Shown here: positions 1 through 64,000 of the stretch, piece by piece
Layout of the letters: every line of letters starts with the position of its first letter
How positions within the stretch are numbered: the first letter of the stretch is position 1
Source of the DNA: Escherichia phage HY01
DNA length: 64,000 nt
Strand: one strand, 5' to 3'
Sequence record: NC_027349.1
Notes under the pieces: model-generated
Told to the model about the DNA's origin: nothing
The model's input: only the letters and a program-made list of their open reading frames with translations
Database searches by the model: none
Program-made: the position numbers and the translations under genes

Positions 1-11
1 AATTTTCCTTA

Positions 12-2189
12 TTAGGCCGCAAGGGCCTTCATAGTTTTAGCGATTTGGGAAACTTCATCATCACTTAAAGAGTTGCGATAACCGATGAAGTCGGAAACAA
101 TACGGAATTTCTTGGTAAACTCAACGACCATTTTATCACTGTTTTTTGAAGCATTATTTGACAATACATCAAAAAGATTAGTTACTGTCCAGATATCATG
201 ACCGATGGTACCTTTTCCACCGTTGAAATATATACCCTGCAATGAACTAACCATATTACCAAGGCGAGTATATTCTTCAGAAACTTCATCTACACTGAAG
301 TACTTCATCATAAAATCGAGTTCAGGATACTTGATAATTTTATCAATATATCGTTTAGCTGAACTTGAATAACCTACATACTTATCATAATCTACATCAT
401 CAAAAGCATCTACATATAAATCACGCAGAGTTTCAAAAATACATTGGCACTGACCGAGTTCTTTTACCTTTTTCTGTAAAAGCGGACGAATAACATAAAA
501 TTCATTAATGCCAATAAGATTAGCCATACGAATCAAAATATTCATAGATGGATGACAAAGCGATGTAGTACCATCCATAGAGAAAATATCAGAACGATGC
601 ATGTATGCTACATAACCAGTAATTTCATCTGCTTCTGATGTGAGCGTAAATAGTTCCTCTTTTTCCCAGCGCCCGTCTTTAATTTCAAACTTAAATGCAG
701 TAGCAGCTTTAGGACGAGGAGCTGTACTTTTTACTGCCTTTGGAATATAACTTTTAACTAAAGCTTCAATTTCTGACAAATAATGAATGTTAACTTCATC
801 ACTTTCAAACATCGCCATAATATCAGGGAGTAAATCAATCTGCGATTCTACTTCTGGATTAATAAACAGAAGACGCTCGTTGTGATGAATATTTAAAGTG
901 TTATTAAATTCACTATCATCTAACGCATGTGCTAATCCACGAACAATATTAACACGATTTTTAATATCATCAATAACGATATTAATTTTTGTTGTATTAA
1001 TACCAAACAGACGATAACTTGATGCGACGGCTGAAGTTTCATGACTTTGCTTAATGCGTTTCAGTCGAGGGTCAAGATTTACTTCATACACAACCCCTGC
1101 ATTGCATAACTTACTATCAGGTTCAAACATGCTCTGCATCTTTTTATATGACAGATTTTTAGTCGTGAATTTGACTGAATTACTAATCATATAATCTCGA
1201 GCAGAATACCCCATCTTCATCAATTCACGATATGTGTGACGAGGAGATGTAGATTCTTTAAATCGTTTTACATCTTCATTGAATGCCTTCTCACTAAGCT
1301 CTTTAACACGCTCAATAATATTTTTACGAGTACGATCATCTAGTGAAAGAGCCTCACGCGATGGAGCAATATCAAGTGAACCCATTGGAAACTTAATATA
1401 ATTCACTTCATTGCGGATGCTTAGCCAGTTACGGTCTCTAATAACACCATCAATAGGATAAACAATACCACCATAGATAGCATATAATCCACCACGATCT
1501 GGCCAGTATCTTTCTGGATTTACGCCGTAATAATCATCAAAATCCGGAAAATAATCAATTTCGCGGTCAAGACCATTAATGATAGCCAAATCTTTGAATG
1601 GTCGCATGATATAAGAAACTTCATAAGCAAAGTTTCTAAAGTCTTTTTCTTCAACTGGAACTACGATTTCAATACCAGTTTTATCATCTGGACCCATTTC
1701 TTTTACGAATGTAGGTTTAATTTGTGGACCATCGCCATCCATGTAAGCTACATAACCACGAATTTCGCCTTTATGATATGAAGTAATACTAAATGTATCA
1801 GTATAACTAAACGGAGATTTAGAACCTAAACCAAATCCACCAATGAAATCGTTAGATTCAGCCTTAGATGAACTAAAGTATGAATTATACAACCCAGGAG
1901 AATTATCATCACCCTGAATATCAAAATCGCTCATACCCGGACCAAAATCTCGACAAACAAATCGCGGATCTAATCGTCCTGGAACTTGAATGATAAATTT
2001 TTCAGGATTTCCATTGAGAGCATGGGCATCAATCATGTTGGTAATCAATTCACGAACCACTGCGCGAATCTTGTTTGTATACAAATCAGATGACAGAATT
2101 TTAAATACTTTAGGAGACGCTGTGATGCTAAATGCTTTTGATTTAGAACCATTACCAAGAATAGTTTCTTTTTCAGTGGTGATAATCAT
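12..2189 (-). CDS. rIIA: rIIA protein (rapid-lysis / exclusion locus, membrane-associated ATPase-like)
   Basis: 725-aa ORF; size, position at the window start and sequence match T4 rIIA as recalled. Confidence 0.93.
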
Positions 2190-2199
2190 AATTTCCTCA

Positions 2200-2403
2200 T
2201 TAATTCATATTGCGTTTAATAACTTCAGCAACTTCTAGTAATTCATCTTTAGTTGCAGTGTCGGATTGAATTTTATCTCTAATATCCTTAAAGCGGTTTT
2301 TAAACTCTTCGGCTTCTCCCATATCGAAAAAGCGTTGAATGATTCTATATTCTCGATGAACTGCTTTATCAAAAAGTTCTAAATTTACTCTGTATGATTT
2401 CAT
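2200..2403 (-). CDS. rIIA.1: small protein upstream of rIIA
   Basis: 67-aa ORF directly upstream of rIIA, fed by an early promoter at about 2429-2458. Confidence 0.6.
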
Positions 2404-2428
2404 TTCAATATCCTCATTTGCCCAATTA

Positions 2429-2458
2429 ATTATACCACATCCTTGTGGTAAAGTAAAC
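2429..2458 (-). promoter_or_regulatory. early promoter (-35 GTTTAC, -10 TATAAT) for rIIA.1-rIIA
   Basis: minus-strand sense GTTTAC-18 nt-TATAAT with upstream A/T tract. Confidence 0.6.
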
Positions 2459-2990
2459 TACTGGCTCATCCATTCTTTACGAAGGTCAGCGTTATCTCCC
2501 ATGAGCATTTCAAAAAGCTCTTTCCAATTCTCAGGAAGTTTAACAACATCATATACTGGGTTTTGAATCATCTCACGATATTCAGATTTTTCCAAAGAAC
2601 CAAGTCCTTTAATATAACGGATGCTATGTTTAGGTAGAGCATCTTTGGCACTCTCATATTCAGCGACTGTATAAAACCATTCTTGTTTTTTGCCGACCTG
2701 AGCGATGATTACAGGAGTTTTGACAAAACGAATTCGTCCTTGCTCAAACAATTCTGGCCAATTACTAAAAAATCCGAGCAGAGAAGGATAAATAGAACCT
2801 AATCCAATAATCTCTTAATTATGAGGTATTTCAATGGATAGCCCGAAGGCTATCCATCGTGATCTGCGTCTGTCATAATAGCGACATTCGCATAGTTCAT
2901 TGAAGAGGATTTAATAGAACGACGGACATTGTTCTGCGATTTATATTTTTTCATATCAATGCTAGAAGAATCAATTTTTACAAATTTCAT
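2458..2990 (-). CDS. 60: DNA topoisomerase II subunit gp60, decoded as join(2853..2990, 2458..2802) across a 50-nt untranslated gap
   Basis: N-terminal segment MKFVKIDSSSIDMKKYK...MTDADHDG ends at GGA-TAG; translation resumes LGSIYPSLLGFFSNWPELFEQGRIRF... after the landing GGA; 46 codons precede the gap as in T4. Confidence 0.9.
2803..2852 (-). other. 50-nt translational bypass element of gene 60 (take-off GGA, stop TAG, UUCG-loop hairpin, landing GGA)
   Basis: mRNA sense GGA UAG CCUUCGGGCUA...UUAUUGGA UUA; the stop codon sits in the stem of hairpin AUGGAUAGCCUUCGGGCUAUCCAU. Confidence 0.88.
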
Positions 2991-3789
2991 TATACACCTC
3001 GTAGAACTTTTCATCAGGAATCCAGCCGCGTTTAAATTCATTAAATGCTCGGCCGAATAATTTTGAATTCACAGTTATATTATTAACTGATTTCCATTTA
3101 GCAACTCCCGTTCGTTTATAATGATCGGGGTCATATTTCGTGACGTACCATTCATATAAATTTGGTATTAATTTTACAGCCTCTGGATTTGTCGCTGATT
3201 TATTATACCATGGTTTCGCTTTTTCAAGTTCAGCTGCTTTTGCAGTAGCAGCAACAGTATTTCCAATACCAACTAATTTTTCAGCTTTAATGCGTGGATC
3301 ATTAACATGAAGACGAAAAACTTCGCCTTTTTCATTTTTAAAGCATGTCATGCCTTTAATTCCAGGAAGCTTAACACCTTTATTAACACCGCACCATTCC
3401 TTTGGGTTAAATGATCCTTTAATTAATAAGGCGCATTTACCCGATTTAATACTTCTCATTAAAACTTTATCTTTCATAAAGTTTTTTGACCATTCAGATA
3501 CTGCTCTTTGATGGTAAATTCTAGCAATTTCATATAATTTACTAGAACGTAAATATTTTTCAGTGTTTAACATTCTATTCATCGCATATGCCATTTCACG
3601 ATTACGATGAATTTTATATAGTAGAAAATGTGCTAAAAAGTGTTCACGAAAAGTCAGTTTCACCAAATTTTCTTTATCATCAGAACCTCCCATTGATCTT
3701 GGAAGGATATGGTGAATTTCACCCTTAAATTTAGAAACGCGGGTTTTACCCCGCACTATTAAGTCATCATAGATTTTTTCGTAATTCAC
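2971..3789 (-). mobile_element. mobA: HNH-family homing endonuclease ORF between topoisomerase genes 39 and 60
   Basis: 272-aa ORF with HNH-like motif HHILPRSMGGSDDKENLVKLTFREHFLAHF; overlaps the 3' end of gene 39 and the 5' end of gene 60; true start uncertain. Confidence 0.7.
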
Positions 3790-5320
3790 CTACTGTTATC
3801 CATTTACCATTAATCTGTACTTCATCATTTTCATTTACAATAATTGTATCACCATTTAGTTCGAGAGTAAACCACTCACCGTCTTCTTTTTCTTCAAACG
3901 CTTTTTCACCAAGAACCAATCCAGTGATTGCGCAAATATCAAATAGTTCTTTGTTTTTAAGCATATCAGCATATGACATACCCCAACTGTTGAGAACTTT
4001 ACCACGCAATGGATAACCACCGTGAAGTTCTTTATCACGAACATCAATAAGATAGCCGATAGCAGAATCACCCTCAGTCAAGAAAAGAGTAGTATCAGCA
4101 TCTTTACCGCAAAGATTCGCTTTAATATGTTTATGAACCTTAGCTTTAGAAGCCTTTTTAGCTGCTTTAGTTTCTGCTGCTTTTTCTGCCGCCAATTTAC
4201 GAGCCAAGGCAGCTTCAATAATTGGCATTAAAATTGCTTCATTATTTAAAATAGCGCGTGAAATCTTTTTAGCATCAAGCTGAATATGACTACGAATTTC
4301 ACCAAATGGAGAAGTCAAACGCTCTTTAGTTTGAGAATCAAATCGCATGTTTTTCATATCACGAACAAACATAACGATAGTCAAACATTCTTTAACCCGT
4401 GCTTTAGTTACATCAATTTTGAATTTACGTTTGATTTGCGGAATAAGGTCTTCACAAATATCATCCATAACACAGTCAATATGATGGCCACCATTCTTAG
4501 TATGAATGTTATTGACGTATGTTAATTGACGAAAACCATCCGGTGAACGACCAACCGCAATAGAGCAATTTTCCTGTTCTTGAACGATAGCATGCTCATC
4601 ATATTGGCGTGCGTATTTCTTAAAATTACCCTGAACCTTTTTACCATTAAAGGTAAATTGAATATCAGGATAAACTACTGCAAGTGTCTGGAGACGATCT
4701 AGTGTAATGTCAAGATAAACTTGGGACAGCTCATTAGTTTCAAATGACATAAAATCAGGAATGAAAGTAACACGAGTTCCTTTCCATTTTCCAGGAATAG
4801 TTTCCCATGATTTATTTTCCATGCCATTTGAACAACGAACTACAATATTATTTTGACCGTCGCCAGTTTCACCGACAAACATCACAGAAAAAATGTTTGT
4901 CAAACTAGAACCAACACCATTCATACCGCCGGTGACGCGTTCTTTATCATCACCGAAGTTACCACCTGCTTTTGGAATAGTCCACGCAGCAACAGGACCA
5001 GGAATTTCTTCGCCGGTAGGTGTTTTAACCATCGCTTGTGGAATACCGCGACCGTTATCTTCAACTGTTACTTGATTGTTTTTGATAGTAACATTAATTT
5101 TATTTGCGAATTTAAACTTAGTACGAATACCTTCATCTACTGAGTTATCGATAATTTCATCAATAAGCTTAACAAGACCAGGTACATACTGAACACTTTC
5201 CCATTTACCAAACAGAAAGCGCTCATGCATTTCATTAGCAGAAGAACCAATGTACATGCCGCTACGCTTTTTGATATGTTCAATATCGCTCAGAATTTTA
5301 ATTTCATTCTTAATCATCAC
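3767..5320 (-). CDS. 39: DNA topoisomerase II large subunit (GyrB-like ATPase)
   Basis: 517-aa ORF with GHKL ATPase motifs (IDNSVDE, DNGRGIP, GLHGVG-like). Confidence 0.93.
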   Translation of the reverse strand: MMIKNEIKILSDIEHIKKRSGMYIGSSANEMHERFLFGKWESVQYVPGLVKLIDEIIDNSVDEGIRTKFKFANKINVTIKNNQVTVEDNGRGIPQAMVKTPTGEEIPGPVAAWTIPKAGGNFGDDKERVTGGMNGVGSSLTNIFSVMFVGETGDGQNNIVVRCSNGMENKSWETIPGKWKGTRVTFIPDFMSFETNELSQVYLDITLDRLQTLAVVYPDIQFTFNGKKVQGNFKKYARQYDEHAIVQEQENCSIAVGRSPDGFRQLTYVNNIHTKNGGHHIDCVMDDICEDLIPQIKRKFKIDVTKARVKECLTIVMFVRDMKNMRFDSQTKERLTSPFGEIRSHIQLDAKKISRAILNNEAILMPIIEAALARKLAAEKAAETKAAKKASKAKVHKHIKANLCGKDADTTLFLTEGDSAIGYLIDVRDKELHGGYPLRGKVLNSWGMSYADMLKNKELFDICAITGLVLGEKAFEEKEDGEWFTLELNGDTIIVNENDEVQINGKWITVGELRKNL

Positions 5321-5370
5321 TTATCCTCGTTTGGTTTCGGGAATATTATACTCCGGTAATCATAAAGCTA

Positions 5371-5386
5371 AAGGCCCGAAGGCCTT
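5371..5386 (-). terminator. UUCG-tetraloop GC hairpin after 39.1
   Basis: AAGGCC-UUCG-GGCCUU in mRNA sense, followed by U-rich sequence. Confidence 0.55.
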
Positions 5387-5647
5387 TTATTTAAAACGAA
5401 TAGTCGAATCCTTGAAGAATAGTCCAGAACATACGGTTCCTTCTACTTTCTGCCCAGTAGGTCCAATAGCACGAAATCCAGTATGCTGGAAATCATTTTC
5501 AGAGCAACCGAACCAATTATATCCAGTGATTTCAATATTAGTAAAACCACTTGAAGACAAAACTTTGGTTGCATTATCAGCATCAGTACATCCTGCTAAA
5601 GACACTGCTAATACTAATGCCGCGATAGAACGATTAACATATTTCAT
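5387..5647 (-). CDS. 39.1: small lipoprotein-like protein
   Basis: 86 aa with signal peptide and lipobox-like LAGC; UUCG hairpin terminator directly after its stop. Confidence 0.55.
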   Translation of the reverse strand: MKYVNRSIAALVLAVSLAGCTDADNATKVLSSSGFTNIEITGYNWFGCSENDFQHTGFRAIGPTGQKVEGTVCSGLFFKDSTIRFK

Positions 5648-5649
5648 AA

Positions 5650-5826
5650 TTACCCTTTAAGTAAGTCGTAAAATCCACCGTTCACATGCTTAGGAGCGGA
5701 AACTAACCGAATAGCAATCCGATGACAATCAGGACATACATCAGTATCTCTTTCAGAAATTTTCTTGATTTTTTCGTATTCTTTTGCACAGTCTTTGGAT
5801 TGACATTTATAATCATAAAGAGGCAT
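5650..5826 (-). CDS. 39.2: zinc-ribbon protein (FmdB-like CxxC...CxxC)
   Basis: 58-aa ORF MPLYDYKCQSKDCAKEYEKIKKISERDTDVCPDCHR... translated by hand (below the ORF-track cutoff); coordinates approximate. Confidence 0.5.
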   Translation of the reverse strand: MPLYDYKCQSKDCAKEYEKIKKISERDTDVCPDCHRIAIRLVSAPKHVNGGFYDLLKG

Positions 5827-5828
5827 AA

Positions 5829-6260
5829 TTATTCCTTAAAGTGAGCTTTCAACATCTGATACAAGGACCATGCTTGTTCATTATTTTCAATAGTAACTTT
5901 CATTACCGGGAATTCAGATGGTTCAGTTACTGGTGCAGGGTCTTCCTGCTCTTCAGCAGCCTGATATGGATTTTCCACTTCATTAAAGAACTCGGCTTCG
6001 TTGCTAGAAAGCCAGATAAAGTTTTCGTCAATGACTGTACCTCGTGATGAATATCCAACTATGCCAGTAGATGTCACAATTTTAGTAGGACGCCCGTAAT
6101 AGTCAACATCTAAAATTTTAAAAGGTTCCATACCTAAACGCCGCGCATAGATTCCGTTATCAGTATGGTCTTTAATAAAATTTTCTTGAGCTTGTTTATT
6201 TTTGAATTGATACCATTTATTAACTTCAAATTTAATAGCCATTAATAAATTTCCTTCCAA
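5829..6260 (-). CDS. goF: GoF-like protein (mRNA metabolism modulator), assigned by position
   Basis: 143-aa ORF in the T4 goF position between 39.2 and cef. Confidence 0.5.
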
Positions 6261-6457
6261 TAAGTTGTGCCATTTTCAGTAATTTCACGAAATACACCAT
6301 AAATTGGTTGTTTATCACCGACTTTCTCATACACATAAACAGAAGTCAAGTGAGTAAACTTGCTAGTATGTTCCTTTTGAACTACTACCAAATTTGGATC
6401 AAATAATACATCTTCAAATTCATCATTAGTGCAATTCTGAACAATTTTACGTTTCAT
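6242..6457 (-). CDS. cef: Cef-like protein (modifier of suppressor tRNAs), assigned by position
   Basis: 71-aa ORF; size and position match T4 cef. Confidence 0.5.
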
Positions 6458-6628
6458 TACAATTTCCTCATTAATTAAACATTGGAGCGATGCGTTTCAG
6501 AAGAGTATCAGCACCTTTGGCGAATTTCCATTTTATTCTCCAAGTTGTTTTCTGTATCAGTAGTTGATATTGATATAGTACCACAATCAACTACTGATGT
6601 ATATAGTTTTATGAAAAAATTTTAAACT

Positions 6629-7126
6629 TTATGCACAGCGAGCTTTGCTATAGTGTTTAATCCAACTTTCAGGAATGACTTTGTATGTTCCTAAAAATAC
6701 CGCGTTGTACAGCTTAACACCATCTTCTACCCACTGATCGGTAATGTATGCACACATAGCGCGAGTACGGCGTTTTTGAACAACCCCTTCCTCATCTTCA
6801 GTAAATTCGAATTCATAAGGAGCAACGAACTTAATAGCCTGACCGAGTTTCCACTTAAAGTCTACACCTACATGCGAAGTATCAATCGTTTCAATTCCTT
6901 TAGCAGGAACAGCTTTCAAAAATGCAGGTTCAAGAAATTTCGCGCGAACATAACCAAACTGAGGCTTAGACTTTCCATCTTTAGGAATGATACGCACTTT
7001 TACTTCAGAATCTTCATCTTTAACACCATGCTTAAGCTGAATGCTTACAATTTCGACCAATTTTCCTGCTGCTTTAGAACGGGATTTATCAGATACACGA
7101 GCAATTTCACCAATATTAATAATCAT
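6629..7126 (-). CDS. motB: MotB-like protein
   Basis: 165-aa ORF in the motB position; C-terminal motif ITDQWVEDGVKLYNAVF shared with the next ORF. Confidence 0.55.
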   Translation of the reverse strand: MIINIGEIARVSDKSRSKAAGKLVEIVSIQLKHGVKDEDSEVKVRIIPKDGKSKPQFGYVRAKFLEPAFLKAVPAKGIETIDTSHVGVDFKWKLGQAIKFVAPYEFEFTEDEEGVVQKRRTRAMCAYITDQWVEDGVKLYNAVFLGTYKVIPESWIKHYSKARCA

Positions 7127-7170
7127 AGTTATCTCTCACTTGTTAAAAAGATTTTATACTCCACAGGACC

Positions 7171-7200
7171 ATTATACTCTGGTCCCAAGAGTTTGTAAAC
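7171..7200 (-). promoter_or_regulatory. early promoter upstream of motB
   Basis: GTTTAC-18 nt-TATAAT on the minus strand; -10 flanked by GGACC/GGTCC inverted repeat. Confidence 0.55.
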
Positions 7201-7202
7201 TA

Positions 7203-7748
7203 TTAATTCAAAATAGCTACCACCGCACTACGAGGTACTACACTAAAATCTCCTGCATGGACAACGTTCAGAAGCTCAACACCATCTTCAATCCACTGGT
7301 CTGTTACCCAACCACAGATAGGATTATCAAAAGGACGACGGATAGACACAGCAGCACACAACAGGTCTGTAGGGTCTTGTTCTTCAACTTCTTGGAACAG
7401 GATGAACTCATCTTCATAAACCAGGTTTTTCTTTATTTTGTTATTATCTAACCGGCGACCGTGGATGACGTAAGATTTGTCAAACCACTCACTTTTGGCA
7501 AATTCTTCAACAATAAATTCGCCTTCGCCAAAAACATCAGTCAGAGTTTTATGACCAGAAATCAAGGCATTAGTTTTAATTTTAGGTTCAACCAGTTTGT
7601 AGGTTTTGCCGATTTCAATAGCGGTAGTCATAGTAGGTTCCTTAATTTCCAGTGGTTTAACAGGGCATACATAAGTGCTTACAACATCAAAATCAATCAG
7701 TTTAGCTACCGGATTTGGTATGTATTCAGGATTATAATTAAATTTCAT
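7203..7748 (-). CDS. MotB-family paralogue (shared C-terminal domain)
   Basis: 181 aa; C-terminus VTDQWIEDGVELLNVVHAG is paralogous to the 6629-7126 product. Confidence 0.5.
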   Translation of the reverse strand: MKFNYNPEYIPNPVAKLIDFDVVSTYVCPVKPLEIKEPTMTTAIEIGKTYKLVEPKIKTNALISGHKTLTDVFGEGEFIVEEFAKSEWFDKSYVIHGRRLDNNKIKKNLVYEDEFILFQEVEEQDPTDLLCAAVSIRRPFDNPICGWVTDQWIEDGVELLNVVHAGDFSVVPRSAVVAILN

Positions 7749-7750
7749 AA

Positions 7751-8290
7751 TTATCTCATTTCAATAAAATCTACGAGTTCAGCATGCGATTTGCGGAACA
7801 TTACTTGGTGCCCACCAATGATAACTTCATCTTCAGGAACTTCGTATACAGCGAGATAAAATCCTTTAGAAGATAATTCTTCCCGCTCTTCTCGTGTGAA
7901 CCATCTCATCATATCATATTCGCTAGCGAAAGCAAAATGATAAAGAGCTATAAACCATCCTGGAATATGATATTCTACTCCAACATAATCTTTCTTGAAC
8001 TTAGTATTAATTACTATATTAGCGTTTTTAACTAACAGTTTATCTTCATGTGGTACAGGAATTCTTTTATTATCATCACTATGATGCATAAAATTAGGTC
8101 TGTCATAACCTACGTGTAATAGCCACTCTTCGCTCCATGAATCTATTATACTCCTGTATGGCGTTATTTGAACACAAAGATTTCGACGTATTGTTATAGC
8201 ATCTTCATAATTAAGAATACTAAACGATGATTCAACACGATAAATTTTCATTTTATTATCCTCAGTAGCTATGATGTTATAATACCACAA
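7751..8290 (-). CDS. hypothetical protein
   Basis: 179-aa ORF with an early promoter upstream (about 8277-8308). Confidence 0.4.
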   Translation of the reverse strand: MWYYNIIATEDNKMKIYRVESSFSILNYEDAITIRRNLCVQITPYRSIIDSWSEEWLLHVGYDRPNFMHHSDDNKRIPVPHEDKLLVKNANIVINTKFKKDYVGVEYHIPGWFIALYHFAFASEYDMMRWFTREEREELSSKGFYLAVYEVPEDEVIIGGHQVMFRKSHAELVDFIEMR

Positions 8291-8314
8291 CTAACCGAGG
8301 AAGTAAACAGCTTT

Positions 8315-8998
8315 TTATCGTTTTGTTGGAAGAGACAGAGGATCGCACTCTTCCTCTGATGGAGCATCTTCAAGACCCATAGCATATCGCAAAGCATACT
8401 TCATCATCAGGATGTCTTTCGCACAGTCATGAATAGAATTATGCGCAACAAATCCATCTAAAGTTCCCTTTGGAAGGGGGCATGTGGTCATATCACGAAC
8501 AAGCAGAAGTGCTTCAATTCTGGTACGAATATCACGCTGATTCCAGAATTTACATGGTTCTAACTTAAATGTGTCAAGCTCATTCTCAGATACACCATTA
8601 AGGCGTTGAATATCACGAATGAGATCGACTAAAATTGGAAAATCAAACGACATTCCACGGCACCAGCCTTGAGATTTCCAAGGATCGATATTATGTGCAT
8701 TGATGTAATCATTAAATTTTGCAATACCATCGATAGTGCTTACATCTTCATCTGATGGTGCAATATTTTTTCTAGCTTCAGGTGATTGATTTTTCCACCA
8801 TTCGATAGTGCTTTTAGTAAAAAGACGATGTCCTTTTTGGCTTTTTAAATCAAATTTGATTTTAATGCCACGTGAAACTAATTCATCAAATGTTTCAACT
8901 ACTTCTGGATTAGGGTCAAAGGCAATAACAGCCAAATCAATAACAGCTGCCTTTTCACCACTTCCCATTGTTTCAAAATCTATAATAAAATCAAACAT
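8315..8998 (-). CDS. dexA: exonuclease A (DnaQ-like 3'-5' exonuclease)
   Basis: 227 aa with DEDD-type exonuclease motifs (FDFETMG ... HNSIHDC). Confidence 0.88.
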   Translation of the reverse strand: MFDFIIDFETMGSGEKAAVIDLAVIAFDPNPEVVETFDELVSRGIKIKFDLKSQKGHRLFTKSTIEWWKNQSPEARKNIAPSDEDVSTIDGIAKFNDYINAHNIDPWKSQGWCRGMSFDFPILVDLIRDIQRLNGVSENELDTFKLEPCKFWNQRDIRTRIEALLLVRDMTTCPLPKGTLDGFVAHNSIHDCAKDILMMKYALRYAMGLEDAPSEEECDPLSLPTKR

Positions 8999-9273
8999 TA
9001 AATTTTCCTTGCTAAATCGCGAATTTGACCTACAGTATAGTCTTGAATATAAACTTTATTAATGGGCTCATCAATAAATTTTGCCACAGATTCAATGTCT
9101 TTTTGTATCTCTTCAAGACTGTATACTATCTTTGAAGCTTTTTCGCGAATAGTAATATTTTCAGGACCTGGATTTTCTTCAATGACATCTTTAACATTTG
9201 TTATAAGAGATTTAAACTGCCACCAACTTAATTCAATCATTAATAACCGCCTTATAAAGATAGCTAATTTCAC
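8998..9273 (-). CDS. dexA.1: hypothetical protein
   Basis: 91-aa ORF upstream of dexA. Confidence 0.45.
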   Translation of the reverse strand: MKLAIFIRRLLMIELSWWQFKSLITNVKDVIEENPGPENITIREKASKIVYSLEEIQKDIESVAKFIDEPINKVYIQDYTVGQIRDLARKI

Positions 9274-9493
9274 CTAAAATATAATCACTGATTGTAACAG
9301 TTTTTACTTCACCACAAAAGAATTCTAACGCAATTAAATCTCGTTCAATTTCTTCTAATTGAAGCATCAACTTACTAGATTCAGTTTTCACATTTTTGCG
9401 ATTTTTGCTATAAGCTATTTCATAAATTTCGCTTACTTTATCTTGAAGAAGATAAAACTGATCTTTAGTTATTTCCACGAATAGCTTCCTCAA
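9233..9493 (-). CDS. dexA.2: hypothetical protein
   Basis: 86-aa ORF. Confidence 0.45.
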   Translation of the reverse strand: MRKLFVEITKDQFYLLQDKVSEIYEIAYSKNRKNVKTESSKLMLQLEEIERDLIALEFFCGEVKTVTISDYILGEISYLYKAVIND

Positions 9494-9499
9494 ATTTAA

Positions 9500-10819
9500 T
9501 CATACATAAAATACATCATAACGACCACGGGTAACACCAACATAAAGAAGTTGTTGGGCCAATTCAGCATCTGCATAATGAATACAAGGCGTATAAATGA
9601 AAGCACGGTCTACAGACATACCCTGAGCTTTATGGAATGTTGATGCAGGAAGTGCTTTCACTTTACTGAACTGTGATTTAGCATCCCAAAAATCACTCCA
9701 AGGTGATTTTCCGCCTTTATTCCAGTTCTTATAAGTTTCTGCCGTTTTACCTAAAAATAGGTTAAACTTATATAGCTCTTCATCAGATGAAATTATTTTA
9801 ATCTTTTCACGATAATATTCATCATCGCCGTAAGTTTCTACTGTTAAATCCCAATGACGAATTAGATATTCTCCAGAAACACCACGAGCTTTAACAAACG
9901 TCGATGTATATTCTGCTTCTATAATACGAACTAATTGTCCGTTATTAAAAATAATTTCTGACACAGGCTTTCCATCAATTTTATATGTTTTAATTAATGG
10001 TTCCTGCATTACAATAATTTCACCGACAATAAAATCTTTATCAGTTTCAAAAATCTTTTTACGAATAATGCTATTTAACTTGTCAACAGATTTATTCGTA
10101 AATGCCATTACGCGATTTTCAAACAAATCATCTAAAGATTTGACGATTGAAAAATAATTTACCATAAAATCGCGTAAAGCGGTATCACCAGTAAATCCAC
10201 GTACTCCATGCCCGTCAACAATTTTATCATAAATCCACTTACCGTTACGAACGTCAGTAGCTACATCAATAATAGGAGCATTACTGCGTTTAACTTCAGT
10301 GAGTTCACACTGATAAAAATCTTTGTGTGTAAAGAATGGACTGATATAAGCAGTGTTTTCTCCTGGGTCAACAGGTCTAATTTGCTTATTATCCCCTATT
10401 CCAATTATAGTACACCAAGGTGGAATAGTTGAAAGCAGAATTTTAAATAGCTTTCTATCATACATTGACACTTCATCGCAGATTAATACCCTGCATTTAG
10501 CTAAATCTGGTACTTCCTTCTGTTCAAAAAGAACATTTTCTTCATATGTTACCGGGTTAATTTTAAGAATGCTGTGAATAGTACTCGCTTCTTTCCCCGA
10601 CAGTTTTGAAAGAATCTTTTTAGCTGCATGTGTAGGAGCTGCTAAAATAATACCAGTTTCACCCGTAGATATTAAAGCTTCAATGATGAACTTAGTAAGA
10701 GTAGTCTTACCAGTACCAGCAGGTCCATTAATAGTTACATGATGTTTCTTTTCTTTAATAGCCCTCATAACGATGTTAAAGGCATTTTTCTGGCCTTCTG
10801 TCAAATCATCAAATGTCAT
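9500..10819 (-). CDS. dda: Dda DNA helicase (SF1B)
   Basis: 439 aa with Walker A GPAGTGKTT and Walker B; size matches T4 Dda. Confidence 0.93.
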   Translation of the reverse strand: MTFDDLTEGQKNAFNIVMRAIKEKKHHVTINGPAGTGKTTLTKFIIEALISTGETGIILAAPTHAAKKILSKLSGKEASTIHSILKINPVTYEENVLFEQKEVPDLAKCRVLICDEVSMYDRKLFKILLSTIPPWCTIIGIGDNKQIRPVDPGENTAYISPFFTHKDFYQCELTEVKRSNAPIIDVATDVRNGKWIYDKIVDGHGVRGFTGDTALRDFMVNYFSIVKSLDDLFENRVMAFTNKSVDKLNSIIRKKIFETDKDFIVGEIIVMQEPLIKTYKIDGKPVSEIIFNNGQLVRIIEAEYTSTFVKARGVSGEYLIRHWDLTVETYGDDEYYREKIKIISSDEELYKFNLFLGKTAETYKNWNKGGKSPWSDFWDAKSQFSKVKALPASTFHKAQGMSVDRAFIYTPCIHYADAELAQQLLYVGVTRGRYDVFYV

Positions 10820-11127
10820 CGTAAATTCCCTGCAATTGGTATACTAACAATACGCCCAGTATCTAAAATTCGCCGATATAATCTTTGTGTGTCTACATCA
10901 GGCTTAACATGTTTAACTTCTATTTTATTAAACCAAAACTTGCGTGGAGTCTCAACTAATCTAGGAATTCCCATACCTAAAGCTAGTCGATACTGCTCTT
11001 TAAGAGTAGTAAATACTTTATCAGCAATCTCCCTTTCAAAAAATACAGCAGGGCGATGTTCATCAAGAGGAACAGGCACCGCAAATCCATCTTTATCTCT
11101 ATACACTATCGCATATACATAAAACAT
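10816..11127 (-). CDS. dda.1: hypothetical protein
   Basis: 103-aa ORF. Confidence 0.45.
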   Translation of the reverse strand: MFYVYAIVYRDKDGFAVPVPLDEHRPAVFFEREIADKVFTTLKEQYRLALGMGIPRLVETPRKFWFNKIEVKHVKPDVDTQRLYRRILDTGRIVSIPIAGNLR

Positions 11128-11128
11128 A

Positions 11129-11875
11129 TTATCCTCGGATAAGTTTAAAAATTGAACAATTTAGCGGGTATCCTCTTTTCAGTTTAAGTTTATCAATAAA
11201 AGACAAGTTTTGATACCGCTCTACACCTTGAATAATTTTATCACACATATCATATTGCATTTCTGCTTCTGACAACTTTTTCACAGTTTTCCAATCCGAG
11301 CCTTTAAGAAGAACGTTCAATTTAACAACTTCAGCGCCTTCTGCTATACGAGAACCATCAATACGAGCTTTAAGCGCTATAATCGTTAGCTTAATGTCAG
11401 ATGTTTGTTTTGATTTAGAAAGCTGAGAAATGTGCTCAATTCGGTTTTCACGTTTTTTCTGTATAGCTTTAATTTGATTATAAGTCTTTTTGATTTTAGC
11501 CCATTTCTTTTCATCTAAATTTAGTTTATGAACTTTTTTCGCAGATGAACGACCAATTCGCAAAGCAAATAAATCACGCTTTTCAATCAACTCTTCTAAA
11601 GTATAATCAGAACGAAATGTATTATACTTTTTCTTTACTGCAATAACATTCCCTTTAATGTATCCAACGTTATTATCAAAACGTTCTAACGATAATTTCT
11701 CTCCTTCAATACGATTATCAAAAGGTTCTCCTGAGTAAGCGCAAACTTTCTGATCTAAAATGTTCTTAATGTAATTGAAGTCTAAGTTAAAATCTTTAGA
11801 ACGTCTTTTAGCTGATGCCTGAGTGTGCTCTAAACGACGTGTAATTTTACGAATTTGATTTTTAGACAGTTTCAT
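11129..11875 (-). CDS. srd: Srd-like protein, assigned by position
   Basis: 248-aa basic protein between dda.1 and modA. Confidence 0.45.
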   Translation of the reverse strand: MKLSKNQIRKITRRLEHTQASAKRRSKDFNLDFNYIKNILDQKVCAYSGEPFDNRIEGEKLSLERFDNNVGYIKGNVIAVKKKYNTFRSDYTLEELIEKRDLFALRIGRSSAKKVHKLNLDEKKWAKIKKTYNQIKAIQKKRENRIEHISQLSKSKQTSDIKLTIIALKARIDGSRIAEGAEVVKLNVLLKGSDWKTVKKLSEAEMQYDMCDKIIQGVERYQNLSFIDKLKLKRGYPLNCSIFKLIRG

Positions 11876-11997
11876 ATTTTTCTCACGGACGGTTAACTAC
11901 TTATATTATATACTATATCATTTTTACTTCAGCTTGTAAACAACTTTATGAAAAATGCTTTAAAACTTTCATGGTATAATGAATCTAAGTCCTTCCA

Positions 11998-12600
11998 TTA
12001 TAGATTAAATCCTTCAAAATCAAGAGTATAGATAGTGTATGTTGAATACTTTTTATATTCATATCTATCCGCAATTCTAAATACACTTCCAGCTGGTATC
12101 ATTACTTCTTGTTCATCTGAAACTAATTCCATATTACGATAGCGATGGCTATCTGGAAATTTAAAACTCGGACTATATTCTTTACAACGTAGAGCTTTTA
12201 TAGCATACTCCTGAAAATTAAATACCATAGGAGCTTTGAATTCAAAAATAACTTGCGTGTTGTATTCTAATCCAGAAGCAAAATGCAGTGCTATATTTTT
12301 ATCATATGAAGCTGATACTACTTTATCAAATGTAATAATATCAATTCCTTGATTTAATACCTGCTTAGTCTCAACTGGAACACCTCTCCAAAGAGGTTTA
12401 TCGTTTGGAACCAAACGAGATTTGATTATTTCATTTAACCAAGAGTGGTCGTCTGGCTTATTAGTAATACAATGAATTAAAAGTTCAATTTCGGATAAAT
12501 TAAATCCTTCGGAAAGTAATTCTTCACGAATAGAAGCACGCACCGATGCATCCATTGATTTGATTTTAAAATCTTTTAATTGCATTGCTGAATATTTCAT
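11998..12600 (-). CDS. modA: ADP-ribosyltransferase ModA
   Basis: 200 aa with R-S-E ART motifs (LWRG ... QEVMIPAGS). Confidence 0.8.
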   Translation of the reverse strand: MKYSAMQLKDFKIKSMDASVRASIREELLSEGFNLSEIELLIHCITNKPDDHSWLNEIIKSRLVPNDKPLWRGVPVETKQVLNQGIDIITFDKVVSASYDKNIALHFASGLEYNTQVIFEFKAPMVFNFQEYAIKALRCKEYSPSFKFPDSHRYRNMELVSDEQEVMIPAGSVFRIADRYEYKKYSTYTIYTLDFEGFNL

Positions 12601-12604
12601 TCAA

Positions 12605-13231
12605 CTACCTCAATATCATACACTTTAAATGTTCCAAATGAATCGTGTAATTTTTCTTTTGAAATGAAGTTATTTTATACTTTCCAATTGGAATCATCCA
12701 TTCTTGTTCACGCACAATCATCATTAAGTTATCAGTACGTTCTGAATCTAATCCATCAGTATCTTCATATGTATACTTAAACTCAGTATTAGGAGAAGAA
12801 AGTATAATATCGCTGATATGGTCAGAGTAATTAAAAGCTTTATCAGTTTTTAAGCGAAGTACTATTTCAGTGAAATATTCAGCATAAGAAAAAGAACACG
12901 CTGTATGCAAACTAGTAGTAAATGAATCTACTCTGTTCGTTGAAAACACTTCTCCAACTTGTAAATCTTTAATGAGTTCTTTTGTCGATTTTGATATACC
13001 ACGATATAGCTGATAAGGCGATTTAGTTAAATGCTTTTTAACGATTTTATTCAACTGCTGATGAAGAGCTTCATTCTTTTTGGCTTCCATACATTGCCAA
13101 AGAATTGACTGTTCAAAGTCCGTAAATTTTTCACAGACCTTTTTATACATATCATATTGAAAATCGACACTTTCAGCTTTTATAGATAACTGTTCAACAT
13201 CTGCGAGATTAATAATCATGATAGCCTCCAT
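12605..13231 (-). CDS. modB: ADP-ribosyltransferase ModB
   Basis: 208 aa with ART motifs (LYRGIS ... EQEWMIPIG); paralogue of modA. Confidence 0.8.
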   Translation of the reverse strand: MEAIMIINLADVEQLSIKAESVDFQYDMYKKVCEKFTDFEQSILWQCMEAKKNEALHQQLNKIVKKHLTKSPYQLYRGISKSTKELIKDLQVGEVFSTNRVDSFTTSLHTACSFSYAEYFTEIVLRLKTDKAFNYSDHISDIILSSPNTEFKYTYEDTDGLDSERTDNLMMIVREQEWMIPIGKYKITSFQKKNYTIHLEHLKCMILR

Positions 13232-13286
13232 ATACTTCAGAAGCTATCATATCATTGTTAGGAAGGAAAGTAAACAACTTTTTGAA

Positions 13287-13469
13287 TTATTTTGCCCAAG
13301 GAGCCCAGGGCGGAGGGTCAAGATGGTATGAAGCTAGTTCTTCTAGAAGAGCATCTGGGGCTTCAATTCCATAATTCTGTAATACTATACGGTACTCTTT
13401 CTTATAATCACTAGAATCATTCTGGATATTCGTAGAATGATTATCTTCTAACATCTCAAATAAATCCAT
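13287..13469 (-). CDS. hypothetical small protein
   Basis: 60-aa ORF. Confidence 0.4.
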   Translation of the reverse strand: MDLFEMLEDNHSTNIQNDSSDYKKEYRIVLQNYGIEAPDALLEELASYHLDPPPWAPWAK

Positions 13470-13477
13470 ATTAATTC

Positions 13478-13948
13478 CTAGCGATAAAAACCAAAATAAC
13501 GATTAGTTTCAATAATCTTTCTTTCTTCTTCGGACATTCTCCAGCGTAGTCCAACATCAAAATGAGCCCAGACCATCTTAACAAATGCATTTATATCTTT
13601 AATATCTTCAATAATGAATGTTTTACTTTTAGAAGGTTGACTCGCTAATTTAACTTTATCATCTTCAAACAGGTCAAAAAGACCATATTCATGAGCTCTT
13701 TTATAGCCTTTAATAGTTAAAGCTTCAGAAGAAGAAAACGGTGAATCAGTATTATGCAAAATATCTTCAGTATGCTTTATAATTAGAATAACATTTTCTG
13801 GATATTTTCTTTCTTTTATATCTTTAATTAAAATATCCGGATTTTCTGCTAAAGGAATAATTAATGAGCACTCTTTATCAAGTGTATTTACCGATTTACC
13901 TTCTTTAGACATAAATTCTATTGAATAATGTTTTGCTACTTCAATCAT
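13478..13948 (-). CDS. hypothetical protein
   Basis: 156-aa ORF. Confidence 0.4.
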
Positions 13949-14101
13949 GTGATTTCCTCTTGCCTACTAATGGGCCGTCAGGAATTTTGTTTTCCTGGAT
14001 ATATTTCTCATTTTCTTCCATCATTTTACTGCCAATTTTAAGAAGCAAATCCAATGCTTCATTTGCTTTAGCCTTGGCCTCTTCTAACGTCATATCTCTG
14101 T

Positions 14102-14305
14102 TCACGATTTATCCCCATAGATGTCTCTCATCAATTTAAGCGCTGAGCGTTCTAATTTCTTTTCTTTCTCGGCACTAATCATTGATTTCATCCATTCTTC
14201 TGATTCGTTCTGCATTTCTTTATTTGCCTGTTCAACCCAACCATCGTCAATATACATTGAGTTTGGTCTATTGAACCATTCAAACATTTTCTTCAGAACT
14301 TTCAT
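14102..14305 (-). CDS. hypothetical small protein
   Basis: 67-aa ORF. Confidence 0.35.
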
Positions 14306-14777
14306 TTGTTTTACCTAAAACAACAGTAGGAGCATCGTCAAATTTATGAATTTTGAGTAAATTTGGATTTAAATTATTCCATAAAGAGGTAATAAAATAT
14401 GATAGTGCATTTTCTTCTGTAATTATAAATTTATTTCCCTTATCTATTTTCCAGTCATATATTGAATCATATGAATATAATGGCAATGGTTTATTGTTAT
14501 AATATGATTCAGCAACATCAATATAGTTAGATTTAGTAAATGCTTGAATTGACATAAATGGAGAATTTCGTACAGTTTCAATAATTCCGATCTTTTTAAG
14601 TTTTATTTCAACATCTTCTGGAACTGGCATTGAAATAAAATCTTCTACTAGATACATGTTATTATCATATCTTTTATCAATCATTACTGCTACTGTAATT
14701 GGAATATCTTTAGCAAACGCCATGCTATCACTGCTAATATACATTTCAAACAAAATCGCTTCCATAATTTTCCTCAA
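14280..14777 (-). CDS. hypothetical protein
   Basis: 165-aa ORF. Confidence 0.4.
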
Positions 14778-15115
14778 TCACAAGATGTAGATGAACAACT
14801 AGAATCGCAAGAACTTCCACACGAATCTCCCGTCCATACATGAACAGGAACATTAGTATCATATGAATCAGAACTAGACTGTGTATTCTGCGTATTAGAT
14901 GATGTAGTAGGTGTTGACCAGCGCCAAGGATTTTTATAATATTCTTGGGCTTCTTCATAAGTCATAGTAACTGCTTCTACTGTTCCATCTCCCATATAAA
15001 CATATTCAACTACAGTTAAAGGAAGGTAGTCGTTTGAAATAGGAACTACACCTTCTCCAGGAGCTGTAGAGAAAAAATCCGTAAAGAAATTTTTAAACCA
15101 GTTAAAGATAAACAT
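14774..15115 (-). CDS. hypothetical protein with Cys/Ser-rich C-terminal tail
   Basis: 113 aa ending [18 protein letters not shown]. Confidence 0.4.
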
Positions 15116-15321
15116 TACAAAAAGCCTCTCTTGAATTCGACTTGCTTCTCGCCATAATCATATCGAATCTCTGCATTAAATTCGACAGAACCATCTGCGT
15201 ACATCATAAATGAATGCACAACAACTTCTGTAGACCATGGCTGCAGTTCATATTTCTTCATTACATGCCGTGAAATGATAATATCTAAATCTTCATTTGG
15301 TTTAATCCAACGATTTAACAT
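15115..15321 (-). CDS. hypothetical small protein
   Basis: 68-aa ORF just downstream of a promoter/terminator module. Confidence 0.4.
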   Translation of the reverse strand: MLNRWIKPNEDLDIIISRHVMKKYELQPWSTEVVVHSFMMYADGSVEFNAEIRYDYGEKQVEFKRGFL

Positions 15322-15392
15322 AGTGCTCTCCTCTATAAGATAATTCTATTATACCATACTCATTTTGGAAAGTAAACCGGTAAAATGAAAAA

Positions 15393-15410
15393 GGACTCCC
15401 GAGGGAGTCC
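15393..15410 (-). terminator. intrinsic terminator hairpin after soc
   Basis: 7-bp GC stem GGACUCC/GGAGUCC with U5 tract on the minus strand. Confidence 0.65.
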
Positions 15411-15418
15411 TTGAATTA

Positions 15419-15655
15419 TTAACCACCTATTTGTGTAGGCGTAAACATTGCAGCATTCTTAGTTTTCCAATCAGCTGCATCAGAAACTACAGTAGAATAT
15501 GCTGCCTTTTCTGACGGAAAGATCTGATAATGAGAATCTGCGATACGGTGCTCGTTAGAATAAATTTCAAACGGAACAGAAACTTCCATACCTTTAACTT
15601 CTTTGCCTTCACCCGCTGGATGAGTAAAGGTCTTGATGTTAACGAAACCACCCAT
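15419..15655 (-). CDS. soc: small outer capsid protein Soc
   Basis: 78 aa with Soc family motifs (YVNIKTF ... YQxFPSEKAAYSTV); late promoter TATAAATA about 30 nt upstream; diverged from T4 Soc. Confidence 0.85.
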   Translation of the reverse strand: MGGFVNIKTFTHPAGEGKEVKGMEVSVPFEIYSNEHRIADSHYQIFPSEKAAYSTVVSDAADWKTKNAAMFTPTQIGG

Positions 15656-15683
15656 AATAAACTCCTTTATTGTTTAATTACAA

Positions 15684-15695
15684 GTGTATTTATAT
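15684..15695 (-). promoter_or_regulatory. late promoter (TATAAATA) for soc
   Basis: TATAAATA on the minus strand about 30 nt upstream of the soc start; coordinates approximate. Confidence 0.55.
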
Positions 15696-15868
15696 CAGTC
15701 TTCAATGAAAACTTGTGCCAGGAATTCGTGTTCATCTTGAATTTGTTTATATAAAGCCATTACAGCATTTATATTAGAGCTATCTACTTTAAGCTGATAA
15801 GCATACCACTCGTATAAATTAATTAAAGCTTTTTGTCGTCTAATAAATTCTTCTTTGGATATTTTCAT
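15695..15868 (-). CDS. hypothetical small protein
   Basis: 57-aa ORF translated by hand; ATGA overlap with the next ORF; coordinates approximate. Confidence 0.3.
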   Translation of the reverse strand: MKISKEEFIRRQKALINLYEWYAYQLKVDSSNINAVMALYKQIQDEHEFLAQVFIED

Positions 15869-16074
15869 TTTGAATGCTCTATAATTAATTTTAAGGCTTC
15901 TTCACTGACAAAAATTTCATCAGGACCTTCTTCTACAACCCAATCAACCCAATCAACCACACGAAGCTGATTAGATAAGAGCTCACATACGAGCTCCTTG
16001 TCATAATTTTTAAATAGCTGGTCAATACGTTTCTTGCGGGCTTTCTTAAGCTGACGTTTATTTAAACGAGCCAT
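15865..16074 (-). CDS. hypothetical small protein
   Basis: 69-aa basic ORF. Confidence 0.4.
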   Translation of the reverse strand: MARLNKRQLKKARKKRIDQLFKNYDKELVCELLSNQLRVVDWVDWVVEEGPDEIFVSEEALKLIIEHSK

Positions 16075-16592
16075 TAATAACCTCGGTCTTGACGAGCGAA
16101 GTTTTCAGCATTTTTCAGATAATAAAGTTTAAAGATTTCTTCAGCAGTAAGGCCGAGACCTTGGAACATGTTCAGAACGAAATGAAGAATATCAATCATT
16201 TCGAATTTAATTTCCAACTGGTCTTGAGGAGACAAATCAGTAATTAGAGTTTCACGGCGTTCACCATGCTGCGACTTCCAAGGCTTCCATACAGCAGATG
16301 CATCTTTTTCACCATTGCTCATACCACCAAGAGAAGTCAGAAGTTCGCGGAATTCATCATCAATGTAATCTTTCTGATTACGCAGCCAATCAACAACTTC
16401 GCCTGCAGTAGCCAAATCATCAGGATGACGGTTATATTCAGGTTTATCTTTAGCTAAACGAACCTGCAAAGATTTCTGCATATCAAGCATAACTTGCAGT
16501 GGGTCTTTTTCGTCACCGAGAATATCCCAGTATTCATTTTGAGCTTTATCAGCGCCTTCGATCAGTTGCGAGCATTCATTAAAGTAAGCCAT
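16074..16592 (-). CDS. 56: dCTPase/dUTPase (MazG-like NTP pyrophosphatase)
   Basis: MAYFNECSQLIEGADKAQNEYWDILGDEKDPLQVMLDMQ... matches T4 gp56; true start is the internal Met (ORF track extends upstream to 16685). Confidence 0.88.
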   Translation of the reverse strand: MAYFNECSQLIEGADKAQNEYWDILGDEKDPLQVMLDMQKSLQVRLAKDKPEYNRHPDDLATAGEVVDWLRNQKDYIDDEFRELLTSLGGMSNGEKDASAVWKPWKSQHGERRETLITDLSPQDQLEIKFEMIDILHFVLNMFQGLGLTAEEIFKLYYLKNAENFARQDRGY

Positions 16593-16626
16593 TATTTTTC
16601 CTTTCAATTCATGGGTTAGTAGATTA

Positions 16627-16652
16627 ATTATACAATAAATATATAAAGCAAT
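16627..16652 (-). promoter_or_regulatory. MotA-dependent middle promoter for gene 56
   Basis: minus-strand MotA box ATTGCTTTA followed 11 nt later by TATAAT. Confidence 0.55.
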
Positions 16653-16663
16653 AAGGAGGACAT

Positions 16664-16864
16664 ATGGTACAAAAATTAATGGCACTTGTTAATGCCATAA
16701 AAGGTAATAAAAAACGTATAGCTTTTACTATTTCTGCTATGATAGGAATTTTACTCTGGAATTTTGTTTTATCACCAATTGCTATTGCTCATGGTGTTAA
16801 TATTCCAGTAATTACTCTTGATACATTCGTAGATTTAGCATTTGCTTTAGTTGGGTTAATTTAA
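16664..16864 (+). CDS. putative small membrane protein (two hydrophobic segments); only plus-strand candidate
   Basis: 66-aa ORF filling the 56-61 intergenic region, preceded by AAGGAGGA 5 nt before ATG; overlaps a minus-strand middle promoter, so it may be fortuitous. Confidence 0.3.
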   Translation: MVQKLMALVNAIKGNKKRIAFTISAMIGILLWNFVLSPIAIAHGVNIPVITLDTFVDLAFALVGLI

Positions 16865-17889
16865 ATCTTAGCATATTTAGATAGCCGCATTTTAGCCATC
16901 AACCCTTGGGCAATATTATTTTTCATATATTCCATAATTTGTTCAGGGGTTGCACCTTCCTTTCTAATCATATCATTAACATCTTTTGATTTCCAGGGAG
17001 ATTTATCCCAAAACATAACTCTTTCTCCTGCATCAACTAATTTAGTCATTCGTTTAATAGTGTCAGGGTGACGAGGTTCATTATCTAAAACCCATACACG
17101 TCTATCTTTAAATGGAACAATTTCTAAGTCTAATTGACCACCCGTAATAGCTATACCATTTTCAATAAAAAGAGAATCTATAGGTCCTTCTAGAACATAT
17201 ACATCACCATCTTTAACCCGTTCGACTCCATAGATTTTTGTTGCCTCAGGATAAGCTTTGATGGTGATATATTTTTGAGGAGCATCTTTCTTTAATGCAC
17301 GTCCTTGAAAAGACTCAGCTTTTCCATTAGCATTATAAATTGGAATAACAAGACGAGGCTCAGGTATTTCCTTTTTGTATGTTCCTGGTGCTATGCTATT
17401 AACTAATTTAGGCCATTCGGTTGTAAACCAAAGATATTTCCATTTATCCTTTGGAATACAGCGAGCTTTTACATATTTTATAATTGGATGGTCTTCCGCC
17501 AGTTTATCTAATCTAATGCATGACGGAAGAGATTTAATTATTTTCTTCTCAGGTTGTTTAGGAAGTTCTTTAGGTTTTTCTACTGGACGACTTTTACCTT
17601 TTTCTTTTCTTATTTCAAAGATATACTCACGATATAAATCAGGTTCAAACTCCTTTAAATATATTCCTATTGGTGCATGATAGTTACAGTTATAACAGTG
17701 AATATTTCCTTCATTATTATCACCATAATACCATCCACGGGCTTTATTTTGGTCGGTTTTTGAATCTCCACAAACCGGGCATCTAAACCGTAATTTAAAA
17801 GTTGAACTATTATTTACTTGTGTGAATTTAGGTAAATGAGCTAGCGCACGATATGCAAACTCATTATCAATCCAAGGTATTGATGACAT
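16861..17889 (-). CDS. 61: DNA primase
   Basis: 342 aa with N-terminal zinc ribbon CPVCGDS...CYNCNYH and a Toprim domain. Confidence 0.93.
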   Translation of the reverse strand: MSSIPWIDNEFAYRALAHLPKFTQVNNSSTFKLRFRCPVCGDSKTDQNKARGWYYGDNNEGNIHCYNCNYHAPIGIYLKEFEPDLYREYIFEIRKEKGKSRPVEKPKELPKQPEKKIIKSLPSCIRLDKLAEDHPIIKYVKARCIPKDKWKYLWFTTEWPKLVNSIAPGTYKKEIPEPRLVIPIYNANGKAESFQGRALKKDAPQKYITIKAYPEATKIYGVERVKDGDVYVLEGPIDSLFIENGIAITGGQLDLEIVPFKDRRVWVLDNEPRHPDTIKRMTKLVDAGERVMFWDKSPWKSKDVNDMIRKEGATPEQIMEYMKNNIAQGLMAKMRLSKYAKI

Positions 17890-17891
17890 TT

Positions 17892-18056
17892 TTACTCTTC
17901 TTTTTCTTTAGATTCCTCTTTTTTCTTTTTAGGAATCTGCTCAGGACCTTTATTTACTACAGCGCCTGACGTTGTTCCAGTGGAGATATTTTCAGGATTA
18001 CCACCTGAATCTCCAGCGACCATATCTTCTTTGATAAATTCTTTATATGTTTTCAT
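17892..18056 (-). CDS. 61.1: hypothetical small acidic/lysine-rich protein
   Basis: 54-aa ORF translated by hand directly upstream of gene 61; coordinates approximate. Confidence 0.3.
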   Translation of the reverse strand: MKTYKEFIKEDMVAGDSGGNPENISTGTTSGAVVNKGPEQIPKKKKEESKEKEE

Positions 18057-18057
18057 A

Positions 18058-18414
18058 TTAACCTCTATTCATAAAAGCATTAAAAATTTGGTCATCAATA
18101 GATGGAATAACAACCTTTTCGGCATCATTTAACAAATCATTAATTTCATCAGATAGCATAACACGTGTACCTTTATTTCCTGTAATTGTTACTGCACAAT
18201 TACGAACATTTTCTTTATCGAATTTTAGGTTAATATTTTCGTAGTGAAAATCCTTTAATGCCGAATATATTTTTAAAATGAAATTGTCTTTTACTACAAT
18301 AAACCCAACCTCGCTATTAAAACGTGGTTCATGGAAACTGTAATAAACCTTTTCATCTATAAAATCGTATGAAATTTTTTCCATTTTTAAATATGAAAAT
18401 TCAGAACTATACAT
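18058..18414 (-). CDS. hypothetical protein (61.2 position; AdfA-like by synteny only)
   Basis: 118-aa ORF between 61.1 and spackle. Confidence 0.4.
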   Translation of the reverse strand: MYSSEFSYLKMEKISYDFIDEKVYYSFHEPRFNSEVGFIVVKDNFILKIYSALKDFHYENINLKFDKENVRNCAVTITGNKGTRVMLSDEINDLLNDAEKVVIPSIDDQIFNAFMNRG

Positions 18415-18426
18415 ATTAGCCTCTAA

Positions 18427-18720
18427 TTACTCACCTACCACTTCAGCGATGATATTTTTATTATTAAAGTTTTTATCGCAATACAGAACATAATTATACT
18501 GCATTACACCACCAGACTTAAGTTGTTTTTGCACTTCAGCTTTCATTTCAGGACGATCACGCTCAACGATATTCATAATATCTGCTTCAATCTGAGTTTC
18601 AACCTCAGTCTGATCTGCAGTCATAGACCATTCGCACAAATCTTTATCATAACCTGCCATAGCAGGCTGAGCAGCACAAGAAGCTAAAGCAAAAATTGTA
18701 GCAAAAACAAATTTTTTCAT
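18427..18720 (-). CDS. sp: Spackle periplasmic protein
   Basis: 97 aa with signal peptide MKKFVFATIFALASCAAQPAMA; near-identical to T4 Spackle as recalled. Confidence 0.88.
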   Translation of the reverse strand: MKKFVFATIFALASCAAQPAMAGYDKDLCEWSMTADQTEVETQIEADIMNIVERDRPEMKAEVQKQLKSGGVMQYNYVLYCDKNFNNKNIIAEVVGE

Positions 18721-18780
18721 GATAATCTCCTCAGTAGTTTATGTTTATATAGTATCTCAATTTCCAACAAAAGTAAACAC

Positions 18781-19038
18781 TTATTTTAAAACTTCTGCAT
18801 AATCACATGTTACAAACTGTTTCTCTAACTTGACGATTTTACGAAAGTATCTTTTGCATTGGCGAATCTGTCGCTTCGTAGGGCGCGCAGCAAACTTAAT
18901 AAATTCCACTCGACCAAATGGAGGGCTTTCTTCTGCTGGAATATCTAACACCAATTCCCATGTATCCGCAATAAGTGCTTTGAATTGTGTATTTTTCCTG
19001 ATGTTATACGGAGTAGGTTTAAATAAAACCGTATGCAT
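18781..19038 (-). CDS. hypothetical basic protein (61.4 position; TifA-like by synteny only)
   Basis: 85 aa from the internal ATG (MHTVLFK...); the ORF-track start at 19083 is a TTG. Confidence 0.45.
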   Translation of the reverse strand: MHTVLFKPTPYNIRKNTQFKALIADTWELVLDIPAEESPPFGRVEFIKFAARPTKRQIRQCKRYFRKIVKLEKQFVTCDYAEVLK

Positions 19039-19039
19039 A

Positions 19040-19231
19040 TTACCCTCGCCAATCAGATTCAAAAACTTTTTTATCATTAACAAATGCTTTAACTAAAGCT
19101 TTATTAACTTCAGCAAGTTGTGAAGTGACCCATAGAATTTGATCTTTATCAGACACATCCATAGTAATTTCTTTGGTAAACATATTACCATTTTCAAACC
19201 AGCCAATAAAAACAATCTTTGCTAATTCCAT
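19040..19231 (-). CDS. dmd: Dmd-like antitoxin, assigned by position next to gene 41
   Basis: 63-aa ORF immediately downstream of gene 41 with an early promoter upstream. Confidence 0.55.
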   Translation of the reverse strand: MELAKIVFIGWFENGNMFTKEITMDVSDKDQILWVTSQLAEVNKALVKAFVNDKKVFESDWRG

Positions 19232-19289
19232 AACAATCTCCCCATTTAACCAACAAGACTACTATACCATAGTCTTGTCAGTTTGTAAA

Positions 19290-20717
19290 CTAAAATTTTA
19301 ATTCATTTGCTAAAGCATCTAACTGAGCTCGAGTGGATTCGTTTCTTTGATAGCGGTTCTGTTCAGCCTGAATCTGCTGTGAACCTGCTACTTCGTTCAC
19401 TTCAGTTGGAGTAGAATCTTGTTCAATTTCTACCCATTTCTGATTTCCTTTTTGAACACCCATCAAAAACTTATTCCATTTATTCTTATCACCATATCGT
19501 GATTTGATTTGCTTAATGAGTTGTTGTTCAGCCGCTGCTAACTCTTCAGTTTCAATGACCGCAAGCATAAAATCGGCTGTGGCTGGAAGACCGGCAGATT
19601 CTGCAATATCGCTCATGTTAACATCAGAAGAATCCCAAGCTTGTTTACCAACCTGTGCTGCAGTCCAAAGAACAGTTTCGGTTTCAACAGCTAGAGCACG
19701 CAATTCCTCTGCGATAGCTTTAACAGTTGTGTAACTATTTTCTGAATAAACTCTGATGCGGCAAGATTTACAAATACCCAGATAGTCGACAATAATGATT
19801 GTTGGAACAAAATTCTTCTTGAGCTTTAATTCATTTAAAAGGGATCGAAATGTATTAGCGTCTGCTCCACCAGTAGGATACTGTTTAACGATTAAACGAC
19901 CGAGAGTAGATTTCTCACGCCATTTTTCCATTTTTCCTTTATACTCAGCATAAGAAATATGCCCATCATCAATGTCATCAAGAGAAACATCAAGCATATT
20001 AGCGTCAATACGTTTAGCACAGACTTCTTCTGCCATTTCCATGGAAATGTAAAGAACATTATGACCGAGCTGTAAATAATCTGCTGCCAATGAACACAGA
20101 CCTAATGACTTACCAACGTTAACGCCAGCCATTAAAACGTTCAGTGTTCCAGTCTCAGCTCCGCCTTTAGTAATTTTATTTAGAATTTTGAGTTTAAATG
20201 GAACCTTACGAGCTTTATTCATATAAGATAGCCAACGTGCTTCATAGTCATCCATCCAATCATGACCAACGTAACTATCAAATGAAATTGATAATGCTTG
20301 GCGCATGATGTCAGGAATAGCACCAACATCCGGCATTTTCTTATTTCGTTTTTCTGGAGGAAGCTCAGCATTGGTTTGAATTTCAATTATTTTAGATGTG
20401 GCGTTAAACATCGCCCTTTGCTGAACATATTTTTCTGTTTCTTTTACTAACCAGCTGTGGTCTTCCGGAGAATCGGTTAGTTTTGAAATAAGTGTTTTTA
20501 CACCAGAATATTCTGTTTCAGTAAATGAACTATTTTCTAATGCAACATTTAACGCATTAATAGATGGAACGCTATGGTACTCATTAACATGAGATTTAAT
20601 TAATTTGAATGTATTTTTAGCTGGACCACTTTCAAAATATTCTGAATCCATATATGGCCAAACTTTTGAAAAATAAGCTTGATCAAATATGAGATGAGAA
20701 AGAATAATTTCTACCAC
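19290..20717 (-). CDS. 41: replicative DNA helicase (DnaB family)
   Basis: 475 aa with Walker A GVNVGKS and DnaB-like motifs. Confidence 0.93.
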   Translation of the reverse strand: MVEIILSHLIFDQAYFSKVWPYMDSEYFESGPAKNTFKLIKSHVNEYHSVPSINALNVALENSSFTETEYSGVKTLISKLTDSPEDHSWLVKETEKYVQQRAMFNATSKIIEIQTNAELPPEKRNKKMPDVGAIPDIMRQALSISFDSYVGHDWMDDYEARWLSYMNKARKVPFKLKILNKITKGGAETGTLNVLMAGVNVGKSLGLCSLAADYLQLGHNVLYISMEMAEEVCAKRIDANMLDVSLDDIDDGHISYAEYKGKMEKWREKSTLGRLIVKQYPTGGADANTFRSLLNELKLKKNFVPTIIIVDYLGICKSCRIRVYSENSYTTVKAIAEELRALAVETETVLWTAAQVGKQAWDSSDVNMSDIAESAGLPATADFMLAVIETEELAAAEQQLIKQIKSRYGDKNKWNKFLMGVQKGNQKWVEIEQDSTPTEVNEVAGSQQIQAEQNRYQRNESTRAQLDALANELKF

Positions 20718-20726
20718 ACTTACTCC

Positions 20727-21083
20727 TTAAAAGAATTTAAATTTTTTCTTTGACCTTTTATTAAATGCATCTTGTAGTTGCATTGTAATACATTTTTCTA
20801 CATGAGGAGCTAACTCAGCTTTTCTTTCTTGGTCAAGAACAGCAAAGTCCATTACGACTTTTCCATCAACCCAATCTAATTTTGTCACATACACAATGTG
20901 TGTAGAACCATCTTCTAGTTTAATGACAATCTCCTGGATAACATTTTCCATGGCAGATTTAATTATCTTAAGAGATTCATTAAAAAGACGTTCTTTTCTT
21001 TCTTCTTCCCCCTCCGAAGAGGGGGATTCGTCGATAATTTCTAAATCTAAATCATCTTTATTCATTAAATTCTTCCATATCAC
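20727..21083 (-). CDS. 40: gp40-like head assembly protein
   Basis: 118-aa ORF between uvsX and 41; contains an internal GC hairpin. Confidence 0.55.
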   Translation of the reverse strand: MIWKNLMNKDDLDLEIIDESPSSEGEEERKERLFNESLKIIKSAMENVIQEIVIKLEDGSTHIVYVTKLDWVDGKVVMDFAVLDQERKAELAPHVEKCITMQLQDAFNKRSKKKFKFF

Positions 21084-22239
21084 TTAACTGATCTAGGTCA
21101 GTTTCTAAATCAGCTGCTGATTTACTTTTACTTTCTGGAGATTTAAATTTTTCAACCTTTGAGTTAATCAATTCATCAACTTCAGCTTCAACAATTTCAT
21201 TACTATCAATAGCACCTAATTGATAAGCACGTTTAATAGCATCTCGGAATGGCTGATGCTTAAATAAAGGACCCCAGAATGTAGTGCAATTGGTATCTTT
21301 TGCACGCCAAGATTTTTCTTCGCGAATCATCTCGCCGGTTTCTTCATCAAGAAATTCACGAGCATACCAGCCATTTTTAGGTTTTACTACAAATCCTAAT
21401 TCAAGAGCCATGTCTAACAATCCAGAATAAGGATCGATACCACCGTCAAATTTAACATCAATAAAGAATTTACTTTTTTCTTTGACGGTACGAGATTTTT
21501 CTACATTTAGAACAAATTGATACCCCTGAAGATCAGAACCATCTTTAATCTGACGCTTACCGATAATGAATACAGTATCAGCCGAATACATTACGCCTGT
21601 ACCACCTGTCATCACGGTTTTACTAAACATTTCAATTGTTTCAATTGTATGGTTAACCGCAACACATGGAATGTTTTTAATACTAAAATAAGGAGTAACA
21701 ATACGGAATAATGACTTCAGTGATTTAGCACGAGTCATATCTGCCACAGATTTTTCATTCAAGGCATCTTCCGTTTCTTTCTTAGAAGCCATATTACCGA
21801 TTGAGTCGATGAATACAATAACTTTTTCACCGCGCTCAATAGCTTCAAGCTGATTCACCATATCAATTTTCAGTTGTTCAACTGACTGAATTGGCGTATG
21901 AATTACTCGTTCCGGGTCAACTCCCATGGATCGCAAATAAGCTGGAGTAATACCAAATTCGCTATCATAGAATAAACAAACCGCATCAGGATATTTGTTC
22001 AAATACGCCGCAACCATAGTCAAAGACATATTTGATTTAAAGTGTTTAGAAGGACCTGCAAAAATGGTTAAACCAGACTGCATACCACCATCAATCGCGC
22101 CAGAAATAGCGATATTAAGCATTGGGATTTTTGTACGAATTACATCCTTTTCATTAAAGAATTTAGATGTAGTCAGTTCAGCAGTCATTTTAGAAGTGGA
22201 AGCTTTAATCAAACGGGATTTTAAATCTGCAATAGACAT
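21058..22239 (-). CDS. uvsX: UvsX recombinase (RecA-like)
   Basis: 393 aa with Walker A GPSKHFKS; C-terminal half matches T4 UvsX as recalled, N-terminal part diverged. Confidence 0.93.
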   Translation of the reverse strand: MSIADLKSRLIKASTSKMTAELTTSKFFNEKDVIRTKIPMLNIAISGAIDGGMQSGLTIFAGPSKHFKSNMSLTMVAAYLNKYPDAVCLFYDSEFGITPAYLRSMGVDPERVIHTPIQSVEQLKIDMVNQLEAIERGEKVIVFIDSIGNMASKKETEDALNEKSVADMTRAKSLKSLFRIVTPYFSIKNIPCVAVNHTIETIEMFSKTVMTGGTGVMYSADTVFIIGKRQIKDGSDLQGYQFVLNVEKSRTVKEKSKFFIDVKFDGGIDPYSGLLDMALELGFVVKPKNGWYAREFLDEETGEMIREEKSWRAKDTNCTTFWGPLFKHQPFRDAIKRAYQLGAIDSNEIVEAEVDELINSKVEKFKSPESKSKSAADLETDLDQLSDMEEFNE

Positions 22240-22316
22240 TCATTTTTTCCATAGGCATCATTATATTTTCCTCACTGGTTAAAGATAGGGTAATTATAAC
22301 ACAATAAATTTAGGCA

Positions 22317-23165
22317 TTAATCAACTGCTATTGGATGAATAGCATTAAACTTATGAAACGCTTCTGATTTTTCTTTGCGCGAAACACACATGCGAAGAAC
22401 CTTTAATGGCTCGTCTTCTTCACCTAATGATTTTCGTTTTTCAATATTAGAAGTTTTCCAACGAGCTTGCTCTGGAAACTCTCTATTGATTTGCTCAAGC
22501 GCTCTATTATGTTTAGAATTACTACGAATTGAACTACATCCACCGGGGGCTTGTGCTTTTCCAGATACAACTAGATATTTGAACAAGGCCAAATGTGGAT
22601 AACCTTGATTAATTAAATTGAGAAATGCATACATATCTTCGCATAAATCAATTTTTCCATACCCAATTTGTTCTGTTGTAAGTTTTCCGAGGTCATACCA
22701 GGTATTCGTGAATCCATACGAATTTTCACGATAATTACCCCAAGATGAAGTAATTTTAAAAATAGGTAGACGAGCATGACCATGATAATACCCGCAATCC
22801 ATTGCATCTTCCACGTATTGAATCAATTCATAGAACTGTTCACGGGTTAATTGATTAATTTTATCTACGCAGCGACGATCATCTTTCTTTCGCATTGAAC
22901 TCATACGAATAGTAGTATCATCATCAATCATCCAAATTCGTTGACCTGCATACATATCAGTAATCGCTTTACGAGTTCCAGCAATTCCATTTACATCGTC
23001 GGGAATAGTTATAATTTTAGCTCTAGACCCATAAGCATCATAATAAGCTTTTTCTTCGTGTTCACGTACTACAATATGTGGTTCATAATCAGATGGAAAC
23101 ATATCAAGGGCAGAAACTGCCCCTACGCGTTGATAGCTTGGAATTACAAATTGAATCATTTCCAC
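22317..23165 (-). CDS. putative DNA-modifying glycosyltransferase occupying the T4 beta-gt locus (not T4 beta-gt)
   Basis: 282-aa ORF MEMIQFVIPSYQRVGAV... between uvsX and 42; does not match T4 beta-glucosyltransferase (351 aa) as recalled. Confidence 0.45.
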   Translation of the reverse strand: MEMIQFVIPSYQRVGAVSALDMFPSDYEPHIVVREHEEKAYYDAYGSRAKIITIPDDVNGIAGTRKAITDMYAGQRIWMIDDDTTIRMSSMRKKDDRRCVDKINQLTREQFYELIQYVEDAMDCGYYHGHARLPIFKITSSWGNYRENSYGFTNTWYDLGKLTTEQIGYGKIDLCEDMYAFLNLINQGYPHLALFKYLVVSGKAQAPGGCSSIRSNSKHNRALEQINREFPEQARWKTSNIEKRKSLGEEDEPLKVLRMCVSRKEKSEAFHKFNAIHPIAVD

Positions 23166-23896
23166 TCACCATTATAATCTTTTTTCGCAATATGAGTTTC
23201 GCCAGTTTTCCACCAATGGTCAACCAAATAAAAATGACGAGAATACACATGAAGACTTCCGACATTCCATATAATGGAACCTGCTTTATACTGACGAGTT
23301 GAATCACCTGCATTCAAATCAGATACTAATTTATCTAGTACGTATTTTTGCCATGCATAATCATTACGGAATCCGAAGACCACGTCATTTGAGCGCATGT
23401 TTACTACTGCATTGACTTTCTTATCACGAATCAGGTACTGTACTGTATTCGTACACATGAAATCTGACATACCATCTTTGTTGTAGTCAAACTGCATGGA
23501 TGGACGAGTATAAATCATGATACCACGTCGAGAATCAGGATTTTGACCAAGTTCAGCTAAACACATATCATACTGAGCATAGTTATCTTCTGACCAGATG
23601 GCCCAACCGTAATTCGAATTAATTTCGCCTTTAGAAGATGCTACCTGCTGCCAAATCTTTGGTGTTTCACCTGGAATATCTTTAACAAACAGACTTTGAG
23701 ACTTATACCATTCAAGTTCACGCTGAATGTATTCATCATTAAGAGCGCCAAAAATAAAAGGTTCATCTGCTACAAATGATGCACCAATAATTTCAATAGT
23801 TTTAACACCGGTTTTATCAATTACGAAATCTTTTTCCTTTAATGCAAGACCCAAATCAAGACGGATTTCTTCAACTGTCATATAATCGTTAATCAT
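23156..23896 (-). CDS. 42: dCMP hydroxymethylase
   Basis: 246 aa, thymidylate-synthase-like fold; size and position match T4 gp42. Confidence 0.92.
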   Translation of the reverse strand: MINDYMTVEEIRLDLGLALKEKDFVIDKTGVKTIEIIGASFVADEPFIFGALNDEYIQRELEWYKSQSLFVKDIPGETPKIWQQVASSKGEINSNYGWAIWSEDNYAQYDMCLAELGQNPDSRRGIMIYTRPSMQFDYNKDGMSDFMCTNTVQYLIRDKKVNAVVNMRSNDVVFGFRNDYAWQKYVLDKLVSDLNAGDSTRQYKAGSIIWNVGSLHVYSRHFYLVDHWWKTGETHIAKKDYNGEWK

Positions 23897-24049
23897 TTAA
23901 ACCTCAATTGATGCATTCATATTTAACTTGTAACAGTAATAAACTCCAACCTATAATAAGTGGCGGAATCATAAGAGGAACTGTTACGCTATAGTATATA
24001 CTTATTATAATCATCAAGATTAAAAGCAATACTGCTAAAATTTTGCTTT

Positions 24050-24301
24050 TCATTCCTTCTCTCTGATGATAATTACTTGATTTTGCTGTACAGATTTTTT
24101 AGTTTCACCCGCAATTGACCAAATAAATGTAATAAACCAACCAATGATTGACCAGTTAAACAGTAAAGATGTGAAAAAGATTCCTACTGTCGATTTTGAC
24201 CCACGCATCAAGGCGATGAACCATGGAAGCATGTATATAATAATAGCCAACACGCCTGAAACTAAAACCATAAAAATTGAACCTGCTACTAAAGTTTCCA
24301 T
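24050..24301 (-). CDS. imm: superinfection immunity membrane protein Imm
   Basis: 83 aa with two TM helices; size and position match T4 imm. Confidence 0.82.
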   Translation of the reverse strand: METLVAGSIFMVLVSGVLAIIIYMLPWFIALMRGSKSTVGIFFTSLLFNWSIIGWFITFIWSIAGETKKSVQQNQVIIIREKE

Positions 24302-24308
24302 GTTTTCC

Positions 24309-24689
24309 TCACTTAGTCAAATTTTTTACACATGAATTATAAGAATTTACTACATACTCCATCGGAGCATTTTTACCGGTACGCCATTGGTAATTATTAG
24401 CCCAATTAGCCCAAAGCTCAGCGCAGTAGTTTTCAATTTTTTCTTCGCGTGTAATTACATCTGAATTACGATATGCTTGAGCAGATTCATCTGGGCGAAT
24501 AGCTTCGTCAAAATTCGCCTGCATCTGTTCTACTGTCTGTTTTGGAGCTTCTTTATAACACTTAACATTAGGATTATAAAATTTGCTTGAACAGTTTACA
24601 ATTTTTCCTACATCAGATTGATTTACTACCGGTCCTTGAGCTACACAGCCAGTAAGACCTAATGCAATAACCAAAATAGCGATTTTCAT
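24309..24689 (-). CDS. imm.1: lipoprotein-like protein
   Basis: 126 aa with signal peptide and lipobox LTGC. Confidence 0.5.
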   Translation of the reverse strand: MKIAILVIALGLTGCVAQGPVVNQSDVGKIVNCSSKFYNPNVKCYKEAPKQTVEQMQANFDEAIRPDESAQAYRNSDVITREEKIENYCAELWANWANNYQWRTGKNAPMEYVVNSYNSCVKNLTK

Positions 24690-24699
24690 AACAATTTCC

Positions 24700-24957
24700 T
24701 CAAATACAAGTAGTAATTACTCCAGTAGTGCTTACACAGGTATTACCTAATTGAACACCCAACGTTCCATTAGTATTCATATGAAGATTATCATCAATTT
24801 TTGTTGATACTTTACCATTCATGTGAATAATAGTATTAGATTCAATCACATTCTGAGTGTCATTTTCAATATCAATAAATGGAACAGTTGCTAATGCAAC
24901 TAAACACGCTGCTAATGCAACTAAACACACTGCTAAACAACCATAAACAATTTTCAT
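24700..24957 (-). CDS. small secreted/lipoprotein-like protein with tandem-repeat signal region
   Basis: 85 aa from the internal ATG (MKIVYGCLAVCLVALAACLVALA...); encoded by a 21-nt tandem repeat. Confidence 0.4.
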   Translation of the reverse strand: MKIVYGCLAVCLVALAACLVALATVPFIDIENDTQNVIESNTIIHMNGKVSTKIDDNLHMNTNGTLGVQLGNTCVSTTGVITTCI

Positions 24958-24980
24958 TTCATTCTCCAAATCCGCATCAG

Positions 24981-25011
24981 TTGATAGTTGTATAGTACCA
25001 CGGAAGAACAG
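24981..25011 (-). promoter_or_regulatory. early promoter with conserved -10/leader module
   Basis: GTTTAC-18 nt-TACTATA followed by CAACTATCAAC leader shared by several promoters. Confidence 0.5.
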
Positions 25012-25109
25012 GGATGTAAACAGTTTTGCGAAAAAATTTTTAATGAATTCCAGAGGTCCAGAATCATCTATTTTTCCTAAGTATAGATTTATATTACTTG
25101 TATGAAAAA

Positions 25110-25125
25110 GGGACCCGGAGGTCCC
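25110..25125 (-). terminator. intrinsic terminator hairpin after gene 43
   Basis: GGGACC-loop-GGUCCC followed by U5. Confidence 0.65.
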
Positions 25126-25138
25126 TAGATTTATTCTA

Positions 25139-27835
25139 TCAGCCAAACAGGAAGTCTAACGAAGCTTTTTCCTCATAGTCCATACCTGCCGATTCACACA
25201 TGCCTGCAAGCGGTTTAACAAACGATTTTTGGAACAAAGTTGAGTAGTCAATCCAAGACAGTACATCAGAACGAATTTCTTTTGGAAGTTCCGTACCCGA
25301 CGGCCAAGCAATGCACTTGTCACCAAATGGATTTCCCTCACGTAATGGAAGAACCATTACCTTATTTCCATCCAAAATTGGAGCTACACCTAAACCACTA
25401 ACAGCTCGACGATAAGTTAGCACCCCACGAATGTGGAACGGGCATTTAAATCCTGGCCAACCTTTATCGTCATATTTCGCTATATCGTTCGCGGTTTTTA
25501 CTTCAGCAATAACTTTATAGTCAAGTTGACGATATTCTTTCTCAAAGTTCTTGTAGTATTCTTGTACAGACTCTTCGCCTTCCTGAAGAATACGACGAAT
25601 ACTTTCTTCGAGAGCTTCTTGTACTGCTTTTGGTGTTGAACTCTGCTGAGTTTCCATACCCATGATTTTTAGATGTGGTTCAGCAAATCGCTTATCTTCC
25701 ATATCATAAACGTTCAGAGCATAACGCTTTTTCGCTTTCCAAAATCCACCAACACCCTTTGAACCAAGTGGAGGGCAAGAAATAGCTTCACGGTCCATAT
25801 GCATCAGATGCTCGCGGTTATTCATATAATCACATAACTCACGATATGCAACATCAATCATAGGTTCCATCTTTTTCTTACCGAACTGATTCATGAATTC
25901 AACTAAATCATTTTGTTCTTTAAAGCGGTCAAGACCTACTTTTTCAATAACTTTATCTACACAAACATATACCGAATCAGTATCACCTGCTGCGATGAAA
26001 TCTTCGCCATCAGTTCCACATACTTTATTCAGATATTCATTAATTTTACGAGCAATCCACTGAATACCAACTTGACCGAAAATTGTGATAGCAGTAGCAT
26101 TTCGCAAATCATAGTAGCGGAAATGAATATTACCAAGAGCACCATAAAGACTGTTAATAAGAATTTTACGGTTCAGCTGATTTGTGTTAGCAAGTGTAGC
26201 TGCTTTTTCACATTCTTCGATCAGACTATTAAGAACAGATTCAGTGTAATTCGATAATTCGTTTAAGAAATCATCACTGAACTTAACATATCGTTCAACT
26301 TCTGGTTTAGTTGAGCAAGACCCTGCACCTTTCATAATAATCTTTTTAATAGCTTCGGCATTCATTTCTTCAGCGAACATTTTCTTTTTCCAATCTTTAC
26401 GCTGGAAAAATACTTTAGCGATTTCCTTTGGAATGATACCTTCTTGGTGCTTATCATACATCCATCCATTCGGAGAGCAAGAATATTCATCACTTGGCTT
26501 AGGAGCTGTTCCTGCGATATATTCATGAATTGGATGAACTTTAAACTGTCCACGAATAGTCTCAGGACTAATGTTAACCTGACGAATAATACTTGGATAC
26601 AGAGACGTCAAGTCAAAACTCATAATGTATCGACGAGCAATCGCTTTAGGTTCAAACACAAATGCACCTGGAAAACTTTGTTTAACGTGCGAACCTTGTT
26701 GAGGAATAACCTTGTGTTCACCTTTCAACGAGTTAAAAATAATAGCATCCCAAGTTTTAATAGGACTCATTACACCAGAAAAAGGCATTTTAGCATAATA
26801 AGACATACTTAAAACTAGATCGATAAACCCACGAATTTTATCAATTGCTTGAACTGATTCTACGTCAATGATGTTATAACTAATGTATCGTTGATGATTA
26901 GTCTCACGAAGTTTATTAATAGGACCATCATACGGTAATTTACCTTTTTTGGTTTCATGTTGAGCAACCGATTCCAAAGAGAACGATGGCAAATTAGTAA
27001 ATGCGAATTTCTTGTACAAATCTAAATAATCAAGAATAGATACGCCATCAATAGAATAAATTTCTTTGCTACCGTACATATTTTGAATTAGTTTAGATTT
27101 TACTCGACCGATTGGAGAGAAGCGTTTCATACTGCGTTCACCGAGAACCATTTTAACGCGATTCATGATATACGGAACGTCAAATCCCTCAATATTCCAA
27201 CCGGTAAAAATAGCAGGTCGTTTCTGTTCCCAGAGATTAATATATTCCATGAGCATATCACGCTCATTATCAAATGGCATATAAATTACTCGGTCAAGAA
27301 TTTCTTGAGGAACTTCATCACCACCTTCACAGTCAAGCTTAGCAGCTAACTTTGCATCCCATTTTGATACTGAACCGTACATTGAATTCAACAAATCAAA
27401 GACGTAAAAACGGTCGTCAATTGAATCATAATGAGTGATAGCATCAATTTCATATTCTGCTTTCATTGGGTCAGGAAATTTATCGCCAGTAACCTCAATG
27501 TCGCAGTTAGCTACACGAACAAATTTTCGGTCATAAACAATTTCTGAACCATATGTATCACTGATATAAGCGAGTTTAAAATCGTTCATACCGAGAGCTT
27601 CGAGACCGATGTCTTCCATTCGTTTCATCCAATCTCGTGCATCTTTCATTGATGGAAATTTTTGAGGAGCACAGTTTTTACCATAAATGTCTTTGTATTT
27701 TGACTCTTCCTTACAATGCCTAAACATAGTCGGAAGATATTCTACTTCACGAGTACGTTCCTTTCCGTTTTCATCAATGTAACGCTCAACAATGTTATTT
27801 CCGACTGTTTCGATAGAGATATAAAATTCTTTCAT
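25139..27835 (-). CDS. 43: DNA polymerase (family B)
   Basis: 898 aa with exonuclease and polymerase motifs (DIE, YGDTDS); matches T4 gp43 length. Confidence 0.96.
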   Translation of the reverse strand: MKEFYISIETVGNNIVERYIDENGKERTREVEYLPTMFRHCKEESKYKDIYGKNCAPQKFPSMKDARDWMKRMEDIGLEALGMNDFKLAYISDTYGSEIVYDRKFVRVANCDIEVTGDKFPDPMKAEYEIDAITHYDSIDDRFYVFDLLNSMYGSVSKWDAKLAAKLDCEGGDEVPQEILDRVIYMPFDNERDMLMEYINLWEQKRPAIFTGWNIEGFDVPYIMNRVKMVLGERSMKRFSPIGRVKSKLIQNMYGSKEIYSIDGVSILDYLDLYKKFAFTNLPSFSLESVAQHETKKGKLPYDGPINKLRETNHQRYISYNIIDVESVQAIDKIRGFIDLVLSMSYYAKMPFSGVMSPIKTWDAIIFNSLKGEHKVIPQQGSHVKQSFPGAFVFEPKAIARRYIMSFDLTSLYPSIIRQVNISPETIRGQFKVHPIHEYIAGTAPKPSDEYSCSPNGWMYDKHQEGIIPKEIAKVFFQRKDWKKKMFAEEMNAEAIKKIIMKGAGSCSTKPEVERYVKFSDDFLNELSNYTESVLNSLIEECEKAATLANTNQLNRKILINSLYGALGNIHFRYYDLRNATAITIFGQVGIQWIARKINEYLNKVCGTDGEDFIAAGDTDSVYVCVDKVIEKVGLDRFKEQNDLVEFMNQFGKKKMEPMIDVAYRELCDYMNNREHLMHMDREAISCPPLGSKGVGGFWKAKKRYALNVYDMEDKRFAEPHLKIMGMETQQSSTPKAVQEALEESIRRILQEGEESVQEYYKNFEKEYRQLDYKVIAEVKTANDIAKYDDKGWPGFKCPFHIRGVLTYRRAVSGLGVAPILDGNKVMVLPLREGNPFGDKCIAWPSGTELPKEIRSDVLSWIDYSTLFQKSFVKPLAGMCESAGMDYEEKASLDFLFG

Positions 27836-27913
27836 AGATATTCCTTAGTTTATAGCCCGAGTTATTAGGCTCTTGATATATTATACTCCAAATAAGGGGC
27901 CGAAGCCCCTTGC

Positions 27914-28135
27914 TTAAATTAATACCATTTGTCGGTGAAAAATTGTCAATCCATCTGCATTAATTGACTTAACCACTGCGGTAAAGTGTTTTTGTTCTGG
28001 GTGAACTAATTTTTGAAATTCTACCTGAAATTTTAATTGGAGGTTTTCTGGTAAATCAAAAAGCGTTTCTGTTGCAGAAAGATTATATTTTTCTTTAAGA
28101 GACGCCATGTATTCTTGCGGAGTTATAGCAGTCAT
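27914..28135 (-). CDS. hypothetical small protein between regA and 43
   Basis: about 73 aa from the internal ATG; followed by a UUCG hairpin. Confidence 0.35.
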   Translation of the reverse strand: MTAITPQEYMASLKEKYNLSATETLFDLPENLQLKFQVEFQKLVHPEQKHFTAVVKSINADGLTIFHRQMVLI

Positions 28136-28136
28136 A

Positions 28137-28505
28137 TTAATTACCAATCGTATATTTAGGAACGAGTTTCCACTCATGTTTTTGTTTAAAAGAAATAACT
28201 CGGAAGTTATTGGTTAAATCTTTCATAAAAGTTCTTTGACCGGGAGCAATTTCAATCAGTCCCCAATCTTCTAACAGCCATGCAATCGAATCACGACGAA
28301 TTTCATCTTCTTCTGTCATTTCAACTTGGCGACCATCCATACGAAGCATTTCTTTAAAATGGACGATATAGTATAGTCCTTTTTTCTGAAGAATGTGGCA
28401 GGACTGATACAGAACTTTATCTTTATTATTAGCAATTCCCATACGAGTCAAGGTTTCTTTTACTTTCAGAAAATCTTCAGGTTTTTTAAGAGTAATTTCA
28501 ATCAT
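28137..28505 (-). CDS. regA: translational repressor RegA
   Basis: 122 aa; size and position match T4 regA. Confidence 0.88.
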   Translation of the reverse strand: MIEITLKKPEDFLKVKETLTRMGIANNKDKVLYQSCHILQKKGLYYIVHFKEMLRMDGRQVEMTEEDEIRRDSIAWLLEDWGLIEIAPGQRTFMKDLTNNFRVISFKQKHEWKLVPKYTIGN

Positions 28506-28506
28506 T

Positions 28507-29070
28507 TTACCATTCCAATGCTAGTTTTTTGAGTTGTTTCTGTTCTTTTACGTTCTTAGTCACTTCTTTCAAAAAATCATCCGTGACTAAACCTTTTAGT
28601 TCTTTTAATACTAAAGGAAGTTTTCCATTTTTAGTAAGAATTGATTTATAGTTAATTGCATCATTTGTATTAACTTGATACCGCTTAGCAAGTAACTTAA
28701 TAATCAATACTTCAGTAGAATCTTCAACCAGTTTTGCCCATTTACCATATCTTTTACCACGAGGAACAGCAGCCATTAGATAATTAAAATGGGCTTCATC
28801 ACTTAAACCTGATCCAATTAAATTCATAGCATATATAGCTGGCATGCACTCCGGAAATTGTGATAATGCATTCTCAACCATGTATTTTGAATAATCTTTT
28901 TGAGCAATAGAGCATTTAGTTTTATTATTGATCGCTCCAATTATTTCAAAAAATTCATTTTCAGCTTTTTCCTTAAAAGAATCAGCAGCAGATTGGACAG
29001 CTGTCCAATCTTTTGAATACCAAGCAACTTGATGCTCGTTTAATTGAATATCATCTTCAAATAAGCTCAT
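28507..29070 (-). CDS. 62: clamp loader small subunit
   Basis: 187 aa upstream partner of gp44. Confidence 0.88.
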
Positions 29071-29071
29071 A

Positions 29072-30031
29072 TCACTTCCACTGCATTTCGCATGCTAATT
29101 GAATGAAAAGATATGCTAAATGTAATTCCGTATTAGCCGCAATTCCATGATACTGATTATTTTCACCAACAATTTCATACATACGAATAATACTTTGCGG
29201 AGTTACACGTGAATAAATTTCTTCGGCAAGTTTACCTACGAACCACGAATAATCAGCTGCATATTTTGGTGCTAAAGCTCTGAGTTGTTTAACATCTTTA
29301 TTTTTGAGAGATTCAAGAACATCATCAATAGCACCACGATCGTTAGTAACCAGTGATAAAATACCAGCATCCAAAACACCTTTAGATGAATAACTATCGA
29401 GCTCGCCAATAGTTTTACGAAAATCAGGAAAATTCTTTTTAACCAAAGCTGCTACAACTTTCATATCAGCTATAGCAATTCCTTCACGCTTGCAGATTTC
29501 AGTCAATCGACGAATCATCTGCTTCATCATTTCAATTTTATCTTCATCGGTCGGTTGACCGAATGTAATAACTCGGCAGCGTGACTGAAGCGGTTTAATA
29601 ATACCATCAATATTGTTAGCAGTAATAATAATACTACAGTTTGAACTATAAGCTTCCATAAAGGAACGAAGATGTCGCTGAGACTCTGCTAACCCTGAAC
29701 GGTCAAATTCATCAATAACAATTACTTTTTGACGACCATCAAATGAAGCTGCACTAGCAAAATTAGTCAAAGGACCACGAACGAAATCAATTTTACAATC
29801 TGACCCATTCACAAACATCATATCAGCATTTACGTCATGACACAATGCTTTTGCTACAGTTGTTTTACCTGTTCCTGGAGAAGGAGAATGAAGAATAATA
29901 TGCGGAATCTTACCTTTACTTGTAATAGATTTAAAGGTTTCTTTATCAAAGGCGGGAAGAATACATTCATCGATAGTAGATGGACGATATTTCTGTTCAA
30001 GAATGTGTTCTTTTTCATTTACAGTAATCAT
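29072..30031 (-). CDS. 44: clamp loader AAA+ ATPase subunit
   Basis: Walker [11 protein letters not shown] and SRC motif; start taken at MITVNEKEH (track extends to 30046). Confidence 0.9.
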
Positions 30032-30065
30032 AATTTCCTCATTCAAGTTTTAGTGTAAATTATAA

Positions 30066-30079
30066 AGGGCCGAAGCCCT
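30066..30079 (-). terminator. UUCG hairpin after gene 45
   Basis: GGGC-UUCG-GCCC between genes 45 and 44. Confidence 0.5.
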
Positions 30080-30082
30080 CTA

Positions 30083-30769
30083 TTAAAAATCGTGGGTAGA
30101 ATCAGCTTCAAGAGCTACTACATAATTCGCATGTTCACCTTCAAATTTAGCAGCACCTTGTTTACCTTTTGCCCAGAGCAGAAGTTTATAATTTCCTGGT
30201 TGCATTTTCATATTTGCCATATTGATAATGAAATTAAATGTATTTTCACCATCATAATCACCAAGAGTCAAAGAATATTTAACACGAGTCAAAGCAGAAT
30301 CTTCTACTTTATTAAAACCGTTAATTACGATTTTACCTTCTTTTACTGTGATAGCAATTGTATCAATCTGCAGACCGCGAGATACACGCAATAGCTGTTG
30401 AAGGTCTTCAGCTTTAATTTCAGTAACAACAGATGCTACTGGGAATGGAATTGGTTTATTAGGAGCAACTACTGTACTCGGATCGGCTGCTGGCCAAAAA
30501 ATTGTTGAACGGGCATCAGCAATTTTAATATTACCATCTTCTGACTGGGAAATTTCTGCATCATCATTAACTAGGGACAGAATACCGAGAAAACCGTTCA
30601 AATCGTAAATTGCTACATCAAAATCAATAGTGTCAGAAATATTTGCTTCCGCATAAGTTGTACCATTAACCGCGCGAGTCATAATAAATTGACCGGATTT
30701 AAGCATAATACCAGAGTTAATAGTAGCGAAATTTTTAAGCAGAGCAGTAGTATCTTTAGACAGTTTCAT
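30083..30769 (-). CDS. 45: sliding clamp
   Basis: 228 aa; size and position match T4 gp45. Confidence 0.9.
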   Translation of the reverse strand: MKLSKDTTALLKNFATINSGIMLKSGQFIMTRAVNGTTYAEANISDTIDFDVAIYDLNGFLGILSLVNDDAEISQSEDGNIKIADARSTIFWPAADPSTVVAPNKPIPFPVASVVTEIKAEDLQQLLRVSRGLQIDTIAITVKEGKIVINGFNKVEDSALTRVKYSLTLGDYDGENTFNFIINMANMKMQPGNYKLLLWAKGKQGAAKFEGEHANYVVALEADSTHDF

Positions 30770-30824
30770 GTAATTTCCTTCAATTCAAATGAGATTTAAT
30801 TTTATAACTAATTTAATAAAGCAA

Positions 30825-31214
30825 TTAACGATTAAAATCAGCAGCAATTGTTTCCGCAACAATTTGAGCAGCAACAATTAGACGTTCATCTGCATTACCG
30901 CAATAATCATCTTCAAGGCGTTCACCACATGAAGTCATAATAAATTTAGCACCAGCATTTAGAGATTCTGTCGTATGTTTGCGCATCAGTTCAATCCATT
31001 TATCACTCACTTCACGATCGATAGCTTCATAATATGCATGACGAGCAGGTGCAGATTTAATTTTGTTCTGAATAACTTCCATTGCGTTATCAGAAAGAGA
31101 CAAAACCCATGCTCGACGAATTTTATTTTGGTTTTGCGGATTTGATTCAGAACGCACGTGTTTTGGCTGGATATCTTTTACATCAACAGTATAATTCACA
31201 GTAATTTTAGTCAT
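30825..31214 (-). CDS. rpbA: RNA polymerase-binding protein RpbA
   Basis: 129 aa in the rpbA position between 45 and 46. Confidence 0.75.
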
Positions 31215-31223
31215 AATACACCT

Positions 31224-31412
31224 TTAGTCATAATAATCAGTAACAGTCCAAGCTTCATTTCTGTTGGACATTATTTTCGTATATTCTGCTTTAAATGCAT
31301 TCTTAAGCATAGATTCAGTAACTATATGCTCTTCATTAGAAAAATTATTTCTCAGAATATATCGTTTTATTTCAGGAATAGTTAATAGATGCTGTCCAGT
31401 TGAATATTCCAT
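31224..31412 (-). CDS. 45.2: hypothetical small protein
   Basis: 62-aa ORF. Confidence 0.5.
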   Translation of the reverse strand: MEYSTGQHLLTIPEIKRYILRNNFSNEEHIVTESMLKNAFKAEYTKIMSNRNEAWTVTDYYD

Positions 31413-31467
31413 GTTTTTCCTCCATAGAGATTATACTCTAATAAATTAAAGCATAATCTCTTATAAA

Positions 31468-33150
31468 TTAAACCATTACAGTAAATCGACCAACTTTCTT
31501 CATTTGAAGATGCTGACCATATTCTTGTGGGTCATGGTCTTTATGCGAAATTATAAAAACATTAGTGTTTTTCATTGAATTTATAATATTAGCTACACCT
31601 TTAATACCTTCGGCATCAAATGACCCATCAAACACTTCATCAAGAATTAATGTACTAATACTAACACCAGATACGATAGAAGCAATATCACGCCAAGTAA
31701 ATAAAAGAGCAATATCAATGCGTGCTTTTTCGCCTTCACTAAATGAAGCATAACTAAAATCTTCACGACCACGGGATTTAATTGTCTCATTAAATTCTTC
31801 ATCTAATGTAAACACATAATCCGCTTCCATTATTTTAAGATAATGGTTAATTTGCTTATTAAATAATGGAATGTACTTTTTAATAATAGCACCTTTAATA
31901 CCAGAATCTTTGAGCATATCAGTCAAAATTCCTCTGTGGTATTTTTCCATTACTAAATTAGTTTTTGTCTTAACAATTTTATCAAGTTCTTCTTGAAGCA
32001 GTGCTATTTCATCAGCATGGTCAATAAACTCGGATGATGCTTTTTCTATAGCCGCTTTAACTTTTTTAGCTTTATCTACCGTCGTGATTAGAGATTGCTT
32101 TTTATTGCGAATATCATTTGCCAACGTCTGCTGGGTTTTAATATTATCTCGGTATTCATCAACAAGAACTTTTAAATTATCACGGTGTGTTGAAAGCTGT
32201 TCAAACGAATGCGTGCATTCAGAAACTTTATCTTTAATTTTAGAAACAACTTTATCACCGGAACTTAACTGTGACAAACAAGTTGGGCATAATCCACCTT
32301 CGTGATACATATTAATGACTTTATTATACGAGTCAATTTTTGATTTAATTAAAAATGCTTCTTGACCGATTTTATTAAATGCATCAGTCGGGTCTTCATC
32401 CAAAACAATATTAACTAATCTTTCATTAGCTTCTTCTATTTCCGATTTTAGCGTTCTAGCTTCCTTTGCCAAATCGTCATACATATTCTGCAGACGAGTA
32501 AGGTTGTCACCAGACAATTTTTTCTGGCGTTCAACATTATCGTTATATATTTTAATTTGTTGGATAATACTATCTTTTTTAACATCAAGCACTTGGTTTT
32601 GTGAATTTAATTCACGTATTAGTGCTTTATTAAGCTTATCCATTTCAGCTAATGTTCCTACCTCGAGCAGGTCTTCGACGAGTTTTCTTCTTGCAGGAGT
32701 GGATAGGCCCATAAAAGGGGTATATCCAGCCGTGCCGAGTACGACGATCTGTTTGAAACTGGCGTATGACATTCCGATAAGCTGTTCAAATTCTGCTTGG
32801 AAATCTTTACTGCTGGCAGATTCATTAAGACGTGTACCGTTAACGGTGATTTCGAAAACATTTGGTTTTTGTCCTCTTTTGATATAGTACTTTTTCTCAT
32901 CATATTCCATCCACAGTTCAACTAAAAGCTCTTTCTTATTTGTACTGTTTATTAATTGACCTTTCTTTACATCACGAAATGGCTTGCCAAAAAGCCCAAA
33001 TGTGATGGCTTCTAACATAGTAGACTTACCACCGCCATTTCGTCCAGTAATAAGAGTTTTTTGAACCTTATCTAATTGAATGTCAATAGGATTTCCACCT
33101 ACTGACATTATATTTTGATACCTAACTCGGTTTAGTTTAAAATTCTTCAC
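31468..33150 (-). CDS. 46: recombination endonuclease ATPase subunit (Rad50/SbcC-like)
   Basis: 560 aa with Walker A GRNGGGKST, coiled coil with CPTC zinc hook, signature and Walker B motifs. Confidence 0.93.
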   Translation of the reverse strand: MKNFKLNRVRYQNIMSVGGNPIDIQLDKVQKTLITGRNGGGKSTMLEAITFGLFGKPFRDVKKGQLINSTNKKELLVELWMEYDEKKYYIKRGQKPNVFEITVNGTRLNESASSKDFQAEFEQLIGMSYASFKQIVVLGTAGYTPFMGLSTPARRKLVEDLLEVGTLAEMDKLNKALIRELNSQNQVLDVKKDSIIQQIKIYNDNVERQKKLSGDNLTRLQNMYDDLAKEARTLKSEIEEANERLVNIVLDEDPTDAFNKIGQEAFLIKSKIDSYNKVINMYHEGGLCPTCLSQLSSGDKVVSKIKDKVSECTHSFEQLSTHRDNLKVLVDEYRDNIKTQQTLANDIRNKKQSLITTVDKAKKVKAAIEKASSEFIDHADEIALLQEELDKIVKTKTNLVMEKYHRGILTDMLKDSGIKGAIIKKYIPLFNKQINHYLKIMEADYVFTLDEEFNETIKSRGREDFSYASFSEGEKARIDIALLFTWRDIASIVSGVSISTLILDEVFDGSFDAEGIKGVANIINSMKNTNVFIISHKDHDPQEYGQHLQMKKVGRFTVMV

Positions 33151-33410
33151 AAAAGATTCCTTTTAATGTATCTTTTAGACCATTCTATCATATCATCATA
33201 ATCTAAAAAGTATTCATCAAATTCAGCCATACAAACCACACCTTGTGCTGCTTTTGATGTGATATAAATTATTCCAACATGTCTAGAATCTTCTTCGGTG
33301 TAATCAATATTTGCTATGAATTCATCATTAATGTCAAATGTCGAAAACTTCACAGTATGCATCCTTAATACAAGATACAGCCATATCTTGTAATGATTTA
33401 GGTGTGTCAT
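33147..33410 (-). CDS. 46.1: hypothetical small protein
   Basis: 87-aa ORF (start possibly internal). Confidence 0.4.
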   Translation of the reverse strand: MTHLNHYKIWLYLVLRMHTVKFSTFDINDEFIANIDYTEEDSRHVGIIYITSKAAQGVVCMAEFDEYFLDYDDMIEWSKRYIKRNLL

Positions 33411-33597
33411 TATCTAAAATGTTGAAGTTAAAAGATACAGCCCAGTCAGTGCAGACTGTAACCTTTTTAATACAATTATCTTCAACCTCTAGTGGTTCAA
33501 ACCAGTATTCAATAATTTCTTTATGACCAATATCATCTTTTACTTCACATTCAAAATGCTGACTCATCATAACATTTTTAAATTCATCAAAAGTCAT
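33334..33597 (-). CDS. 46.2: hypothetical small protein
   Basis: 87-aa ORF. Confidence 0.4.
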   Translation of the reverse strand: MTFDEFKNVMMSQHFECEVKDDIGHKEIIEYWFEPLEVEDNCIKKVTVCTDWAVSFNFNILDNDTPKSLQDMAVSCIKDAYCEVFDI

Positions 33598-34613
33598 TGT
33601 GTTGCCTCTACATATAACTGATTTGCATATTGAATAAGTGCTTCACGGTCAGAATCAGTGATGTCTGGAATTGCATTAATGTATTCTTCCATCAACGTCT
33701 GAAGAGATTGAACTTCAACTTCTTCGCTATCATCTGACTCGACAGAGTTATCAATCTTTGACACAACTCGTAATGAATGCACAACTTTTTCTAGTTCAGA
33801 TTCGAACTTCGTTAGATTTTTGTCTACCTCAGTTACTATAACACGTACTGACAGATTTGTAAAATCTTTATAGTCAATTTTTCCCTTAAATGGATATTGA
33901 ATTCGACGATGCCAGGTAGTGTTGTTTGGAATAAATTCCATTCGTTCTGTTTCTGTATCAAACATCCAGAACCCGCGAGGGTCATTCTCGTCACCTGCAG
34001 TTAGTGTCCATGGTGTCCCAATATATTTGACGTTAGCAGCCTCAGAGATAGTATGGAAGTGACCAGACCACACTTCTTTATAAGTCTTAAGGAAATCAGG
34101 TTCAAGACCGTGAGATTTCATTCCTTTATAAAAATAAAATCCATTCAGTTCCCAGTGACCAACACAAAAGGAAGCAGATGAAGTTTTAATATGTTCAAGA
34201 ATTTCACCGGTATTTTCTTCACACATCCAAGGAATTAAATCAATCAAACATCCGTCAAAATCTACTGTAGTAGGCTTATCATATACTTTAACATTAGGAT
34301 ATTTAGCCAAAAGCTCAGTAGAAGCATTTGGAGTTAAAGTATTTTTAAAGTGCATATCATGGTTTCCTACAATAGTATGTAGGGTAATACCAGCATCATC
34401 AAGCATTTGAACTATTTCACGGGCAAACTCCATAGTTTTATGCGTAATTGCTTTTCGCACATCAAAAATATCACCATATTGAATCCATGTAGTAATTCCG
34501 TTTTTCTTAGAATATTCTATCGCTTGCTTAATTCCATCCAACTGAATGGATTGAATCCACTCATCATCAGCTTTAACGCCTAAATGCCAATCACCTAAAT
34601 TTAAAATTTTCAT
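33594..34613 (-). CDS. 47: recombination nuclease subunit (Mre11/SbcD-like phosphoesterase)
   Basis: 339 aa with calcineurin-like phosphoesterase motifs (GDWH, GNHD). Confidence 0.93.
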   Translation of the reverse strand: MKILNLGDWHLGVKADDEWIQSIQLDGIKQAIEYSKKNGITTWIQYGDIFDVRKAITHKTMEFAREIVQMLDDAGITLHTIVGNHDMHFKNTLTPNASTELLAKYPNVKVYDKPTTVDFDGCLIDLIPWMCEENTGEILEHIKTSSASFCVGHWELNGFYFYKGMKSHGLEPDFLKTYKEVWSGHFHTISEAANVKYIGTPWTLTAGDENDPRGFWMFDTETERMEFIPNNTTWHRRIQYPFKGKIDYKDFTNLSVRVIVTEVDKNLTKFESELEKVVHSLRVVSKIDNSVESDDSEEVEVQSLQTLMEEYINAIPDITDSDREALIQYANQLYVEATQ

Positions 34614-34749
34614 ATATCAAGAACCGTCATTGAAATGCAAAATAAAATTATTGAAATAAATCCATCTGGAGTACTAAAGAACCCAATCCAACACGCTCTG
34701 GTGAACAAATAAAACGCTAGAAAAAGTATCACATATCCAAGAAATATCA
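34610..34749 (-). CDS. hypothetical small hydrophobic membrane protein
   Basis: 46-aa ORF translated by hand; TGA/ATG overlap with gene 47 start; coordinates approximate. Confidence 0.3.
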
Positions 34750-34789
34750 TTATATCAAACTCCGTATAAAGCTAAAGGGCCGAAGCCCT

Positions 34790-35992
34790 TTATTTTGTAA
34801 TAATGTCAAACTGCTCTTTAAAGCAGAAGCTTGAATCTTGGTGCTGATACAAAAATTCATAAGCTTTTTCACGTTCACGGTCATAAAGAGCTCGGTCAGA
34901 TGACAGTTCTTTAATACGTTCAAATGTTGATTCCATGTCATTTTCATCAAACCAAACGATACCGCTATCATGTGAAATTAATGGAGTATTATCAACACGA
35001 AATTTTAAATTTTCGCCAGTAGATTTCCAAAATACTGGAATTGTTCCGCATGCACCAAGCTCGAGATGAGTGTATTCTAAAGAACGTTGTAGATATTTTT
35101 TATCTAATTTACTCAGCTGATAACCAAATCCGGATTTACTCATGCGTTCAAGCATTTCGCTATTTACATAACGATCGAGAATTTGCGTTGGCAAATTAGG
35201 AGCAATTTTAATTTGGTCTACTTGATGAAGACGATAATACTCGTATGGAATTCCTTTTTCTTTAATAGGAATGAATGCTGGAGAACGTTCCAGACCTTCC
35301 ATAATAGTACTTAGTCCTGCAGGTTTAAGATGTTTTTCGTGAAAATCAAACATCTGATAAAAGCCTTTCCATGTAGTAGTACGACCAATCCAACGGTTGA
35401 TATTCATGTTAATTTCAGAAACATCTTTCCAGTAAGTTGATCGAACCTTCGCAATATCCATAGGAGGCTGAAAGTTATATACAGTCGGTGCTTCTTCAAT
35501 ATCATCAAACAAAGAAACAGTTTCCGGATACCATTCTTTCATTAAAACTTTATTAAAATCACCATTATCAGAATGACTAAAAATAACATCAGCTCGACGA
35601 ACAGTTTCTTCTAATCCCAAATTTCGGCGCAAAGAAAGAGAAGAATGGTCATGTTGATAAACTACAACACGAACTGAAGGTTTAATGTTATCAATAATTT
35701 TTTTATAGTTATTAATAGTGTCTTCTTCGACTGAAGTAGCAGGAACTGAATTGATAATTAGAATATCACAATCATTTACCAGCTTAAGTGTTTTATCGTA
35801 TTCTTTTGCCAATAAAACCGGAATTGAAAATGATTTATAATCATGCGCGCAATTACGGGTAAATGATTTATCTTTAGCATAAACCAAAGTTACTTCATGA
35901 CCATTTTTAATAAACCAATCACGTTGCTCAAGAGAAAATTTAGTTACACCGCAACCTTCAAGACCTCGAGCCATAAAAATGCATACTTTCAT
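34790..35992 (-). CDS. a-gt: DNA alpha-glucosyltransferase
   Basis: 400 aa; near-identical to T4 alpha-gt as recalled (MxxCIFMARGLEGCGVTKFSLEQRDWF...). Confidence 0.9.
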   Translation of the reverse strand: MKVCIFMARGLEGCGVTKFSLEQRDWFIKNGHEVTLVYAKDKSFTRNCAHDYKSFSIPVLLAKEYDKTLKLVNDCDILIINSVPATSVEEDTINNYKKIIDNIKPSVRVVVYQHDHSSLSLRRNLGLEETVRRADVIFSHSDNGDFNKVLMKEWYPETVSLFDDIEEAPTVYNFQPPMDIAKVRSTYWKDVSEINMNINRWIGRTTTWKGFYQMFDFHEKHLKPAGLSTIMEGLERSPAFIPIKEKGIPYEYYRLHQVDQIKIAPNLPTQILDRYVNSEMLERMSKSGFGYQLSKLDKKYLQRSLEYTHLELGACGTIPVFWKSTGENLKFRVDNTPLISHDSGIVWFDENDMESTFERIKELSSDRALYDREREKAYEFLYQHQDSSFCFKEQFDIITK

Positions 35993-36016
35993 TTAATATC
36001 CTCATTGTTTTGGTTT

Positions 36017-36042
36017 ATTTTACCAAAAATTTATAAAGCAAT
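36017..36042 (-). promoter_or_regulatory. MotA-box middle promoter upstream of alpha-gt
   Basis: minus-strand ATTGCTTTA then TAAAAT about 11 nt downstream. Confidence 0.45.
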
Positions 36043-36058
36043 ATAGGAGCCGAAGCTC

Positions 36059-36232
36059 CTATCCGCACAATACGCCATACAAAGGCTCGTTAGAGCTTCT
36101 AAATTTTATACGCTTATGTGTTATAGTTCCTTCTGCTTTAGCTTTATCATGGGACTCTTTAAAGCGTCTCATCATTTCTACTTTAGAGGAACGAATTTTA
36201 TTATAATCTATTTCAGAAGTCTGGGTGTTCAT
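36059..36232 (-). CDS. hypothetical small protein
   Basis: 57-aa ORF translated by hand; coordinates approximate. Confidence 0.3.
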   Translation of the reverse strand: MNTQTSEIDYNKIRSSKVEMMRRFKESHDKAKAEGTITHKRIKFRSSNEPLYGVLCG

Positions 36233-36235
36233 CTT

Positions 36236-36442
36236 TCACAGTTGCCACCATTTTTTGACTTGATAGGAATCAACCCACACTTTCATATTAGGGTCTGCTC
36301 TTACAATAGGAGGATTAACTTCTTTAATTGAACTATCATGGTATTCTTTTTCAGAAATTTTCACACAAAGATGACCGTTCAAAGATTCAGTAAATCCTGC
36401 ATTAATTTTAAGACGCTTGAATTTTACGTGTGTAAGCATCAA
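36236..36442 (-). CDS. hypothetical small protein
   Basis: 68-aa ORF. Confidence 0.4.
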   Translation of the reverse strand: MMLTHVKFKRLKINAGFTESLNGHLCVKISEKEYHDSSIKEVNPPIVRADPNMKVWVDSYQVKKWWQL

Positions 36443-36725
36443 TCATATCCTCAATCTGTGATCTAGTAGTCTTCCAAAGAATACTAATGAGTTCATCGTT
36501 ATATGGCTGTTTTAGAATATCCCGACTTTTCTTGATAGCATATTCGTATTGAGCAAAATTATTGTTTTCAGCTGCAATCTGAGCGTGTTTATAAAGACGG
36601 TTCAGTTCGCGTTTATTTTTAGACAATAACTTATTTGCTTTTCTTTCTGCTTCAAGACGGTTCTTTTCTTCAATAGAAGAAATAAGCTTTTCCACTTCAT
36701 CATTAATTTCGGGTTTATCAGTCAT
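36408..36725 (-). CDS. hypothetical protein
   Basis: 105-aa ORF. Confidence 0.4.
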   Translation of the reverse strand: MTDKPEINDEVEKLISSIEEKNRLEAERKANKLLSKNKRELNRLYKHAQIAAENNNFAQYEYAIKKSRDILKQPYNDELISILWKTTRSQIEDMIDAYTRKIQAS

Positions 36726-36726
36726 A

Positions 36727-36945
36727 TTATTTCTCTAATATAAAATAAAAATCATCATCTGTTAAATGATACCGATAGTTTAATTCTACACCATTAGATT
36801 TAAAAGCGGTATCATACGGATTTTCTGGATCAATATCAATGTCAAGAGCTAAAACTTCCCTGAGATACATTTTAAGTAAATAGGGAATAGCTTCAACTTC
36901 AGGTATTTCTTCCAAGAATCCGGAGAGGTTAATCGTTAGCCTCAT
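36727..36945 (-). CDS. hypothetical small protein
   Basis: 72-aa ORF. Confidence 0.4.
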
Positions 36946-37486
36946 ATAAAAAATCCAAACTAGGAGAATCGTCTACAACACTTTTCTTTTCAGCCCCCGG
37001 TGTTCTATAGGTTGATTCTTCGTAATGCGTCATTTTATCGTAGATGTCTTGAATAAAAGTTTCATCTACTAACGCAACCATATCGTCGTCACGACTGTCA
37101 TAGACATTGTGAACGAAGTAACTATATTTCTTTGCAACTTCCTTACGTTCTTTTTTAATACGTTGGACGAATGCATTAAAACAAGCTTGAGTTATATATG
37201 CATGTGGGTTTTTATATTTCGTTTCATCAAAATTATGAAGTCCCTTAATAGAAGCTTCTATACCATCTGCAATCATTTCTTGTTTCCAAGACTGGGTGTA
37301 TCCTGAAAAGTTGAAACGTTTAGATAAGCCTTCTGCAATAAGCATAATGGCTAATCCGATAGTATCATTCTGACGAACTACTTTATTTGGGTCTTTATTA
37401 TTTGCTAATTCTGTTTTCCAATCAATAATAGCTTGTAAAAGCTCTTTATTGTTTACGTAATTATATTTAGGCTTAGTTTCTGACAT
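36929..37486 (-). CDS. 55: late-transcription sigma factor
   Basis: [23 protein letters not shown]... matches T4 gp55; start at third codon of the track ORF. Confidence 0.9.
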
Positions 37487-37566
37487 TTTCACCTCTTAGC
37501 TCAATTCATAGATCTATTATATCATAATATTTGAAGATCTATCTTAAAGCATAGAGGATGAATCAG

Positions 37567-37836
37567 CTATCTAAGTAAACAGTATGCTTGGAATACTTTC
37601 TCCATCATCTTTTTAAATTCATGAATATCTATATAATGACTAGTTAAATCAGCATGATATAAAAAGTCTAAAAACTTTTCATGTGTGCTAACATATTCGC
37701 TTTCATTTAATTCAGAAACATGGCTTTCCCAATATCCAACACCAGTCTTATTTGGGAAAAATGAAATTTTCATGTATTGGTCAACATAGAAAATGCCATA
37801 ATTTTCAATAGTAATAGAAATATTAATAAATTTCAT
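37567..37836 (-). CDS. 55.1: hypothetical protein
   Basis: 89-aa ORF. Confidence 0.4.
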   Translation of the reverse strand: MKFINISITIENYGIFYVDQYMKISFFPNKTGVGYWESHVSELNESEYVSTHEKFLDFLYHADLTSHYIDIHEFKKMMEKVFQAYCLLR

Positions 37837-38048
37837 ACATTCATCAACTTAGCCGCTTCAAGAGCTGCATCTAGTGAATCAAATTGATCGACATATTCAA
37901 TCAGTTTGCCGTAATTAGCATATAACCACCATTGGCTAAATTCATACTCAAGGATAAATCCATTTCCTTCAATTTGAGTTAAACCACTGCCGTTTGTATT
38001 TACTTCATATCCGGCAAGACGTAAATCGTTAATAAGAGCTTCGTTCAT
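37833..38048 (-). CDS. 55.2: hypothetical protein
   Basis: 71-aa ORF. Confidence 0.4.
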   Translation of the reverse strand: MNEALINDLRLAGYEVNTNGSGLTQIEGNGFILEYEFSQWWLYANYGKLIEYVDQFDSLDAALEAAKLMNV

Positions 38049-38050
38049 AA

Positions 38051-38377
38051 TTATGCCTTAGTAATTTTCAGGTCAGCAAATTTTTTCTTGCGTTGATTTT
38101 TCATACGACGAATAGTTTTATCGGAAATTTCATGTTTTTGATAAGCTTTAGATTCTACGCCAAAAGCTTTAACATCAAATTCTGACAAGATATATTGAAC
38201 TAACAATTCACGGACAGTATTGCGTCCAATTTTCTGATCATTCTGTTTCATCGTCTGATGAAGCTCTTTTTCCCATTTATCCAAAATTTGAGGAGTTACA
38301 ATATCGCCTTTTTCTAGCAGAGAAACTACTTTGTCATATGCGTAAGAATTGATGGCGTTTTTAATTTGAATAGTCAT
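38051..38377 (-). CDS. hypothetical protein
   Basis: 108-aa ORF. Confidence 0.4.
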   Translation of the reverse strand: MTIQIKNAINSYAYDKVVSLLEKGDIVTPQILDKWEKELHQTMKQNDQKIGRNTVRELLVQYILSEFDVKAFGVESKAYQKHEISDKTIRRMKNQRKKKFADLKITKA

Positions 38378-38429
38378 ACATTATCCTCAATTACGTTAAA
38401 ATTTTATTATCCAAAAAGGGCCGAAGCCC

Positions 38430-38630
38430 TTAGCTAAACTGTTTGGCGCCCTTCCAGCCTTCATACATCATTGCGGCTGATATTAATATTGCTCCTGCGC
38501 ATTTTGAATATTTGTGATTCCAAAACCAGTTCAGAAAAACTTCGTCATCAATACCTTGGGCTATCATATTTTCAAAGAACTGACGACGAGCTTCGGCAAT
38601 TCGTTGCGATAATTTAGATTCAGGATTCAT
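38430..38630 (-). CDS. hypothetical protein
   Basis: 66-aa ORF. Confidence 0.4.
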   Translation of the reverse strand: MNPESKLSQRIAEARRQFFENMIAQGIDDEVFLNWFWNHKYSKCAGAILISAAMMYEGWKGAKQFS

Positions 38631-38762
38631 TTAAATTTTCCAGTTACCATTTTCATTAATGAATTTAATCCAGTCATTTACTGACCACTTGGTCGTATCG
38701 CCTTTTGGAGCAACATTTAAAGTGTATAATCCTTGTTTAAAAAGCATTCGTTTGATATTCAT
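38631..38762 (-). CDS. hypothetical small protein
   Basis: about 43 aa from the internal ATG of track ORF 38631..38846. Confidence 0.3.
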   Translation of the reverse strand: MNIKRMLFKQGLYTLNVAPKGDTTKWSVNDWIKFINENGNWKI

Positions 38763-38769
38763 ATTTTCC

Positions 38770-39084
38770 TCAGCTATAACGATAGCACTCGTTTGATTTA
38801 CGCTTAGCAACTCGTTGAGAAGTATTGTAATCAAAATCATCGTCAATGTAAACTGATTTTTTCAACTTTCTTACTTCACCACGTAATTGACGATTTAACT
38901 CATCTTTAACTTCTGAATCAATGCCTTTCATTCTACGCCATTTATCAGAGCGAAAAATGTTTTCAACCATATCTTTATGACTTACACCATCAGGAGCTTT
39001 ACGCTTTCCGAAATAGTCATAATCACGAACTTTCAAGTCTTTACGACGATACGTTTTACCCATGGAGTTTAATTTCCTTAGCAA
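38770..39084 (-). CDS. hypothetical basic protein
   Basis: 104-aa ORF. Confidence 0.4.
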   Translation of the reverse strand: MLRKLNSMGKTYRRKDLKVRDYDYFGKRKAPDGVSHKDMVENIFRSDKWRRMKGIDSEVKDELNRQLRGEVRKLKKSVYIDDDFDYNTSQRVAKRKSNECYRYS

Positions 39085-39238
39085 CTAAACTAAATACAGC
39101 ACGGTCACAAATCATCTGTTTATGTAACTTGAGTATAAGATAATAAACTTCAAAACCGTTTACATAAGTAACACGAACAACATTACCATTAATAAAATAA
39201 TATTGTCCCTTTTTAATTTCTTTATCAACCACAACCAT
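39056..39238 (-). CDS. hypothetical small protein
   Basis: 60-aa ORF. Confidence 0.35.
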   Translation of the reverse strand: MVVVDKEIKKGQYYFINGNVVRVTYVNGFEVYYLILKLHKQMICDRAVFSLVAKEIKLHG

Positions 39239-39396
39239 ATCAATTCCTCAAAGGCAATTCATATGTTAATAATACCACAGTTTGAACTTGTTGTAAACAA
39301 CTTTGTGAAAATTATTTTAGGGAATGATAAGAAGGGAACGATAGCTTAGAATGGTAATATACAGAATGTGAGAAAGAAAGGCCCAAAGGGCCCGTC

Positions 39397-39705
39397 TTAG
39401 TCTTCTATGATATCTCTATCATATCCAAGTGAAATGAGAGTTTCTTTGAAGTGTTTAATGTTCTTTTGTCTAGAATCATTAATGAAAATGACTGGATAAC
39501 GAATGTTAAGAGATGTGAATCCAGCACGTTTAGCAAGAGATACAATCAGTGGACGATCATACTCAATCTTACCATTATTTGTAAGAACTTTATAGAAAGT
39601 AAAAGGAGCATTGAGCTCCTTTAGAAGTTTTGTAACTGATTGACATCCAGGACAACGACCTACTTCATCTGGAATTCCATAGACTTCAATCTTGTTTTGT
39701 TTCAC
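39397..39705 (-). CDS. nrdH: glutaredoxin-like redoxin (NrdH-like)
   Basis: 102 aa with CPGC redox motif in a thioredoxin-fold context. Confidence 0.65.
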   Translation of the reverse strand: MKQNKIEVYGIPDEVGRCPGCQSVTKLLKELNAPFTFYKVLTNNGKIEYDRPLIVSLAKRAGFTSLNIRYPVIFINDSRQKNIKHFKETLISLGYDRDIIED

Positions 39706-39707
39706 AA

Positions 39708-39944
39708 CTATTCCTTACTAAGAGCAGCATTCAGCTTGTTAGTAATTTTATCCAGACGCTCATTGAACTCGCTAGAAGATAAGCCTTTTTCTGGAGAAAT
39801 TAAGCTAATCACGAAAAATATAGCAATAAAAGGAATAAGAAAAATAGCACCAACTGCCATAAACAAAAAGAACGTTACAGTTGTAAGAAAATCAGCTAAA
39901 CCTTTACGAAATTTATACATATTTACCCTTAATTGATTAACCAA
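39708..39944 (-). CDS. small membrane protein
   Basis: 78 aa with one long hydrophobic segment. Confidence 0.4.
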   Translation of the reverse strand: MVNQLRVNMYKFRKGLADFLTTVTFFLFMAVGAIFLIPFIAIFFVISLISPEKGLSSSEFNERLDKITNKLNAALSKE

Positions 39945-40034
39945 GCATTGATAAGTACTAAACTATACTGCGAATAAAATTCTGGACCAAAATGAAAAAT
40001 CATATCATTTATAGTATCAATAATATAATTCAGT

Positions 40035-40505
40035 TTAATCATGTTTCCACACCCCATCGGTATTTGACCAAAGTCGCTGATTATCTGAACCTCGCCACAG
40101 CTTTTTGGTCGGAAGATTTTTCTCATACTTCCCATCAATAATAACATCAACATATTTAAGCATTTCTAGTTGTTTAATATCTTCAAACTTATATCCTGTC
40201 CACAACCAAATGCTTTTATTCGGATAAAGATTTTTTACCGTTTGAACAATGCAATGAACATCATCTCGGTTATCAGGATAAAGAGGGTCTCCTCCAGTTA
40301 TAGTTAATCCTTCTATATAATCATTATTCAAACATTCAATTAATTGTTCTAGTGTTTCACCAGTAAATGGAACGCCATTTCTAGCATTCCATGTTGATTT
40401 ATTATAACACCCTTCACATTTATGCAAACACCCCGTAACGAAAAGAACGACCCTGCATCCAGGGCCATTCACAAAATCACAGGGATAAAATCTATCGTAA
40501 TTCAT
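40035..40505 (-). CDS. nrdG: anaerobic ribonucleotide reductase activating protein (radical SAM)
   Basis: 156 aa with CxxxCxxC-type cluster (GCLHKCEGC). Confidence 0.88.
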   Translation of the reverse strand: MNYDRFYPCDFVNGPGCRVVLFVTGCLHKCEGCYNKSTWNARNGVPFTGETLEQLIECLNNDYIEGLTITGGDPLYPDNRDDVHCIVQTVKNLYPNKSIWLWTGYKFEDIKQLEMLKYVDVIIDGKYEKNLPTKKLWRGSDNQRLWSNTDGVWKHD

Positions 40506-42319
40506 TGGTGTTTAACCCTATGCATGATTTCTTTATTTTTGCCAAGATTAAATCCGCGTTCGTTCGGATTTCCCAAATAGCCACATGTTCTTCTTATTGT
40601 GTTCATCTTTTTAGGATCAGTTTCTCCACAAATAGAACAAACAAATCCGTTTTCAGTAGGAGTCATTTCATGGGTACTTCCACACGTAAAACATTTATCT
40701 ACTGGCATATTAACACCAAAATAATCTAAATGTTGTGCAGCATAATCCCATACAGCCTCAAGGCCTTTTAAGTTATTTTTCATATCAGGAAGTTCAACAT
40801 AAGAAATGTGACCACCTGTCGCAATGAAATGATACGGTGCTTCGCGAGAAATCTTTTCAAATGGAGTAATATTTTCTTCTACTGAAACGTGGAAACTGTT
40901 AGTGTACCAGCCTTTATCAGTAACATCTTTTACACTTCCATATTTTTCGGTATCAAGTTTACAGAAGCGATAGCACAGGTTTTCAGCAGGAGTAGAATAC
41001 AAACTAAAAGCAAATCCGGTTCTTTCTGTCCATTGTTTAAGATGAGTATTCATTTTAGTTAAAATTTCTTGCCCAATATCACGACCGACAAGAATATTCA
41101 ATTCGTGAATACCAATGTATCCTAGGGACACTGAACTTCTACCGTTTTTAAATAACTCAATTATATCGTCATCAGGTTTAAGACGAACCCCGAATGCACC
41201 TTCTTGGTAAAGAATAGGAGCAACAGTAGCTTTAACTCCTTTTAAGGAACTAATTCTACACATCAATGCTTCAAAACATAAATCCATTCGCTCATTGAAC
41301 AATTCGGCAAATTTCTGTTCATTGAACTGTGTTCCAATATAAGAATCTAGCGCAATGCGAGGAAGATTCAGTGTTACAACACCAAGATTATTACGTCCAT
41401 CAAGAATTTCATTACCAGTCGAATCTTTCCATACACTCAAGAAACTACGACAACCCATTGGAGAAACAGGAATAGATGAACCGGTGATAGCTTTATTGTT
41501 CTTAGCCGAAATGATGTCAGGATACATTCTTTTACTTGCACACTCTAGAGCAAGCTGCTTAATATCATAGTTCGGATCGTCTTTATAAAGATTAACACCT
41601 TCTTCAACGAACATAACAAGTTTAGGGAAAATAGGAGTTATCCCGTCACGACCAAGGCCTTTAATACGATTTTTCAGAATTGCTTTCTGAATCATTCGTT
41701 CAGTCCAGTCAGTTCCCGTACCAAATGTAATTGTTACAAAAGGCGTTTGTCCGTTTGAACTAAAGAGAGTATTTACTTCATATTCATAAGCTTGGAATGC
41801 ATCGTATACGTCTTTTTCTGTTTTAGATTGGGCATAATTCAACGCATCAGCGATTTGCCATTTTTCTGCATCCTCAATATGTTTTGCATAGGTGCGTTTA
41901 ACATAAGGAGAAAGTACTTTATCTACATTCGCAAAAGTCGTTCCACCGTATTGATGGGAAGCAACCTGTGCAGTAATTTGTGCCATAATTGCAGTAGCAA
42001 CGCCGATTGATTTAGGAGTTTCAATCTGTGCATTACCGAGCTTAAATCCGTTCTCAAGCATTCCTTTTAAATCTACTAAACAGCAATTAGTAAATGGAAG
42101 AGCAGGGGAATAATCAATATCATGGAAATGAATAATTCCGCTTTCATGCGCTTTCATAATAAAAGACGGGACCATATTTTTGGCAATGTGTTTAGACACA
42201 ATACCAGCCATAAGGTCCCGTTGAGTTGGAAAAACACGAGAATCTTTATTAGCATTCTCGTTTAAAAGGTCTTTATTAGTTTTATGAATCAATCCTTCAA
42301 TTTCTTTTTCAATTGTCAT
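40502..42319 (-). CDS. nrdD: anaerobic ribonucleoside-triphosphate reductase (glycyl radical enzyme), uninterrupted
   Basis: 605-aa contiguous ORF with C-terminal glycyl-radical motif RTCGYLG and Zn ribbon CFTCGS...CSICG. Confidence 0.93.
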   Translation of the reverse strand: MTIEKEIEGLIHKTNKDLLNENANKDSRVFPTQRDLMAGIVSKHIAKNMVPSFIMKAHESGIIHFHDIDYSPALPFTNCCLVDLKGMLENGFKLGNAQIETPKSIGVATAIMAQITAQVASHQYGGTTFANVDKVLSPYVKRTYAKHIEDAEKWQIADALNYAQSKTEKDVYDAFQAYEYEVNTLFSSNGQTPFVTITFGTGTDWTERMIQKAILKNRIKGLGRDGITPIFPKLVMFVEEGVNLYKDDPNYDIKQLALECASKRMYPDIISAKNNKAITGSSIPVSPMGCRSFLSVWKDSTGNEILDGRNNLGVVTLNLPRIALDSYIGTQFNEQKFAELFNERMDLCFEALMCRISSLKGVKATVAPILYQEGAFGVRLKPDDDIIELFKNGRSSVSLGYIGIHELNILVGRDIGQEILTKMNTHLKQWTERTGFAFSLYSTPAENLCYRFCKLDTEKYGSVKDVTDKGWYTNSFHVSVEENITPFEKISREAPYHFIATGGHISYVELPDMKNNLKGLEAVWDYAAQHLDYFGVNMPVDKCFTCGSTHEMTPTENGFVCSICGETDPKKMNTIRRTCGYLGNPNERGFNLGKNKEIMHRVKHQ

Positions 42320-42789
42320 TTTAAACTCTTTCTAAGCTGCTTCTTAAATGAAGCTATTAATTGTGTTTTAGTGTCAGATTCATTATATTCAAATCCTCTT
42401 TGAAGCATCTCAGCCATCATTTCCTCTTTTCCTAAACGAGAAAATTCCTTTGATTTATCTCCAACGAAGTTAGGGTGAATATTATTTTGGGTGTAATCGG
42501 ATTTTAAATAAGTAAGTAAATTTTCTAACCATTCAAGATAATCAACACCTTGTCCCTTTAAGCCAGAACGATTAAATTTATGCTTCATTTGACCTTCTGC
42601 AGCATTACAGAGATTACACAGCAACCCACGTACCTTTCCTGCTTTTGGTCCATTTAATTCATGGTCATGGTCAAGGTGATTAGCTTGAACATCAGGATTT
42701 AGTTCTCGTTGGCAAATTAAGCATTTACCGTTTTGTGCATTATAAAATTTTTGTTTTTCTTCTTTGTACAATTTGCCAGTCAATAACAT
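42316..42789 (-). CDS. 49: endonuclease VII (Holliday junction resolvase)
   Basis: 157 aa; essentially matches T4 endo VII as recalled (MLLTGKLYKEEKQKFY...CLICQRE...). Confidence 0.9.
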   Translation of the reverse strand: MLLTGKLYKEEKQKFYNAQNGKCLICQRELNPDVQANHLDHDHELNGPKAGKVRGLLCNLCNAAEGQMKHKFNRSGLKGQGVDYLEWLENLLTYLKSDYTQNNIHPNFVGDKSKEFSRLGKEEMMAEMLQRGFEYNESDTKTQLIASFKKQLRKSLK

Positions 42790-43007
42790 AATAAAACCCT
42801 TACCTTGAATAGATAAGGGTATTTATTATTTTCAAGTATTGTAAAACATTCGATGCAATCGCTTATATTGTCGAATCATCTTTTTAGTAGGACGAGAATA
42901 AGTTCCTATACAAGTGGTCATATTAGGGTCAGTAGGACTTCCTTTAATAAAAAGTTTCCAAACCTTACCACCATTTAACTTTTCAGTATAAACCAATTCA
43001 GTTTTCA

Positions 43008-43472
43008 TTAAAATGCTCGGTCAGAAAAAGAAATTTGAGTTTCAAGCCATTCAATATATTCTGCCGCAGCTTGCATCAAATTTCCTTCATAGCCATCGTT
43101 GTTTTCTTGCGCAGCTAATTTAGCTAATGCATATGAAATGCGTTCACCTTGAAAAGCGGCTTTAGGTTTATGAATAGCTTGATCAACTCGTTCTACAACT
43201 TCTTCAATTTCGCCATTTTCTACTGATTCAGTATTCCATAAGCACCAATACGTAATTGGCTTATCGTAGATGTTAATAATCTTTCCATCAGAAAGTTCAA
43301 TTTCAATAATTCCAGTATCAGGTTCTATATCATCTTCGCATTCTTTTGCGAGTTCACGAACTTTAAAGACAGTACCTGCACTAAGTTCTGGCCAATAATT
43401 ACATAGCCCTTTATCAGCACGATTAATTCTAAACCACTTATCTACTGTAATCATGTCCCATCTCCATATCAA
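43008..43472 (-). CDS. hypothetical protein (possibly pin, Lon protease inhibitor, by position)
   Basis: 154-aa ORF upstream of gene 49. Confidence 0.35.
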   Translation of the reverse strand: MIWRWDMITVDKWFRINRADKGLCNYWPELSAGTVFKVRELAKECEDDIEPDTGIIEIELSDGKIINIYDKPITYWCLWNTESVENGEIEEVVERVDQAIHKPKAAFQGERISYALAKLAAQENNDGYEGNLMQAAAEYIEWLETQISFSDRAF

Positions 43473-43577
43473 TTAAGTCATTTATCGTAGGTTCATTATA
43501 TACTGTTTCTTCATCAGTGTAAACCGGTTCTTCCGGCTCTGGCTCTACTGTTTCCCATCTAGCCGCCCACCAGGGTT

Positions 43578-43898
43578 TTATAGCGTAATCCATTCTCGTA
43601 TTGTCTGAATTACTACACGTTCACGGGGCTCGACTAGTTCAACAGTCGGAACTGCATAATACCAGTCAGAATGGTAAGAACCTGAGCGAGTTTCATTTAC
43701 AGACACATGAACGTTATGTTTTGGACTAAAATAAACGCACTGCCGATATTGGCATTTGCCGTCTTGTACCCAATCTTCTATTTCGATAGGTTTAAGATAA
43801 TCCGAAAAATCGAAATCATAATTTTCTGAAAATGCATCATGGTCTTCGATGATTTCACTCAGAACTGCATCAACATCTAATTTATTTTCAGTATTCAT
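43578..43898 (-). CDS. hypothetical protein
   Basis: 106-aa ORF. Confidence 0.4.
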   Translation of the reverse strand: MNTENKLDVDAVLSEIIEDHDAFSENYDFDFSDYLKPIEIEDWVQDGKCQYRQCVYFSPKHNVHVSVNETRSGSYHSDWYYAVPTVELVEPRERVVIQTIREWITL

Positions 43899-43908
43899 TT
43901 GTCACCAC

Positions 43909-44118
43909 TTAATTTCGCAATTTATTAAGTTCTTCATAATCAATCCAGGATTCTAATCCTGATGGCAAATCAGATTCAATTTCCCAAAGAAGTTCTTCAA
44001 TTTTCTGAAGACGATCTAGTTCTTCAGCAGAAATAGTAACCATTGACGGAGTTCTTGATGCACTAATATCATAAATCATATTTACCCCAGTTTGACCATA
44101 CAATCGCCATATTTCCAT
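43909..44118 (-). CDS. hypothetical small protein
   Basis: 69-aa ORF. Confidence 0.35.
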   Translation of the reverse strand: MEIWRLYGQTGVNMIYDISASRTPSMVTISAEELDRLQKIEELLWEIESDLPSGLESWIDYEELNKLRN

Positions 44119-44297
44119 TTAGAAATAGACTTTTCACCGTTAGAATAATAAACTTCGAGTTTAGCGCGGCCATTTTTAATTTGAATAACCTTTGCTGTCA
44201 TCAAAGTTCCATACCCATAGTAAACTGCAACCCCATCACCTACATATACCGCGCTTCCGCGGTAGTCATGGATATAATCAGTTCCTTCGAGCATCAT
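44082..44297 (-). CDS. hypothetical small protein
   Basis: 71-aa ORF. Confidence 0.35.
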   Translation of the reverse strand: MMLEGTDYIHDYRGSAVYVGDGVAVYYGYGTLMTAKVIQIKNGRAKLEVYYSNGEKSISKWKYGDCMVKLG

Positions 44298-44557
44298 TTA
44301 AAGTATTCCCGCAATTGGTCAAATCCACCAATATGACTTCCATCAGGAGCAAATACTTGTGGCATCGTCAAACCAATTTGAGTATCACGACCTAGTTTCG
44401 TCAGAAGCTCAGCGATTTTCTCATCATCAAAAACACCTTTTTCCGGCATAATGTTGATAAATTCAAACGGCTGTTTCTTCACAGTCAAAAGACGTTTTGC
44501 ATTATCGCAATACACACATTTATGAATGTTGCTATCATAACCATATACTTTAAACAT
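44294..44557 (-). CDS. nrdC: thioredoxin/glutaredoxin
   Basis: 87 aa with CVYC active site; matches T4 NrdC. Confidence 0.85.
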   Translation of the reverse strand: MFKVYGYDSNIHKCVYCDNAKRLLTVKKQPFEFINIMPEKGVFDDEKIAELLTKLGRDTQIGLTMPQVFAPDGSHIGGFDQLREYFK

Positions 44558-44558
44558 A

Positions 44559-44816
44559 TTATTCCTTAATTCCTAGTACTTGTTTAAAAGTCTCGTCGTA
44601 ATCAAGACTTTGACCTGTTTGTTCTTTATGTTTGTATATAATATCACTTACTTCTGATAGCATATTTTTATATGAACGAGTTAAAGCAGATTTAAGCACG
44701 CTGTATCTATCAGGAAATTTACCATGTTCATTATAATACGCTATTGCTAATTCACGGACTGCCTTTTCAGCAATCTCCATATATTCTTTACGCTTTTTCA
44801 TTTTCTTCTCGGTCAA
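44559..44816 (-). CDS. nrdC.1: hypothetical protein
   Basis: 85-aa ORF. Confidence 0.4.
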
Positions 44817-45105
44817 ATCGGTGTTTGCAATGACGACATTTATAACGAAGAATACTAGTCTGCCAATGAACTAATTGTACCTGTTCAGTACCGCATTCAG
44901 GACAACTAGGAACGTTTTTAGAAGCCCTTTCACGACGTTCAACCATAACCATAATGGCATCCCAAGCTGGAGGTTTAAAGTCTAAATCATCGCAACCATG
45001 AATCTTTCCACGCATTTCTAAATCGTCTTCTTCACCAGCCATAATAATTTTAATTAGACTGGAATTACTTGAAGCTGCAATATCTTCTAATAGACGCTTT
45101 TTCAT
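44788..45105 (-). CDS. nrdC.2: zinc-ribbon protein
   Basis: 105 aa with CPECG...CRHCKHRF (C2C2 zinc ribbon). Confidence 0.45.
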
Positions 45106-46031
45106 TTCAATACCTCAATAGCATTACGTAAACCATTTGCTTTTGCATTAAGAGCTTTTAACAATTTAGTGTGTTCGGCAATCTGAGCTTCAACTTCAAC
45201 TAGTCGAGATTTGAGGTATTCACGTTCTTCGCTCAAGTTATCAACCTTTTCTACTTTAGGTTCTTTTACAACTGGCTTATATGTATTAGGGTTCTTCAGT
45301 TTAATTAGAATGCGTGAACTGTATAACATTGAACCATTATCTTCGGTTTCGTCATACATTTCTACTACGTCCATGATTTTTAACATCATGCGGAGTTTAT
45401 AAGATAACGAACGAATAGTTTTGTTGTGCTTATTAATTTCTCTAGAGTTCATGGTGCCGAGATTACGTGAGTAATAATAAGGAACCTGGATATTAATTAA
45501 TACTGATGAACCACCTGGCTTATGTGTTACTTCATCAGCAATAACCCAATCCTTAACATGAACTGTATTTGTACGGTCATCGCCCGCGGTAAATAGTTTG
45601 CGAGCATGCTTAAAAAGCATATTCACTTGGTCATTGAATTGACAAGTAAATTTATCAGCAAATTTAGTTTCAGGAATGGTAGATAACCAATCAGCCAAAT
45701 GGGTCTTTTTAACATCGTTAACAATAGTAAATTCAACCAAATCAGTTATAGATGTCTCAGATTTAATAAAGCTCGGCTTCATAAAGTTTTTAATGTTATC
45801 GCGAGCTACAGTAGAAGATAACATACGAGAACGTTTAAACCATTGAAGCAAATTGCCTAATGAATGAGAATAGGCGTTCTGAGTATCTTTACAGATATGA
45901 TTTTCCTGCCCAACATATTGAAGGAAATCACGAAGAATATTATTGATTACTGCTCTGTGCCCGATTTGATAATTACGGTGTTTAGTAATAAGACTGTCAA
46001 AATAATCAATATAATGTTTACGAGTTTTCAT
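45102..46031 (-). CDS. member 1 of a tandem paralogous family with C-terminal coiled coil
   Basis: 309 aa; C-terminal heptad-rich tail; shares W..F..F+.Q.L..A.+L-type motif with the next three ORFs. Confidence 0.45.
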   Translation of the reverse strand: MKTRKHYIDYFDSLITKHRNYQIGHRAVINNILRDFLQYVGQENHICKDTQNAYSHSLGNLLQWFKRSRMLSSTVARDNIKNFMKPSFIKSETSITDLVEFTIVNDVKKTHLADWLSTIPETKFADKFTCQFNDQVNMLFKHARKLFTAGDDRTNTVHVKDWVIADEVTHKPGGSSVLINIQVPYYYSRNLGTMNSREINKHNKTIRSLSYKLRMMLKIMDVVEMYDETEDNGSMLYSSRILIKLKNPNTYKPVVKEPKVEKVDNLSEEREYLKSRLVEVEAQIAEHTKLLKALNAKANGLRNAIEVLK

Positions 46032-46083
46032 GTTCTTCTCACTTGGTTAATGATTTATACTCCGAGCCATCCTTGGCTTTAAA

Positions 46084-47136
46084 TTACTTAATTAACTGTA
46101 AAGCTTGTTCAAGACGATCCAGGCGATTAACAGATTCTTCCCAAATCCTTTTAGCCTGCTCATATTCTTTCTGCGCTTTATTAGAAATTTCTAGAGCTTC
46201 TTTATAAGCTTTTTCTAATGCAATAACTTCTGGACGAATTTCTACCGATTCAGGTGAATCATCAAGATTATCCATTAGTTCCTCAAGGGTAGTTTCTTCT
46301 TTAGGGGTATTCACAATTTCCTCACATTTTTGTTGGTAAATTTCTTTATCAGTAAGTGAGTACGCACATTTCACTTCACGAAGACTAACTACAATTTTAT
46401 ATCCTTCCCAACCGCACATATTCTTAAAAGGATAAGTATGAATATTTTCTACTGTTTCCATACAAAGTAATGCGGTTTCTAATTGACGAGTTATAGTGCT
46501 AGCAATTGAGAAAAATTTATTAATATTCTTTTGGTTAGTTTCTGGTGTAAAAAATCCATAATTCACAAAAATAGATACTTTATTTTTATCAAGTTCATAT
46601 TCTTTTATGATAATCATATCAGAAGCCAAAGGATGAATTTGACGATAATCGCCATAACATAATTTAGAAGCTGATTTTAGAATCTGTCCTTTGAAAAGTC
46701 TGAAATTACTAATCCAACGACGAGTAAAAATATTCTCAGGGTCTTCTTTATTATTAAGATGATAAGAATTAACATCACCGAACCAATTATATCCTACTAC
46801 ATCTTTAGTTCGTTTAATTTCTTTCCCAAATTTACCAAGAATATCCCGATTAACCAAATATGAAAGAAGACGAGACTCTTTAAAGGTTTTCTTGATAACA
46901 TCTTTATCTACACGGCTAGAAATTTTACGAATTTCATGAATAAATTTAGTAGAAGAAACAATACTTGCATCAACACTATTGAGCCATTGATTGATAATAG
47001 AAAGAACGATATTTTGGCCAAACATCGGTATAGCTTTATCATCAATAACGCTATTAAATGATTTGATATATTCGTCACGAGTCATATTAATCTCCTCAGT
47101 AGAAAGTAAGAACATTATACCACATCCTTGTGGCAA
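46084..47136 (-). CDS. member 2 of the tandem paralogous family
   Basis: 350-aa ORF (start possibly at internal MTRDEY); motif RRWISNFRLFKGQILKSASKL; coiled-coil tail. Confidence 0.45.
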   Translation of the reverse strand: MPQGCGIMFLLSTEEINMTRDEYIKSFNSVIDDKAIPMFGQNIVLSIINQWLNSVDASIVSSTKFIHEIRKISSRVDKDVIKKTFKESRLLSYLVNRDILGKFGKEIKRTKDVVGYNWFGDVNSYHLNNKEDPENIFTRRWISNFRLFKGQILKSASKLCYGDYRQIHPLASDMIIIKEYELDKNKVSIFVNYGFFTPETNQKNINKFFSIASTITRQLETALLCMETVENIHTYPFKNMCGWEGYKIVVSLREVKCAYSLTDKEIYQQKCEEIVNTPKEETTLEELMDNLDDSPESVEIRPEVIALEKAYKEALEISNKAQKEYEQAKRIWEESVNRLDRLEQALQLIK

Positions 47137-47142
47137 AGTAAA

Positions 47143-48159
47143 CTAGTTTAGTGCATTTAGTGCATTGTTCAGTTTAGAACGTTGCTTCGTAAGATTTTTG
47201 ACTTTTTCTTGAGCTTTTTCTAGCATCTTTTCAGCTTCTAACACTTCATTAGTTGCTTTAACTAGTTCATCATCTACTGCTTTAAGAGAATTCTCAATCG
47301 CATCTGCATGCCATTTTTCAACAGGTTTAAGACTCGGATTTTCAACAGGAAGAAAATTCACTTTATTGAATTTCCATGCATCCTTATTACCTGAACTATA
47401 CATCCAAAATTTAGGATCGTTTGATGAGTAATTGGATAAATTTAAATTTAAGTTATCTTGCACTTCTTGCTTTTTCTCTTGCGTGACTTCATCCTTTCTC
47501 AAAAAATCGTATTTAAATGAAACGATCATATCAAGTTCATATGTTGTTGTGTCTAATAAACGAGGTAAAATCTTAGACTGAACAGCGGCAACAACATCCA
47601 TATACTTAAATGCTTCTGTCAACTGCGATTTAAGGCATTCGCAAATTGAAAGAGAATTTTTTGTATTAGGTTTAAAGCTAATTCGTGCAGTTCTGTTATT
47701 TTCTTTTAATGGTCTTACTTCCATCTGAAGAGTATAACCATCAAATTTCAAGTTCTTTAAGTTAATATCAGAACCTTTTAATCGACTCGCAGTTGATAAA
47801 ATTTGCTTTAATTGTCTACGGAACAGAGCAATAAATCTCCATTCAATACGATAATGATTTGGATTGAAAAATCCAGATGATAAATCGACCTTACTTTGAC
47901 CAACGCCTTGAACAAATAAAGGATTTTTATAATCAATAGTTTTACAGAAATCGGTGAGTTGCTCACGAGCAGTCATTTGTGTAATATATCCCGCTTTACT
48001 AAAATTACGCACCCATTCACTGCTATTCGTATACTTAAAGTGATGAATAACACGATTAACTTTATCAGGGTCTAAATTATTTTCACACAAAAATGTCATA
48101 ACATCACAAGTATAACTGGCATTACGAACCATATCTTCAATTTGAGAACGAGTTTTCAT
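47143..48159 (-). CDS. member 3 of the tandem paralogous family
   Basis: 338 aa; motif RIEWRFIALFRRQLKQILSTASRLKG; coiled-coil tail. Confidence 0.45.
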   Translation of the reverse strand: MKTRSQIEDMVRNASYTCDVMTFLCENNLDPDKVNRVIHHFKYTNSSEWVRNFSKAGYITQMTAREQLTDFCKTIDYKNPLFVQGVGQSKVDLSSGFFNPNHYRIEWRFIALFRRQLKQILSTASRLKGSDINLKNLKFDGYTLQMEVRPLKENNRTARISFKPNTKNSLSICECLKSQLTEAFKYMDVVAAVQSKILPRLLDTTTYELDMIVSFKYDFLRKDEVTQEKKQEVQDNLNLNLSNYSSNDPKFWMYSSGNKDAWKFNKVNFLPVENPSLKPVEKWHADAIENSLKAVDDELVKATNEVLEAEKMLEKAQEKVKNLTKQRSKLNNALNALN

Positions 48160-48167
48160 AGTGTTCC

Positions 48168-49094
48168 TTAAGATTTAAGTAAATCAACAATTTTAATTAA
48201 TTTTTCACGCTCAGATTTAGCTTTATTACTCAATCCAGATAGTCTGAAAATTTCATCGTCATACTGTTGAATAGAAATATTCAGCTCTTCAATTTGCTTA
48301 TTAAAATAATCAATTTGTTCAGAATGTTTTTCATTACTACGAACTGGTACAGGTTTTGTAGGCAATTTAGTTGAACTGGATTCATCCGGGCGATAAATTA
48401 AAATACAACTTGAACCAATCGGGCATTTAGCACCAGACGTATATTCTAATGTTCCAGCTTCTTTTAAAACTTCAAAAGCTAAACAGAGATGATGCCCCAT
48501 ATTAGCATAATCTGTAGAGTGAGCTCTGATGTAATAATCATCTCCACGAATACTAAATTTAAAGCATTTAAGGTCTTCTGTATTATTGGTCTTAAAAATC
48601 ATTTGTTTATCTAGACCTTTAGCTAATCGAGCGCCTAATGCTAATAATCGTCTTTGATTTTCCCACAAATCCGCTATCATTTGATCGAATGATAATTTTG
48701 GCATCAGTCGACCATAAAGGTCATATCCTTTATTATAATTACGAAGGATTTCACTCGCGTTAATACGAGACAATGCTCCAATTTTATTAAGGGCTTTCAT
48801 AATGCGATTAGATAAACTCATTCCAGATCCGCTTGTTCGCTGCAAATGTTTTTCTAATCCAAATCCAATATCAACTTTAAACTTATCTAAAATTTCGGCA
48901 TGAACATCTTTATCAATAACATTCAAATCCAAAGTTGGGTTAAATCTATGAAAAAATTTATCTGGCTCTCCACGACGAAGTACAGTCCATTCATTCATCA
49001 TTTTTTTATTAACTAAAGATTTAATTACTGCATTGACATTATTAATTACTACTGACATATTTTCCTCACTCAATTTCAATTTTACTAAATACAC
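48168..49094 (-). CDS. member 4 of the tandem paralogous family
   Basis: 308 aa; motif LWENQRRLLALGARLAKGL; coiled-coil tail. Confidence 0.45.
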   Translation of the reverse strand: MYLVKLKLSEENMSVVINNVNAVIKSLVNKKMMNEWTVLRRGEPDKFFHRFNPTLDLNVIDKDVHAEILDKFKVDIGFGLEKHLQRTSGSGMSLSNRIMKALNKIGALSRINASEILRNYNKGYDLYGRLMPKLSFDQMIADLWENQRRLLALGARLAKGLDKQMIFKTNNTEDLKCFKFSIRGDDYYIRAHSTDYANMGHHLCLAFEVLKEAGTLEYTSGAKCPIGSSCILIYRPDESSSTKLPTKPVPVRSNEKHSEQIDYFNKQIEELNISIQQYDDEIFRLSGLSNKAKSEREKLIKIVDLLKS

Positions 49095-49473
49095 AGAATA
49101 TGATTGAACAGACTACATAAGCACCGCACACAGATTGAACTAATACCATCCCAAAGAACCAAACAATATTATCAAACAATGTCTGTTTTACGTCGAAAGG
49201 ACGTAAACTTACAGTAATATTATCACCTTTTTCTATTGAAGAATACATCTCTGGGGAAATATATTCACTAAATCTATAACCGTCTTTGAGTTCATATACG
49301 GCAATAAACGATAAACTAGACCCTTTTCCTTGTGTTCCTGTAATAGTATTAACTACAGTAACATCATAATCTTTATAATGCATATAATCATTAATTGCGT
49401 AATAACCATATGCAACTACTACACATAAACAACATATCAATAAATTCAATCTTTTAATTATCAACTGTTTCAT
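49066..49473 (-). CDS. membrane protein with N- and C-terminal TM segments
   Basis: 135-aa ORF. Confidence 0.4.
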   Translation of the reverse strand: MKQLIIKRLNLLICCLCVVVAYGYYAINDYMHYKDYDVTVVNTITGTQGKGSSLSFIAVYELKDGYRFSEYISPEMYSSIEKGDNITVSLRPFDVKQTLFDNIVWFFGMVLVQSVCGAYVVCSIIFCVFSKIEIE

Positions 49474-49528
49474 AATAATCTCAATTAAAAGGGCTTAGAA
49501 CCATTATACCATCCTTGGTATAAAGCGG

Positions 49529-50056
49529 TTATGCGAGTACCGTCTTTAACCGTTCTTCAAACTTCCGAAGAGTATTTTGGCGTTCAGCTCTTTGCTTTTT
49601 GTAAGTTTCAATACGCTCTGAAATGAGAGTGTATCGTTCATTTACTGATTCTTTCATAAAATCAGGAATTTCACGAGAAGCTTTAATCTCATCAAATTTA
49701 TCAATAACAGCTTGCTCTTCAGCAATTAAGTTATCATACATTAAAATATCTTTCTTGATGAACTCAATATCTTCTTGAGTTACACGAGATAATTTAGATG
49801 CTTTATCCTTTTTGTACTGTTCGTTAGTATCACGAGACCAATGTAATGTACGATTTTTATTCGTATTCTTGTAAATTTCTACAATACCAATCTCATCGAT
49901 AATAACGATCCAATTCCAACGGGATTTATAAATTTGTCCTCCATCAACTGTGATTTCACCTCCGATTGAGATGTCATTAAAGAACTTGCTTTGTGCTTCA
50001 GATTTAAATTTACCATCGTTGTAATTTACCAAGTTGAAAATATCTTTAGCATTCAT
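49529..50056 (-). CDS. hypothetical protein
   Basis: 175-aa ORF with an early promoter upstream. Confidence 0.4.
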   Translation of the reverse strand: MNAKDIFNLVNYNDGKFKSEAQSKFFNDISIGGEITVDGGQIYKSRWNWIVIIDEIGIVEIYKNTNKNRTLHWSRDTNEQYKKDKASKLSRVTQEDIEFIKKDILMYDNLIAEEQAVIDKFDEIKASREIPDFMKESVNERYTLISERIETYKKQRAERQNTLRKFEERLKTVLA

Positions 50057-50084
50057 TTTGTGTTCCTCCGTAGTTGATAGTTGT

Positions 50085-50114
50085 ATAGTACCACAGAGGA
50101 ACAGTCTTGTAAAC
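50085..50114 (-). promoter_or_regulatory. early promoter with conserved -10/leader module
   Basis: GTTTAC-18 nt-TACTATA-CAACTATCAACTAC. Confidence 0.5.
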
Positions 50115-50116
50115 CA

Positions 50117-50431
50117 CTAAAAGAAACTTCTTTCACAATTTTTTCCACTGAACCATGCGCTTACCGCTTTCTTAGTCTCAGGAGCAGTGTTATCCATAAA
50201 CCATTCAAAGGCAGCCTTTTTATGATTCTGGAGGGCTTCTCGGGCTTTAATCTGCTCACGGTCTATTAACACTAACATATGAGCCTTTCTTGTCACCATG
50301 GGCTTCTTATGATTTTTTGAATACTCCCAGTCATTTGTCCATCGCATTGTCGTTGCGAATTGAAATACTGCTTCTTTAATCTTAGTTTCGTAAATTTCAC
50401 GAGCCTTTGAGTATAACATCACTACCTCCAT
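50117..50431 (-). CDS. hypothetical protein
   Basis: 104-aa ORF. Confidence 0.4.
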   Translation of the reverse strand: MEVVMLYSKAREIYETKIKEAVFQFATTMRWTNDWEYSKNHKKPMVTRKAHMLVLIDREQIKAREALQNHKKAAFEWFMDNTAPETKKAVSAWFSGKNCERSFF

Positions 50432-50520
50432 TCACCAGTTTAATTCTAGTCATCTTTTTAATGGCAGTCCATATAATCTATTTCTGAACTGCCTTTTTGT
50501 CATAGAAGTCCTCTTATGAA

Positions 50521-51501
50521 TTATTTCAGAAGAGTAACCTCAGCAATTTCTTCCCAACCGTTTTTGTCGGTCATAATAAAGTCAGCAAGATAAAGAGCAG
50601 TACGCAGTGAAACATTGCGTAAACGATTAACATTAACTTTCATCCATGATAATGCTTTATAAGTTTCTTCATCAGAAAGACCGCGCTTTTGCATCATGTC
50701 AGTTGAAAGAATAACATCTTCAACCCTGACCATAATTTCTTCATTAGTATGAACACCCAAATCCAAATAAACTGAGCGGGACACTAATGCTTGTAAGTGT
50801 GGAGCAAGTTTAGTACCACGGTCTAATTCGCGGTCAATGTCAACGTTTGTGATAAAAACAATCGTTCCTTTAAATTCAAACTCACGCTCAATGCCTTTTT
50901 CTTCTAAGTAAGAAGATGCAGTGCTCCAGCAGACTTTACGGGTTTCTCCGGTGTCCAGAGCGGCTTTTAGAAGATTAAGAATGTCCATATCAGAGAAAAC
51001 ATCCACATCATCAATCAAAAGGACAGAATTCTCTTCACGATTATTCCAAAGCTGTTCATAAAGACCAATACCAGAGATTTTACCATTAATGCTTTTATAT
51101 TCAATGTATCCAATATCATTTGCTTTATTTAAAGCTTTATCTAAAGAATACGTTTTACCAATACCTGCTGCGCCAGAGATAATTAATGAACGAATATTTC
51201 CATTAATAATACCGTTCGTCATCATTCCCATAACATTAAATCTTTTATTAATGCGGGTTTTCATATCTTCATATGATTCTTTAACTTCTTCAACTTTTAC
51301 ACCATCATATGAAATATCTGATTTGTAAACCCAAACACCGCGACGTTTACCGTCAATTTCAACAAAAACTTTACCATCTCCTTGTGCATCTACCGGAGCA
51401 TTATCTGGGAACCATTCGCCTAAGAGCTCAAAAGTTCCAGAGATTTCTTTACCAAAGTAGATACCCTTATTGATAGTTACAGTTTTCATTTTATTCTCCA
51501 A
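50521..51501 (-). CDS. P-loop (AAA-like) ATPase of unknown function
   Basis: 326 aa with Walker A ISGAAGIGKTY, Walker B VLLIDDVD and sensor-like FITN. Confidence 0.55.
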   Translation of the reverse strand: MENKMKTVTINKGIYFGKEISGTFELLGEWFPDNAPVDAQGDGKVFVEIDGKRRGVWVYKSDISYDGVKVEEVKESYEDMKTRINKRFNVMGMMTNGIINGNIRSLIISGAAGIGKTYSLDKALNKANDIGYIEYKSINGKISGIGLYEQLWNNREENSVLLIDDVDVFSDMDILNLLKAALDTGETRKVCWSTASSYLEEKGIEREFEFKGTIVFITNVDIDRELDRGTKLAPHLQALVSRSVYLDLGVHTNEEIMVRVEDVILSTDMMQKRGLSDEETYKALSWMKVNVNRLRNVSLRTALYLADFIMTDKNGWEEIAEVTLLK

Positions 51502-51525
51502 ATCTGTATCAGTAGTTGATAGTTG

Positions 51526-51556
51526 TATAGTACCATAAAGCTTTATGCTTGTAAAC
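51526..51556 (-). promoter_or_regulatory. early promoter with conserved -10/leader module
   Basis: GTTTAC-18 nt-TACTATA-CAACTATCAACTACTGATACAG. Confidence 0.5.
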
Positions 51557-51615
51557 TGTTTTGTGAAAAAATTTTTGAAATAAAAAGGGGCCTTTAGGGC
51601 CCCCTTTGTGTTGAT

Positions 51616-52101
51616 TTATTCCATTTCTACTATATGCATGTTCTTTTTGCTATCAAAATATATGTTTTTAACTATTAACTCAGAATTAATTGGCAGTAAA
51701 AACTCTCTTTCATAATCTACCATACAAAGATTATCATAAAGCTTGTTAAGCTTATCATCGTCAGTTTGGCCAGATTCTTCAATTGCGATTAAATTTTCTA
51801 AAATGTCAATCATGGCAGTCGAATAGTCGAAAACGTTTGCATTTTTTAACACTACTAAAACATTAGTCATATAGCGTTCTGCCGCAAACGTTTCAGCTAT
51901 ATGAGACTCACTGCTAAAGGAAGTTATTCTTTTAAATTTGATTCTCCTATTAACTTCAAACTTATAAGATAGCACTTCCTCTATTGTAAGTCCTCTAAAA
52001 AGTATGTCTTTAATCTCAAGTTTGTCTTTAATGTAATCATTAACACGCTTATGATTAAAATCACTAATTTTGTTGCCAAGGCATTGCATTAAAATATGCA
52101 T
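51616..52101 (-). CDS. hypothetical protein
   Basis: 161-aa ORF followed by a GC hairpin terminator. Confidence 0.4.
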   Translation of the reverse strand: MHILMQCLGNKISDFNHKRVNDYIKDKLEIKDILFRGLTIEEVLSYKFEVNRRIKFKRITSFSSESHIAETFAAERYMTNVLVVLKNANVFDYSTAMIDILENLIAIEESGQTDDDKLNKLYDNLCMVDYEREFLLPINSELIVKNIYFDSKKNMHIVEME

Positions 52102-52207
52102 TGTATTCTCCTCAATTTTTAAAGAGCAATTAATTAACTACACATATATTATAATATGCTTTGTGATAGAAGTAAACAACTTTGTGACGTCATTTTAAAC
52201 AAAAAAG

Positions 52208-52225
52208 GGGAGCCCGAAGGCTCCC
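52208..52225 (-). terminator. intrinsic terminator after the nucleotidyltransferase cassette
   Basis: GGGAGCC-UUCG-GGCUCCC followed by U6 on the minus strand. Confidence 0.65.
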
Positions 52226-52228
52226 TTA

Positions 52229-53242
52229 TCATTTATAATAACTTCGGTGGTTTTCAAGATAAACCCTCTCAAGGAAGTCATCCCAGAAACTCATGTCTAC
52301 TTTTTGCTGCATACCGTTCTTAGAAGCTTCAATGGATGCTGCTTCTACTTGATCGACCACATCTTCCAAAAACTCTTGAACAGTTTTAAATGGGTGTTTA
52401 CCCAGCTTCACGTCGAGAATAAATGGAGCGTCTTGAAGTGGATAAACCAAGTCACCAGTTTTGTAAATTTCCAATAGTTGGAGTCCACCACGACAAGCAT
52501 GACTTAGAGCTTTCCAGTCAATGCCCTCATTCGCTTCAGCCTTACGAGCACGTTCGCCATATTCAGCATCAAGTTTATTCAAAGACTGCTTAAGCTCAAT
52601 AAGAGAAAGTGTTGTCTGATATTTACGACCCAACACGGTATAGAACGTTTGCGGGCCTGTTTTCTCATGGTTATGGAATACCCATTCACAGAACTCGTTT
52701 TCAGGGAGTCTGTGTTTGATATCTTCTACCTTAGTACGACGAAGTCTATCAGGAATTCCTTCTTGATAGTCGACCCACTGGTCAGGGATTTGATTAACTA
52801 CTTTCAATACATCACGTAATGCGGCCAAACGAGAACCCTTGACACCGTATTTAGAAGCTTGCTTGCGGACATATCCTAAATAGGATTTCATGTTAGTTGT
52901 ATAAAACCGTGAACGATTGTCTTGGATAAATTTCCATACATCAGGCAAATCAGATTTAACCACTAGTTCAGGCGGAGTGTGAAGCATATCCAATGCTACA
53001 GTTTCACCATCTGCTGCTAATTTAAAGAAATACTTAAGACTGTACAGTTCATGGTCAATATCATCTTTGGTGTTTTTAGATGATGTGTTGTTAGTGTTTT
53101 TACTCATATGCTCTTTAACATTTCCGATAAGAATATCGCGAGCAGGAGGAACAAAGATTTCTTTAAAATCTACATCAGATTCTGGAGTAGAAGTTCCATA
53201 AAGATGACTACCAAAATAGCTTTTCATTACTGTTTTCATCAT
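52229..53242 (-). CDS. Pol-beta-superfamily nucleotidyltransferase-like protein
   Basis: 337 aa; N-terminal G-S-x10-D-x-D motif (GSHLYGTSTPESDVDF) with a downstream acidic residue cluster and helical C-terminal region. Confidence 0.5.
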   Translation of the reverse strand: MMKTVMKSYFGSHLYGTSTPESDVDFKEIFVPPARDILIGNVKEHMSKNTNNTSSKNTKDDIDHELYSLKYFFKLAADGETVALDMLHTPPELVVKSDLPDVWKFIQDNRSRFYTTNMKSYLGYVRKQASKYGVKGSRLAALRDVLKVVNQIPDQWVDYQEGIPDRLRRTKVEDIKHRLPENEFCEWVFHNHEKTGPQTFYTVLGRKYQTTLSLIELKQSLNKLDAEYGERARKAEANEGIDWKALSHACRGGLQLLEIYKTGDLVYPLQDAPFILDVKLGKHPFKTVQEFLEDVVDQVEAASIEASKNGMQQKVDMSFWDDFLERVYLENHRSYYK

Positions 53243-53700
53243 TCAGCCTTATATTCAATAACAGGACATACTTTAGCTTTACGCGCTTTTAAAAATTCGA
53301 CGATAATAGATTTCTTGGGTTGAATAGGAGGTAAACCTTTATACGCCCTATCAATATTTTCTACATGTAAAGCATAATCCTTTTTCCATTTATAATCTTT
53401 ATATTTTTCATGCAATTGTGCAGGAATAACAAATGAACCGATAATAAGTAAAACAAGCAAAATGGCAAGTATAAATGCTGCTGGAATAAGAGTCCATAAA
53501 CTACCAAAAATAAGCCATTTCTGTATGATTTCTGCACAGATGATAGTTAGACCTGCGAGTATAGTACATCCGAAAAAAGAAACGAAAAATGTAGGAATAA
53601 CAATAGACCAAAAATACGCGCATAGTGTCTTAGGTCGTTTCCATTCATCATTAAACATTTTGAATAATTTATAGTGCCAAGAGCTTTCATTAATAATCAT
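53239..53700 (-). CDS. integral membrane protein (2-3 TM helices) with basic cytoplasmic tail
   Basis: 153 aa; ATGA overlap with the downstream nucleotidyltransferase gene. Confidence 0.45.
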   Translation of the reverse strand: MIINESSWHYKLFKMFNDEWKRPKTLCAYFWSIVIPTFFVSFFGCTILAGLTIICAEIIQKWLIFGSLWTLIPAAFILAILLVLLIIGSFVIPAQLHEKYKDYKWKKDYALHVENIDRAYKGLPPIQPKKSIIVEFLKARKAKVCPVIEYKAE

Positions 53701-53702
53701 AA

Positions 53703-54224
53703 TTATCCTTTCATTGAAGGTGTAACAGTTGTTAAATACTTAATCATAGCTTCAGCTTCTGATTTTGATAATGAAATTTCTCCATTGTTTTGACGAATAG
53801 AAATAAAATCCGGATGACGGTCACCACCAGCTTTCAAAACACACATATAAGTATCAGTTTCATCTTCAATATTTGAAATGATTGAAGCAGTTCCACATGA
53901 ATGTGGTTTTTGATAAATCAATACGGCTTTTCTTCCACCGTTTGACTGTTCATAAACTTTTAACACATCAAACAAATCAATTCTTTTATCAATAGCTAAG
54001 ATGTTGTTTTCATCTTCAATGTTAAATCCTTCGGATACTTCATAAAGTGTCACCCATAAATCACCGATGTCAATAACAACATTTACTTTTCCATGACTTT
54101 CAAGAGCATTACAAATTTTCTTGATTTCGTCATAACTCATTTTAATAATATCATCTCCTTGAATAAGGAAGATGTCATTTTTAAATTCAACACGAATTAA
54201 ACCACTTCCACTTGAAATAAACAT
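53703..54224 (-). CDS. hypothetical protein, paralogue of the 54231-54788 product
   Basis: 173 aa; C-terminus SKSEAEAMIKYLTTVTPSMKG resembles TKDEAIALKTYLDSVIPTMISK. Confidence 0.4.
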   Translation of the reverse strand: MFISSGSGLIRVEFKNDIFLIQGDDIIKMSYDEIKKICNALESHGKVNVVIDIGDLWVTLYEVSEGFNIEDENNILAIDKRIDLFDVLKVYEQSNGGRKAVLIYQKPHSCGTASIISNIEDETDTYMCVLKAGGDRHPDFISIRQNNGEISLSKSEAEAMIKYLTTVTPSMKG

Positions 54225-54230
54225 ATTTCC

Positions 54231-54788
54231 TCACTTTGAAATCATAGTTGGAATGACAGAATCAAGATAAGTCTTTAGCGCAATAGCTTCGTCTTTGGTA
54301 AATGTGACAATATGTGATCGAAAATCGTCAATTTGGCGAATAGTTAAGACATCTCCCTCTTCATAACATTTTGATACATTTAAAAGAGTTTCATCATTCT
54401 GATTGTAAGAGTTAGTAATAATAGCATTGCAATTTTTGAGCCATTTTAAACTATGTTTTCTTTCATTAGAATAATAAAAATATTTAATCTTAGCTATAAA
54501 ACTATCCCAATGGATAACTGATAAACACATTGACTCACTTTTAATATTAAATCCTGGGCATGAAGAATAAAAATGAATTTTGTGCTCATCATTGATGCTT
54601 ACTATTTTATCAGTATAAGGATATTCAATTTGGGTTAAATGAATAATTTCGCTAGGCGTAAAATATAGCATATCGTCTTCTTGCGTCAAACGATACATGT
54701 TATTTACTTTTTCTATAGCCAATTCACCAAAAAGCGGACTAACTTCTAATACTAATCGTTTCATATTGATTCTCTTCGACTCACTCAC
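54231..54788 (-). CDS. hypothetical protein, paralogue of the 53703-54224 product
   Basis: 185-aa first gene of the cassette, downstream of an early promoter (about 54905-54950). Confidence 0.4.
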   Translation of the reverse strand: MSESKRINMKRLVLEVSPLFGELAIEKVNNMYRLTQEDDMLYFTPSEIIHLTQIEYPYTDKIVSINDEHKIHFYSSCPGFNIKSESMCLSVIHWDSFIAKIKYFYYSNERKHSLKWLKNCNAIITNSYNQNDETLLNVSKCYEEGDVLTIRQIDDFRSHIVTFTKDEAIALKTYLDSVIPTMISK

Positions 54789-55118
54789 AATTACATACTC
54801 CTTTGAATAATATCAATAATGTTGTTCACTAGATTATAAGTAAACATTGGGTAATTATATTGAATCATCACATACACAACAAACAAAACTTTCATTCTCT
54901 TCTCCTTGGCAGTTGGCAAGATTACTATACCATAACCTTGCCAACTTGTAAACCATTAAATGACGTTTTCAATAAAATTCTGAAGCTTTGTGTGAGCATC
55001 AACCATGATTTTCATTTCTTCCTTTGCGAAAGCTGTACCTCTTTCTCGAGAAGAATACTCATAGTCAGAAACTGCATTAGCATATTCTTCAATTAGCTTC
55101 ATTAAAAACATCTGCTTT

Positions 55119-55313
55119 TCAGTTTTCATTATTCCACCTAATCATTTCAAGATATTGAACTAACTTAGCTTTGGATTTATCCAAATCCTTTTTAGCTGCT
55201 TCTATACCATCGTACGAATATCCTTCACAATGTTCAACTGCCAATTGGTATGAATCTATTTCAATATCACGTGCTAATTTAATGATTTTTTCAAACTGTT
55301 CACGTGTCAGCAT
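55119..55313 (-). CDS. hypothetical small protein
   Basis: 64-aa ORF. Confidence 0.35.
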   Translation of the reverse strand: MLTREQFEKIIKLARDIEIDSYQLAVEHCEGYSYDGIEAAKKDLDKSKAKLVQYLEMIRWNNEN

Positions 55314-55315
55314 AC

Positions 55316-55534
55316 TTAAACTCTCGTATTGTGATCGATAATTTCATCAAGAAACATATCTAAAGCTTCTAAAGCATTATCAACTTTAGCTTCAAATTCT
55401 TCAATACCTGATAAGGCAAAGTTAATGCGTTCCTCATCTGCTTTGCGAATTAAAGCTACCAATTCTTTAATTTTATCTGCTTGTTCGATATTAATCATTA
55501 TTCCACCACATATGAAAGAGAGAATATTGCACAC
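55316..55534 (-). CDS. hypothetical small protein
   Basis: 72-aa ORF. Confidence 0.35.
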
Positions 55535-55731
55535 GCCATGTGAGTTGCAGCTTCATCACACATATCATAACGTTTCTTAAGAAGTTCTTCAAGTTCTTCA
55601 CTGGTAACTTCATCCATGTCGACGAAAAAATCACCATTAATGATGACGTAGATATTTCCTTCTTGATTAAGTGCTTCAATTTTCATGATGTTCTCCTCTT
55701 TATCCGATGGTTGTATAGTATCACAGCTCAA
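55498..55731 (-). CDS. hypothetical small acidic protein
   Basis: 77-aa ORF. Confidence 0.35.
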
Positions 55732-55760
55732 ATGGAAAGTAAACCGGTAAAATGAAAAAA

Positions 55761-55776
55761 GTCTCCCGAAGGAGAC
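55761..55776 (-). terminator. intrinsic terminator after rI.-1
   Basis: GUCUCC-UUCG-GGAGAC followed by U6. Confidence 0.65.
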
Positions 55777-55781
55777 TAATG

Positions 55782-56168
55782 TTATTCGAGGGAAAGAAGA
55801 TACTTACTCTGGTAAAACATTCCAGTAATATCATCTATCGTGCTTTGAATGGCTGGAGGCATTTCTTTGTAAATGCTGTTAGATTGGTCTAGTATACGAT
55901 CAATCATTTTAATTGTGTCGGTAGGAAGTTTACTAGCATCTGGAATTGAAGGTGTGTATTTTCTACCAGAATACCCCAAATACTGCTCACCAAATTTATC
56001 AATCAAATCTGGCAACTCAGAGAAAATAAAATCGTATGCCTTGTGTCTAGCATAACTTTTAGTTTCAAAATGCGCAGAATGAAAATAAGCTTGTGCAGCC
56101 ATTAATAAACCTAAGTATTCATCTGCCTTTGAAGGTTTTCCACTTTGTGAAAAGTCGCTGAATTTCAT
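55782..56168 (-). CDS. rI.-1: hypothetical protein upstream of rI
   Basis: 128-aa ORF overlapping the rI start. Confidence 0.5.
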
Positions 56169-56458
56169 TCAGTCTCCAATTTAATGTTCATAATTCTAGC
56201 GTATGATTGTGCCATCTCCGCGCCTCGTTCTATACATTCAAAATCGGAAGAGCACGGGTCATTTTTATAGGTCGTTCGCATAAAACTATAGAACTGTTCA
56301 GATGATTCTACGCTTTTATTTTCAAAAAGCATATAAACATGTCTAATACCAGATTCCATAAATTTATCAAAATGAGGATCGACATTCGCTTCAATCGGTG
56401 GAGATAAAGCAAACGCTAATCCTAGCATGGCAAATAGTGCCGTTGCTTTTAAGGCCAT
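56165..56458 (-). CDS. rI: lysis inhibition regulator (antiholin) RI
   Basis: 97 aa MALKATALFAMLGLAFALSPPIEANVDPHFDKFMESGIRHVYMLFENKS...; near-identical to T4 RI as recalled. Confidence 0.9.
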   Translation of the reverse strand: MALKATALFAMLGLAFALSPPIEANVDPHFDKFMESGIRHVYMLFENKSVESSEQFYSFMRTTYKNDPCSSDFECIERGAEMAQSYARIMNIKLETE

Positions 56459-56470
56459 AAAGGCCTCCTA

Positions 56471-56683
56471 TCATTTTTGTCCTGTATTTACTTTATGCCG
56501 ATGCACGGCCTTAACTTTATCAAGGTATTTTTCAAAATTTCGCAATCTAGTATAGTCTGCCGGAGATTGGTTGAGTGATACTTCTCGACGCAAAGCTGAA
56601 ATGATATTTCCAACTTCCCTACGAATTTCATCTAATTGAAGAACAGTAAGATTGCGAAGTTGCTTTTCAGTTAATTGTAGCAT
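56471..56683 (-). CDS. rI.1: hypothetical small protein
   Basis: 70-aa ORF. Confidence 0.45.
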
Positions 56684-56725
56684 ATATACCCCTTTAGTTA
56701 GATAAACCTATTTATAACTTTTGCA

Positions 56726-57307
56726 CTAACCGAGCTTTTTAGTTAATTCATTCCAATGTTTTCTGCACAAAGAAACATAAATTTCATCACCAATACAGAT
56801 TTGATTACCTTCTTTAACTGGTGTTCCATCTTCCATTAATCGAGCCGTCATAATCGCTTTTTTACCGCAATGACAAACTGCCTTTAGTTCAATAAGTTTA
56901 TCTGCAATCGCCAAAAGTTCTTTAGAACCTTCAAATAATTTTCCAGCGAAATCAGTCCTTAGACCATAAGCCATAACAGGAACATTGTATGTATCGACAA
57001 TTCGGCTTAATTGATGCACCTGTTCAGTTTTTAAAAACTGAGCTTCATCTACAAATACGCAATGAATATCTTTTTGTGCTTCAGCCCATTTATAGAACTC
57101 AAAAATATCCATATCATCCGTAATAATATTCGCTTCCTGCTTAATTCCAATGCGAGAAACGACTTCACAGACAGAATCGCGAGTATCAATAGCAGGCTTA
57201 AGAACTAATACACCCATTCCGCGTTCTTTATAATTATGCGCAGCAGTCAAAAGAGAAGCAGATTTTCCAGCATTCATTGCTGCATAAGTAAAAATTAAAC
57301 TCGCCAT
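56726..57307 (-). CDS. tk: thymidine kinase
   Basis: 193 aa with P-loop AAMNAGKS and a zinc-binding Cys cluster. Confidence 0.9.
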   Translation of the reverse strand: MASLIFTYAAMNAGKSASLLTAAHNYKERGMGVLVLKPAIDTRDSVCEVVSRIGIKQEANIITDDMDIFEFYKWAEAQKDIHCVFVDEAQFLKTEQVHQLSRIVDTYNVPVMAYGLRTDFAGKLFEGSKELLAIADKLIELKAVCHCGKKAIMTARLMEDGTPVKEGNQICIGDEIYVSLCRKHWNELTKKLG

Positions 57308-57316
57308 ATCACCTTC

Positions 57317-57502
57317 TTAAAGCGTATTCACATAAGCTATTAATTCGTTTTCTTTCTTATCAAACCGGTCAGCAAATTCTTCTTGTTGTTCGGGAGATAG
57401 CGGGCCGTATTCATCATAAAAGGTGTTTGCTTCTGCATTCTCATCTAGAAGTTCATGGATAAGCTCAAACAATTTATCTTTTTGTTCTTTACTCAGACTC
57501 AT
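57317..57502 (-). CDS. tk.1: hypothetical small acidic protein
   Basis: 61-aa ORF. Confidence 0.4.
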   Translation of the reverse strand: MSLSKEQKDKLFELIHELLDENAEANTFYDEYGPLSPEQQEEFADRFDKKENELIAYVNTL

Positions 57503-57668
57503 ATATTAATTTCCAGGAGTTTTAAAATAATTCGCTTTTGCTTAAATATTTCCGTAGTTAAATGGTCAGTATCTTTTTGACCGATTCCAACGGCAAAACC
57601 TTTATTAACAGCGAGTTCAATTAAATTATCAAGCTCACGTAACACTTCATATTGTAACTCAAAATTAT

Positions 57669-57896
57669 TCATTTTGGTTTACCTTCTTTAACGAAATCAG
57701 GATAAGGATAAAATCCTGAATAAAATCCTTCACCTTTATGATTGATGCATCCTTTATTAGAACAATAGCACCAATAGTCGAAATCACAGGCCATTTCATC
57801 ATTACATAAAGCAAAAACAACAGGCCATTTACACTTTTCACAATGGGCATTTTTAAGAATACTAGTTTGGCTCATAACCATGTAACCTTTAAGCAA
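57669..57896 (-). CDS. small Cys-rich protein (possible metal-binding)
   Basis: 75 aa with 8 Cys (CEKCKWP...CNDEMACDFDYWCYCSNKGC). Confidence 0.4.
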   Translation of the reverse strand: MLKGYMVMSQTSILKNAHCEKCKWPVVFALCNDEMACDFDYWCYCSNKGCINHKGEGFYSGFYPYPDFVKEGKPK

Positions 57897-58084
57897 TATT
57901 CTTCTACATGTTGTTTACGACCTTTCCTATCAATGAAGGTATATTCAACGAATGTTCCAATATAGTCTTTATCTACATCATGAGGACTATTAATTGGGCA
58001 TTTAGTACGGCAAATGCGTTTCCATTGACGAATAATTTCCACTTTGTTTTTAGGATCAAACGGATGCGGGCAATGTACTTTCAT
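57872..58084 (-). CDS. small Cys/His-rich protein
   Basis: 70-aa ORF. Confidence 0.35.
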   Translation of the reverse strand: MKVHCPHPFDPKNKVEIIRQWKRICRTKCPINSPHDVDKDYIGTFVEYTFIDRKGRKQHVEEYCLKVTWL

Positions 58085-58535
58085 AATCCACCACTATTAA
58101 ATCAATATCAGGAGTAAACATGTCGATTAATTTAGAAACCTTATCCCAATCACCGCCAGCAATACCACAACCTATGCGTGGAATGTAAATTACTGGTTTA
58201 AACAGAAGGGTCTCTGCCTGTAGATTTAATTCTATCATGCAGTTTACTAAAGCACCATAATCAAGATTAGGACCCGGTTCGTATTGCGTATACAGGTTAT
58301 AGCATATACCAAATCCCGTAGGACTATGTTTAAAAACAATAGACATATCGCCTAATTTATCGCGAGAACCGTACTCGGTAGTAGTTTTATCTATTTCTAA
58401 AATTTTAGGATAGGCCCTCGCTAATTGACCCGCTACACCTGAACCCATAGTATGAAAGCAGTTGCACCCGTGCGCAATAATATTACCTTGAAGAAATAGG
58501 GCGACAATATCGCCCTTGATATATTTTACAATCAT
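58056..58535 (-). CDS. macro-domain protein (ADP-ribose binding / ADP-ribosylhydrolase-like)
   Basis: 159 aa with macro-like motifs GDIVALFLQGNIIAHGCNCFHTMGSGVAG and IPRIGCGIAGGDW. Confidence 0.55.
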   Translation of the reverse strand: MIVKYIKGDIVALFLQGNIIAHGCNCFHTMGSGVAGQLARAYPKILEIDKTTTEYGSRDKLGDMSIVFKHSPTGFGICYNLYTQYEPGPNLDYGALVNCMIELNLQAETLLFKPVIYIPRIGCGIAGGDWDKVSKLIDMFTPDIDLIVVDYESTLPASV

Positions 58536-58873
58536 CTAGTACTCAATCCTCGATTATAAGAATCTACCAAACGGTCAACCATTGAATGACAAGCGGCTTT
58601 ATCTTTCTCCTCCGCAACTGAACATTCTAAGGTATTCCACTTTTTAGCATATCGTTTTAATAAAGTATCGTTCTTGTATCTACTTGATTTATCTCTTTCT
58701 CCGTCTTTATATGCATATATTAATTTCTGCGCAAATTCAGCTTGACATGCTTTATTTTTCCCACAATAATCCGCGGCAGTACGGTTTACATACTCTCTAA
58801 TTTCAGTGTATGATGTATTTGCTAACGCAGAAAATGAAATTAATCCTACACATAAAACCAAAATTTTAGTCAT
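58532..58873 (-). CDS. secreted Cys-containing protein
   Basis: 113 aa with N-terminal signal peptide MTKILVLCVGLISFSALA. Confidence 0.45.
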   Translation of the reverse strand: MTKILVLCVGLISFSALANTSYTEIREYVNRTAADYCGKNKACQAEFAQKLIYAYKDGERDKSSRYKNDTLLKRYAKKWNTLECSVAEEKDKAACHSMVDRLVDSYNRGLSTR

Positions 58874-59411
58874 TTACTATTTCCAACAGTTTATTATTTT
58901 TAAGGTAGTTAGCCTTTTCTAGGACTTCAGAAGCATATTTAGAACCTGCTTTAACATTCCATCCCGAATTATAAGAGGATATTGCCTTTCTTATATCGCC
59001 CTTATGTATATTTAACCAATAAGAAAGTTCAATGTACGCCCAGGAAGCTGAATTGGACCGTTTATTCAACATTCTTTTTATTTCAGCATCGGTCATATTA
59101 TAACCAAGTTCCTTAACTCTTGCTCGCATGGTCGGCAAATAATTTTGGAACATTCCATAGGCATGATGCTTTGGTTTAGATTTTAAATTAACTCCGGCAG
59201 AGCTTTCTTGCCATAAAATAGCAGCCATTATATGACCTAATCCACTCTTGTGGATATTTTTGTGTGTTTTATATTTTCCATCCTTAGAAAATTGTTCCCC
59301 GAATTGATATGCGTAACGCATGTTATCGAGTTGGACATTACTGAAAGTATGCTCGGAGCTATGTGCCATCATTGAAATGGCCAATAGACCAGCGAGTAGT
59401 GCTTTTCTCAT
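58866..59411 (-). CDS. secreted lytic transglycosylase-like protein (SLT domain)
   Basis: 181 aa with signal peptide and SLT motifs (LWQESS, AYGMFQ, SYNSG). Confidence 0.6.
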   Translation of the reverse strand: MRKALLAGLLAISMMAHSSEHTFSNVQLDNMRYAYQFGEQFSKDGKYKTHKNIHKSGLGHIMAAILWQESSAGVNLKSKPKHHAYGMFQNYLPTMRARVKELGYNMTDAEIKRMLNKRSNSASWAYIELSYWLNIHKGDIRKAISSYNSGWNVKAGSKYASEVLEKANYLKNNKLLEIVND

Positions 59412-59418
59412 GCTTACC

Positions 59419-59880
59419 TCATTGAGTTTTAATTACTGCTTTAGAAGCCTTTCCTGGTAAACGACGACTGTTAATAATTGCCATCCTGCACTGAAGCGAC
59501 GGGTCTTTGAACTTCGCATTAGGTTTACAAACTGTAAATCCAAGCCAAAGATTTCCATCTGTGATTTCTAAACGCCCAGGACGATATTCAACCCCATCAA
59601 TAAAATCCTCGTCAATGTCAGGACGCGGAGGCATACTCAGGAATTCATTAACTTCTAAAACATGGTCTTTTATTTTGTGGAATAATTCAAAAACATATGT
59701 CTCATCAATCTCCCGTTGAATTGCACGATCAAGAAGATGTTGAGAATATTTTAGATGAAACGATGAGACCCCTGCTGCTTTTGATGCCTCACGAATCTCA
59801 TTGTTAATTTGACGAAACTCCGACTCAAAGTGACGACGGAGCTTATTTCGACGGATAAAAACTTCTGTGTTGATAGTCAT
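59419..59880 (-). CDS. regB: RegB endoribonuclease
   Basis: 153 aa; matches T4 RegB as recalled. Confidence 0.88.
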   Translation of the reverse strand: MTINTEVFIRRNKLRRHFESEFRQINNEIREASKAAGVSSFHLKYSQHLLDRAIQREIDETYVFELFHKIKDHVLEVNEFLSMPPRPDIDEDFIDGVEYRPGRLEITDGNLWLGFTVCKPNAKFKDPSLQCRMAIINSRRLPGKASKAVIKTQ

Positions 59881-59939
59881 GTTATTCTCCTCTTAACTGA
59901 TAGAAAAATTATACCACAGTCAAGAGGAAAAGTAAACAG

Positions 59940-60260
59940 TTATTCTTTAAATCTAATCAATTTATTCATAGACTTTGAAACTTCTGCACGAACCTCATGT
60001 AGGTTTTTGAGCTGTTCAAGACGCTGCTCATAGTAAGCAATTTCATCTTCTTCGAGACAGTCCTGTGAATCTTCTTTAAGATAACGTGCATAGTCCTGGA
60101 AAGCTTTACGGACTACTTCCTGGAAGTCATCAAGACTTTGAATTTTCTTAGGAGCAACAGATACACGACGAGGGGCAGTATAATACTCATAACCAAACCC
60201 TACGCTTAATTGAGCCATTAATATTTTTCCTCTGGTTGGAACACAGCACGACAAGCCCAC
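59940..60260 (-). CDS. vs.3: hypothetical protein
   Basis: 106-aa ORF. Confidence 0.4.
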
Positions 60261-60484
60261 ATACTGGCTTCTTTGAGTTTCGTTTTAGCAATAGTTAACT
60301 GATCGAGGCTTTCAGCATAATTCTTTGCGAATTCACAGTCTTCACAATTATCCAGTGCTTCCCAGAATTCATCATATAAAGCATCAAAGATAAGTCCTAA
60401 ACGAACTTCAGCGTCTTTGATAGCATTCACTTTACCGATTTTCTCTTCAGTGTGCGGCTTATAACCTTTAATGTCTTCAATCAT
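60218..60484 (-). CDS. hypothetical acidic protein (vs.4 position; Acb2-like by synteny only)
   Basis: 88-aa ORF two genes upstream of regB. Confidence 0.4.
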
Positions 60485-60698
60485 ATTCTACTTCCTCACC
60501 TGTTCCCAAATCATATTCAACTAAACGAATAGGCTCATGAATGCCATATCCTTGAACAGAAATTTCTGTCGTAGGATAAATTCCATTAATATCACCCATG
60601 TTCCACGCTTCATTAAATTGCTGTTCGCCTGAATTACTAAACCACTCGGCGAAAGCATTTAGCACATCTTTAGAACCTTCAATAATTATCTTTGCCAT
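60477..60698 (-). CDS. hypothetical small acidic protein
   Basis: 73-aa ORF. Confidence 0.4.
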   Translation of the reverse strand: MAKIIIEGSKDVLNAFAEWFSNSGEQQFNEAWNMGDINGIYPTTEISVQGYGIHEPIRLVEYDLGTGEEVEYD

Positions 60699-61060
60699 TA
60701 CAAACTCTCAGTAAAGGTACGAGCGATAACGTCGCGCTGCTGTTCCGGAGTCAGAGAGTTAAAGCGAACTGCATATCCGGATACACGGATGGTCAGCTGC
60801 GGATATTTTTCCGGATGCTTAACTGCATCTTCCAGAGTTTCACGACGCAGAACGTTTACGTTCAGGTGTTGACCACCCTCAATTTTAACTGTAGGCTGTG
60901 TTTCAATTTCAATTTCACGGGCATGCAAACCATAGAAAATTTCTGGGTCTACAAAAGAGTCCTCTTTAAAAGTTTTAGAGACAATAATTCGTGCTTGAAT
61001 ACCGTCTTCAAAATAAATAGTACCTTTATGCGTGCCTTCAAGAATTTGATATGCTTTCAT
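60698..61060 (-). CDS. autonomous glycyl-radical cofactor (GrcA/YfiD-like)
   Basis: 120 aa; C-terminal about 60 residues [61 protein letters not shown] match E. coli GrcA as recalled. Confidence 0.8.
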
Positions 61061-61070
61061 ATAACCCCTC

Positions 61071-61451
61071 TCAATTAGAAAATAAATTTATCCAAGATTG
61101 CTCTTTAATTAAAAATGGCTCAGAATCATATGCCATTAAACTTTGGGTAATTAGTCCTTTAAAAGGCCCATCAATAAATTCCATGGTAAAATATGGAATT
61201 TTATTCATTAATCTTGCATTAGGAGCAGTGCATAAAACTCTGCATCCTTTGAATACACCTTTTTGTAATTTGTATTGCTTAGGATAAAATTCACTCAAGA
61301 CGTTGTTATTTGCCAAAATTTCAAAATGATTCACCAATTTATTTTTAATAGTTTTTGGCGAAAAATAAAGATATTCGAAAAGTTGCGTGTCTGTCATCAT
61401 TGCATTCCGATTATGAAAAACTGTGGACGAGTAATACCACCAATGCAACAT
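61071..61451 (-). CDS. hypothetical protein
   Basis: 126-aa ORF (start probably internal). Confidence 0.35.
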
Positions 61452-61984
61452 TTACTATTGCAACAGTGGTGCACAGTTTCAATATGAATATCGTAAATTT
61501 TATCCATATCAGGAGATTTAACAGGCTCATCAATTATATACAAAATCCGCGAAAGCGATAAACCTCTGAACTTGCTTCCTTTATTACCGATAAAACTACG
61601 GACAGAATCGGTAAATAAGCGGAATCGAATATCATCGCCAGAATAACGAGAAAATTCTTTTTTAATGTGGCCCGCAGAAATTTTAGCGTAAGCTGAAGTA
61701 TTAGAAAGAACAATAACTGTTCCACCATCATACAGCCAATTAGCAGCAAAGTTAGTCACAGCAGTTGATTTACCGGATTGTCTGCCACCATCTAATCGAA
61801 GTGTGCAATACTGCTTGAGTAAGTCTTCAAATGGTGGGATATAATCGTTTTTACAAATTTCTTCTACTCTAGCATCAGAATGGTGTGTAAAAGCATTCAT
61901 CAGGGATAGATAAGGACCAGTTAAAAATGTTCTCATTTTATTCTCTCTAAATTTGGGCCATTCCATGGCGCATGAATTGTCCAT
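61397..61984 (-). CDS. P-loop NTPase-like protein
   Basis: 195-aa ORF with Walker A GGRQSGKST and a Cys cluster HHCCNSKCC; start may be the internal Met near 61936. Confidence 0.45.
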   Translation of the reverse strand: MDNSCAMEWPKFRENKMRTFLTGPYLSLMNAFTHHSDARVEEICKNDYIPPFEDLLKQYCTLRLDGGRQSGKSTAVTNFAANWLYDGGTVIVLSNTSAYAKISAGHIKKEFSRYSGDDIRFRLFTDSVRSFIGNKGSKFRGLSLSRILYIIDEPVKSPDMDKIYDIHIETVHHCCNSKCCIGGITRPQFFIIGMQ

Positions 61985-62089
61985 TTCTGTATTTACCCAT
62001 TACCGCACTTGGGCTCGACCTTATTACAGGTTGGCGGGAATCCCTCACAGAATCATGAGGTCCAGGTTGTTCCCATATTTCTTATTTGC

Positions 62090-62563
62090 TTATTTGAATG
62101 ATTTAACGTACTGAATAGAACCTTTACTATTTACAAAGGCAATTTTACCATTTTTATTGTACATAGTAGCAGTACGCTGATAACCATAAGTTTGTTTACC
62201 AGATTGATAACCAACTAATGCGAAATTATCTTCGCCCATTTTATTCTGTTTAGCGCGGATGCGTTCATGACCGTGTGCCATAAGAACCTTAGCATCACCA
62301 GTTGAAATTGATCTACGAGTTTTTTCATCTTCAACTGTATTAACAAAGTCGTCAAATGAATCAAATTTAGCATGGGATTTATTATACAGTTTTCCATCTA
62401 CTGCATAATTATATCCCTGTACATCCATCTCAACTTCTGTACCATCATCCAATACAGCAGTGATTTTTTGACCTTTTTTAAATTTCAAAAGATCAGTAAA
62501 AGATTCAGCAATAATTTGAGAATTAATAGCTGCTTCAGTGATAAATTCTTGATATGTTTTCAT
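62090..62563 (-). CDS. capsid-targeted internal protein (IP family), distinct from T4 IPII/IPIII
   Basis: 157 aa beginning MKTYQEFITEA (capsid targeting sequence consensus); between denV and e. Confidence 0.65.
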   Translation of the reverse strand: MKTYQEFITEAAINSQIIAESFTDLLKFKKGQKITAVLDDGTEVEMDVQGYNYAVDGKLYNKSHAKFDSFDDFVNTVEDEKTRRSISTGDAKVLMAHGHERIRAKQNKMGEDNFALVGYQSGKQTYGYQRTATMYNKNGKIAFVNSKGSIQYVKSFK

Positions 62564-62572
62564 ATGTTTCCT

Positions 62573-62989
62573 TTAAATGTAAATATTTTTGCCGTAATAC
62601 TTGTACCAGTGTGGCTTCATTAAAATTTTTTTATCGAGTCGTTGTTGACTCAATTTAATAGCTGATTTGCATGGATTATAATCATTTTTCCATTCTGCTG
62701 GAATATCGCTGATGTCAGGAACTTCAGTATCTTTTATACTAAACCCACGTTTTAAGCATTCCATTATAATGTCTGATTGACGCTTTCGCAAAAATTCTAA
62801 CTTGTCGTAAAAGAACGTAACATGACCAGAACCTAAAATAAACTCGGAAGATATTTTAAAATCTTTAACCCGCTTACCATTTGCCACGTGTTTACGAACT
62901 ATACCAAAAACGCGTGGCAATTCACGGTATTCTGCGATTAAATGTTGATCAGCAAGTTCAGATACTAAAGTCAAATTAATACGAGTCAT
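62573..62989 (-). CDS. denV: endonuclease V (pyrimidine dimer DNA glycosylase)
   Basis: 138 aa [17 protein letters not shown]...; matches T4 endo V family. Confidence 0.9.
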
Positions 62990-63048
62990 TTTATCCCTCC
63001 AAGTAACTGTGAATATACTATCACAATTCTAGGAGAAAGTAAACCACT

Positions 63049-63579
<531 letters not shown>

Positions 63580-63580
<1 letters not shown>

Positions 63581-63990
63581 TAAAAGAGGCTGTTCATTAT
63601 TCGGTAAAGTGAAGGACCCATCACATATTGCCACTGGGTACGAGGAATAAGAGCAAAAGCGTCCATCTCTGGAATCATAATGCCATCTTTATTTTCAAAA
63701 TAAGACTCACAATGGCAATTTCTAAACATCTCATGCTCTACTGGAATCGTATAATAAAATAACTGTAAGTCTTTATTACTAGAATATTTAAATACACCTA
63801 GGTCTTCTAGAAGGTCTGGATTATAATTGCTAAAACCAGTCTCTTCTAAACATTCTCTTCGTGCTGCATCTAGTGCGTTTAAATCAGAATTTTCTACGCG
63901 GCCCTTTGGGATATCCCAGCGATGTGCCATCATTCCAGGCTTACGAGAACCAGTAACCCGACCCATAAATAAATCTTTATCTTCTGTCAT
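63580..63990 (-). CDS. nudE: Nudix hydrolase
   Basis: 136 aa with Nudix box GRVENSDLNALDAARRECLEETGF. Confidence 0.85.
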
Positions 63991-64000
63991 AAAGATAATA

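Follow-up and report, generated by a model that had tools for sequence, protein, structure and literature searches.

According to the textbook picture of T4 infection, the cell wall is attacked only at entry, by gp5, and at lysis, by the endolysin e. A murein-cleaving enzyme exported early, as proposed here together with a second, probably exported protein encoded beside it, would not fit this picture. We analyzed a stretch of 64,000 nt of Escherichia phage HY01 (NC_027349.1; hereafter, the window), which is 100% identical to the T4-like Escherichia phage PEC04. An earlier note, made from the sequence alone, had proposed a pair of secreted proteins, the second of them carrying soluble lytic transglycosylase (SLT) motifs. 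Two adjacent ORFs were found where the note had placed them, both on the minus strand: vs.1 (58866..59411), encoding the 181-aa precursor of a predicted exported murein glycosidase of the GH23/SLT fold, and vs (58532..58873), encoding a 113-aa precursor predicted to be an exported four-helix protein. The SLT gene is the second of the two in plus-strand coordinates, but in transcription it comes first. The description as a secreted pair is supported in silico, but the note missed that the partner is vs, whose product is annotated as "valyl-tRNA synthetase modifier." The pair is of interest because this annotation makes Vs the modifier of a cytoplasmic tRNA synthetase.

The genes on the minus strand are arranged as in T4, in the order regB, vs.1, vs, tk.4. 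The upstream gene, regB (59419..59880, minus strand; Pfam REGB_T4, E = 1.4e-68), shares an early transcription unit with vs.1-vs, and its TGA stop codon sits within the Shine-Dalgarno sequence of vs.1 (TGAGGT). Upstream of regB, a consensus scan picked out a sigma-70-like sequence (TTTACT-17-TATAAT with an extended-10 TG; 59908..59936, minus strand) that could serve as an early promoter for regB-vs.1-vs; it is only a candidate, since the total number of sigma-70-like matches in the region was not above chance. As read from the sequence, the stop codon of vs.1 and the start of vs overlap by 8 nt (ATGACTAA; 58866..58873, minus strand), and the vs start is preceded by only a weak GGAA Shine-Dalgarno-like element. 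Because of these two features, translational coupling of vs.1 and vs is plausible.

Vs.1 is 99% identical to the product of T4 gene vs.1, the comparison that the earlier note had proposed. Although the note treated the SLT similarity as an open observation, it was known before: the match of T4 Vs.1 was published in 2006 with reference to earlier PSI-BLAST work (Nolan 2006; Miller 2003), and several GenBank records carry it. A literature search found no experimental paper on Vs.1, including any assay of murein cleavage. Against Pfam SLT (PF01464), residues 61-154 of Vs.1 scored 23.4 bits (gathering cut-off, 21.3; E = 4.8e-5), and 32 of 35 homologues matched the same family at E ≤ 0.01, the best of them at 1.3e-7. 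The predicted catalytic core, based on the Pfam alignment and on invariant columns, spans residues 59-172 (58896..59237, minus strand) and holds the motifs WQ-E69-S70 (I), G86-M-F-Q89 (II), S146-Y-N-S-G150 (III), and Y159 (IV). The ES, GMFQ, and SYNSG motifs that the note had listed are thus all present, and they correspond to the set of GH23 family 1, namely a Glu in E-S, G-[LM]-x-Q, [AS]-Y-N-x-G, and a downstream Tyr. Across the 35 homologues (41-99% identity), E69, G86, F88, Q89, Y147, N148, G150, and Y159 are invariant, and S70 is kept in at least 90% of the sequences, down to 41% identity. The structure model of Vs.1 shows the lysozyme-like all-alpha catalytic fold of SLT/GH23 enzymes, so that both fold and catalytic motifs of this class can be predicted for the 181-aa protein. 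A PDB sequence search with the single Vs.1 sequence gave nothing useful (best E = 0.84, a flagellar protein), the Vs.1 profile matched only g-type lysozymes among PDB sequences, non-significantly (E = 0.3-2.7), and neither Vs.1 nor Vs matched any NCBIfam entry. Few non-structural genes without an assigned role are as widely conserved in T4-like phages as vs.1: relatives were found in 2083 phage records, among them Ackermannviridae and Felixounavirus.

Among the known systems closest to Vs.1 are the family 1 lytic transglycosylases (the Slt70 catalytic domain, MltE/EmtA, MltC, MltD, and MltF; PF01464, GH23). In contrast to these, Vs.1 is an early phage protein of 163 mature residues with only 13-19% identity to them, and it lacks a lipid anchor and extra domains such as the Slt70 superhelix, LysM, and the ABC-like module of MltF. 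Vs.1 also resembles the small, specialized SLT proteins exported for secretion and conjugation systems (EtgA, matched as an EscI-EtgA fusion structure, and the VirB1 and P19 type). However, those serve an identified envelope-spanning machine; no machine of that kind has been connected with Vs.1, and no similarity of Vs to the partners of EtgA/VirB1-type enzymes was detected. The predicted catalytic acid is Glu69 (codon GAA, 59205..59207, minus strand, ttc on the plus strand), which is invariant in 35/35 homologues and shares that distinction among acidic residues with E128 only. Goose-type lysozymes, which are GH23 hydrolases, were the other relatives to be weighed, and in a profile alignment the conserved E-S of Vs.1 falls on their RES-H motif. 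Unlike Vs.1, which has no Cys, g-type lysozymes carry disulfide bonds. They also possess an acidic residue after G-L-M-Q, whereas in Vs.1 no Asp is invariant either between motifs I and II or beyond them, and in what is a weak alignment its invariant Tyr91 takes the place of the lysozyme Asp. Sequence alone does not distinguish anhydro from reducing-end products. Judging by motifs and fold, Vs.1 would most likely act as a lytic transglycosylase, leaving 1,6-anhydroMurNAc ends; that it is instead a GH23 hydrolase of the goose type, or a catalytically weak murein-binding protein, appears distinctly unlikely.

Signal sequences of both proteins were called with our own n-h-c heuristic. Both N-termini have a K/R n-region, an h-region of 13-15 residues, and a small -3/-1 site, in agreement with the earlier claim of two signal peptides. 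In Vs.1, codons 1-18 (MRKALLAGLLAISMMAHS; 59358..59411, minus strand) would encode the signal peptide, with predicted cleavage at AHS|SE and a mature N-terminus of SEHTFSNVQLDNMR; in Vs, codons 1-18 (MTKILVLCVGLISFSALA; 58820..58873, minus strand) would do so, with predicted cleavage at ALA|NT and a mature N-terminus of (D/N)TSYTEIR. The predicted mature proteins are about 163 aa for Vs.1 (18.8 kDa, pI 9.7) and about 95 aa for Vs (11.0 kDa, four Cys). A signal-type N-terminus is present in 54/56 loci and 75/77 database clusters for Vs.1, in 55 of the 56 ORFs that immediately follow vs.1 (Vs-family proteins with one exception), and in 42/45 Vs database clusters; among the other ORFs of the same loci the background is 49/549. 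Signal-type N-termini are therefore commoner in Vs.1 and Vs than expected by chance, and the signal-negative cases that we inspected were truncated or mis-started ORFs, except for an unrelated ORF that follows vs.1 in one locus (L005). The signal region of Vs.1 stays hydrophobic among homologues (66 vs. 41% in the mature part) although its sequence varies (32 vs. 59% identity between homologues), and AF2 pLDDT is low over residues 1-20 (53-55). The signal region of Vs is the main difference among near-identical phages, including 2-aa indels in the c-region, and in one clade (5 loci) it is replaced by a lipobox (LSGC). From these features we infer export and cleavage; both proteins are predicted to be exported through Sec.

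An exported, presumably muralytic protein in a lytic phage could be an accessory or back-up lysis enzyme, comparable to a signal-anchor-release (SAR) endolysin held inactive until the holin fires. Some GenBank records label distant homologues "putative lysin," and vs.1 has rI and other genes of lysis timing as neighbors at distances of up to about 3 kb. However, the h-region of about 13 residues, followed by A-H-S|S, is too short for a SAR membrane span, and neither the uncleaved transmembrane segment of about 18-22 weakly hydrophobic residues nor the late expression of SAR endolysins was found for Vs.1. Transcription of vs.1 is early, and its product is seen at mid-infection rather than late. 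Moreover, in T4 transposon libraries insertions in t and in the spanin genes (pseT.2 and pseT.3) are almost absent, whereas vs.1 tolerates them at 46/52 sites, so vs.1 is no substitute for these genes. Mutants in e fail to lyse although vs.1 is present. The endolysin itself, a T4-type GH24 lysozyme, is encoded by a separate gene (63049..63543, minus strand), as the earlier note had held. It would share with Vs.1 a muralytic activity and a lysozyme-like superfold, but Vs.1 has neither significant sequence similarity (BLASTP E = 0.09) nor close fold similarity to it. An accessory or back-up lysis role of Vs.1 is very improbable, and vs.1-vs would act separately from the holin-endolysin pathway.

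The product of vs matches phrog_1256 (E = 7.5e-40) and is about 96% identical to T4 Vs, with cluster P0078 taken as the T4-type sequence; all database relatives carry PF26829 in precomputed annotations. In the homologues four Cys are conserved, as is a C-terminal Y-x-x-G-L, and hhalign confirmed the distant ones (96.3% probability, E = 2e-9). The AF2 model, of low confidence (pLDDT 68), comprises four helices, and the conserved Cys lie at two predicted helix turns. With this model, Foldseek returned only generic helical bundles (best E = 0.96). A PDB search with the single Vs sequence gave no matches, and neither approach related Vs to the known inhibitors Ivy, PliG, MliC, and Spackle; since the Foldseek search used a low-confidence model, this is weak negative evidence that says nothing on function. 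A Pfam match to Cauli_AT (E = 0.074) was dismissed as noise.

Evidence that Vs belongs with Vs.1 comes from gene order. In a survey of 56 vs.1 loci of T4-like phages, an ORF of the Vs family directly follows vs.1 in 54, and the gap between the genes is -8 to +3 nt in 54/56. However, T4-like phages conserve gene order in general, and the adjacency of regB, the immediate upstream neighbor in 49/56 loci, to vs.1 is also highly conserved, so that synteny alone is weak evidence. The vs.1-vs pair still stands out, since it alone persists in seven Acinetobacter-phage loci from whose flanks regB, tk.4, and tk are all gone. Vs.1 does not need Vs: homologues without Vs were found in Aeromonas phage AS-gz, an Ackermannviridae phage, and a Felixounavirus, and a truncated Vs lies beside an intact Vs.1 in two phages (L020 and L040).

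The annotation of Vs implies a different location. Literature from 1966-1980 reportedly provided in vivo genetic evidence that Vs interacts with valyl-tRNA synthetase; vs mutants are said to have been isolated by way of their behavior on hosts with temperature-sensitive valS, and a ~10-kDa factor is reported to have been purified bound to the synthetase. On this basis Vs could be a cytoplasmic binder of valyl-tRNA synthetase that lies next to vs.1 through inherited T4-type gene order, with a hydrophobic N-terminus that is unused for export or exports only a fraction, while Vs.1 acts alone. The annotation is universal, and the conserved regB-vs.1 adjacency and the phage groups with Vs.1 but no Vs are compatible with this possibility. 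On the other hand, the signal-type N-terminus is maintained in adjacent ORFs and clusters despite low identity, the lipoprotein signal of one clade has no cytoplasmic reading, and the four conserved Cys at helix turns are as expected of disulfides in an exported protein. Vs has no internal Met before residue 98 from which a cytoplasmic short form could start, and N-terminally His-tagged Vs is insoluble in the cytoplasm of E. coli. In the literature searched, which lay outside the original vs papers, no account was found that ties vs mutations to the vs ORF. Taken together, we regard an exclusively or mainly cytoplasmic Vs as rather unlikely.

Expression timing and mutant fitness were taken from published data. 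In T4, the mRNAs of vs.1 and vs are classed as early, and both proteins were detected during infection, Vs.1 at mid-infection. In T4 transposon data, insertion reads per site in vs and vs.1 after liquid competition were ~5- to 40-fold (typically about 10-fold) below those in regB, tk.4, vs.3, and vs.4. A further drop occurred in M9 for vs (log2FC -2.19, padj 0) and vs.1 (log2FC -0.87, p = 0.0055), although polarity on vs could account for the vs.1 phenotype. T4 remains viable without vs. In HIDEN-SEQ no gene was more depleted in minimal medium than vs, a result that its authors took to indicate a role related to translation and that would also suit a cytoplasmic Vs. The only phenotypes found for the two genes are non-essentiality and a mild loss of fitness in liquid culture, more pronounced in minimal medium; nothing here speaks for or against the roles in cell-wall remodelling, lysis inhibition, or superinfection control that the earlier note had suggested.

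The explanation we consider moderately probable is that vs.1-vs encodes an early periplasmic murein glycosidase and its co-exported partner. The two genes would be transcribed early together with regB, and the 181-aa Vs.1 precursor would pass through Sec and lose its 18-residue signal peptide. Mature Vs.1, of about 18.8 kDa, would then be a periplasmic GH23 enzyme with a single domain, cutting host murein at its MurNAc-GlcNAc bonds and using Glu69 as its sole catalytic acid. Vs, the product of the next, overlapping ORF and probably exported as well, would be an 11-kDa four-helix protein in which two disulfides staple helix-helix turns, and a lipoprotein in one clade. We infer that the two act jointly in the periplasm because Vs follows Vs.1 wherever both occur. 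Vs may modulate, localize, or restrain Vs.1. The pair is dispensable and confers a modest fitness benefit in liquid culture, greater in minimal medium. An obligatory immunity protein or antidote in the strict sense was rejected, given the occurrence of Vs.1 without Vs, the two truncated Vs, and the viability of T4 lacking vs; an inhibitory role of Vs is purely hypothetical. A conceptual counterpart is Spackle (gp61.3), a small, mainly helical periplasmic T4 protein that bears a signal peptide and controls a phage muramidase, the gp5 tail lysozyme. The likeness is in concept only: no Spackle structure was among the matches of the Vs model, and the target of Spackle is a GH24 enzyme of the incoming virion that is encoded elsewhere, whereas vs adjoins vs.1.

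The analysis adds to the known SLT match the identity of the partner as vs, the conserved adjacency, and, from published data, the fitness defect that both genes share and their neighbors lack. The new point is that Vs looks like an exported, disulfide-bonded protein that stays beside vs.1 across T4-like phages. More tentatively, and as a proposal that we think somewhat unlikely as a whole, the entire "valyl-tRNA synthetase modifier" family might consist of exported, disulfide-bonded periplasmic proteins (outer-membrane lipoproteins in one clade) that work with Vs.1. In that case a function in the envelope or peptidoglycan, for example the controlled cleavage or turnover of murein, and not translation would underlie the minimal-medium defect of T4 without vs; the synthetase modification would be a second activity, an interaction arising after cell disruption, or the result of vs mutations having been assigned to the wrong ORF. 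If Vs is a periplasmic partner, a 50-year-old label in more than a thousand genome records needs revision, the minimal-medium phenotype of vs needs a different explanation, and T4 has a second periplasmic pair of muramidase and regulator besides gp5-Spackle. If the classical assignment is right, the question is how a signal-peptide protein with likely disulfides reaches a cytoplasmic enzyme.

Downstream of the pair, and outside it, lies the macro-domain gene tk.4 (58056..58535, minus strand; Pfam Macro, E = 1.3e-7), which overlaps vs by 4 nt and whose product has been named AdfM, an anti-DarTG2 factor (bioRxiv 10.1101/2025.11.20.689424).

The earlier note had described a secreted protein pair, and in the window this pair corresponds, by sequence and gene order, to vs.1 and vs of T4. 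The genes regB (59419-59880), vs.1 (58866-59411; 181 aa), vs (58532-58873; 113 aa) and tk.4 (58056-58535) all lie on the minus strand in the order found in T4, and Vs.1 is 99% identical to its T4 counterpart. The two genes are indeed adjacent, but the SLT gene, placed second in the note, is transcribed first. Over the 2 kb around the pair, identity is 100% with Escherichia phage PEC04 (Tequatrovirus) and 98% with hundreds of other T4-like phages. The product of tk.4, the gene directly 3′ of vs, contains a macro domain (Pfam Macro, E 1.3e-7); a 2025 preprint calls the T4 gene adfM and describes it as an anti-DarTG2 factor, T4 becoming sensitive to DarTG2 once it is deleted.

The SLT assignment of Vs.1 is not new. 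Nolan et al. reported the match in six of six T4-like genomes, citing earlier PSI-BLAST matches from the T4 genome review, and in several GenBank records the gene is already called an SLT or lytic transglycosylase protein. Our literature search turned up neither biochemical nor genetic work on Vs.1; the core finding is therefore a prediction that was already known. Other records name the protein differently. In the PEC04 record (KR233165.1, 3867-4412), Vs.1 is labelled 'endoribonuclease RegB domain-containing protein', as are four other unrelated neighbours, and similar 'endoribonuclease' or 'RegB' names occur on homologues among our database matches (H45, H46, H61), in UniRef and in other records. 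It looks as though the name of the neighbouring regB gene was transferred to them in error.

All SLT motifs noticed earlier are present in Vs.1 (WQ-E69-S70, G86-M-F-Q89 and S146-Y-N-S-G150). Across 35 aligned homologues, reaching down to 41% identity, E69, G86, F88, Q89, Y147, N148, G150 and Y159 are invariant. Vs.1 exceeds the Pfam SLT gathering score (23.4 vs. 21.3 bits, E 4.8e-5), and 32 of the 35 homologues match SLT individually. An AlphaFold2 model built with the same 35-sequence alignment was confident (pLDDT 88.4, pTM 0.82), its only weak parts being the signal peptide and the extreme C-terminal end. The top Foldseek matches of this model in the PDB were all GH23 proteins, with weak E-values (best 7e-3). 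The fold comparison listed MltF (12.5), Slt of P. aeruginosa (12.0), Cj0843c (11.8), Ra-ChiC (11.7), Slt70 (11.3), salmon g-type lysozyme (11.2), MltC (11.2), EtgA (10.5) and MltE (10.1). In a weak profile alignment with ostrich g-type lysozyme, the RES-H motif aligned with the conserved E-S of Vs.1, whereas the lysozyme Asp following G-L-M-Q corresponded to an invariant Tyr. Because of this Tyr, and because the 35 homologues share no further invariant acidic residue near that position, a single-carboxylate, transglycosylase-type mechanism appears more likely. The SLT interpretation is well supported in silico and ordinary in kind, and Vs.1 is very probably an exported GH23 murein glycosidase.

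Signal sequences were judged by our own n-h-c-type heuristic rather than by SignalP. By this measure, both proteins begin with a short positively charged segment that leads into a 13-15-residue hydrophobic stretch, with small residues occupying -3 and -1; cleavage is predicted at AHS|SE in Vs.1 and ALA|NT in Vs. The two signal peptides proposed earlier were recognizable and are kept across loci. An export-type N-terminus was found in Vs.1 at 54 of 56 loci and in 75 of 77 database clusters, in the ORF directly downstream of vs.1 at 55 of 56 loci (all but one of these ORFs belonging to the Vs family), and in 42 of 45 Vs database clusters. It is far more common in vs.1 and vs than in the other ORFs of the same loci (49/549). 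The exceptions inspected were truncated or mis-started ORFs, apart from an unrelated ORF after vs.1 at one locus (L005). Among Vs.1 homologues, the signal region is 32% identical and 66% hydrophobic, as compared to 59% identity in the mature part; signal peptides evolve in this way, varying in sequence while keeping their hydrophobicity.

The 113-aa protein, Vs, is annotated everywhere as "valyl-tRNA synthetase modifier", a label that implies a cytoplasmic target. A single-sequence search returned only six Vs clusters. In the distant phages that we read (Dhakavirus, Jiaodavirus and Acinetobacter phages), the ORF after vs.1 encodes a protein of 105-122 aa that shares its signal sequence, Cys pattern and a C-terminal Y-x-x-G-L with Vs, and hhalign confirmed the homology (96.3% probability, E 2e-9). 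A profile search then gave 45 clusters, all with PF26829. Wherever a long contig was recorded for a cluster, it was phage-sized (~155-176 kb), and the source names were all T4-like phages, the exception being a 169-kb contig labelled Acinetobacter baumannii. Mature Vs has four conserved Cys residues, as C-x5-C and C-x8-10-C, and in a low-confidence AlphaFold2 model of a four-helix protein (pLDDT 68) each pair flanks a helix-helix turn, the layout one would expect of an exported protein stapled by two disulfides. A lipoprotein signal (MKKLFVLLVVFALSGC-K) takes the place of the signal peptide at five loci, and a lipobox has no meaning in a cytoplasmic protein. Vs lacks any internal Met ahead of residue 98 from which a leaderless form might start, and N-terminally His-tagged Vs was insoluble in the E. 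coli cytoplasm (PMC8076793). Judged from these features, Vs is likely to be exported, in conflict with its long-standing annotation. The vs gene was reportedly defined by mutants failing to modify host valyl-tRNA synthetase, and a factor of ~10 kDa is said to have been purified bound to that enzyme (Neidhardt, Marchin and co-workers, 1966-1980). Predicted masses are 11.0 kDa for mature Vs and 12.9 kDa for the precursor; if the ~10 kDa is right, it is nearer the cleaved form, which is a lead rather than evidence. Our literature search found no paper linking the classical vs mutations to the 113-aa ORF.

Conservation of the pair was surveyed at 56 loci (51 from IMG/VR, four GenBank phages and the window). 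A Vs-family ORF directly follows vs.1 at 54 (gap -8 to +3 nt), regB lies directly upstream of vs.1 at 49, and tk.4 directly follows vs at 26. At seven Acinetobacter-phage loci the adjacency is kept, with regB, tk.4 and tk absent from the flanks. In one Slopekvirus phage the genes are parted by three others, and both are present with signal sequences. The pair noticed earlier is real, and vs.1 and vs form a conserved module whose two products are both of export type; this module, and the features of Vs that speak against its annotation, are what the present analysis adds. Vs.1 relatives lacking Vs occur in Aeromonas phage AS-gz, an Ackermannviridae phage and a Felixounavirus, two phages carry a truncated Vs next to an intact Vs.1, and T4 without vs is viable (bioRxiv 10.1101/2025.11.20.689424), which together rule out Vs as an obligatory antidote to Vs.1. 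A direct functional partnership of the two proteins is conceivable, if somewhat doubtful. In Klebsiella phage JD18 (L004, 2863-3255) and Acinetobacter phage AC4 (L006, 2821-3246), a third signal-peptide ORF directly follows the Vs homologue, giving three export-type genes in a row. These ORFs (130-141 aa; mature start WEKL or WEQL, end ...YKIP or ...YKFE) appear homologous to each other by eye, and no counterpart was seen at the corresponding position in the window.

For T4, the PMC9697503 supplements put the vs.1 and vs mRNAs in the early class; the two proteins were also detected and fall in the middle class. A sigma-70-like match lies upstream of regB at 59936-59908, in a scan that overall was not above chance. 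HIDEN-SEQ transposon data from T4 indicate that vs.1 is non-essential (46/52 sites hit); after liquid competition, reads per site were 27-34 for vs and 15-23 for vs.1, far below those of regB (179), tk.4 (290), vs.3 (650) and vs.4 (265). Between LB and M9, vs was the most depleted gene (log2FC -2.19, padj 0) and vs.1 changed in the same direction (log2FC -0.87, p 0.0055, padj 0.155), and a clean vs deletion impaired plaque formation only in M9-glucose (bioRxiv 10.1101/2025.11.20.689424). The shared, mild fitness defect fits a common pathway. Alternatively, vs.1 insertions could be polar on vs, given the 8-nt overlap of the genes and the weak Shine-Dalgarno of vs. The same LB vs. M9 comparison (Extended Data Table 6, sheet S8) picks up nucleotide-metabolism genes besides vs, unrelated to the pair: nrdA, nrdB and td insertions were relatively enriched in M9, and regA was depleted (log2FC -1.40).

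Gene identity, motifs, fold, export-type N-termini, conserved adjacency, early expression and the shared mild fitness defect come from this analysis or from published work. Beyond these, we propose that Vs.1 would be exported by Sec with loss of 18 residues and, from early or mid infection, would cut murein glycan strands in the periplasm via Glu69, probably as a lytic transglycosylase. Vs would be co-translated and co-exported, would fold with two disulfides, and may modulate, localise or restrain Vs.1.

Several other features of the surrounding region were observed. On the minus strand at 62573-63543, denV (62573-62989) and the endolysin gene e (63049-63543) are directly adjacent; since T4 has the internal-protein genes ipII and ipIII just beyond denV, both are absent from that spot in the window. 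Between tk and tk.4, a Cys-rich 75-aa ORF (57669-57896, minus strand; CEKC...C-x-x-x-x-x-C...CYC...GC) suggests a small zinc-binding protein; the corresponding stretch of PEC04 lies between two annotated CDS and has none annotated at that position. Finally, at 58498-58516 (both strands), a GC-rich sequence, AGGGCGATATTGTCGCCCT, forms a perfect hairpin and is succeeded by a T-rich tail; it lies 16 nt downstream of the vs stop, within the first codons of tk.4, and might serve as terminator, attenuator or RNA-stability element dividing regB-vs.1-vs from tk.4.

Follow-up and report, generated by a model that had tools for sequence, protein, structure and literature searches.

A small acidic gene upstream of regB in a T4-like Tequatrovirus is vs.4/acb2, with a product identical to the cyclic-dinucleotide sponge of T4

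The 64,000-nucleotide stretch of Escherichia phage HY01 DNA analyzed here (NC_027349.1; the window, in what follows) carries a small minus-strand reading frame just before the endoribonuclease gene regB, and the question it raises is whether the product is a sponge for the cyclic nucleotides used in bacterial immune signaling. A preliminary description, made from the letters alone, had seen an acidic 88-residue reading frame at 60218-60484 in the slot of T4 vs.4, the second gene upstream of regB in transcription order, and had proposed an Acb2-like sponge on the strength of gene order. Both observations are correct. In the open reading frame list of the window, the frame runs from an ATG start through 88 codons to a TAA stop; the product is acidic (19 D+E vs 12 K+R; calculated pI 4.66), with a mass of 10.2 kDa. 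T4 (NC_000866) and PP01 annotate vs.4 in exactly this slot. The evidence presented below makes it nearly certain that this frame is vs.4/acb2 of a T4-like Tequatrovirus, and that its product sponges cyclic dinucleotides against CBASS. The gene itself is laid out as follows:

60218..60484, minus strand: vs.4/acb2 coding sequence, 88 aa plus TAA (ORF list; 88/88 to 7UQ2 and T4 vs.4; PF24729)
60492..60497, minus strand: Shine-Dalgarno-like GAGGAA, 7-8 nt upstream of the vs.4 ATG and within the 3' end of vs.5 (read from the sequence)
60477..60484, minus strand: ATGATTGA junction, in which the vs.4 start and the vs.5 stop share 8 nt (sequence and ORF list)
60216..60220, minus strand: TAATG junction, in which the vs.4 stop and the vs.3 start share one base (sequence; the T4 and PP01 annotations show this 1-nt overlap too)

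In a search of all PDB chain sequences, the window protein matched 7UQ2, the crystallized, cGAMP-bound T4 Vs.4, at 88 of 88 residues (E 1.9e-57), and the translated vs.4 genes of the T4 reference NC_000866, PP01 and PEC04 are likewise identical to it. The preliminary description had named alignment to T4 Vs.4/Acb2 as the check to be made, and lack of similarity to Acb2 as grounds for giving up the idea of a sponge; the opposite was found. Family models agree with the alignment. Pfam PF24729 (Acb2/Tad1, hairpin domain) scored 71.4 bits where its curated threshold asks for 27, and the match takes in the whole profile (positions 1-58 of 58); all four phage homologs of Vs.4 that were fetched pass this threshold too. 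Among the PHROGs, the protein falls in phrog_717 (E 2.3e-32), the family by which Jenson et al. defined Vs.4 homologs (PMC10097602). Weak full-length matches were obtained to PaMx33 Acb2 ("p26", 8H2J and 8IXZ; E about 0.03, phmmer E 0.026), aligned over residues 4-85, and a tblastn search found the Vs.4 protein in 1,234 phage records. The candidate sponge of the preliminary description is therefore a member of the Acb2 family by curated-model match, by identity to a characterized member, and by its ligand-pocket and hexamer-interface residues. The interpretation was right, but it now rests on sequence identity instead of synteny alone, and the gene is one already known.

The codons for the residues that matter most in the ligand pocket can be located directly:

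60461..60463, minus strand: Y8 codon; Y8 stacks on a cGAMP purine base and corresponds to PaMx33 Acb2 Y11 (residue check; role from Jenson et al., 2023; invariant in the alignment)
60416..60418, minus strand: K23 codon; salt bridge or hydrogen bond to cGAMP, corresponding to PaMx33 Acb2 K26 (residue check; literature; alignment)
60239..60250, minus strand: R79-A80-V81-F82 codons; R79 contacts cGAMP and F82 stacks on a base (residue check; R79 invariant; F82C is a Panoptes escape mutation of T4)

The window frame has each of the 13 residues that Jenson et al. tested or named (Y8, H11, T12, K23, L29, F33, L60, A66, A73, S74, A77, R79, and F82). These include every published cGAMP-contact residue (Y8, H11, K23, R79, and F82), with S74 near the ligand, and the hexamer-interface residues L29, F33, A66, A73, and A77. 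When the window protein was aligned with the homologs of CC31, RB16, Yersinia phage TG1, a 46-kb siphovirus, and PaMx33, the invariant positions were G7, Y8, K23, R79, and P84.

The biology of the identical protein has been established in T4. The gene was found by a forward screen for T4 mutants sensitized to CBASS with inactive Cap2, and the T4 vs.4 knockout is down about 50-fold on that system (Jenson et al., Nature 2023; PMC10097602). In the same study, purified Vs.4 (residues 1-88) had a Kd of about 30 nM for 3'3'-cGAMP. Crystallography and ultracentrifugation showed a hexamer that takes up three cGAMP molecules, one in each of three inter-subunit pockets, where Y8 and F82 provide base stacking, and Y8, H11, K23, and R79 supply hydrogen bonds or salt bridges (PMC10097602). 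Inhibition of CapV was abolished by mutations in the pocket (Y8, F82, S74N) or at the interface (L29, A66, A73, A77, A77I) (PMC10097602). A Kd of about 84 nM for cGAMP was reported by Cao et al. for T4-Acb2, whose cyclic-dinucleotide spectrum is the same as that of PaMx33-Acb2 (PMC10312549). More recently, T4 acb2/vs.4 was found to be both necessary and sufficient to trigger Panoptes defense, through sequestration of the decoy 2'3'-c-di-AMP; F82C and Y8A abolish the triggering, and F82C is an escape mutation in T4 (Sullivan et al., Nature 2025; PMC12657218). As for timing, vs.4 is listed in T4 omics tables under early RNA and middle protein, hence detected as protein (PMC9697503 supplements), unlike in one atlas paper, which describes its expression as mainly middle/late.

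In comparison with T4, the window gene encodes the same protein (88/88), lies likewise upstream of regB with vs.5 and vs.3 on either side, and overlaps both neighbors at the same junctions, so the same mechanism would be expected. Probably made from early transcripts and accumulating by mid-infection, this 10-kDa helical-hairpin protein would assemble into a hexamer with three inter-subunit pockets, each predicted to hold one cyclic dinucleotide, the best-studied ligand being 3'3'-cGAMP at tens-of-nanomolar affinity. Y8 and F82 would stack on the bases, and Y8, H11, K23, and R79 would contact the ligand. By holding the signal without degrading it, Vs.4 would prevent cGAMP made by the CBASS cyclase of the host from reaching the phospholipase CapV and other effectors, and sequestration of cGAMP would spare the infected cell from self-destruction. 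The sponge activity may also be a liability, as in hosts with Panoptes, which make the decoy 2'3'-c-di-AMP, sequestration of the decoy by Acb2 would set off defense. Sequence, residues, family, and gene context can be read in the window itself, while hexamer, binding, CBASS antagonism, and Panoptes triggering come from the literature on the identical protein; we infer from the sequence that the published behavior holds likewise in the phage of the window, and no feature of the sequence speaks to the contrary. In this respect vs.4 adds no new mechanism.

The spectrum of ligands is expected to be that of the T4 type. A broad-spectrum Acb2 subgroup (PaMx33/JBD67 type), which binds cyclic trinucleotides in addition to cyclic dinucleotides, is defined by a second pocket with R67 and T74 (PaMx33 numbering), a kinked helix, and binding of cA3/cAAG. 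The window protein falls outside it: D61 and T68 were confirmed at the positions of R67 and T74, respectively. In T4-Acb2, D61 sits where PaMx33 has R67, the pocket is narrower, and neither cA3 nor cAAG is bound; a D61R mutant still does not bind cA3 (PMC10312549). The window protein, as a T4-type Acb2, would thus be without cyclic trinucleotide binding. PaMx33 Acb2 (p26; 8H2J, 8IXZ; Huiting et al., 2023; Cao et al.) shares with it PF24729, a hexamer with three cyclic-dinucleotide pockets, and the equivalence of Y11/K26 to Y8/K23, but it is only about 24% identical to the T4-type protein (PMC10312549) and binds cyclic trinucleotides in its second pocket (R67/T74), whereas the T4 type has D61, a smaller pocket, and no cA3/cAAG binding. 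Tad1 (Thoeris anti-defense 1) is covered by the same Acb2/Tad1 hairpin domain model and likewise works as a sponge; however, it is a distinct family that targets gcADPR (and some cyclic dinucleotides and trinucleotides), and the window protein is an Acb2.

It could be argued that a member of the Acb2 family mainly targets a different immune signal, for example the 3'cADPR of type I Thoeris, with anti-CBASS activity being secondary. Some Acb2 homologs do act on 3'cADPR. However, the Thoeris-directed homolog Acb2_43 binds its ligand differently (by L6/V7, on a beta strand) and does not inhibit CBASS, whereas the window protein is identical to T4 Acb2, which has nanomolar affinity for cGAMP and without which T4 becomes more sensitive to CBASS (PMC10097602, PMC10312549), and it keeps the cGAMP-type pocket Y8/K23/R79/F82. 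A Thoeris-directed variant was rejected on this identity and this pocket, and we regard such a reading as very improbable.

The window and T4 vs.4 genes have 13 nucleotide differences, all at third codon positions and all synonymous (13 synonymous, 0 non-synonymous). Since neighboring genes do show some amino-acid change relative to T4 (synonymous/non-synonymous: vs.3, 3/3; regB, 12/1; vs.6, 9/2), the pattern points to strong purifying selection on Vs.4. Upstream, a further TAATG overlap links vs.6 to vs.5, and the succession of overlapping junctions from vs.6 through vs.5 and vs.4 to vs.3 (TAATG, ATGATTGA, TAATG) suggests translational coupling.

A sigma-70-type scan of 59300-62200 returned 9 sites against 9.6 expected from shuffles, and no vs.4 promoter was located. 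The strongest sigma-70-like site (59936-59908, minus strand; TTTACT-17 nt-TATAAT with an extended -10 TG, 10/12 matches) sits downstream of vs.4, within the 59 nt that separate vs.3 from regB; it is a candidate that would serve as regB's own promoter. MotA-box-like sequences (TGCTT-N12-15-TANNNT) occur 38 times in the whole window, mostly on the minus strand, against about 20 expected, and 0 of 100 shuffles reached 38. Such an excess would fit an early/middle region with many middle promoters of the T4 type. The same pattern has no minus-strand (coding-strand) match between vs.4 and 62090, and no minus-strand terminator-like sites were found within the vs block, for which the TadIV-1 paper uses the wording "the promoter of vs.8" (PMC13243611). 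That vs.4 might be a conserved but decaying or unexpressed remnant, kept only through tight gene packing, could draw on the missing dedicated promoter (sigma-70-type and MotA-box scans) and on nearby small genes that are unstable in annotation or frame (vs.5 in the T4 reference, the vs.8 N-terminus in the window), but it was rejected as scarcely credible in view of the silent-only divergence from T4, the intact frame with its Shine-Dalgarno sequence and coupled junctions, the detection of the identical T4 protein in proteomics classes (PMC9697503 supplements), and the loss of vs.4 by T4 only under Panoptes selection (PMC12657218).

The genomic setting agrees with the identification of the frame as vs.4/acb2. 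Escherichia phage PEC04 (KR233165.1), a Tequatrovirus with E. coli O157:H7 as isolation host, matches the window at 100% identity over bases 59400-61100 and at 99.9% over bases 40000-64000. Identity at the DNA level is 94.5% to T4 for the block 58386-62078 and 97.3% to PP01 for 56001-62576. The gene with only 13 silent differences from T4 is embedded in the genome of another, PEC04-like Tequatrovirus. When the reading frames were compared with the T4 and PP01 annotations, the order vs.8-vs.7-vs.6-vs.5-vs.4-vs.3-regB-vs.1-vs was found on one strand, with vs.4 inside an uninterrupted minus-strand run (regB <- vs.3 <- vs.4 <- vs.5 <- vs.6). The immediate neighbors are:

60698-61060, minus strand: vs.6, GrcA-like, with a glycine-radical domain (Pfam PF01228, 67 bits)
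60477..60698, minus strand: vs.5, 73 aa, acidic and intact, upstream of and overlapping vs.4 (PHROG 1986 matched end to end)
59940..60218, minus strand: vs.3 (TadIV-1), 92 aa, the N7-cADPR sponge gene directly downstream of vs.4 (96.7% to T4 Vs.3; 9WIW, E 1.2e-37)
59419..59880, minus strand: regB endoribonuclease, the synteny anchor (Pfam PF10715, REGB_T4, 230 bits)

In the Tevenvirinae sampled (T4, PP01, CC31, TG1), the Acb2 gene lies 0-1 genes upstream of regB. In the Pseudotevenvirus RB16, however, the Acb2 homolog comes after vs.6, and in the siphovirus vB_EcoS-716R3 it comes after lysis genes, in both cases with no regB nearby. For this reason synteny alone would not carry far: gene order is limited evidence for Acb2, and it is sequence comparison alone that makes the assignment secure.

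The gene directly downstream encodes a sponge as well. T4 Vs.3 was recently described as TadIV-1, which forms dimers, sponges N7-cADPR specifically, and acts as an inhibitor of type IV Thoeris (2026; PMC13243611). The matching structure, PDB 9WIW, bears the deposition name "Endoribonuclease", although the paper identifies it as apo TadIV-1 of phage UPEC07 (PMC13243611). R17, R18, and K24 are important for N7-cADPR binding, and only "long" (>80 aa) TadIV-1 homologs are active (PMC13243611); the window Vs.3 is of the long form (92 aa) and carries R17, R18, and K24. Two unrelated immune-signal sponge genes are thus found in tandem, overlapping by start and stop. Both code for small two-helix phage sponges for an immune nucleotide signal, but TadIV-1, unlike Vs.4, belongs to an unrelated family, is a dimer with a flexible N-terminal loop pocket, and is N7-cADPR-specific, acting against type IV Thoeris instead of CBASS. 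Vs.4 is not mentioned in the TadIV-1 paper (PMC13243611). Vs.3 homologs were found in 723 phage records vs 1,234 for Vs.4, and in CC31 no homology to Vs.3 was detectable for the gene that follows vs.4 (blastp E 0.076).

On the other side of vs.4, the intact Vs.5 of the window had no match in Pfam or among PDB sequences. In the T4 reference (NC_000866, 63381-63557), vs.5 lacks one C after codon 17 (GCCGAG -> GCGAG), which leads to a frameshifted 58-aa product. The frame is intact in T4 strain 147 (KJ477685) and PP01, although neither record shows it: the PP01 annotation gives a 45-aa ORF in an alternative frame, and that of strain 147 leaves the stretch empty. The frameshift is likely an old sequencing error or a strain polymorphism, and because of it full-length Vs.5 has probably never been tested from the T4 reference sequence. 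One might imagine that vs.6-vs.5-vs.4-vs.3 form a co-translated "immune-signal sponge cassette" in which intact Vs.5 is a further anti-defense protein, but we consider this unlikely. Type IV Thoeris was not inhibited by Vs.5 when T4 vs.3-vs.8 were tested singly (PMC13243611).

In practical terms, the gene can be labeled acb2/vs.4 with near certainty, even though most of the phage records listed call it "hypothetical protein". This T4-like, O157:H7-infecting phage is predicted to resist CBASS systems that use cGAMP or other cyclic dinucleotides, to be sensitive to Panoptes-type decoy defenses and, by way of vs.3/TadIV-1, to resist type IV Thoeris. The natural hosts of PEC04-like phages may or may not carry CBASS. 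What is new here is at the level of annotation only, namely the records still reading "hypothetical protein", the tandem arrangement of the sponge genes, and the intact Vs.5 of the window.

Several other features of the region deserve mention. The gene tk.4 (58056-58535, minus strand) encodes a 159-aa macro-domain protein (PF01661, 32 bits), annotated in T4 as "A1pp phosphatase motif". The macro domain is an ADP-ribose-binding or -processing fold, encoded here a few genes away from the two sponges and from NudE (63580-63990), and a link of tk.4 to ADP-ribose-based defenses is possible. Between vs.8 and e (62090-62989, minus strand), the window has a gene for a 157-aa DUF7412 protein (318 bits) followed by denV (138 aa), where T4 has denV, ipII, and ipIII. 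The window thus differs from T4 in carrying a DUF7412/IpIV-like gene between vs.8 and denV, whereas T4 carries ipII and ipIII after denV. PP01 names its DUF7412 counterpart internal head protein IpIV, and the internal-protein region appears to be mosaic among Tequatroviruses.

The N-terminal frame of vs.8 (61397-62089, minus strand) also differs from that of T4. The first ~33 residues of T4 Vs.8 (MRDSRQPVIRSSPSAVMGKYRNGQFM...) are found in the window as a separate 33-codon frame ending in a stop (61947-62048), and the remainder of Vs.8 runs in another frame from about MRTFLTGPY; PP01 annotates a shorter, 179-aa form. The segment 61985-62089 is unusually G+C-rich for this genome.

Follow-up and report, generated by a model that had tools for sequence, protein, structure and literature searches.

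The closest described relative of the gene considered here is vs.6 of bacteriophage T4. Its product, Y06I, receives a glycyl radical from the activase of pyruvate formate-lyase (PFL) and rescues oxygen-cleaved PFL in vitro (Wagner et al. 2001, BBRC 285:456, pmid 11444864, cited through PMC8683613 and PMC13450708). In the latter two sources, Y06I and E. coli YfiD (GrcA) are given as the only two biochemically validated 'spare part' proteins. Conservation of vs.6 among T4-like phages and its match to the Gly_radical family were reported by Nolan 2006 (PMC1524935). Homologues of GrcA are widespread in phages (1587 phage records), and the gene appears in T4-type records under the names vs.6, 'pyruvate formate-lyase' and 'autonomous glycyl radical cofactor GrcA'; in RefSeq, the phage orthologues already go under the name GrcA. 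The gene and the function of T4-type vs.6/Y06I are thus known biology, as the original prediction for this DNA had also held. Here we compare the copy found in Escherichia phage HY01 (NC_027349.1) with these systems, using a stretch of 64,000 nucleotides, hereafter the window.

Identity of the gene and its neighborhood

The gene occupies 60698..61060 on the minus strand, an open reading frame running from ATG to TAA (stop included) that encodes 120 aa. It shares with T4 vs.6 the position between regB and denV, the length of 120 aa, and a C-terminal stretch of 60 residues that is identical to the host protein. The predicted T4 homolog therefore exists, and it differs from the window protein by a single substitution, T54P (119/120 residues identical). 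At the DNA level, synonymous differences from T4 vs.6 were found at codons 61 (GAG in the window gene), 68 (GTA), 95 (GGA), and 118 (GAG). The T4 genome contains only one such gene. A match to phrog_1209, the orthologous group of T4 vs.6, extended over residues 1-120 (5.4e-63). Over the 3.2 kb around the gene (59400-62600), identity was 100% to the Tequatrovirus PEC04, an Escherichia phage (KR233165.1), and 97-98% to many other T4-type phages.

Profile searches supported the proposed assignment to the GrcA/YfiD-type autonomous glycyl-radical proteins. Pfam Gly_radical (PF01228) was matched with E=2.2e-18 (67 bits, cutoff 22), and the best NCBIfam family was TIGR04365 GrcA (E=1.4e-45, profile positions 25-126). 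With 154.6 bits, the protein stays below the curated equivalog cutoff of TIGR04365 (170 bits) because its N-terminus has diverged. The RVSGYAV loop comprises residues 92-98, and the radical glycine is G95, corresponding to GrcA residue 102; its codon (60776..60778, minus strand) is GGA in the window gene vs. GGT in E. coli, a synonymous difference. BLASTP against E. coli GrcA (WP_000627804.1) gave E=9e-53, with residues 61-120 aligned to GrcA 68-127 at 60/60 identity, so that the claimed identity of the C-terminal 60 residues, including the radical loop, held in full. In a search of the PDB, GrcA (6OWR) scored 4.6e-42 and PFL (1H16) 4.8e-26 over residues 58-120; HMMER bit scores were 146 for 6OWR and 94 for PFL, which makes PFL the closest match after GrcA itself, with the PFL matches confined to the last 63 residues.

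Compared with E. coli GrcA (YfiD; 6OWR; TIGR04365), the vs.6 protein thus has the same radical loop, a similar size (120 vs. 127 aa), and a homologous N-terminal region. The two differ in that region: identity over the N-terminal 60 residues is only ~26-35%, and the phage protein is 7 residues shorter there. The NSFWLLD motif conserved in bacterial GrcA is absent from vs.6, and the gene belongs to a lytic phage. The C-terminal glycyl-radical domain of PflB (1H16, residues 697-759) is of the same fold family and carries the same RVSGYAV loop; unlike PflB, the vs.6 product is a small stand-alone protein (~14 kDa) without a catalytic barrel, flanked by separate phage genes on either side, and its DNA donor is grcA.

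The surroundings of vs.6 correspond to the T4 cluster regB-vs.1...vs.8-denV; the gene lies between vs.7 and vs.5, in synteny with the annotations of T4, Shfl2, and ime09. It starts 10 nt past the stop codon of the upstream vs.7, preceded by a GAGGGG ribosome-binding site, and its TAA shares one A with the ATG of vs.5 (TAATG, a 1-nt overlap). The vs.5 homolog (60477..60698, minus strand; 73 aa; phrog_1986, 2e-42; annotations of PEC04 and Shfl2) has no known function. Given the short distance to vs.7 and the overlap with vs.5, the genes are probably polycistronic, and vs.5 is probably co-translated or co-transcribed with vs.6. A scan of 59300-63200 counted 16 promoter-like sites, a number within the range expected (13.5 +/- 4.4), and found no terminator on the minus strand of that interval.

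Several further observations concern the neighboring genes. Two genes downstream of vs.6, the vs.4 homolog (60218-60484, minus strand, 88 aa) matched the Pfam Acb2/Tad1 hairpin domain (7e-20), the family of anti-CBASS sponges for cyclic nucleotides to which T4 Vs.4 belongs. The vs.8-like ORF (61397-61984, minus strand, 195 aa) contains a Walker-A-like GGRQSGKST motif and is weakly similar to phrog_2, the family of terminase large subunits (4e-6); phrog_1488, the family to which it belongs, has no known function. In the GenBank record of PEC04, four genes within window positions 59940-61984 are labeled 'endoribonuclease RegB domain-containing'. Among the genes scanned, which included three of these four, Pfam REGB_T4 was found only at 59419-59880 and in 0/3 of the genes with the label, and the RegB labels look spurious. 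The context of grcA homologs also differs among phages: the gene adjoins a homing endonuclease in JSE, and lies among tRNA genes in the T5-like phage Spc35 and in Aeromonas phage 31.

A host-derived tract within an old phage gene

The two halves of vs.6 differ sharply in composition. Codons 1-60 (60881..61060, minus strand) are AT-rich and phage-type, with a GC content of 0.33 and a third-position GC content of 0.20, and their DNA is ~50% identical to E. coli grcA. The N-terminal half had been predicted to be phage-specific, which was not borne out: an hhalign comparison of the N-terminal halves of 12 phage and 21 bacterial proteins gave a probability of 96.4% (E=1e-9) over 62 columns in a full-length alignment, and BLASTP of the vs.6 N-terminal half against that of bacterial GrcA found 35% identity (E=2e-6). 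This half is thus a diverged GrcA N-terminal homolog, and its dN/dS of about 0.16-0.2 between phage genera marks it as under purifying selection. Since the N-terminal halves are homologous, the gene is best read as an old GrcA homolog along its whole length, with a 3' half that appears to have been overwritten later, and not as the fusion of a captured module to an N-terminus of phage origin.

Codons 61-117 form a tract of 171 nt (60710..60880, minus strand) that encodes the glycyl-radical domain and is near-identical to the DNA of E. coli grcA. Within it, the window gene showed 2/171 mismatches to the allele of E. coli FDAARGOS_497 and 3/171 to that of SK1144 (168-169/171 matching), so that the nucleotide comparison with host grcA proposed in the original prediction came out in favor of host origin. 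GC content steps from 0.33 to 0.50 at the start of the tract, and its third-position GC content is 0.45; the values for E. coli grcA are 0.50 and 0.43. Both boundaries are sharp, at codon 60/61 and at codons 117-118. The last three codons with the stop (60698..60709, minus strand) read GAG AGT TTG TAA and are phage-type in their synonymous states, as E. coli has GAA AGC CTG; the host tract therefore ends before them, and the sequence past the vs.6 stop is phage-type again.

A match to grcA was present in 5426/5426 complete E. coli genomes at 95-99% identity (97.3% over 185 nt); the similarity is therefore not due to chance, and the radical glycine motif is present in vs.6. Among 81 bacterial grcA genes, that of E. 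coli was closest to the 3' segment of vs.6 (174-175/180 nt). The gene next closest to E. coli grcA was that of Citrobacter amalonaticus (166/180, ~92%), and the phage tract is nearer to E. coli than is the grcA of any of the 80 other species, a set assembled without K. pneumoniae. For this reason we place the donor in the E. coli/Shigella lineage and the direction of transfer from host to phage. The DNA evidence directly shows that the C-terminal module is host-derived. Of the claim that the phage captured a host module, the part concerning the C-terminal half thus stands (168-169/171 nt and the step in GC content), and the implied fusion to an unrelated phage N-terminus does not. The gene for PFL itself, pflB, was also considered as DNA donor and rejected, as it is grcA that matches at 95-99% in every E. 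coli genome; a related tract from a Klebsiella phage reaches only ~83% identity to E. coli pflB.

A block of 171 nt that is ~99% identical to the host within a phage genome of 35% GC resembles a chimeric assembly, and near-identity could in principle also reflect contamination or a transfer from phage to host. We regard these explanations as having next to no probability. The block is in frame and begins at the same 5' boundary in 631 independent phage records, T4 and T2 included, and phage sequence adjoins it at either end inside one ORF. As for transfer into the host, the divergence of E. coli grcA from that of other enterobacteria (~92% to Citrobacter) fits vertical descent, and in GC and third-position GC content, the tract resembles the remainder of the host gene and departs from the phage gene. 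Transfer from host to phage within an existing phage gene, our preferred reading, is the one followed below.

The 3' end of the gene varies among close relatives, in which the last three codons occur in nearly every mixture of host-type and phage-type states (GAA/GAG, AGC/AGT, and CTG/TTG/CTA). Such mixing suggests that the end of the tract has undergone heteroduplex repair in short patches or has recombined repeatedly. Preservation of the phage-type last codons as a Shine-Dalgarno sequence for vs.5 was considered as well, and is a weak candidate, as T4 has GAA where the window gene has GAG.

Taken as a whole, the gene is very probably the Tequatrovirus ortholog of vs.6 (T4 Y06I), a 'spare part' of the GrcA type whose radical-domain half has been replaced by host grcA sequence.

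Age and probable recurrence of the conversion

The T4 tract is 176/176 identical to the grcA of some E. coli strains, e.g., SK1144. Codons 61-117 of T4 and of L101, a Mosigvirus-like contig, each showed 0/171 differences from the SK1144 allele, and those of Shigella phage Shfl2 showed 0/171 differences from that of FDAARGOS_497. The tracts of these two strains, the two alleles sampled, differ only by GTT/GTA, and the same site varies among phages, with T4 matching the GTT and Shfl2 the GTA allele. Between T4 and L101, the 5' half contains 18/180 differences (dS 0.39), whereas the tract contains 0/171 (dS 0; Fisher p=5e-6). By this measure, the tract is much younger than the split of Tequatrovirus and Mosigvirus.

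Across the phage collection, identity to E. coli grcA was bimodal, with 631 records at >=95%, 14 at 90-95%, and 862 at <=90%. If the tract is copied from the current host, Klebsiella DNA is foreseen in T4-type phages of Klebsiella, and this was what we found: identity to K. pneumoniae grcA was 95-97% in 80 records, most of which are Klebsiella phages with genomes of about 166-168 kb, and one of them, Nispero, was ~87% identical to E. coli grcA. Codons 61-112 of KPV15 were identical to K. pneumoniae strain 176 at 155/156 positions, starting at the same 5' boundary (codon 60/61). The tract of KP179 is shorter or older, and its codons 61-92 contain 3/96 mismatches. Of the 21 sites separating K. 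pneumoniae from E. coli, KP179 agreed with the former at 14 and with the latter at 4, and the E. coli phages agreed with E. coli at 19-21. The difference extends to the protein, as Klebsiella phages carry the Klebsiella-type RRETLLDAVEH where E. coli phages carry E. coli-type residues.

Three irregularities were noticed in the database records used. The IMG/VR copy of KPV15 contains a 1-nt frameshift near codon 43 that splits the vs.6 frame, through an error in sequencing or because the gene is a pseudogene there. In PLSDB, the label 'plasmid unnamed2' is given to CP125156.1, a K. pneumoniae chromosome of 5.37 Mb, which supplied the K. pneumoniae grcA for the comparisons above. Finally, NZ_JBQPOM010000029.1, labeled Vagococcus sp. 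WN89Y, carries an enterobacterial grcA with 91% protein identity to E. coli and is probably mislabeled or contaminated.

Other lineages lacked a recent host tract. In Karamvirus, Slopekvirus, Pseudotevenvirus, Krischvirus, T5-like, and Aeromonas phages and in one jumbo Yersinia phage, identity was 63-88%, where some lineages, e.g., the Cronobacter phages, were set against the grcA of hosts other than their own. The GrcA homologs of T5-like (Demerecviridae), Aeromonas, Vibrio, and jumbo phages are the same two-part protein with a conserved radical domain, but their DNA is 63-80% identical to any host grcA sampled, which argues against a recent host-copied tract there. A survey of 80 IMG/VR loci included six Tequatrovirus or Mosigvirus-like contigs, few because the collection is dereplicated, and the other lineages were without near-identical tracts.

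These comparisons indicate a recurrent host-to-phage gene conversion, the likely donor being E. coli for Tequatrovirus and Mosigvirus and Klebsiella for Jiaodavirus. The term 'recurrent' comes with two caveats: it depends partly on one polymorphic E. coli site (GTA/GTT), at which parallel mutation is possible, and the identical tracts of Tequatrovirus and Mosigvirus could reflect phage-to-phage exchange after a single host-to-phage event. The sequences show vs.6 to be old and vertically inherited, with a 171-nt radical-domain segment that has been replaced by host grcA through homologous recombination. The replacement is recent and appears to have taken place at least twice (from E. coli into Tequatrovirus/Mosigvirus, and from Klebsiella into Jiaodavirus). 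We lean toward the view that this half of the gene is repeatedly overwritten from the current host by homologous recombination during infection, possibly with selection for compatibility with PflB/PflA.

The shared 5' boundary marks the point, at a conserved block, from which the two genes, host and phage, are sufficiently alike for recombination. T4-type phages degrade host DNA, and their homologous recombination is very active, which makes short conversion tracts from host fragments mechanistically plausible. We found no mention of a host tract in the DNA of vs.6 in the literature covered, which excluded key T4/GrcA sources, so that it may have been noticed earlier.

Proposed function and relation to the phage ribonucleotide reductase

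Based on its 119/120 identity to T4 Y06I, we infer that the window protein can be given a radical and can rescue PFL. During infection, the host PFL-activating enzyme PflA would install a glycyl radical on G95, and the activated protein would dock onto host PflB whose radical domain has been cut off at G734 by oxygen. PFL activity would thereby be restored, and under anaerobic conditions or fluctuating oxygen, pyruvate would be kept flowing to acetyl-CoA and formate. The formate could then serve as reductant of the class III ribonucleotide reductase NrdD of the phage. A literature search for the in vivo phenotype of a vs.6 mutant returned nothing.

Perfect mimicry of a host domain could be of use to a competitor no less than to a helper. 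The protein could thus be a decoy that soaks up PflA or blocks the docking site on PflB, thereby shutting down or redirecting host fermentation. Its N-terminal half is strongly unlike that of host GrcA, and the GrcA N-terminus influences radical installation. This half is nevertheless still GrcA-homologous and under purifying selection, every phage lineage examined has retained the radical glycine and its loop, and T4 Y06I is reported to restore PFL activity in vitro and not to inhibit it. We therefore consider a decoy function very unlikely and retain the rescue of host PFL as the working model.

The phage also encodes a glycyl-radical enzyme of its own. Pfam confirmed nrdG (40035-40505, minus strand; Fer4_12 and Radical_SAM), the activase, and nrdD (40502-42319, minus strand; NRDD, 3e-171, and Gly_radical), a class III formate-dependent ribonucleotide reductase, in agreement with the coordinates predicted for the pair (40035-42319). 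Gene 49 (endonuclease VII, Pfam 1.5e-33; 42316-42789, minus strand) overlaps the start of nrdD by 4 nt, and the order 49-nrdD-nrdG recurs in the annotations of many related phages.

The presence of NrdD and NrdG raises the question, implied in the original prediction, of whether vs.6 is a spare part for the oxygen-cleaved C-terminus of NrdD, perhaps activated by NrdG. Every vs.6-bearing phage group among the matches listed carries nrdD, and some phages have both genes close together; in the Yersinia jumbo phage fHe-Yen9-04, for example, the grcA homolog lies two genes after nrdD. Nolan 2006 (PMC1524935) suggested a role in nucleotide metabolism, and reviews speculate on spare parts for other glycyl-radical enzymes. 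Our comparisons spoke against such a repair. The best BLASTP alignment of vs.6 with the phage NrdD had E=6.1 and left the radical loops unaligned, and a ribonucleotide reductase was found in 0/33 of the PDB sequences matched at E<=0.001, which were GrcA, PFL, and PFL-like enzymes, with GrcA and PFL on top. The radical domain is 100% identical to host GrcA and then closest to PFL, which fits a partnership with host PFL/PflA, and the experimental support described in PMC8683613 and PMC13450708 is for PFL rescue only. Repair of NrdD is thus, in our judgment, very improbable. A metabolic link seems more plausible to us, since PFL makes formate, which class III ribonucleotide reductases use as reductant (Mulliez 1995, as cited in PMC4493059), and formate from PFL could feed NrdD. 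The co-occurrence of vs.6 and nrdD and their closeness in fHe-Yen9-04 fit such a link; against it, many NrdD-bearing phages are without vs.6 (2912 vs. 1587 records).

The gene itself is textbook-level, and the new point is the probable recurrent, host-specific gene conversion of its radical-domain half. In the DNA mosaic, recombination between a strictly lytic T4-type phage and the host chromosome inside a shared gene can be seen cleanly and can be dated, with tracts that equal extant E. coli or Klebsiella alleles and with seemingly independent events in different phage genera. It provides a natural marker for the frequency of short-tract exchange between lytic phages and their hosts, and possibly a signature of the recent host for T4-like phages. 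The co-occurrence with nrdD suggests a metabolic logic in which PFL is kept alive and formate becomes available for anaerobic dNTP synthesis. If the proposed conversion is true, the 'spare part' of the phage would stay an exact copy of the part used by the local host, a host-tracking gene conversion, and would make a case for asking whether matching the protein version of the host is selected.

Follow-up and report, generated by a model that had tools for sequence, protein, structure and literature searches.

Gene organization at the vs.8 locus

In the window, i.e., the whole 64,000-nt stretch of Escherichia phage HY01 DNA (NC_027349.1) that was analysed, the reading frame at 61397..61984 on the minus strand encodes 195 residues, and the three motifs picked out by the first-pass annotation, GGRQSGKST, ILYIIDE and HHCCNSKCC, are all present in its translation. 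The corresponding GenBank entry is PEC04_0014 of Escherichia phage PEC04, whose DNA is 100% identical to the window. Comparison with T4 vs.7 and vs.8, as had been suggested, identifies the ORF on sequence grounds as the ortholog of T4 vs.8: T4 Vs.8 (NP_049732.1; PHROG family phrog_1488) is 94% identical to it over 179 shared residues and occupies the same genomic slot. On its 3' side lies vs.7 (61071..61400, minus strand; 109 aa), whose start overlaps the vs.8 stop codon (ATGA), and the two genes are therefore predicted to be translationally coupled. The gene had been described as adjoining a GrcA-like gene, yet vs.7 stands between the two; a functional link to the GrcA-like vs.6 was also considered and discarded, as most genera with vs.8 lack vs.6.

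The order denV/internal-protein gene – vs.8 – (vs.7) … regB is kept in the early region of six genera, with vs.7 homologs following vs.8 in Dhakavirus, Karamvirus and Marfavirus. Unlike in T4, denV and vs.8 of PEC04 are separated by an internal-protein gene. Near vs.8, neither promoter nor terminator signals rise above chance. Vs.8 is probably an early product, its gene sharing a transcript with denV and the internal-protein gene and being coupled in translation to vs.7. The gene is present in 1008 phage records, in a single copy each save for one exception with two matching places.

The translated part of the reading frame

The long frame opens with an ATG at 61984, and initiation at this codon is very unlikely. 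Most likely, the true start is Met17 at 61936, which gives a CDS of 179 aa (61397..61936, minus strand; MRTFLTGPYL...FFIIGMQ*). Homologs are 173-181 aa long and begin at this methionine, an in-frame stop lies 0-4 codons 5' of it in 12 of 33 distinct loci, and the phrog_1488 match spans residues 19-195 of the long ORF. In addition, a purine-rich GAGAG (61943-61947) is positioned 7-11 nt 5' of the Met codon. The 16 extra codons of the long ORF (48 nt, MDNSCAMEWPKFRENK; 61937..61984, minus strand) are most likely untranslated and would hold the ribosome-binding site and the 3' module of an RNA element lying upstream. Within this RNA, the ATG at 61984 forms part of a conserved AUGGAC motif, which reads AGG or AAGGAC in other genera, and an 8-nt indel puts the 48-nt stretch in different frames in T4 and PEC04. 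The T4 reference model of vs.8, with 219 aa, reads through the upstream RNA element, whereas PEC04 and most relatives have this extension closed or in another frame.

PEC04_0014 is labelled "RegB endoribonuclease domain" in GenBank, a label that finds no support: an hhalign comparison of the Vs.8 family with the window's RegB yields a probability of 0.09%. The same label also sits on four unrelated neighbouring genes. These results correct three points of annotation: where translation of the gene starts, the T4 reference model of 219 aa, and the propagated label as RegB.

A structured RNA element upstream of vs.8

Between the internal-protein gene and vs.8 lies a pseudoknotted RNA element of ~128 nt (61954..62081, minus strand; covariance-model match of 129.9 bits) that overlaps the 5' end of the long ORF. 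It comprises helices P1 (62070-62074 paired with 62036-62040, 5' strand given first), Px (62063-62065 with 61987-61989), P2 (62055-62060 with 62043-62048), P3 (62032-62034 with 61997-61999), P4 (62028-62031 with 62018-62021) and P5 (61966-61969 with 61957-61960), all on the minus strand. Changes on both sides are observed at 5/5 P1 pairs and 4/5 Px pairs, and P1 and Px cross. Bulged between P4 and P3 is an invariant 18-nt strand, CGAGCCCAAGUGCGGUAA (62000..62017, minus strand), with the consensus C-N-AGCCCAAG-Y-G-Y-GGUAA; apart from three variable positions, it is identical in 24 viral contigs and in 16/18 metagenome contigs, and the copies include non-T4 contexts and circularly permuted forms. 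All loci examined in T4-like enterobacterial phages carry the element, including that of T4 itself, and it is also found in unrelated phage contigs, beside tRNA gene clusters or after an endolysin gene and in part circularly permuted.

No Rfam 15 model overlaps the element, either in the window (E<=10) or in seven related loci (E<=1), a tRNA search of the element returned no match, and its single-sequence fold energy is unexceptional (z 0.56). Several candidate counterparts were rejected: T4 rnaC and rnaD are unrelated; a D-arm-like CCC:GGG pairing within the invariant strand is contradicted by the covariation of P3; and six matches to the core pattern in bacterial genome contigs are scattered over unrelated bacteria, in about the number roughly expected by chance for a pattern fixing 18 bases. 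Short-string resemblances to twister, the 16S 530 loop, 4.5S RNA and ToxI come without model support, and nothing here rests on them.

With HDV-like ribozymes the element shares the order of a nested double pseudoknot, i.e., P1 5' strand, second helix 5' strand, hairpin, P1 3' strand, hairpin, joining strand and second helix 3' strand. It is also similar to them in beginning immediately 3' of the stop codon that ends the preceding gene and in presenting, in most genera, C-A-N-A ahead of its closing strand. However, it lacks the P1.1 pairing of HDV, the P1 3' strand passing straight into P3; its P1 has 5 bp versus 6-7 in HDV-like ribozymes; its most conserved sequence sits in the equivalent of the dispensable P4 of HDV; and in the T4/PEC04-type RNA an A takes the position of the catalytic C (UAAAUA, no C). 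PeSL cassettes, which consist of an early promoter and a simple stem-loop (PMC4122927), resemble the element in being conserved non-coding sequence of the hyperplastic region, and the 3' module of the element is duplicated at gene-cassette insertions in a PeSL-like manner. Unlike PeSLs, the element has no promoter match, contains six helices including a pseudoknot, and carries the invariant 18-nt strand.

Taking these features together, we see about even odds that a structured RNA of ~125-150 nt, belonging to a class not described before, takes in the 5' end of the ORF; the class would be defined by six helices with a pseudoknot in HDV-like order and by the invariant 18-nt strand. Such an RNA might cleave itself and so cut vs.8 off from the message upstream, act as a leader that binds a ligand or a protein, or be an independent small RNA. 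In T4 the element is annotated as protein-coding; if the class is truly undescribed, this annotation would have hidden a complex and conserved fold in the best-studied phage.

Vs.8 is predicted to be a single-domain ASCE-type P-loop NTPase

An AlphaFold model of Vs.8 (pLDDT 81.3, pTM 0.82) displays a one-domain RecA-like fold, a P-loop α/β domain in which five strands alternate with helices. Walker A sits between strand 45-48 and helix 56-69, and Walker B lies on strand 131-135 (179-aa numbering, used hereafter). The polypeptide ends with strand 172-176 and a G-x-Q terminus, with no further domain following; a nuclease domain, a lid and a second RecA domain are all absent. The sequence-based proposal of a P-loop NTPase-like protein, for which failure to find a P-loop fold had been named as the decisive counter-evidence, is upheld by this model and by the invariant Walker motifs. 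Based on the model, Vs.8 is an ASCE-type P-loop NTPase domain, predicted to bind and hydrolyze ATP.

Twenty-eight homologs of Vs.8 were recovered, exclusively from T4-like phages, and a set of 1.84 billion proteins yields 55 cluster representatives of the wider family; similar orphan proteins of ~150-180 aa are found in other large myoviruses. In the 21 homologs aligned, with identity down to 40%, D-G-G-R-Q-S-G-K and I-I-x-E-P are invariant. The former runs into Walker A, G50-G-R52-Q-S-G-K56-S-T58 (61763..61789, minus strand), which is invariant as a whole, with an arginine of the type found in terminase P-loops, and the latter falls on Walker B, I131-L-Y-I-I-D136-E137 (61526..61546, minus strand), in which the aspartate is nearly invariant and the putative catalytic glutamate, E137, is invariant across the close family. 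This conservation of both motifs is far beyond chance, as judged from the alignment. Remote members largely retain the motifs, some with D-C in place of D-E, and their genomic context is uninformative as to function. Two further elements are strongly conserved: the Arg-Gly of F123-R124-G125 (61562..61570, minus strand), 13 residues ahead of the catalytic Glu, is invariant and marks R124 by analogy as a candidate trans-acting arginine finger, and F173, G177 and Q179 are invariant in the C-terminal F-F-I-I-G-M-Q (61400..61420, minus strand), the last strand of the sheet and the end of the protein.

Foldseek matches to the model are RecA-like ATPases throughout, with TM scores of 0.45-0.53. The best neighbours are the helicase domain 1 of SLFN11, DSH9, RadD, RecD and UvsW, and the terminase and packaging ATPases P74-26 TerL and phi29 gp16 are also among them (7ks4/4zni matched). 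PDB sequence and profile searches returned nothing significant, the insignificant matches being an FtsK-like TraB/coupling protein and FtsY; no model of Pfam or NCBIfam reaches its cut-off, and a PADLOC scan gives nothing above threshold.

Vs.8 resembles ATPase subdomain I of the large terminase

Profile-profile comparison by hhalign aligns the Vs.8 family with residues 143-265 (of 610) of T4 gp17 at a probability of 94.6% and an E-value of 7e-8, bringing Walker A (SRQLGKTT), the Arg-Gly pair (V-R245-G) and Walker B (MIYIDE) of gp17 into register with their Vs.8 equivalents. The terminase large-subunit family phrog_2 matches Vs.8 at E 4e-6, and Pfam Terminase_6N is detected below threshold in 16/38 family members, the best member reaching E 1.4e-4; Vs.8 itself fails the Terminase_6N cut-off (14.9 vs 22 bits). 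On this profile evidence we consider Vs.8 and the ATPase subdomain I of large terminases to be homologous, a placement for which, with TM scores of ~0.5 to solved structures, the chief basis is one profile-profile alignment with gp17 represented by a single sequence.

The TerL ATPases (T4 gp17, Terminase_6N and P74-26 TerL) and Vs.8 have in common the ASCE fold, an hhhhDE Walker B, a P-loop of the form x-R-Q-x-G-K-[ST], and an Arg-Gly 11-13 residues before the catalytic Glu. The roles of the P-loop arginine and of the trans-acting arginine finger in TerL have been described (PMC5389665). The differences are equally clear: TerL, of ~610 aa, contains a lid subdomain and an RNase H-like nuclease, whereas Vs.8, of ~180 aa, has neither and terminates 42 residues past Walker B. 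Vs.8 also differs from TerL in a family-specific N-terminal helix pair (YLSLMNAF), and in all genera examined its gene is part of the early accessory region, between denV/ip and regB and not beside terS or the portal gene; in T4 it is 32 kb away from gene 17.

A proposed free-standing ATPase and alternative readings

The reading we favour, at a probability of roughly 60%, is that Vs.8 is a free-standing ASCE ATPase resembling terminase subdomain I that works as an oligomer or with a partner and is early, accessory and dispensable in the laboratory. Mg-ATP would be bound via K56 and S57, R52 would contact the γ-phosphate in the manner of the P-loop arginine of terminases, and E137 would activate the attacking water. 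Being a single domain without an arginine finger in cis, Vs.8 may need R124 to complete the site of a neighbouring subunit, as reasoned by analogy, and ATP would then be hydrolyzed by a homo-oligomer or together with a partner. Such a protein could serve as an accessory ATPase directed at nucleic acid or protein, dispensable on laboratory E. coli. A 'hypothetical protein' of about a thousand sequenced T4-like phages would thereby become a testable enzyme, a minimal free-standing copy of the ATP site of the terminase motor made early in infection. If an oligomer with a trans-acting arginine does form, Vs.8 would be one of nature's smallest ASCE ATPases and could serve as a convenient model system.

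The published record on vs.8 that we found consists of the CRISPRi-ART tables, in which T4 vs.8 is scored 'Not Fit' (PMC11879866 supplement). The vs.8 guides target T4 64887-64937, a stretch within the upstream RNA element and ~100 nt away from where vs.8 really starts (64792), and the score may therefore not report on the Vs.8 protein.

An unlikely alternative is that Vs.8 serves as a decoy or regulator exposing a terminase-like surface, which either occupies Avs-type STAND NTPase sensors or modulates gp16/gp17 assembly before packaging. Avs1-3 reportedly sense terminase (work of Gao and colleagues, 2022). The relatedness of Vs.8 to the ATPase core of gp17 and its preserved active-site residues are consistent with this role, as are the dispensability of vs.8 in the laboratory host, if the CRISPRi-ART score is taken at face value, and its location in the early accessory region beside the genes of injected internal proteins, a group with known anti-defence members (PMC4122927). 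However, PADLOC and Pfam yield nothing specific, only about 120 residues of gp17 align, and the strict invariance of the catalytic Glu, the Lys and both arginines is what would be expected of an active enzyme. If true, a decoy for terminase-sensing immunity would constitute a new kind of counter-defence.

We regard it as quite improbable that Vs.8 is one half of a helicase or translocase (motifs I-III) whose partner, for example Vs.7, completes the nucleotide site and binds nucleic acid. Domain 1 of SF1/SF2 helicases provides the top PDB matches, AAA_30 (RecD-like) is detected below threshold in 9/38 family members, the terminal G-x-Q resembles, in our own reading, SF1 motif III, and vs.7 not only overlaps the vs.8 stop codon but co-occurs with vs.8 in several genera. 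Motifs I and II are indeed common to Vs.8 and the SF1/SF2 helicases (RecD, RadD, UvsW and the SLFN11 helicase domain), yet these enzymes have two tandem RecA-like domains and a motif VI arginine, whereas Vs.8 has one domain and no such arginine. As for the partner, Vs.7 is just 109 aa long, its structure is predicted as mixed α/β with low confidence (pLDDT 61), and it is absent from the annotation after vs.8 in phiR1-RT and PEi26. Vs.7 was also considered as a piece of a terminase and rejected, as it has no similarity to gp17.

The first-pass annotation had noted that small P-loop proteins of phage accessory regions are often kinases or ATPases. The ATPase half of this suggestion is favoured because Walker B has the form hhhhDE with an invariant Glu, the profile homology is to terminase, and no kinase family scores beyond single sub-threshold matches. 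An Asp-Glu Walker B is typical of ASCE ATPases and not of the kinase-GTPase class. A kinase acting on small molecules, nucleotides or polynucleotides, as the Walker A motif of Vs.8, its small size and sub-threshold matches to thymidine kinase and CobU (1/38 members each) might suggest, is very improbable given that invariant Asp-Glu, the missing lid segment and the lack of any kinase among the top 50 structural matches.

The C-terminal HHCCNSKCC cluster (residues 156-164; 61445..61471, minus strand) is present in the sequence as described, but it does not hold as a conserved feature. It lies in a variable, indel-rich region, with pLDDT <50 at residues 160-167 of the 179-aa model, and it has gone from Tegunavirus, Kanagawavirus, Dhakavirus, Karamvirus and the remote members; a sub-cut-off Pfam match to a conotoxin family (Toxin_19) is an artefact of the Cys pattern alone. 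Four Cys and two His within nine residues could make Vs.8 metal- or redox-dependent, but that this would define its function is scarcely credible: a cluster that is not conserved and falls in a low-confidence loop cannot define the function of the family. It is kept only among close T-even relatives, where three of the four Cys recur.

Identity and genomic context of vs.8

The interval 61000-62600 of the window is 100% identical in DNA to Escherichia phage PEC04 (KR233165.1), a Tequatrovirus in which PEC04_0014 is the counterpart of the ORF at 61397..61984 (-), and many other relatives are 96-98% identical to this interval. Comparison with T4 vs.7/vs.8, as proposed in the first-pass annotation, identifies the ORF at the sequence level as the vs.8 ortholog, because the T4 reference gene order (denV - vs.8 - vs.7 - vs.6 (GrcA-like) - vs.5 - vs.4 - vs.3 - regB - vs.1 - vs) applies and the final 179 residues of the ORF are the part matched by the T4 vs.8 product. 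The gene itself is not new, being already annotated as an uncharacterized T4 family. PEC04 differs from T4 in that an internal-virion-protein gene (62090-62563 (-); DUF7412, phrog_3155) separates denV from vs.8. Its product begins with the capsid-targeting MKTYQEFITEA; T4 ipII and ipIII, located between denV and e, are missing in the window, where denV abuts e.

vs.8 belongs to a polycistronic early region, and no promoter or terminator signal near it exceeds chance. On its 3' side, vs.7 (61071-61400 (-)) overlaps the vs.8 stop codon through an ATGA (CAATGATGA) and is translationally coupled. vs.7 recurs in several genera, with no annotated copy in phiR1-RT or PEi26, and its product has a conserved core containing GPFKG; it has no match in the scanned Pfam copy, its homologs bear the precomputed Pfam label PF26834, and its structure prediction is too weak to use. 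vs.6 (60698-61060 (-)) encodes a GrcA-like autonomous glycyl-radical protein (Gly_radical, E 2e-18; RVSGYAVRF motif). The vs.8 slot, with denV/ip upstream and vs.7 or other small genes and then regB following, is kept in six groups (Tegunavirus, Kanagawavirus, Marfavirus, Dhakavirus, Karamvirus and Klebsiella phage vB_Kp_M198, whose record gives no genus), only some of whose genera carry vs.6 while most groups lack it; the GrcA-like neighborhood, highlighted in the first-pass annotation, therefore offers no functional clue. Farther along, 58866-59411 (-) encodes the 181-aa Vs.1 ortholog, which opens with a signal-peptide-like hydrophobic stretch, and 58056-58535 (-) a Tk.4-like protein, credited in the T4 record with an A1pp (macro-domain) phosphatase motif.

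The family is narrow in distribution. A word-indexed search returned 28 Vs.8 homologs, those with a source name coming from enterobacteria-infecting phages, and among 1.84 billion cluster representatives, searched exhaustively with a profile, just 55 reached E<=0.001 (33 of them E<=1e-10), nearly all 130-185 aa long. By tblastn, vs.8 is present in 1008 of 50,697 phage records, with a single match per record except for one record with two.

The GenBank label “endoribonuclease RegB domain” on vs.8 is unfounded: hhalign against the RegB encoded in the window (59419-59880) gives a probability of 0.09%. The same label is attached to four unrelated neighboring genes; it occurs in the PEC04 record (PEC04_0014, 0015, 0019 and 0021) and in many other GenBank records, and the vs.8, vs.7, vs.3 and vs.1 products so labeled have no similarity to RegB. 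Some pipelines instead name vs.8 “terminase large subunit”.

Correction of the vs.8 start codon

The vs.8 start probably needs to be moved to the Met at residue 17 of the ORF, as judged from several sequence features. Nearly all homologs are 173-181 aa long with this Met as first residue; an in-frame stop lies 0-4 codons 5' of it in 12 of 33 distinct related loci, including Tequatrovirus-like ones whose vs.8 starts MRTFLTG as in the window; GAGAG stands 7-11 nt 5' of it; and the ATG at 61984 falls within AUGGAC, a conserved nucleotide motif in which other genera have no ATG. The 219-aa T4 model (NP_049732.1; L002:4254-4913 in our T4 stretch) is probably 40 codons too long, since an 8-nt indel keeps a different frame open through the upstream element; the extension is translated RNA element, closed or frameshifted in most relatives.

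Vs.8 is a complete ASCE domain

The three strings quoted in the first-pass annotation are all present in the ORF, at coordinates verified on the sequence: Walker A GGRQSGKST (61763-61789 (-)), Walker B ILYIIDE (61526-61546 (-)) and the Cys cluster HHCCNSKCC (61445-61471 (-)). In an alignment of 21 homologs reaching down to 40% identity, D-G-G-R-Q-S-G-K, I-I-x-E-P, R113 and R124 (179-aa numbering) and a C-terminal F..G.Q are invariant. The Cys/His cluster is not a family feature: T-even relatives retain it partly (QHCCRASC, QYCYNSKCC), and beyond them unrelated, length-variable sequence takes its place.

The AlphaFold2 model, built on a 19-sequence alignment (pLDDT 81.3, pTM 0.82), bears out the proposed P-loop fold, showing two N-terminal helices followed by a five-stranded beta-alpha-beta core, with the P-loop between strand 45-48 and helix 56-69 and Walker B on strand 131-135; its sole low-confidence stretch coincides with the Cys/His cluster. 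Foldseek against the PDB retrieved only RecA-like ATPases (query-normalized TM 0.45-0.53), comprising helicase domains (SLFN11, E 7.6e-5; DSH9, RadD, RecD, UvsW and flavivirus NS3), the poxvirus VETF small subunit and the packaging ATPases of Thermus phage P74-26 (7ks4, 4zni) and phi29 (5hd9). When predicted viral structures were searched, the closest hits other than orthologs were 140-170-aa orphan proteins encoded by T4-like phages of Proteus, Vibrio, Aeromonas, Acinetobacter and Stenotrophomonas and by jumbo phages. In PHROGs, Vs.8 belongs to phrog_1488 (unknown function; 1.5e-78) and weakly matches phrog_2 (terminase large subunit; 4e-6). Pfam models all fall below their cut-offs on the family, the recurrent ones among 38 members being AAA_14 (23/38), Terminase_6N (16/38) and AAA_30 (9/38). 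When the 38-member alignment was compared, profile to profile, with residues 1-360 of T4 gp17, Vs.8 aligned with gp17 143-265 (probability 94.6%, E 7e-8), which paired GGRQSGKST with SRQLGKTT and FRGLSLSRILYIIDEP with VRGNSFAMIYIDEC.

Vs.8 is a complete ASCE domain, predicted to bind nucleotide, and nothing else; it lacks a nuclease, a lid and a second RecA domain, and its catalytic residues are all under strict conservation. We infer that it hydrolyzes ATP, probably as an oligomer or with a partner, because the lone domain has no cis-acting finger. The P74-26 terminase uses two arginines, one in the P-loop that touches the gamma-phosphate and another that the neighboring subunit supplies in trans (PMC5389665); by position, R124 may be equivalent to the latter and is the likely trans element of Vs.8. 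Two other roles, a decoy mimicking the terminase and a half-helicase formed together with Vs.7, have no direct support. Neither does a metal-dependent function, which is contradicted by the non-conserved cysteines, or a kinase, raised in the first-pass annotation and contradicted by the Asp-Glu Walker B.

A CRISPRi-ART screen rated T4 vs.8 “Not Fit”, which denotes the absence of a fitness cost (PMC11879866; supplementary files 15 and 25). The guides assigned to it (T4 64887-64937) aim at the mis-annotated start, not at the real ribosome-binding site, and target the upstream RNA element ~100 nt off the real start; therefore, the protein may not have been knocked down, and the score informs more on the element than on Vs.8.

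For the protein, the new result is its assignment to the terminase-type ASCE ATPase domains as a free-standing example; for the annotation, it is a corrected start and dismissal of the Cys cluster and RegB label. Alone, the protein result is modest; the upstream RNA is the greater surprise and adds to the interest of the locus.

A conserved RNA element precedes vs.8

Nucleotide-level conservation covers some 130 nt 5' of vs.8 between genera whose Vs.8 proteins share only ~40% identity, the core being 73-95% identical where vs.8 coding DNA is 58-60% identical. The element (61954-62081 (-), ~128 nt) lies directly upstream of vs.8, overlaps the originally reported ORF by 31 nt (61954-61984), is single-copy within the 64-kb window and comprises six helices including a pseudoknot; in T4 (NC_000866 ~64818-64945; L002:4819-4946) it is read as coding sequence in the reference. 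With a covariance model built on 29 sequences, every T4-like locus gives a match to it, on the same strand as vs.8; the element usually begins right 3' of the upstream gene's stop codon and usually ends about 15-25 nt ahead of the next ATG.

Pairs were counted after fitting the alignment to the model, so the counts are biased in favor of the structure; on this alignment, both sides change at 5/5 pairs of P1 (GGGAA:UUCCC, AAAGG:CCUUU, AAAGC:GCUUU, AAGCU:AGCUU), 4/4 of P3 and 4/5 of Px, the helix that crosses P1 (CUG:CAG in the window; elsewhere CCG:CGG, CCUG:CAGG, CUCGA:UCGAG, CACAC:GUGUG, CGC:GCG and ACCA:UGGU). Covariation is strong: the score is 0.233 versus 0.081 in shuffles, none of 500 reaching 0.233, and 0.02-0.09 with slid partners. 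The vs.8-sense RNA strand is the one that fits the G-U wobbles and a double change from C-G to U-A within Tequatrovirus. An invariant 18-nt strand (62000-62017 (-)) lies between P4 (ACCU/AGGU; GCCU/AGGC in the second tandem copy) and P3. The 3' hairpin module (GCCANGGAANGGC) is duplicated before inserted genes in Marfavirus, VR5 and one other contig. Kanagawavirus-type phages (L004:2216-2476, L017, L022, L052) carry two tandem, diverged copies; in the second, the bulge strand is shorter (C-AG-YCCGCG-RCGGUAA) and P4 covaries.

Rfam has no match to the element, and we found no description of it in the searchable literature; it differs from the PeSL cassettes reported from regions of this type. 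HDV-like ribozymes share its strand order, but their P1.1 is missing from it and their catalytic C from the T4/PEC04 type, and we do not file it there.

Distribution of the RNA element

An exact core search found one copy each in 24 viral contigs, a number that rises to 29 when the pattern is loosened, and the core in 18 metagenome contigs, two of which (L037 and L048) were chance-like and left out. Six bacterial-genome matches were rejected, being scattered over unrelated phyla in a number that fits a rough chance estimate. Copies beyond T4-like phages retain the 18-nt strand and both flanking helices, and one, on a 138-kb contig, has P1 and Px as well, formed by different sequences (GGGG:CCCC, CCAGC:GCUGG). 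In two non-T4 copies the order is circularly permuted, AGGU standing at the 5' end and ACCU following ~100 nt downstream; two lie in or beside tRNA gene clusters, and one follows an endolysin gene, with an intrinsic terminator after it. No vs.8 homolog lies near the non-T4 copies; the RNA is therefore an entity of its own, which in T4-like phages happens to form the vs.8 leader.

Divergent or circularly permuted cores occur in or by tRNA arrays on non-T4 phage contigs (L039:1254-1348 and 1905-2841; L050:6811-6975, with tRNAs at 4678-5992 and 8414-10710). L039 also has a near-threshold group I intron match at 4365-5207 (47 versus 50 bits).
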